DNA from: Tubiluchus corallicola
Taxonomy: Eukaryota > Animalia > Priapulida
Reading direction: 5' to 3'
Assembly (NCBI GenBank): GCA_030141605.1
Contig: JAQGDQ010000666.1
Span: 52,244 to 116,243, forward strand
Length of the DNA stretch: 64,000 nucleotides
The notes beneath the pieces were generated by a model. It ran no database searches. It had not been told where the DNA came from and saw nothing but the letters and a program-made list of their open reading frames with translations. Shown one piece after another: positions 1 through 64,000 of this stretch. Position 1 is the stretch's first letter; every line of letters starts with the position of its first letter. A program made the translations under genes and the position numbers.

Positions 1-89
1 CAATCTCAGTTCGAATTCGGTTCGAATTCGAAACACTGAAGTTCGGTTCGATTCGAATTCGCTTTCTGGTAGAGAATGCTCACCCCTAG
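1..89. mobile_element. Right end of TAGGG-terminated hAT-like MITE (TTCGAA-rich), truncated by window edge
   Basis: Ends ...GGTAGAGAATGCTCACCCCTA, the same end as copies at 12262-12675, 24212-24501 and 34925-35020. Confidence 0.7.
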
Positions 90-1011
90 CTATCAGACGA
101 AAAGGCATCTGGGTGTTCTACGCTCTGGCACAAAAGCTTCTTATTCCGTGTCTATTATATGATTTTTTTTCAACAAACTGTCCCTATCTTTTTTCTAACA
201 TTCGTTCCACGAGCTTTCCAAAATACGACGATATACATTCTATTGTCCGATTCCAAACCCACTCACCCATTTCCATGCATAGGTTACTCAAATTAAGTAT
301 TACTTGTAACAATACCATAGATATGGTTTGTGTAGATCAAAGATCTCGGTGATTGCTTAGCAGTGTTCTGCATTCTAGACTGTCTTGCTGTTCTGATCTT
401 CTTTGTTTAAGTTCCTAATTAGTTTAACAAATACTACTTTATTATGCACGCATTTGTCTGGTTGCTAATATTATTGTAGCGTGTAACATTACTGATTTGG
501 CCCAAAAGCGTAAAATGTTTTAACATTTATGGATGAAATGTTGTGAATCAAATTTAGAATAAGGAATTAATTAGAAAATTAATCGGAATAATTAAATGAT
601 AAGAGTTCGGAACTAGATTACTCATCATTGGTTGCATAACAAAGACTGTACGATTTGATTATAAGTGACTCACTCAGTTGTACCTTGAATTTAATGAGTT
701 AAGGTATCAGAGGTTGGTACATGGGAAAAGTAGAAGATCAAACAAACGCCGACTAGTAAAATGAATTCCAATGTCATTAACGCATATAAACTGCGCTACA
801 CGCTGGCAAGAGAAATCAACTGGCAGATGGTCATTTAGAACGGCTCATTGTTTAGAGTCGGAGTGTGACATCTACTGATAATTAACCTAGTTTCCAGGCG
901 ACGTTTCAAGGCCTAAAACAATAGAATTGCTGTCTTCGGTAACCCGAAGTACCGGGAGAATCAAGGATGCCATCTGTGGATGGTCAGCCACGTGTCTCTG
1001 CAGCGTATCAC

Positions 1012-1457
<446 letters not shown>

Positions 1458-2599
1458 CGTGTCACTCATTGCAACTTGTAACTCATTTCCCGATCGTGAT
1501 TATTCTTTAGAATTAACCGTTTAGTTGTAAGCGTCTACAAGTGCATAAATTAAAGCTTTGTTAAAGTGCCGCATAACTCTGGATTAAATTGCGAACTTTG
1601 TTACAATCAAACTTTCATCACTTTAACTTAAAGTCGAATTGCTTTGATATTCAAGGAGTTACAAAAGAACATACTCGTTAAAGACACTATTTGCTTAAAA
1701 GAACCTGGTATATTCACACTGAAAGGCTCATTGCGGAAGCCAGCTTGATAACTCGAGAGACAAAGAGTTATACTCACAACGCAATATCTCGTGGTTTCAG
1801 TTGTGTGGGACATTATCAAAGCCCTATCAACTTGACCTAAGCTCTCGGAGTCGGGCAATTAATCTGATACGAAATTAATTTTCTTTAACCATTCAAGAGT
1901 GTGAATGAATCATTCGATTAATTAAATAAATAATCAATAAGTTGTTTGTGAGAAAGACAAGCGACAGAAATCTATCTATATCTAAACTTCTTCCACTGCT
2001 CGGTGTTCGTTTTATTCCTTTCGCTACTTCCGACATAGTAATGTTTGCATTTAGACATACTGGATCCACCCCTTTAAAGTGCTGAGCTAATTTCTGTACG
2101 TTATTTTCCCTATATGCTTTACAGTTGTTATCGAAATCGTACGTTTTAAGGCGATTCTCGTCAAATTTTTTTTATAGAAATGTCACCTTTGTCTTTATTA
2201 TGATCGTAATACTTTCCATCATAAAATAATACATCTACTGGTAAATTTACTTCCTTGTAGAACAGTTTGTTATAGTTTCTTCAAAATTCACTGCCTTTAC
2301 TTACATTCAACTCCTTCGTACTTTTAAATAACAAAAAATCGGCTGCACATCTCAAAGCTTTTTCGAATTTGACTTTATTGTCCAGGTACATTTTGTTTAT
2401 TTACCAAGTCAGAATACAAAAATTATCTTTTTTTATTGCGTCTCATTGTTTCGGACAGGTTTGTTAATTCCCTGGACCAAAATTGTGTAGAGTGTCGGGT
2501 TATTTGCTTTTAAACTAAACTTACTAGAGTTTCTTCGTTTGACTGCATTTGTAGCTCCTGAAAGTTTTCCCATATTTCCCGCGGTTTTTTATCTTCTAG

Positions 2600-3200
2600 A
2601 TGCTGTACCACTTCCGTTACAACGGAATTAAAAGATCTGCTGATTGTTGGAAGTGAAAGCTTTAACATTTGAACACTTATCCCATCTAGGCCTACAGCTC
2701 TCTGAATTTTCGTAATGATTTCAGCTACATTTTGTACTGTTGCTACAGGTATCACAAAACCAAATCTGGTGTCTGAATATCGTGTTTGTATGACCTAACG
2801 GAAGTGGTGCTTACAAGCCACTGGCGTAGCAGTGTCTAGTTTTTTCGCTGGATTATTGCTGCGTTTACCTGTCTGAAGGCAGATTTCTTTTATTTTAGAA
2901 TTCTGCCTACCTAATGTCTGCAATAGACATGACGGGCGTATGATGATGAAGACAGATACTGCACAATTTGAGAAAAAGCGGCTTGCAGTTTCGTTTCAAG
3001 AGAATGAGGCCACTGCCTCCAATCACTGTTTTTAAACTCGTAAACTATACGCACTTGAAGGGTACGATGTTGTTTTACGAGAAATGTGCTAATTATGGGA
3101 TAATGACCCATTATTCGTGCACCTATGAATAGTTCAATTCCAGCGTCAACTATTTGAGATGTAATTAGGTCAGTTATATTCCGAGTGGCTAAAATTATAT
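2600..3200 (-). mobile_element. Highly degraded LINE (CR1/L2-like) ORF2 remnant
   Basis: Broken frames containing AVGLDGISVQMLKLSLPTI (pre-RT motif) and GHYPI..YEFKNSDW (endonuclease/linker-like). Confidence 0.4.
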
Positions 3201-3347
3201 CAATTATGCTTTTTTGTGTAAGGTTACTTAATCAGGAACGATTACAAATATATCATTGTCACTTTCACATTTATCGTTAATTAATCGACCATTGGTCATT
3301 GTTTTGAAAATCCCATTTAAGATGCCTGGCGTTAAAATCACCAAAAG

Positions 3348-3737
3348 CTGATGATGTTCGTCCTTCGAATCGAAGATGACCATAGTAGTGACAGGGATAA
3401 AGGGTCAGTTTGGGGGGTTGTCATTCCTTTGATGAGCTCGAAGGTGACTGATTAGGCCAATTCCGGCTTGGAAACTTTTCTGGCATTTGGCACAGGCTGG
3501 GTGTTTGGACCTGTTGTTGGGCAGTATCACATGCCTTGCGTCTCCTGCGCTTTTCCTCTGCCTCCTCAATTCTTTTCGCCTCTGCTGTCTTAGCCCCTGT
3601 GGTGATGGCACTCCGCCTTGCTGAGCGATCTTGTGCAAGGGTCTCCATTGAGCGGATATCCATGCTGAGCTCCTTGAGTGAAGCCTTCAGGCTGTCTTTG
3701 AAGCGTTTCTTTGGTCGTCCAACCTTTCTCTTTCCAG
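3348..3737 (-). mobile_element. RTE-clade LINE 3' fragment
   Basis: GKRKVGRPKKRFKDSLKASLK..LAQDRSARRSAI, a frameshifted C2H2 finger C..CQKSFQAGIGLISHLRAH, and a short (CAT)n tail. Confidence 0.8.
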
Positions 3738-4519
3738 ACATAAAGCATCTTTTTGGTGTAACACCATTATTTCTGCTAAAAGCTATAACACCATTAATTC
3801 CATGTTGTATTGTAAAACGTTGAGCGATACTGAAATTTTCCAAAAACCGGGACACTGATTTGGCCTCACATACACTCAGCAAAATAATTTGATCCTGTTT
3901 TTTGAACCTGCGTGGACAAGAACCCAAATTACGTCGGTATTAAGGTCTTCCAGCTCATCAAGTCTACAGGTAATTAGTCCATTCCTAACGAAGAGGGGGC
4001 ACCCACCAAAGTGCCCTGTAGAAAGTTTCACATGCACCTGATTAAAACACTCACATTATTCACATTAATTGCTATGAAGATGATGATCATGATGATGATG
4101 ACGATGATGATGTGATGATGATGATGATGATATAAATAATTATTTTCACTTTATTGCTTAATTGTCATGCACAAATGGAAATACAAAGAAAAACGCTTTT
4201 CTAAAAGAGAGTGATAAGCAGCGAACCAAATTCAATGTGATGGGGATATTCTAGACTAATATAGGTACAATATTGTACATTACTGAATAATAAAATAAAA
4301 TCATAATTAATGATACGTATCGTTATCGTTAACATTCCCAATCCTTGTGCATTAAAAGTTTTACTTAGTCATTTATTTATTTATTTATGTGTTTGTTTGT
4401 TTGTTTATTTATTTATTTATATATATAAAATAACTTTATATATTTCGATGTTAGAAAGTCTGCGTGTCCTGTATAGATATCAGTATCACCGGCATATTGA
4501 ATTATGTAAAACTAAATGA

Positions 4520-4665
4520 ATTTTATTAATGTATAAACAAAAGAGTAAAGGACCTAATATCGTACCTTGCGGGATTCCTCTCTGTGGGGTGTCCCATGTT
4601 GAAAAAGTGTTTTTGTTCAGCTTGACTCTTTGTTTTCTATTGTGTAGGTAATTTTCTATTGTGTA
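4520..4665 (-). mobile_element. CR1/L2-type LINE reverse-transcriptase fragment
   Basis: NYLHNRKQRVKLN..GIPQGTILGPLLFCLYIN (RT motif B). Confidence 0.75.
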
Positions 4666-5172
4666 GGTACAATAAATAAATTTTTTGTACTTGGTATTGA
4701 AACTCATAGATCACATTTGTTCTTACATTCAAGATTATTCTGACTAGCTGGAACTTTGCCAAAAATTATGCACTTTCATTAAGTACAGTACAAGTTTAAT
4801 GTGCAACCAAGCATTCTTCAAAAAAGATAACACACTAAAAACTGTAGATGAAAATTATAACATTCTTTTAAAAAAGCTAAAAGACGTAAAATTGTACATA
4901 AAAAAATTATAAAGTTCTTTAAAAAAAAGAGAACAGGCGCAAAATCATGCGTAAAAAATTATGATATTCTATTCAAAAAGGCAACAGTCGGAACATTGTG
5001 CATAATAAATTATAATATTATATAGAAGAAGTAACAGACGGTAAATTTAAAATAAAAAAAATTATAAGGATCCTTTAAAATAAGGTTACAGACAGAAAAT
5101 TGCGCGTGAAATTATTATAACATTCAAAGGTAGCAATTATTGAAGTCGATAGCAAATAATAGATTCTTAGAG

Positions 5173-7086
5173 TCAGGTTCCCATTTTATGACGCCTCTGC
5201 AAGACAATCGTGTAGGTTAGGATGCATAAGATGCCAAACAAAACTATTGCAAATGCCGTGAGTATAAGAACCTCGTTCATGCTGTTACTAGTCATTGAAT
5301 CATCATGCAGTGCCTCTATCCATCCTTCAATTCTTTCTACTATTGTGGCCAATACTTCAACTGCACTGCACAAGTCCTTTTCATTGATTTGCACATTTCC
5401 ATCTATGCAGGCAAGAACAACAAAACTGTACTTTCCCAAGTGCAAATTTTTTAACATATCCGTGCCCGTAATGACGCCGATTCCCTGCCGTTGAGATTTA
5501 ATCACAAAGAAGTCACGCATAGTAAGTATTCGAAACTTAACAACATCTGCAGGTGTTGCCATGACTGCAACCTCCTCTTCGTCCTCGGAGACATTTTGCG
5601 CAAATGTGAAATCATAAAAGTCTTGTGAGAACTTTGGATTCTCGTTAATTTCTTTCAAAACGGTCACCTCAATATCAGCCTCCCTCACCCCATCCGCATT
5701 TGAAGCCACTGCAGCAAATTTTTGAATTCCTGGAGTCAGTCTTTTGGTGGTTTTTATTATACCATAGCCGTCCACTGTAAACTCACTTACTGATTCGCCA
5801 GTCTTCGTCTTCAGACTATAAGAAAACTCCGGGATGTTTGTCCGGGATACATCTTCGGCTTGGACGACCAATACGCTCCGTCCTACCGGAAGACTTTCCA
5901 CAACTGTAGCTTTGTACAATATTTGAGTAAATCCAGGGGGTGGTCCTTGAATTTGCACTTCAATATGTATGCCTGTCATTGCAGTGTAGTACTCGGGTTC
6001 GCCATCCTTCACGTAAGCGGCTCTGACCGGCAGGAAATACTCACGTTCTGTTATCTTTCCTATTATTTTTATATCCCCTACACTTTCCTCTGGCGTTTCT
6101 TTATTGTCTGCATTGACAAATTTAAAAGGTTTACTACTAACTTCCAGGCTGTATCTTATGTGTTCATCACTTTTTCCCGATTCGCCGTCGACGGCAGAAA
6201 TTCTGTTTGGCTTGACATTTATTATCGTCCCTACTGGGTCATTGTCTTTTATAGTGGCGTAATACATTTCTGCATCAAATACAGGATTGAAATGGACATC
6301 TGCTACATCGAAAGTGAATACATGTGTGCCTTCATTTGGAATAACGCCTGCATCACGCATCGTAACTGTGACATTATACTGCGACTGCTGCTCATAATCT
6401 ACTTCCTTGCGCAAGAAAATGTCACAATTCTTGGTACCATTTCTTGCTTTTGCTTCAAACTTGGAATTACTGTCCTTGATGAAACACGTTGAATAAATAT
6501 TGTAGGGAGCAGTCAGATCGTCATCTAGCACTCTAAAACTTGCTAACATTGTTCCAATCTCAGCTTTTTCCGAAACGTAACAGCTATCAGGCGTTTCTGG
6601 TGCTGCTCTTGGTGGGTGTTCGTTCATTGATTTTATAGTAACATTCATATTAATATCAAATTTTTCCTGTGGACGGGAGACTGATTTGCATTTTATTTTT
6701 ATTACCCAGTTTAAGATGGGTGGGTCACCTTGAGTGCTGAGATAGTCTGGTATAGACCTTTTAGTTCGTAAACTGAATGCGTATTTGTTATTTGCTGAGT
6801 TTCCCAAAGTGAACAGATGGCCTTGGTCTGACTTTAATCTGAATGTTACATGTTCGTAAGTGAGACCAGGTTGTTTACCAAAGAACAGAGTAAAGCTTCT
6901 GTTAGGCACACGATTGTCCCTAACTTTCCAATAATACTGCGATTTCATTACCTGATCACACCGACTTAAATCTATTGTTGAAGTCAAGACTACAAAACTA
7001 AGAAAAATTATCGTGGTAAGTACAATATTGTGCAAAGTGCTAGCCACAGCTTTGCCAGTGAAAATATGGCAAACATGATCAGACAT
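5173..7086 (-). CDS. Intronless cadherin-like membrane protein (about 5 EC-like repeats, TM, ~7-aa tail), copy 1
   Basis: 637-aa ORF; hydrophobic N-terminus; cadherin motifs NEHPP, VSE, LDDD, DYEQQ, AVDGE, NENPKF; C-terminal TM then RRHKMGT*. Confidence 0.9.
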   Translation of the reverse strand: MSDHVCHIFTGKAVASTLHNIVLTTIIFLSFVVLTSTIDLSRCDQVMKSQYYWKVRDNRVPNRSFTLFFGKQPGLTYEHVTFRLKSDQGHLFTLGNSANNKYAFSLRTKRSIPDYLSTQGDPPILNWVIKIKCKSVSRPQEKFDINMNVTIKSMNEHPPRAAPETPDSCYVSEKAEIGTMLASFRVLDDDLTAPYNIYSTCFIKDSNSKFEAKARNGTKNCDIFLRKEVDYEQQSQYNVTVTMRDAGVIPNEGTHVFTFDVADVHFNPVFDAEMYYATIKDNDPVGTIINVKPNRISAVDGESGKSDEHIRYSLEVSSKPFKFVNADNKETPEESVGDIKIIGKITEREYFLPVRAAYVKDGEPEYYTAMTGIHIEVQIQGPPPGFTQILYKATVVESLPVGRSVLVVQAEDVSRTNIPEFSYSLKTKTGESVSEFTVDGYGIIKTTKRLTPGIQKFAAVASNADGVREADIEVTVLKEINENPKFSQDFYDFTFAQNVSEDEEEVAVMATPADVVKFRILTMRDFFVIKSQRQGIGVITGTDMLKNLHLGKYSFVVLACIDGNVQINEKDLCSAVEVLATIVERIEGWIEALHDDSMTSNSMNEVLILTAFAIVLFGILCILTYTIVLQRRHKMGT

Positions 7087-7703
7087 GACCGTGTCAAATC
7101 ATCAGTTCACTGTCTGCTACGAATTCGACAACTGCTCAAATTATAAAATCTGCACCTTCTTGCGATATCCTCCTTTTCCTCTTTTCAAATTGTCCTCCAA
7201 ATTTGTGCTTTCTTTAAGCTAGCGAGGCACACGTTCCATTCCTGCCCAAGCGCCTCGCATTCTAAAGATTTTACAATTTTGATTTCCAATTCAATCATAC
7301 AAATAGAATGATCAGGACACAGATAATTGGCAACAATGGAACAATGTCTGCCTTTCGACCCATTGTCTTTTCTTCAATGGCAGGAAGTTATAATTAATCA
7401 CGACAACTTGCCCCTAAGAATGTATGATTGCATTTGAAAAAGAAATTCTGAACTTCTAATAAGATTTTTTTTAATAAAAATATATTTAAATAGAAATATT
7501 AATTTCATTATATTGTTATTCACATATTGAGCACATTATTTCTCAGGCCATTAGAAGCAATTGGAATGATAAAATGCTGCATTTCATTACATAGTGCATA
7601 AGTTATTATACTTCCATAACCACATTATGTTATTTTAAAAGAATAGTTTAGAAAGAACTCGGTAGAGATGTATTAGTCGGGCTTTGATATTCAACCTGGA
7701 CTA

Positions 7704-7990
7704 TGTTTTGGATATAAGCACGTGGTGCCTCCTGGTGTTTGTTTTCCCAAGTTTAGACAGGTGAGCTAGGACCGGAAATAGGCCATTGGCCTCATTTCAC
7801 AGTTAAGATATGAAAGTAGTGAGTCACCGGTATGCGGCAAAGATGTAAGTTTCATTTCTTCACAGTTTGTCATGTCATATTATTGTTAATTATCATTATA
7901 CCAGTTACTTAATGTTTTGACGTTGGTTTAGCAGAAAGAATTTTTAATTTTTCTTCAGATAAAACGAAGTCGAACGCATGTCGCGTACAG
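7704..7990 (+). repeat. Diverged fragment of the dispersed repeat that forms the inverted arms at 53972-55117 and 62901-64000
   Basis: Shares TGTTTTGGATATAAGCACGTGGTGCC and ATGCGGCAAAGATGTAAGTTT with 54381-54520. Confidence 0.7.
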
Positions 7991-8903
7991 TTTTATATCT
8001 TAGTCCGTGTGCCTAGACGAGACGGCCATATTGCTTTCGAGAACAGAACACCTGAACAAGGCTAGTACAGCATGGCTTCCGGGCAAGGCAAGATTTGTTC
8101 AGACAAAATGAAGAACAGCTTCAGCAAAAAACCGTACAACTGTGTATCTTCTCCTGAACAATGCAGTGGCACAATAGACCTTATTAACAGCCACAAAGTC
8201 ATCAGCTGTAATTCGCTTCTATGCTGTGATCAGTCTTCGTGCCTCTGGGTGATAAACTAAGTTATAGTTGTGCCGATGTTGTTGGATTTTTTAAAATCAC
8301 TTTGATTTACGATAACATCATTCTCCTATCTAGCAAACAGTGGCTCCATTTGGCGGTGAAATTATGACAAGAAACGCAAAAGTTATCTTCAGTTATATGG
8401 CCCGATTTTGCTAATACGATCAATGTTGACAAATATTTGTTTTTGGCACGGCAAATTGTTTGTAACCTAACAAATAAGTATTTTGTAAACAGTTACAGAA
8501 TTTTGTTTTTATAAAATTCGTTTGTTATCTTTATTATCAATGTTAGTGTGTTGAATGTGTGTATGAAGTTGGGTTTTATGCGAACACTAATACGTTAATA
8601 CATTTATCTTTTGTTTCCTGGGAGGTAGTCAAACACGTTTAAACCGTATCTATGATTCTATCAAAAATTACCATTAAGGGAGTAGAGTAAGACGCCATTA
8701 AATTCTTAAGCAGGCAGCAATTTTGATAGGAAAATTATGTGAGAAGTTATTCGGCGTCTCGTTGCAAAATGAAATTGGAGTAGGTGGAGCAGTGAGGAAG
8801 ATGCAGCCCAGTTGGTCTGCCATTGAAATAACCTTTGCTCACTTAATACAGTCATTATTATTCCTGCAAGCGCCCAGTGAAATGCACGTGTTTTACAGCT
8901 TAA

Positions 8904-9315
8904 CCCTTTCATACCCGTTGTATCCCGTGGGATACGAGAATATTTTCTGCCTTTAAAATTAATAAAATTTTGATTTAAGCCAATAACAATAGACTAAAAT
9001 GGTGATAAAATGGCAAACTAGAAAATCTACATAGCATAAAAAAACTGCGCAAGGTACAGTACTTTAGAGACGACTTTGTACAGATCAGCATAGCATGCAT
9101 ACTAAATGTCTTACATACTTTAAAAAATTATCAGCAGTTGCAAAATGAAGCTTCCATTGAATCCCAATGTATCCCGTGGGATACAGGCTATATTTAGCAC
9201 GCGGGCACAGGTAGAAAAAAATAATTATTATATGTAAACAAGATGGACATACTGAACAAAAGTACCAAGCCAAAATTTTTTTTCTTATTAAAAAAATAAT
9301 TTGGGACTGAAAGGG
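8904..9315. mobile_element. piggyBac-like MITE
   Basis: CCCTTT...AAAGGG termini flanked by TTAA on both sides; inverted copy at 28708-29156. Confidence 0.8.
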
Positions 9316-10010
9316 TTAAAGCAAACATCATTTAAACTCCCAGCCTGGCAACCTCATTTTACACCACGTTTGACTTTTGGCTCACACTGTTTTATTTATT
9401 TTTGGCAGTGTATATAGGTGAATGTTTTTACACCACGTCTTGTTTTGTAATAATCAGGTGTTATCGATGTATATGTTAACAGTTAATGAAAGTCCACTTC
9501 TTCGCCAAAGCCTGCCGACACCTGGAGGAAAGATCCACATGGATTATTCACATTCCAATTGTTTCCTTCCTTAAGAACCCAACAATGGAAAATCTTCATG
9601 GATCCGCGTATGCAAAAGTCAACCATACGATCATATTTGCTCAACTTTTACACAGCAAACACTTGAAATAACTCATTAAAGAGCCCTTGTGCAAACTGCA
9701 CACCACACCTATAACACACGTCGCTTTCCATTATTATTATTATTGCAAAATTTTCCAAGGGTATCCACCACGCAAGACTGAAAACGTATGTTATTTGCAA
9801 AATGATTACTCTATATTACAAGTTGCGTGAATAAACGCGTTACGTGGTGTGATTTATCAGGTAGACGCATAGCACGGAAGTATCTGCACCGATTGCACTT
9901 GAAAATGACAATAATGATAGCGATTGTTGTAATGGTATGGTAAAGCGGTAGAACCGCAAACCTGTGTCAAGAGAACTTGTTTTTGAAACGATTCAGGATA
10001 TGTAAAATCC

Positions 10011-11297
10011 TATGCCGGAACAACCAGATTGAACTAACATGTCTGTGAAGTTGGCAATATTAACATGATCATCGTGTCATCTCTGATAGCATTTTTACTG
10101 TACGGTACATATGCTCTGATAACGATCTATGCTGGAACAACTAGATTGAACTAACATGTCTGTGAAGTTCGCAATATTAACATGATCATCGTGTCATCTC
10201 TGGTAGCATTTTTACTGTACTGTACATATGCTCTGATAACGATCTATGCTGGAACTACTAGATTGAACTAACATGTCTGTGAAGTTCGCAATATTAACAT
10301 GATCATCGTGTCATCTCTGGTAGCATTTTTACTGTACTGTACATATGCTCTGATAACGATCTATGCTGGAACTACTAGATTGAACTAACATGTCTGTGAA
10401 GTTCGCAATATTAACATGATCATCGTGTCATCTCTGGTAGCATTTTTACTGTACTGTACATATGCTCTGATAACGATCTATGCTGGAACTACTAGATTGA
10501 ACTAACATGTCTGTGAAGTTCGCAATATTAACATGATCATCGTGTCATCTCTGGTAGCATTTTTACTGTACTGTACATATGCTCTGATAACGATCTATGC
10601 TGGAACTACTAGATTGAACTAACATGTCTGTGAAGTTCGCAATATTAACATGATCATCGTGTCATCTCTGGTAGCATTTTTACTGTACTGTACATATGCT
10701 CTGATAACGATCTATGCTGGAACTACTAGATTGAACTAACATGTCTGTGAAGTTCGCAATATTAACATGATCATCGTGTCATCTCTGGTAGCATTTTTAC
10801 TGTACTGTACATATGCTCTGATAACGATCTATGCTGGAACAACTAGATTGAACTAACATGTCTGTGAAGTTCGCAATATTAACATGATCATCGTGTCATC
10901 TCTGGTAGCATTTTTACTGTACTGTACATATGTTCTGATAACGACCTATTCTGGAACAACTAGATTGAACTAACATGTCTGTGAAGTTCGCAATATTAAC
11001 ATGATGATCGTGTCATCTCTGCTAGCATTTTTACTGTACTGTACATATGCTCTGATAACGACCTATTCTGGAACAACTAGATTGAACTAACATGTCTGTG
11101 AAGTTCGCAATATTAACATGATGATCGTGTCATCTCTGCTAGCATTTTTACTGTACTGTACATATGCTCTGATAACGATCTATGCTGGAACAACTACATT
11201 GAACTAACATGTCTGTGAAGTTGGCAATATTAACATGATGATTGTGTCATCTCTGCTAGCATTTTTACTGTACTGTACATATGCTCTGATAACGATT
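10011..11297 (+). repeat. 117-bp tandem array x11 made of the SDR 5' leader, ATG and signal-anchor codons
   Basis: ATG recurs at 10065+117n up to 11235; the last unit runs on into the SDR ORF. Confidence 0.95.
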
Positions 11298-12236
11298 TAT
11301 ATTTGCTTAAAGGTGATTAGCAAAGTTACACAACAGAATAAAAAAAGGTGGGTGTCAAGGGACATGACCGGAAGAGTTATCCTGATAACCGGTGCCAGTT
11401 CCGGCATAGGCTATGCAGCTGCACAAGAGCTGGCCAGAAAGAGGGCAAAGCTCATAATGGTTTGTTGGAACAAGGAACCAAACTTGACAGAATTGGTGGA
11501 GGAAGTGAGAAAAGCATCCGGTAACGAGGAGGTTTATCTGCAAAAAGTTGACCTGAGCAAGCCCAAGTCTGTCCGGAAGCTGGCCAAAATCATCCTGGAA
11601 GGAGAAAACAGGTTAGATGTTTTGATAAATAATGCCGGCGGTGTGTCCGTCAATGGTTCCAGCAAAGTGCATTGTGGGATCGGCTATTGTTACGCCACAA
11701 ACTTCTTTGGACATTTTCTCTTGACAAATTTGCTGCTTCCATTGCTGATGCAGACGCCAGAAAGCCGCATCATCAACGTGACGTCAGACGCGCACAGACG
11801 AGGGGAACTCGACTTGGACAATCTCGACTGCCAACGACCGGTTTCTGACCTTCAGGTCTACTGTAATGCAAAGCTGATGATGATTCTCTTCACCAACGAA
11901 CTGAGTGAGCGCTTACGTCATTGTCACGTGACTGCAAACTCTGTGCATCCAGGAATCTCATTAACCAGTTACTTGGCAGAAGCATGGGCGCACACACCTT
12001 GGCTGTCCAGAACTGTCATTCTGAATTTGATCGGTTTGTTTTTCAAATCTCCAGCCGAAGCGGCACAAACAGTAATATATCTTGCAACTGCCCAAGAAGT
12101 GTCCGGAGAAAGCGGTTCGTACTTTGTCGATTGTGGACATGCGTCGCCATGTCAAAATTCATTCCCAGACGATGATGATGCTATCAAGAGATTTTGGAAC
12201 TTGAGCGTCAAATTAACAGATTTGGATGAAGGATAA
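11235..12236 (+). CDS. Intronless short-chain dehydrogenase/reductase, retinol dehydrogenase 11-14-like
   Basis: 333 aa; N-terminal signal anchor; TGASSGIG, NNAG, TNFFGHFLLT, catalytic YCNAK, VHPG. Confidence 0.92.
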   Translation: MMIVSSLLAFLLYCTYALITIYICLKVISKVTQQNKKRWVSRDMTGRVILITGASSGIGYAAAQELARKRAKLIMVCWNKEPNLTELVEEVRKASGNEEVYLQKVDLSKPKSVRKLAKIILEGENRLDVLINNAGGVSVNGSSKVHCGIGYCYATNFFGHFLLTNLLLPLLMQTPESRIINVTSDAHRRGELDLDNLDCQRPVSDLQVYCNAKLMMILFTNELSERLRHCHVTANSVHPGISLTSYLAEAWAHTPWLSRTVILNLIGLFFKSPAEAAQTVIYLATAQEVSGESGSYFVDCGHASPCQNSFPDDDDAIKRFWNLSVKLTDLDEG

Positions 12237-12261
12237 ACAGTGGTGTAATACAACTTTACGA

Positions 12262-12675
12262 TAGGGTGAGCATTGTCTACCAGAAAGCGAATTCGAATCG
12301 CACCGAATTTGTGACTTTCGAGTTCGAATTCGAACCGAATTCGAATTGAGATTGAACGATTTTCGAACAAGTTTTCGAACCACGAGTAAAAATTAGTCTT
12401 ACAAAGATCATGCATATTACTAGATTTTGTTCTGCAATAAAGCGACTAGTAATTTGCTTAAAGTTTTGCGCAGAAATCAGAGCTAAATTATGCTAATTGC
12501 ATGATGATTCAATCGTATTAATGATTAGGAACATGTGTGATTGAAGTGCTGAATTATTCGAATCTACAGTTTTGGATTCTAATCGAGTTCGAACTAAAAA
12601 AACTCGTTCGAATCGAATTGGAGCGTTCGAAATCGATTCGATTGTTCGAACTCGAACGTTCGATGCTCACCCCTA
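12262..12675. mobile_element. TAGGG-terminated hAT-like MITE 25 bp downstream of the SDR stop
   Basis: TIRs TAGGGTGAGCAT / ATGCTCACCCCTA; perfect 8-bp TSD CTTTACGA. Confidence 0.88.
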
Positions 12676-13569
12676 CTTTACGATGCCCTAGGCTGATAGT
12701 TCTGTCCAGCCCATTTCTATTGTGAATTTATGGTTGTTTATGTAATGAGCAGATTAAGCAATTACTTGTGGTGTATTAGAAACACTGTTAATATGTGGTC
12801 ATTATCAATTACTTGTATATATTATGTTGAAGCAGGCTGCGGAACTGCTCGTTGTGTAACACCTTGCATCTGTTATCTAAAAGCTGAACACAGTAACTGC
12901 TTGTGGTGTGTTGTAAGATGCGCCCTTTACAGGAATATCAAAGTATGCATGCATTTTGAGGAGAATTTCTAAATTGTGATGCCATTGAAACTTTAGCGCC
13001 GTAGGCTATAGCTAGTAGCCTATTGGTTAATACGCCCCTGAGGATAAAATTCAACATATTGCATGCAGGCGCATGCGCAGCAAACTACTTTTACTTTTCA
13101 GACGGTTCCAATAGTTGAGCTCGTTTTATTGCTTGCTGCATTGTAATAATTACTGCAGTGATTCAGGCAAATAAACCCCAGGTAACCTGCTTTAGCTGTT
13201 TCTTCCGTGACTTCAACAGATAGATCGCAAGCGGCGTTTAGCCCCACCCACTTTGATGACGTAACACACGTAATCACAAACGTTCACCTGCTGCAAGTCG
13301 CTACAGTATGTGAGCACGCGTAAAAAACACGGAGCGTGGGTGTATGTTGTGATTCATCGGCGATTCCAGAAAATGTATCATTGGGATACAAACCAAATCA
13401 TAATTATTTGCAAAAGTTTAAGACCAAAGTGATTTTTTCATAAAAATTGACAAAACCATCGTTTAACACGGTTCCATCTAAAAACTATTCATTTATTCTT
13501 CTAAAAAAATATACTACAGCATAGTTTGTATATTTTTATCCAAAAATAGTCACAGTCCTTGAACATTTT

Positions 13570-14032
13570 GGAACTTAGAACGTAAGTTGCCAATCAGTGC
13601 CTTCAGTCTAAGAGGCATACTGGAAATTAGGTTTTGGCAGTACTCGGAAGTAATTTCTTCAACCCAAACGTCCTTGATAACTCTTCGCAAGACTTCAGCA
13701 CTTGATGGCTGCCTATCTGCCACCTTATCCTTCAGTATCTCCCAGAGATTCTTTATCGGATTGAGGTCCGGGCTGTTTCCAGGCCATTCAAGTATGGCGA
13801 TGTTCTTCTCCCTGAGGAAATTGGTGGTCACCTTCCATCTGTGACAAGGAGCTCCGTCTTGCATGAAGACTGAACACTTATAAACGCTCATATGCAACTC
13901 TAGTTTTTCCTGAAGCAGTTCGACGCGTACCTAGGACCATTCATAGTGGTATTGGGTGGGTGGAAGAAATAGATGCAGCTGTCCCAGAACAGGACATGGC
14001 ACCCCAGATCATCTGACTTGGAGGGTGTTTCA
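13570..14032 (-). pseudogene. Tc1-family DDE transposase C-terminal fragment
   Basis: FMQDGAPCH...WPGNSPDLNPIKNLW...NLISSMPLRL; upstream frameshifted KHP..MIWGAMS and TTMNGPRY. Confidence 0.85.
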
Positions 14033-14444
14033 TGTATAAGAACTTGTCTAACAAATCCTTACAAAGAGGAGCTAATTACTATACGCAAGGATATGTGCAC
14101 GATGTCAAGATTTATTGAGAAGTTTCAAACAAAGCTGCAATAAAAACGCTAGTTATAATAGAAGTTACAACAAAGCGCTAAAAATAACAAATATGAAACG
14201 GTCTGTTAACTTTGCTTTACATGTTGTGCTGTAAACAACATTTTTATAAAGCTTTTTACTTGCAAAAAACAAGGTCTGTGAGTAAGGCACAGGCACCAAC
14301 AATCGAAAATCAAATAGAGGGCCTCGTTGGCTATTGCACGGTGATAGCACTGCAAACCACTGTCAGTTTTGTAATATTAATATTTTGTATCATTATTGTA
14401 ATACTGTGCTAAATGGATAAATGGTAATTGATGACTACAAGACA

Positions 14445-14835
14445 GTACAGTACAATACAATGCAATGCAATGCAAAGTAACGCAACACAACGCAACGAAA
14501 TTCAATGCAATGTAATGCAATTCAATACAGTGCAATGCAATACAATAAAATGCAATGCAACACAATACAATACAACACAATACGCAATACAATGCAACGC
14601 AACGAAATTCAATGCCATGCAATGCAATTCAATATAAGGCAATGCAATGCAACGCAATACAATACAATACAATACAATACAATACAATACAATACAATAC
14701 AATACAATACAATACAATACAATACAATATAATACAATGCAATACAATACAATATAATACAATGCAATACAATACAATATAATACAATGCAATACAATAC
14801 AATATAATTCAATACAATACAATACAATATAATAA
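14445..14835. repeat. (CAATA/CAATG)n pentanucleotide satellite
   Basis: Directly visible. Confidence 0.95.
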
Positions 14836-17020
14836 AATACAGTATACAGAGACGATAAACCTAAACGCTTGGTTTAGTATCTTCATATATTTTTCATAAA
14901 ACAATACATTTAAAGAAAAAGAAATTTGTTGTTTTAAGAATGTCTGTTTATGAATATATTTGTTGTATCTATATGAATAAATCTCTATATAATCTAAATA
15001 AATAAACGTATATTCTATTAACCATTCGTATTGTAATTACTCCATTAATTGCATTAAACAGCCACTCTGTGCAGCTTTAACGAAATAATGGCAATCATCA
15101 TGTATAGAAAAAGTGAACAAAGCGTCGCTTTGCTGAGAGACACCAACCTGACAGTTTGGCCTTTGCTAATAGGTGATCCTGTACCTGCTGCACACCCTCT
15201 TGTTCTGAAATGGTTTAGCCCGTTACTTATAAGTGTACAACTGCATAAAAATGTAAATTTACTTATCTGGACTAACTGACTTTCTAAAGGACCCTTTTCA
15301 TTAAAGATCTTGCTGCTAAATTTTAGTAAAATAGGGCTTAAATTTGTGTAGTTTTTAAGATTATTGATTGTAACGCTTTGTGGACTTTTGGAGATTTAAT
15401 AATTTAGCATATTAGCTGCATGTTTATGTTACTACAGACAGGAAACTTGCTTCACCAATAATCTTAATTTTAGCACTCACTTTAATACTTCTTGTTAACT
15501 GTTACACACGCAAATTAAAAAAGCTTATTAAAGAATGCTTAACATGTAATATTGTAAGATTCACTCTAGTGTCTATGTAAAATTGTTTAATGTTTGTACA
15601 GAAATTTTTGCATGCAAAAGGAGACTAATAAAGACTTATCATCATCATTTCGCAGCTCCTAGTTTTTAAACTAGCTTTTGGCGTGAAATTTCTGGCTGTT
15701 TTTAGGTCAGGACACAAAAGCTGTAACCTAGAATTAATCGAAATTTCAAACCAAAGACCTAGCTCATATAAACTAGGAGGTACGATAGTGTAATACAGCC
15801 TATGAGCGGATTATGTCAATTGCACCATATTTTTATAAAGCGTAAAACAAGATTGCTAGGTTGAACCAATTGGTGAAAACATTTAAATAATAATTTTCTT
15901 TTCTAGTTACCTAAGCCTTTCAAGCAGGTAAGTGGAATGCTAAGTAATATAACACTTTGAATGTAAAGTTATTTTTTGGACATAGTTTAAGATTTTCTTT
16001 TTTACCCCTGATTTACGTTGTGCGTATATGACGTCATATGATGGCGCAGTCAGAACAGTATTGCAGGAGATTTAAAATAAAAGCTAACAAAAATATCCTT
16101 TCAATGCGAGTACGATATACGCATAAAACGGCTACAATGTGACATAATTTAAGCCGATTTTTCTGAAACGTTCTTCAGGCATCTCTTTTTTGTCCTTGAG
16201 TTCTAGGTGCCTACATATCTGCACAACACACATTACCTAGTTTGCTTTGTGCGAAGCGTTGTATATGCAGAACTAGCTCCCCCTTTACCTTCAAATTTCC
16301 CTATTAGATGTGCCACCTCCCCTTTGCCTGTAAACTTACTTATTATAGACGTACCACCTGCCCGTTTACCTGTAAATTTACCTATTAGATGGGGTCACGT
16401 CCCTCCTCTACCTGTAAATTTAGGTATTAGATGGGTCGCTTTAGTGTTTTTGCTATTTTCGTCCCTAATAGTAGCCAAGTGTCTATCCAGAGAGAATTAA
16501 CCTCCAATGTGTAAATGCTTTTTTTACTTTAGTGTCCCAGAACAGCGGGCCAAATGTGAAATTTTATAAAGTTGTCCAAAACGCTGTCAGAATGGCCCAA
16601 GGTGTCATTCCTGAAAGTTGCTTCTAAGTGTACTGTGTACTTCAAAGTGCACAGTGCCTGCCTATAGTAAATAAATAACTGAAATTCAAGAAGATTTTGC
16701 TATTGCAGTTTGTTAATTATTGCAGCTCAGAAGACTCATAAAAGCATTTTACACAAAACTAGAGTAGCTTTTAAAGTTTTAATGCTTTGTCAGTTATTAT
16801 ATTTTCATTTATTATTTATGCACGACATTTTACGTGGTTGAAACAGTTACCGGGGTGACTCTTACCATGTGTCGTGCGTAGCGTAGCCGTAAGGAATAGG
16901 CAAAGCAAGAAACCCACAGCAAAGATAGTGCGCATTGACTAACACTTTTTTTTGGATATCTAACAGTATAATTTTATAGGAGAAGACTGAAATTTACCCG
17001 AGGTTTTTAAAATAATTATT

Positions 17021-24038
<7,018 letters not shown>

Positions 24039-24211
24039 CGGCTCAACTGTCGACGATTTTCAAAATCATTAGAGGAGATTTCCTTTTCGTGATGGTTGTT
24101 TATGTTGTAAATATTTTGGTAATTTATTTTTTTTTATAACTTGCCGAGTTTGTTTTGGTTCAGTAGCGTTTACCAAGGCCTATCTAAGTAAGTAAACAAT
24201 TTTCATGTCAC

Positions 24212-24501
24212 TAGGGGTGAGCATCGAACATTCGAGTTTGAACGAATTTTTTTAGTTCGAGTTCGATTCGAACGTAAAATTAATAGATTCGAATAATTCA
24301 GCACTCTTTATTACTTCTTTATTACTAAAACGTTTGAAACGTTGTGCAATTTGCACAATTTGACTATGATAAACAAAAAATCGAGCAATATGCATAATCT
24401 TTTTAAGATCACTTTTTACTGGTGGTTTGAAAACTTGTTCAAAAATCTTTCAAACTCAATTCGATTCGAATTTGCTTTGTGGTAGAGAATGCTCATCCCT
24501 A
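24212..24501. mobile_element. TAGGG-terminated MITE
   Basis: TAGGGGTGAGCAT ... ATGCTCATCCCTA; same family as 12262-12675. Confidence 0.8.
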
Positions 24502-25109
24502 GTCATTATAGCATATTACATACGATGAAATTTATGTGGTTTTACGTATACTCGCATGTCGGTTTGCCGGACAAAAGCGGGTGGGACGCCGGTCCGAATT
24601 TGCCGATTGTCCATATTTACCGATACTAAGATAATACAGTAGGTGCCGTGTATTAGTCTCATGGTAATGTAGAATCAATCGCTTAATTCGCTCAAAAATG
24701 TCTAGTATGAGCCGCTTCTATGCAAAAGTATGTAAAAACCGTCGGCAATTGACGCAAATAACTCCACATAATTGAGCTTTTGCTATTTTTATGTCGTCTT
24801 ACTTCGCCTTAGTACGCGGGACTTTTTAGCTGACCAGATTTTGTCCGATTCTTCCGATGTGTGTAAAAGCGAGGTCTGGCAAACTGAGATATGAGTGTTC
24901 TAGAGTAACTTATGGAACTAGCAAGGAGATAACATGTGCTGTCGTATGAGGTGATACCGCGTTCATTACAAAACTCGTTCAATTGCTTTAGTGGGGTGGG
25001 TGTTCACGGATACGGATACGGATACGGCAACCTAATATACTTGTAGTGGGACTGGAACCAAGTGCATTTTACCGAGGTGGCACAGGTTTTTTAGCTATGT
25101 TCATTTGTA

Positions 25110-25277
25110 CAGGGTGTTCACAAAGAAACTGTGCACTAACAGATACTGTAACCAATACTACACCAAACACAATACAACAAGTAATTGTACATAGTTCCCT
25201 ATTGTATGACTTGACATTCGTGATTTGGTCAACATATCAGTACATTTCTACTGCGCTGTTTGTTTTGAAGCACCCTG
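25110..25277. mobile_element. Small Tc1/mariner-type MITE
   Basis: TA|CAGGGTGTTCA ... TGAAGCACCCTG|TA. Confidence 0.6.
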
Positions 25278-25287
25278 TATACATATA

Positions 25288-25626
25288 CAGTCAACCCTGG
25301 TTAAACCGGACTAATTGGGGGGTGGTCTGGTTTAGCCGATTGTCCGATTTATCCGATATGCCTGTATATGGTCTATATTATACAGGAATAATCACCTTAA
25401 TAAGGCCTATATACATTGCACTATATACATTGCACTATATACTATACTGTATATTACTTAAAAATAGTTAACCTGTGAGGATAAAGAAATTATTGTACAG
25501 TTGGTAGGCCGTGTTGTGTTTAGCGCTCCGGCTCGGAAGGAAACCGGTCAGTTTCCTTTACCACGGATGATGTCCATCTTATCCGATATCCGGGCTAACG
25601 GGGTCCGGTTTAACGAGGGTCGACTG
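25288..25626. mobile_element. pogo/Tigger-like MITE
   Basis: TA|CAGTCAACCCTGGTTAAACCGGAC ... GTCCGGTTTAACGAGGGTCGACTG|TA. Confidence 0.75.
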
Positions 25627-26154
25627 TATTTCCCCTAAGTGAAAGTCCCCGAAGCCTGTATGCTTAGCGGCAGCTTACGCCGAGATTGAAAGTTTAAAAC
25701 TTTGTAAATCGACATTAAAATTAACTAATATGTAATCTTAGTGTCGGTCGTTTAAACAATTATCAGTGTATAATATTTATAAGTGTATATGAATGGGATT
25801 TAGAATATTTATTATGTAATAAACTGGTTTTTAAAGTGTAATAAAAGCATGTTTAATGAGTAACAATATAGAGTTTATTTTTACTCCATATTTTGCTTTT
25901 GGTACAGCAAATTTACACTAGATCAGTACAAAATTGTTGCATAATAATTGATAATTTTCTTCATGGCAAAAACAGTTACCCGTAGATGTACTAACATGGC
26001 ACGACGACGGCAACAATGCTGACAATAATCACACAACCGCCAATACTGTTCACGACGATGATGGCGACAAAGGTAACAATGCTGACAATAATCACACAAC
26101 CGCCAGTACTGTTCACAACGTTGATGGCAACGAAGGTAACAATGCTGACAATAA

Positions 26155-53633
<27,479 letters not shown>

Positions 53634-53971
53634 CTGCGGAACAGATAAATGTTACGTTACTCCAAACACATTCTAAATGGTACCTAGTACATGAATCGAT
53701 CTGCGTGTAAAAGGTAATGATGATACTCTTGGATTTTTATCATTATAATATTAGCTTAACATTATTGCATTTATATTTTGTTACGATTTTGCATGAATTT
53801 TTGTTTTACGTACTTTTAATACGTTCATAAAATGCATGTTTACTTGTTTTTGAGTATACCGAGTTATTACTAAAATTTCTAAAATTCTAGTTACATGCAA
53901 ATTATGCTATATTAGCACGCTAGTACAATTCATTTCTTTATTATTTCTTTTTCTGCTCATTTAGAATGTGA

Positions 53972-55117
53972 AATTTTGTTTTTAGCGTTTTTCTTTTATG
54001 TTATACAGATGTAAACAAGTAGATAATTCAATATTTCATTATTTTTGATTGGTTATCGTCTGCACTGCATGCAAAATATTTATAAAAAACTGAGTTGGAG
54101 TTGCTGATACGATAACGCATGTTCTTCGCCACCCCTTCCCATTTGATTGGCTGTTATAATTATGCTACTAAGCTTTAATCGATGTTGTGTGTGGGGAAAA
54201 AGAATAAATGATTTGATTTGATTTTGATTTGGACCTGTACTGTTTCAATTTGCTGCTGCAAAAACCTCCCGCAAACTGCAAAACTGTAAAAAAAGTTCAG
54301 CGACAGACAAAAATGTCCTACGCGTAAATCTACTTTACTGCCATCTGTTGCGGTAAAGAAAGAAAAGAGCATAGGCAGATGTTTTGGATATAAGCACGTG
54401 GTGCCGCCTTGTGTTTGTTTATCAAAACATCATGATAGTACATCATGACGTTTTATGACAAAATTTTGTCAGTCGAGTTTTTTTAGCAAGTTAGTAGGAT
54501 GCGGCAAAGATGTAAGTTTGATTTCTTCATATTTCATAATATTATTATACATTTTCATTATAGCAGTTAATTATCTTTTTGACATTGGATTAGCAGAAAA
54601 TGTTTTTATTTGCTTCAGAAAAAACGAAGTCGAGTCGCACATAATATGTCAGTCAATCAGTCAGTCAGTCAGTCAGTCAGTCAGTCAGTCAGTCAGTCAG
54701 TCAGTCAGTCAGTCAGTCAGTCAGTCAGTCAGTCAAATATGTCATGATGTGATAGTGATTTTGGGATGAGACGATGACTGCCCATTTTGGACAATAAAAA
54801 ATCATAACTTACATCTAAAAGACTGTTAGACTTGTATTTAGCGCATGTCGCGCACAGCAGAGCTGATAAAGGAGGAACTAGAAAAGTAGTCACTCTACGG
54901 AGCAGATTTTCAAATTTTTCAACAATGGAGTCTTTACAGAATCAACCTGCACCACTCGTTTTTAAATGAGCGGGCATTTATGCGATTCATTTATCAAGGT
55001 TGACTGACTGAACTGTCGCGAAGTTCGCCTTAATTACTTCGAGTTGATTAACTTGACTTTTAAATATTACATTGTGTCTTCTTGCTCATCTCTTCATCTC
55101 ATTCCCTCCTCCCTTTT
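53972..55117 (+). repeat. Left arm of a long inverted repeat (dispersed element with internal (CAGT)n)
   Basis: Reverse complement of 62901-64000 apart from a few substitutions and microsatellite length; outer boundary cannot be fixed in this window. Confidence 0.95.
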
Positions 55118-55246
55118 AGTCTATTGTTATTGGCTTAAATCAAAATAACTATTAACAGATCAAGTAACTGTCAGTTTTAAAATTTTATTAATTTTAAAGG
55201 CAGAAAATATTCTCGTATCCCACGGGATACAACGGGTATGAAAGGG
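55113..55246. mobile_element. Terminal ~135 bp of the piggyBac-like MITE, cut off at the inverted-repeat arm
   Basis: Matches 29032-29156 and ends AAAGGG|TTAA. Confidence 0.8.
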
Positions 55247-56290
55247 TTAAACAAGCAAACAGAAATTTCTAGTTCAACAGGTTCAACATTAATTAACTTT
55301 AACTTTCCAAAAAATAAGAAAAACAACGTAGTAAGTAGGTGCATCTTTGCCTCCTTGTCTGGCTCAGACCATTAAGGACTCGCAATTTACATTTTTCACG
55401 GTGTAAATCTTAAAATTTAATCCAGCTCAAGTTTCTAGAGGAATTTTTAACCAACAAATTCTTCACACCTGTACAGTCAGGTAAGTCACGTACCTTGGGT
55501 CATGTGACATTCAACCTGCTGAAGCAAGACGTATTTCAAAGCAGCTCAAAGAGATGGAGCCACGATATGAAGAATTTGTTTTACCTTACTTATCTTACCG
55601 TTGCATACTGTAGGGAATTTTGCCAAGTATCTCGTTGGTCACGTGACCACGGGCACTCACCTGTGCAGATCTGTTTCTACCTGGGCAAGTGAGCTAGCTG
55701 GTAGACGTTAACAGGCTTCTTTAAAAGTAGTTTTTTATAGTATGATAGAGGCGTGATTTGTTAGATATATTGGTAAATACTAGATTTGCTTTATGGAGAC
55801 GTACGATGTAAGTAAATACATCATTTTGTATCATTTTGATTGAACGGATCACCTTGAACATTTTAGTTTAATTAATGACAATCTTATAATTCGATAGAAC
55901 GTGGTATAAATTAGTAAAATTACCAAATTAGGTTTACTTAATGTTTGTGTTTAGTAAAGTCTAGAACTACAGAATTGAATGCAAATATGTAAAATGGCCT
56001 TTTTTATTTATTTATTTTTCAATAGAAATGACGTATAAAACGCTACAATATTTTGTTGGAATATGGCAGACATTGATTGTAGTACAAATACTTTATTGAT
56101 TAGAAATTAAAAACTTTTTCTCCCTATTGCTCAGTATCATAAAATTTGTGAATTATTTGAATTAAAAACTCATTCAAATTAAATTCGTTTGTCCGTTACT
56201 CCGTCTCTCCACATTATAAATACAAAAGCATGCAAACTATGCGATTAAAATTTGCTGCTTTGTGCATAACGTATTTTCTTTTAATTTCAG

Positions 56291-56465
56291 CTGCACTCGT
56301 AACCTTGTTGATCGCGCTGACAACAGTGGCTCCCTCTTGTTGCAAATTGTCGTTCTTCCCGATCTTGCTGAGTGCATACAGTGCCACCTTGCGCAAAACT
56401 GATCAACTACTGATGCGATTGATGCGGCTCTACGAGAAGGCAGGTTGCCATCTTCGCGATTACCT
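56291..56465 (+). CDS. URB1: URB1 exon lying on the strand opposite to the rest of the gene
   Basis: TTTCAG| ALVTLLIALTTVAPSCCKLSFFPILLSAYSATLRKTDQLLMRLMRLYEKAGCHLRDY+CT |GTAAGT; resembles the URB1 LL.AY.ATL...DQ..L.LL..YE segment; CT+A gives Leu in frame with exon 53633-53471. Confidence 0.88.
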
Positions 56466-56492
56466 GTAAGTTTATTTCGTCCGTTTTTTAGC

Positions 56493-57300
56493 TCTTCTTC
56501 TTCTTCGCTGAATCACACGTCCAGGGACACGATTCTGCTCACCTCCCTATGCCGAGACTCCCTACATGCCGCAATGCCCCAAATGCATTTATTTCTAAGG
56601 ATCAATGCTGAAGTGTTTAAATCTTTCTGTGCAAAATCTAAATATGTTAACATTTGTCCCCCTGCAGGTTTTTTAGCAGGTTCTATGGCTTGTTGAAGAG
56701 CTATCTTTACTGGATTATCATCATCATCATCATCACCATCATTGTCATCATCATCATCCAATGAATCACACGTCCAGTGACATGATTCTGTTCACCTCCC
56801 GATGCCAGATCATCATCATCATCATCCAATGAATCATACATTCAGGGACATGATTCTGCTCACCTCCCTATGCCAAGACTCCCTACATGCCGCAATGCCC
56901 CAAATGCATTTATTTCTAAGGATCAATGCTGAAGTGTTTAAATCTTTCTGTGCAAAATCCAAATATGTTAACATTTGTCCTCCTGCAGGTTGGTTTTTTT
57001 AGCTGCTTCTATGGCTTTTTGAAGAGCTATCTTCACTGGATTATCATCACGTAGTCAAAGCATATGCACAATCCATCTTAAACGGCATCTTTTTATTTTT
57101 CTTGTCCAAGGTTGTTCTTTTATTTTTTCGTATAGACCTTTGTTTGAAATTTTCTTTGGCCATCTAATACCCAAAAATGTTTCTGTAATTTCGAATTTGA
57201 AACGAATCAATTTCAGCTTTATGATTTGCTTTTAATGTCCAGAGCTCAGAGTTATACAGAAATACAGTTTCAACTAAGGCTGATTTTTTAGCTCTACGAT
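56493..57300 (-). mobile_element. RTE-like LINE 3' fragment with tandemly repeated 3' ends
   Basis: LVETVFLYNSELWTL..EIDSFQ..WPKKISN..RLRW; 56510-56720 duplicated at 56830-57048; (GAT)n/(GAA)n tails. Confidence 0.75.
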
Positions 57301-57975
57301 TCCTGTACTGGTAAGTCAATATGGGAAATCTTCTATTGACTTTTGAGATGCTTGTCATATTGCTAAGCAATTATGATGCAGAGAAGCCTTGAATTCTAGA
57401 TAAATTTTGCACTAACTATAAAAGTTTTACTATTTTTGTTTATTTAGCCTAAAAATCATAATGCATTAAAACATACATTAAATACGTTAACTCCTTCGGC
57501 ACCCGTAAGGTAACAAATTTAATTTTATTCTTGTTTTTTTACGTTCTCTTGTCATTTGTTGTTATTTTCTGTACTGACCGTACCTCATGAGTACCAATCA
57601 AGTACGAACAAAATACAAAAAACACCAATCTAACCTTTATAGAGTCTAGCACTGCTCTCCTGCCTCTACTATCAAACAGTTAAATAAAAATTACACATTT
57701 TTTCCAGTGGCGTAGCCAGGTTCTGTAGTTAGAGGGAGCAAGTACAGAGAGAGAAAAAACCACTGTGACCTGTACCAAACAATTTTTAACATATTGATTA
57801 TACACTTTAATTTTGTGTTTTATCAAAATGTGGGAAAGATAAAGTTTTAATCGGAAAGTACATTATTGTTTTTTTTTTGCATTTAAAACGCAATAAAAAG
57901 TTTTACACGAAGCTCAAAAATCTCAATACATAAACACATAGGTTATTTAATCATTTTAATTTTATACATAAAATG

Positions 57976-58496
57976 CAGGGATGAGAATTTTCCGCGGATA
58001 CGCGGAGTTCCGAGTTATTGGAAGACCAGTAGTGCCATTTTTGTAAATCGCGTAAATTCGTTGAGAAAATTTTTACGGACCCTGTACATTGTTTCACAAG
58101 CTGACCGCTAGGTGGCAGGTCGTCACTTTGTTTACATCACGTACATCAGTGTAACCACATGTATATCTCTATGTATAAAAATATAGAATCAATTGTGTGG
58201 AGTTATTTGAGTCAATTGCAGACAGTTTTTATATACTTTTGCATAGGAGCGGCCAGTACTTAGGCATTTTTGATACAATTAGGTATCATGTATCCTTGAT
58301 AGTTGGGTATTTTAAATTATGCATGAAACAAGGCAATTGATATTTTAAGTCCACTTAGAGGCTCTCTATGGTTACAAAATTGCAATTTGTTGCTGACTCC
58401 AATGGGACTTTGCCCATCAACCCCATTGGGGGCCTAAGTGGCCCCAAAACTCCCAGCCTGTTTCAGAGTTTTTACAATTTGTCATTCTCATCCCTG
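57976..58496 (+). mobile_element. CAGGGATGAGAA-TIR MITE with 6-bp TSD
   Basis: AAAATG|CAGGGATGAGAAT ... ATTCTCATCCCTG|AAAATG. Confidence 0.88.
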
Positions 58497-58515
58497 AAAA
58501 TGATTGCAAAATGAT

Positions 58516-61102
58516 GCATGTGTCAACTACAACCGTTTCGTTCGTCTGCACTTTATTCTAACAAAGTAATCTGCATGTGTCATGAACTAACTACAACCGT
58601 TACGTTCGTCTACAGTTTATTCTAGCAAAGTAATTTGCATGTGTCATGAACTAACTACAACCGTTACGTTCGTCTGCACTTTATTCTAACAAAGTAATCT
58701 GCATGTGTCATGAACTAACTACAACCGTTACGTTCGTCTACAGTTTAATCTAACAAAGTAATCTGCATGTGTCATGAACTAACTACAACCGTTACGTTCG
58801 TCTACAGTTTATTCTAGCAAAGTAATTTGCATGTGTCATGAACTAACTACAACCGTTACGTTCGTCTACAGTTTAATCTAACAAAGTAATCTGCATGTGT
58901 CATGAACTAACTACAACCGTTACGTTCGTCTGCACTTTATTCTAACAAAGTAATCTGCATGTGTCATGAACTAACTACAACCGTTACGTTCGTCTACAGT
59001 TTAATCTAACAAAGTAATCTGCATGTGTCATGAACTAACTACAACCGTTTCGTTCGTCTACAGTTTATTCTAACAAAGTAATCTGCATGTGTCATGAACT
59101 AACTACAACCGTTACGTTCGTCTGCACTTTATTCTAACTAAGTAATCTGCATGTGTCATGAACTAACTACAACCGTTACGTTCGTCTACAGTTTATTCTA
59201 GCAAAGCAATCTGCATGTGTCATGAACTAACTACAACCGTTTCGTTCGTCTGCACTTTATTCTAACTAAGTAATCTGCATGTGTCATGAACTAACTACAA
59301 CCGTTACGTTCGTCTACAGTTTATTCTAGCAAAGCAATCTGCATGTGTCATGAACTAACTACAACCGTTACGTTCGTCTACAGTTTAATCTAGCAAAGTA
59401 ATCTGCATGTGTCATGAACTAACTACAACCGTTACGTTCGTCTACAGTTTAATCTAACAAAGTAATCTGCATGTGTCATGAACTAACTACAACCGTTTCG
59501 TTCGTCTACAGTTTATTCTAGCAAAGTAATTTGCATGTGTCATGAACTAACTACAACCGTTACGTTCGTCTACAGTTTAATCTAACAAAGTAATCTGCAT
59601 GTGTCATGAACTAACTACAACCGTTACGTTCGTCTACAGTTTATTCTAGCAAAGTAATTTGCATGTGTCATGAACTAACTACAACCGTTACGTTCGTCTA
59701 CAGTTTAATCTAACAAAGTAATCTGCATGTGTCATGAACTAACTACAACCGTTACGTTCGTCTGCACTTTATTCTAACAAAGTAATCTGCATGTGTCATG
59801 AACTAACTACAACCGTTACGTTCGTCTGCACTTTATTCTAACAAAGTAATCTGCATGTGTCATGAACTAACTACAACCGTTACGTTCGTCTACAGTTTAA
59901 TCTAACAAAGTAATCTGCATGTGTCATGAACTAACTACAACCGTTTCGTTCGTCTACAGTTTATTCTAGCAAAGTAATCTGCATGTGTCATGAACTAACT
60001 ACAACCGTTACGTTCGTCTACAGTTTAATCTAACAAAGTAATCTGCATGTGTCATGAACTAACTACAACCGTTACGTTCGTCTGCACTTTATTCTAACAA
60101 AGTAATCTGCATGTGTCATGAACTAACTACAACCGTTACGTTCGTCTACGTTTATTCTAGCAAAGTAATCTGCATGTGTCATGAACTAACTACAACCGTT
60201 ACGTTCGTCTACAGTTTAATCTAACAAAGTAATCTGCATGTGTCATGAACTAACTACAACCGTTACGTTCGTCTGCACTTTATTCTAACAAAGTAATCTG
60301 CATGTGTCATGAACTAACTACAACCGTTACGTTCGTCTACAGTTTATTCTAACAAAGTAATCTGCATGTGTCATGAACTAACTACAACCGTTACGTTCGT
60401 CTACAGTTTAATCTAACAAAGTAATCTGCATGTGTCATGAACTAACTACAACCGTTACGTTCGTCTGCACTTTATTCTAGCAAAGTAATCTGCATGTGTC
60501 ATGAACTAACTACAACCGTTACGTTCGTCTACAGTTTATTCTAGCAAAGTAATTTGCATGTGTCATGAACTAACTACAACCGTTACGTTCGTCTGCACTT
60601 TATTCTAACAAAGTAATCTGCATGTGTCATGAACTAACTACAACCGTTTCGTTCGTCTACAGTTTATTCTAACAAAAAAATCTGCAATCTGCATGTGTCA
60701 TGAACTAACTACAACCGTTACGTTCGTCTACAGTTTATTCTAACAAAGTAATCTGCATGTGTCATGAACTAACTACAACCGTTACGTTCGTCTACAGTTT
60801 ATTCTAGCAAAGTAATCTGCATGTGTCATGAACTAACTACAACCGTTACGTTCGTCTACAGTTTATTCTAACAAAGTAATCTGCATGTGTCATGAACTAA
60901 CTACAACCGTTTCGTTCATCTACAGTTTATTCTAGCAAAGTAATCTGCATGTATCATGAACTAACTACAACCGTTACGTTCGTCTGCACTTTATTCTAAC
61001 AAAGTAATCTGCATGTGTCATGAACTAACTACAACCGTTACGTTCGTCTACAGTTTATTCTAGCAAAGTAATCTGCATGTGTCATGAACTAACTACAACC
61101 GT
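58516..61102. repeat. 64-bp minisatellite (~40 units)
   Basis: Unit CATGTGTCATGAACTAACTACAACCGTTACGTTCGTCTACAGTTTATTCTAACAAAGTAATCTG. Confidence 0.95.
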
Positions 61103-61730
61103 GATTCTTAGATCATGTGGGCAATGGAATAGGTGGGAGAGCTGTTACTGAATTAAACTTTGCCCCCACAATTATTAAGCCTGTTAGCTTTTTCAATCAA
61201 ATAATAAAAAATACAATCATTAACAAGTCACGAGAAATTATATTATAATATCTATACTAGCAGGTGCAATCACAGAACCAAATAACATAATTATTATCAA
61301 TACTGATTTAGATTTAATATTTTATTTCAAACTTCACAAAGTTCATATACACATCACAAATTAATACAAAATAATACAATAAATCATGACACACAACAAT
61401 AACACAAATAACAATTAACGACAAACTACGCCAATGACATCTAATTACAGAAGTAAAGTTTGCATCACTGTTTAAAATGTTCTTGCATATAAAATTTTCA
61501 CTCTTATTCAGCCTGACGTATAAACTGTATGCACATTTTCTGTGAATCACATCAAAATAAATAATATTAAGTCTAGTAGAAATATATCTAGCGCTCGTAT
61601 CATATGAAAAGTTAAACAGCTTCCGTGTTGATACATTATATACAATCTTAAGTTTGCTAAGATTGTAAGAATAAAAATGTCTCCAAGTGGACATACAAGA
61701 AAAAGTAGTGCAGTTAGCATTAAACAACTG

Positions 61731-62846
61731 AAATACCATTATACTAAAACACAGCGGAACAATTAGCCTGGCTAGCCACAGGTCTAGATGTTCAAGGTAG
61801 ACCTGTCTTACACAGCTTAAATACAGAAAACTAGAACACTATTAATGTAAAAGGTCATTCAGAAGCAAATAACATAATTATTATCAATACTAAAATACCA
61901 TTATACTAAAACACAGCGGAACAATTAGCCTGGCTAGCCACAGGTCTAGATGTTCAAGGTAGACCTGTCTTACACAGCTTAAATACAGAAAACTAGAACA
62001 CTATTAATGTAAAAGGTCATTCAGAAGCAAATAACATAATTATTATCAATACTAAAATACCATTATACTAAAACACAGCGGAACAATTAGCCTGGCTAGC
62101 CCACAGGTCTAGATGTTCAAGGTAGACCTGTCTTACACAGCTTAAATACAGAAAACTAGAACACTATTAATGTAAAAGGTCATTCAGAAGCAAATAACAT
62201 AATTATTATCAATACTAAAATACCATTATACTAAAACACAGCGGAACAATTAGCCTGGCTAGCCACAGGTCTAGATGTTCAAGGTAGACCTGTCTTACAC
62301 AGCTTAAATACAGAAAACTAGAACACTATTAATGTAAAAGGTCATTCAGAAGCAAATAACATAATTATTAACAATACTAAAATACCACTATACTAAAACA
62401 CAGCGGAACAATTAGCCTGGCTAGCCACAGGTCTAGATGTTCAAGGTAGACCTGTCTTACACAGCTTAAATACAGAAAACTAGAACACTATTAATGTAAA
62501 AGGTCATTCAGAAGCAAATAACATAATTATTATCAATACTAAAATACCACTATACTAAAACACAGCGGAACAATTAGCCTGGCTAGCCCACAGGTCTAAA
62601 TGTTCAAGGTAGACCTGTCTTACACAGCTTAAATACAGAAAACTAGAACACTATTAATGTAAAAGGTCATTCAGAAGCAAATAACATAATTATTAACAAT
62701 ACTAAAATACCACTATACTAAAACACAGCGGAACAATTAGCCTGGCTAGCCCACAGGTCTAAATGTTCAAGGTAGACCTGTCTTACACAGCTTAAATACA
62801 GAAAACTAGAACACTATTAATGTAAAAGGTCATTCAGAAGCAAATA
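61731..62846. repeat. 162-bp tandem array (~7 units) with an internal hairpin
   Basis: Unit contains ACAGGTCTA..TAGACCTGT inverted repeat. Confidence 0.92.
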
Positions 62847-62900
62847 AGTACAGTAAGATTAGAGGGAAATTTAAGCTATATCAATGCTGTAACAAGCCTA

Positions 62901-64000
62901 AAAAAGGGAGGGAATGAGATGAAGAAATGAGCAAGAAGACACAATGTAATATTTAAAAGTCAAGTTAATCAACTCGAAGTAATTAAGGCGAACTTCGCGA
63001 CAGTTCAGTCAGTCAACCTTGATAAATGAATCGCACAAATGCCCGCTCATTTAAAAACGAGTGGTGCAGGTTGATTCTGTAAAGACTCCATTGTTGAAAA
63101 ATTTGAAAATCTGCTCCGTAGAGTGACTACTTTTCTAGTTCCTCCTTTATCAGCTCTGCTGTGCGCGACATGCGCTAAATACAAGTCTAACAGTCTTTTA
63201 GATGTAAGTTATGATTTTTTATTGTCCAAAATGGGCAGTCATCATCTCATCCCAAAATCACTATCACATCATGACATATTTGACTGACTGACTGACTGAC
63301 TGACTGACTGACTGATTGACTGACATATTATGTGCGACTCGACTTCGTTTTTTCTGAAGCAAATAAAAACATTTTCTGCTAATCCAATGTCAAAAAGATA
63401 ATTAACTGCTATAATGAAAATGTATAATAATATTATGAAATATGAAGAAATCAAACTTACATCTTTGCCGCATCCTACTAACTTGCTAAAAAAACTCGAC
63501 TGACAAAATTTTGTCATAAAACGTCATGATGTACTATCATGATGTTTTGATAAACAAACACAAGGCGGCACCACGTGCTTATATCCAAAACATCTGCCTA
63601 TGCTCTTTTCTTTCTTTTCCGCAACAGATGGCAGTAAAGTAGATTTACGCGTAGGACATTTTTGTCTGTCGCTGAACTTTTTTTACAGTTTTGCAGTTTG
63701 CGGGAGGTTTTTGCAGCAGCAAATTGAAACAGTACAGGTCCAAATCAAAATCAAATCAAATCATTTATTCTTTTTCCCCACACACAACATCGATTAAAGC
63801 TTAGTAGCATAATTATAACAGCCAATCAAATGGGAAGGGGTGGCGAAGAACATGCGTTATCGTATCAGCAACTCCAACTCAGTTTTTTATAAATATTTTG
63901 CATGCAGTGCAGACGATAACCAATCAAAAATAATGAAATATTGAATTATCTACTTGTTTACGTCTATATAACATAAAAGAAAAACGCTAAAAACGAAATT
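62901..64000 (-). repeat. Right arm of the long inverted repeat (runs off the window)
   Basis: Reverse complement of 53972-55117. Confidence 0.95.

Follow-up and report, generated by a model that had tools for sequence, protein, structure and literature searches.

An inverted URB1 exon between inverted intron repeats in Tubiluchus corallicola, a likely scar of a single fold-back event

The locus described here raises the question of how one internal exon of URB1, which is regarded as an essential gene, comes to lie in reverse orientation to the rest of the gene, and whether it does so by accident, by design or by misassembly. We analyzed a stretch of 64,000 nucleotides (the window) from the Tubiluchus corallicola assembly GCA_030141605.1. 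The gene was identified from exon e4 (51566–51838, minus strand), in which the NopRA1 domain starts and which matched Pfam NopRA1 with E = 6e-19; among the eight top matches looked up, the seven named proteins were all URB1/NPA1. A URB1 profile of 2178 columns, built from 19 homologs, together with in silico splicing further placed exons e3 (52839–52929), e5 (48046–48152), e6 (45514–45657) and e7 (43916–44025), as well as a late coding piece (26347–26817; profile columns 1958–2080), all on the minus strand, while the upstream part of URB1 (columns 1–1432) had no match in the window. The ESM Atlas result was also consistent with NopRA1. In PDB sequence searches, e4 matched nothing but HEAT-like designed repeats and e1 had no match, a metagenome scan returned no match to the e1 protein, and word-indexed protein searches with a piece of e4, the late exon and e1 returned no match either, a weak test covering only proteins of up to 2000 residues.

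Exon e1 (56291–56465, 175 nt, AG/GT ends) lies on the plus strand and occupies profile columns 1433–1490, and e2 (53471–53633, minus strand; columns 1488–1544) directly follows it in the protein. The two were adjacent in 33 of the 34 homologs that matched both exons, out of 152 proteins compared; these include none from T. corallicola or a close relative, and the highest identity that any of them reached to an exon in the window was 76%, across 29 residues. The placement of e1 in the profile and this adjacency led us to reject a chance match or a paralog. Spliced in silico, e1 joins e2 in phase (56465 plus to 53633 minus), e1–e7 read through 353 codons without a stop, and omission of e1 shifts the frame. 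Searches of the window with blastn, tblastn and the homolog profile revealed no second copy of e1. A preliminary description of this DNA had claimed that the plus-strand exon belongs directly before e2, that it is intact and in the right phase, that skipping it would cause a frameshift and that the window holds no minus-strand copy, and each of these statements is borne out here.

The exon sits in a single-copy spacer of 7.8 kb (55110–62906) that runs in reverse orientation to the 3' part of URB1. In a self-comparison of the window, the left arm bounding this spacer (53972–55109), which is URB1 intron DNA carrying inserted repeats, proved to be the inverted match of 64000–62907, with the right arm (62907–64000) leaving the window at its edge. 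The arms are at least 1.1 kb long (1.14 kb on the left side), and the outer limit of the left arm is fixed solely by the point at which the right arm exits the window. The near-identical inverted arms with about seven substitutions and a (CAGT)n length difference that had been described earlier were recovered: we count seven substitutions (left-arm positions 53977, 54006, 54010, 54354, 54772, 54980 and 55090), corresponding to 99.4% identity or 0.64% divergence, and a 44-nt length difference in a 4-nt microsatellite. Six of the seven are transitions and three fall at CpG, the differences reach to 20 nt from the junction, the longest identical tract between the visible arms is 343 nt, and all five homopolymer runs compared are of equal length in both arms. 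Likely derived changes are present on both sides, suggesting that both arms have probably aged. Two tandem arrays lie within the spacer, one of 40 copies of a 64-nt unit in the intron downstream of e1 (58525–61102) and one of 6.9 copies of a 162-nt unit adjoining the right arm (61727–62847). The window holds no further full copy of the arm, and a 24-nt pattern from the arm core had no match in a second metagenome scan.

Next, we consider the inner edges of the arms. The join between right arm and spacer probably represents the ancestral state, that is, the intron downstream of e1. Comparison with intact element copies identifies the left inner edge (55110–55119, plus strand) as a derived junction, at which intron DNA is fused to a broken MITE: three extra bases are followed by a 6-nt microhomology (55114–55119) that is common to the natural continuation of the arm (62898–62903, minus strand) and to the MITE. 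A microhomology of at least 6 nt arose in 0.19% of 200,000 random junction draws. The MITE fragment (55114–55250, plus strand) comprises the right 137 nt of an element with TTAA-CCC ends; its break coincides exactly with the arm edge, and only the right end, at 55244–55250, is retained. The two intact copies in the window, the reference copy at 28704–29160 (plus) and a second at 8900–9319 (minus), were identified by sequence comparison and have TTAA target sites and CCC-starting terminal repeats at both ends. Elements with such ends are presumably piggyBac-like. The missing 327 nt of the broken copy were not found as a third copy in the window, and among the contigs listed for public sequencing runs, loose ends before 55114 continue into the MITE in four of four runs. 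The junction looks accidental and recent.

Six public runs were found, four of which contained part of the stretch, with contigs placed on 51500–55985; no RNA run was among those listed as containing it. A divergent haplotype was seen in runs X1, X2 and X3, which represent two samples, and in it 53689 is joined to 54233; a contig of run X4 joins 54359 to 54857. These joins identify the arm core as URB1 intron DNA rather than a mobile element, even though parts of the arm are inserted repeats, and in the divergent haplotype the core is ordinary intron adjoining e2. We had also considered whether the arms could be a transposon's terminal repeats or the product of one element inserting twice; both ideas were rejected on the finding that the arm core is intron in another haplotype. 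The divergent haplotype differs by about 6% in e2, marking the sample as strongly polymorphic; among the differences listed, 13 fall in 12 codons, nine are silent and none creates a stop. The intact divergent e2 makes it likely that other working copies of URB1 exist. The preliminary description had overlooked both the microhomology junction into the broken MITE and the ordinary-intron character of the arm core in another haplotype.

Together, the microhomology junction into a broken MITE and the plain-intron arm core point to a one-off duplication, not an evolved cassette. We consider it likely that the inverted e1 is the scar of a single fold-back (template-switch) event that affected one copy of the chromosome. 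In this scenario, a DNA end lying within the MITE, some 1.2 kb upstream of e1, would have annealed through the six shared bases to the intron at a distance of 7.8 kb. Its extension back through the arm would then have produced an inverted duplicate of at least 1.1 kb of URB1 intron and left the 7.8-kb spacer with e1 reversed. A single junction of this kind accounts for all visible features, and a staggered-break inversion would be an alternative route to the same visible outcome. Overall, we give about even chances to a real, one-off inverted duplication or inversion confined to one haplotype.

Both routes have precedents. In the part of Hermetz et al. 2014 (PMC3907307) used here, human fold-back duplications carry 2–8 nt of microhomology and single-copy spacers of 766–70,466 nt. 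The present locus resembles them in its inverted copies around a single-copy spacer, whose 7.8 kb falls within that range, and in its 6-nt inverted microhomology with few extra junction bases. It differs in that the human events described there are large, de novo and usually accompanied by terminal deletions, whereas the arms here are already 0.64% apart and their length is a minimum, with the far end outside the window. In staggered-break inversions, as covered by the corresponding part of Ranz et al. 2007 (PMC1885836), the edge of the inverted segment carries an inverted duplicate of ancestrally non-repetitive DNA, commonly at one breakpoint only and with duplications of up to ~1.9 kb. The duplicated DNA at this locus was likewise single and non-mobile ancestrally, as the arm core next to e2 indicates. 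An inversion of this type would be expected to have left the other half of the broken MITE at its far breakpoint. The inversions in that source are, however, large and fixed between species, while the one considered here spans 7.8 kb, is intragenic, would break the gene and has its second breakpoint outside the window.

If the structure is real, normal splicing would be expected to yield no URB1 from this copy unless an e1 in the correct orientation follows past 64000, which an inverted triplication would provide. The function of URB1 may then be supplied by that e1-bearing copy or by other haplotypes with intact e2. The right arm, if extended by 339 nt, would carry a plus-strand copy of e2 at ~64339–64501, and this possible e2 past the right arm makes the earlier statement that flipping the spacer restores a normal gene an assumption about the DNA beyond 64000. 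We note that a divergence of 0.64% is old for a null allele of an essential gene, unless the arms derive from two alleles or compensating copies exist, and that e1–e7 display no decay, an observation of low power at such small divergence.

We then asked how far the assembly itself could explain these data. An artefact could take two forms. In the first, a harmless real duplication leaves the gene intact, with an extra arm in an upstream intron, and the assembler has reversed the spacer; this would cover the aged arms and the intact, in-phase exons at once, and it requires arms that reach far beyond 64000. In the second, the right or left arm is itself the product of a chimeric read of fold-back type or of two haplotypes having been joined. 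Read depth is one of the points in favor of an artefact. With two arms, a depth of ~325 was predicted for the arm in X1, compared with 164 seen. For window-like contigs, the arm-to-flank depth ratios, which are not copy numbers, were 0.94 in X1 and 0.72 in X2; for the divergent type they were 1.05 in X1, 0.94 in X3 and, pointing in the opposite direction, 2.27 in X2. By this weak measure, arm depth was not twice that of the flank in four of five comparisons, suggesting that fixation of a short two-arm cassette in the species is unlikely; equal depth of arm and flank is also compatible with a long duplication that doubles both. At 54354, the base of the right arm was present in every contig listed in four of four runs, and the left-arm base had no independent support. 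Among the contigs listed, which are short and placed on 51500–55985, none spans the junction or a whole arm.

The strongly polymorphic sample, with its second haplotype, is a further circumstance that favors an error of assembly, as are the properties of known chimeras. In the portions of PMC9984789 and PMC6218980 considered here, amplification chimeras are mostly inverted and intramolecular, join sites less than 10 kb apart with 5–8 nt of overlap (PMC9984789), and leave false inverted duplications in assemblies (PMC6218980), which is in keeping with the single fold-back junction, short overlap and distance of this locus. The 7.8-kb distance is nonetheless far from the 250–300 nt peak of chimera distances in PMC9984789. 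The arms differ by natural-looking substitutions of transition and CpG type, up to 20 nt from the junction, which is not expected from a single-molecule chimera; together with the equal homopolymers, they favor real DNA over such a product, although mixing of two haplotypes by the assembler could mimic them. An identical tract of 343 nt at most should be easy for accurate long reads, and multi-kb tandem arrays were resolved in the same window. Misorientation or misjoining is a serious alternative, which we hold to have something like one chance in three; a real rearrangement and an artefact both have to be reckoned with.

A different possibility is that an old, real duplication segregates and that homologous recombination between the arms occasionally flips the spacer, the assembly having caught the gene-breaking orientation. 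The F8 int1h and int22h inversions are known cases in which homologous recombination between inverted repeats at least about 1 kb long flips exons, and the present arms, at 99.4% identity over at least 1.1 kb and 7.8 kb apart, are a plausible substrate for such a recurrent polymorphism. The likely derived changes on both arms would fit its age. In the part of PMC3961182 available to this analysis, 11 of 16 analyzed human inversions between inverted repeats recur, and these polymorphic inversions likewise involve near-identical repeats of such a length, with the potential to flip exons. The repeats in PMC3961182 and F8 are, however, found on normal chromosomes with both orientations documented, whereas here the second arm seems to be absent from the other haplotypes sampled and one orientation is known. 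No second orientation was seen in the short contigs over 51500–55985, the undoubled arm depth in two samples suggests that the substrate is missing from the sampled haplotypes, and the identical tracts are short. We regard recurrent flipping as improbable.

Compared with these explanations, a locus that is functional as it stands, with plus-strand e1 joined by two arm-aided trans-splicing steps or by programmed somatic inversion, appears highly improbable. Its appeal lies in the intact splice sites and frame of e1, in complementary arms that could pair in RNA, and in mod(mdg4), where exons on opposite strands are trans-spliced (PMC4387717, in the part used here). As described in the corresponding part of PMC12692577, though, the 5' exons of mod(mdg4) are shared and the alternative 3' exons joined to them have independent promoters, while e1 is a single internal constitutive exon that would require two trans events per mRNA. 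The TSA core had no match with up to two mismatches in the donor intron (56466–62906, plus), a weak test since the motif is from Drosophila, and three matches in the whole window against 1.9 expected by chance. No Pfam family was detected in 10 of the 15 longest stop-free stretches (at least 70 codons, 53634–64000), and no Rfam family in 52000–64000. A site-specific recombinase cassette likewise found no counterpart, as the arms are kb-long intron copies instead of short sites and no Pfam recombinase occurred in those 10 stretches. Judged by titles and the beginnings of abstracts, the literature on URB1 and trans-splicing contained no such case, and that on trans-splicing and inverted repeats concerned organelle genomes and gene editing only. 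That the two-arm structure is heritable and that URB1 would be made from it, by somatic flipping or by arm-guided double trans-splicing, is likewise very doubtful. Of the four options offered in the preliminary description, the private inversion or null allele and the mis-oriented assembly still lead; the flip-flop switch is unsupported given the accidental-looking junction and plain-intron core, and trans-splicing given the two events needed and the donor intron without a TSA-like motif.

The locus is most likely a clean case of one microhomology junction giving rise to intragenic inverted repeats that may break one copy of a gene. Function from the inverted state would be a major finding if RNA or spanning reads showed it, and otherwise not. 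Should the structure be real and its age match the arm divergence, it would represent a knockout copy of an essential gene to which divergent haplotypes give shelter. Gene models derived from the present assembly will miss or split URB1. In X1, the depth of the divergent type exceeded that of the window-like type by a factor of 1.3 to 2.2, which hints at about one window-like copy to two divergent copies, and hence at polyploidy or pooling.

The gene is identified as URB1 by exon e4, which matches Pfam NopRA1 (E = 6e-19), and by the best eight protein matches checked by name, seven of which were URB1/NPA1 and the remaining one unnamed. In a profile of 19 homologs, the plus-strand exon e1 (56291–56465) corresponds to columns 1433–1490 and the minus-strand exon e2 (53633–53471) to columns 1488–1544, followed in profile order by e3–e7 and a late URB1 piece, all on the minus strand. 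Among 152 proteins, 43 were matched by e1 and 40 by e2, and the two matches were adjacent in 33 of the 34 proteins that had both, confirming the preliminary description, in which e1 directly precedes e2. All exons from e1 to e7 have AG/GT ends, and splicing in silico gave 353 stop-free codons; as had been claimed, skipping the 175-nt e1 shifts the frame. Sequence and profile searches found no second copy of e1 within the window, consistent with the reported lack of a minus-strand copy there, and profile columns 1–1432 had no match within the window. Large tandem arrays are unusually abundant in the introns of URB1 (29510–62847; units of 29, 55, 60, 64, 158, 162 and 168 nt); the 60-nt array at 31601–32771 (18 copies), probably a minisatellite, has long open frames on both strands. 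Just downstream of e1 (56540–57040), ~300 nt are locally duplicated in direct orientation, with an ATC microsatellite.

The inverted arms flanking e1 are present in the sequence as described. Pairing of 53972–55109 with 64000–62907 reproduced the earlier estimate of at least 1.1 kb and about seven substitutions plus a repeat-length difference, giving seven substitutions (0.64% divergence) and a 44-nt difference in microsatellite length, over an arm length that is a lower bound, as the right arm extends past the window end. Six of the seven substitutions are transitions and three fall at CpG, a natural-looking spectrum that, together with equal lengths in all five homopolymer runs, argues for real DNA and against an assembly error. 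The longest tract identical between the visible arms, 343 nt, is within reach of accurate long reads, and multi-kb arrays in the window are resolved, both of which also favor real DNA. Separately, a dispersed element of 400–520 nt occurs in three copies that are 91–92% alike (57969–58488, 48516–49034 and 17869–18274), those at 48.5 kb and 58 kb forming a second, older inverted pair around e2–e4 and e1.

The inner edges of the two arms differ in nature. On the right, the arm continues into the intron downstream of e1, fitting an ancestral e1-to-e2 intron of ~7.9 kb, and we infer that this join is the ancestral state. On the left, the arm stops and, after three extra bases, a MITE is entered part-way. 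Whole copies lie at 28704–29160 and 8900–9319, with TTAA-CCC ends that we take to be piggyBac-like; the broken copy (55114–55250) keeps the right 137 nt, and its missing 327 nt have no further occurrence in the window. In contigs from all four public sequencing runs (X1–X4), the MITE continues leftward of 55114. Six bases, 55114–55119, are common to the MITE and to the natural continuation of the arm (62898–62903); at least six were shared in 0.19% of 200,000 random junction draws. All visible structure is thus accounted for by a single derived junction, at which the left flank and arm are followed by the spacer and arm in reverse. The same architecture is found in fold-back inverted duplications, for which PMC3907307 gives single-copy spacers of 766–70,466 nt and microhomology of 2–8 nt. 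A staggered-break inversion with duplication at one breakpoint leaves the same visible result (PMC1885836), and an inverted library chimera has the same look (PMC9984789; PMC6218980). Elsewhere, a 2-kb dispersed element occurs in opposite orientations at 5056–7081 and 38367–40404 (79% identical), and a DDE_3 transposase remnant lies at 13553–13930 on the minus strand (E = 4e-11).

Contigs from the four DNA-type runs, representing at most two samples, were compared over 51500–55985; the best run shares 0.55 of the window's words and may not derive from the assembled animal. A haplotype with ~6% divergence in e2, in which 53689 is joined to 54233, occurs in X1, X2 and X3, and in a contig of X4 position 54359 is joined to 54857. 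In the divergent haplotype the arm core is therefore plain intron beside e2, and the remaining arm is inserted DNA. Among the variants listed (40 of 198), divergent e2 carries at least 13 differences in 12 codons, nine silent and three changing the amino acid, with no stop; this haplotype is likely a working copy. At five paired places in X1, its depth was 1.3–2.2 times that of the window-like type. Possible causes of the coexistence of two classes ~6% apart in e2 (51500–54950) are triploidy, a hybrid origin, a second locus and the pooling of animals.

Among the window-like contigs listed, arm/flank depth was 0.94 in X1 (164 versus a mean of 175 from six flank values, of which four come from contigs showing no more than one difference and two were obtained by subtraction in the variant and gap tables), where two arms would predict ~325. 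In X2 it was 0.72, based on three flank values. The divergent contigs listed gave 1.05 (X1), 0.94 (X3) and 2.27 (X2). Arm doubling was hence absent in four of these five comparisons and present in one, depth not being copy number; a long duplication doubling both arm and flank would also fit equal depths. Read cautiously, these depths make it likely that the species does not carry a short two-arm cassette as a fixed feature.

URB1 is regarded as an essential gene, and for a null allele of such a gene 0.64% arm divergence is old. This age, the lack of decay in the exons, a left-arm base at 54354 absent from every contig listed, and the high polymorphism of the sample all point toward an assembly error; a harmless real duplication with an assembler-reversed spacer would square aged arms with intact exons. 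We consider such an error a serious possibility, though less probable than a rearranged haplotype that is real DNA, to which we give roughly even chances. The structure is best classed as another case of a known type of structural rearrangement, assembly error being a close rival; the inversion allele and the mis-oriented contig offered earlier both stay in the lead. Recurrent flipping between the arms, for which F8 inversions between inverted repeats are a comparison system, appears unlikely. Inversions in humans provide another such comparison (PMC3961182).

Use of e1 through trans-splicing or a somatic flip-flop switch, as also proposed, was not borne out and, on sequence grounds, would be very improbable. 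In mod(mdg4), trans-splicing depends on a U1-binding TSA core (PMC4387717) and joins common 5' exons to alternative 3' exons that have independent promoters (PMC12692577), whereas e1 is a single internal constitutive exon, whose use would require a plus-strand transcript of its own and two trans events. No match to the TSA core occurred in the donor intron (56466–62906, plus strand), and the three matches to it in the whole window are at chance level. The result listings of a literature search contained no report of URB1 trans-splicing, and no Rfam family was found in 52000–64000. Nor did a Pfam family appear in 10 of the 15 long stop-free stretches within 53634–64000.

On the plus strand, a reading frame for a short-chain dehydrogenase (Pfam adh_short, E = 2e-32) is uninterrupted across 11208–12233. 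The final unit of an 11-copy array of 117-nt tandem repeats (10010–11300) forms the start region of this frame, whose first codons are therefore repeated upstream.
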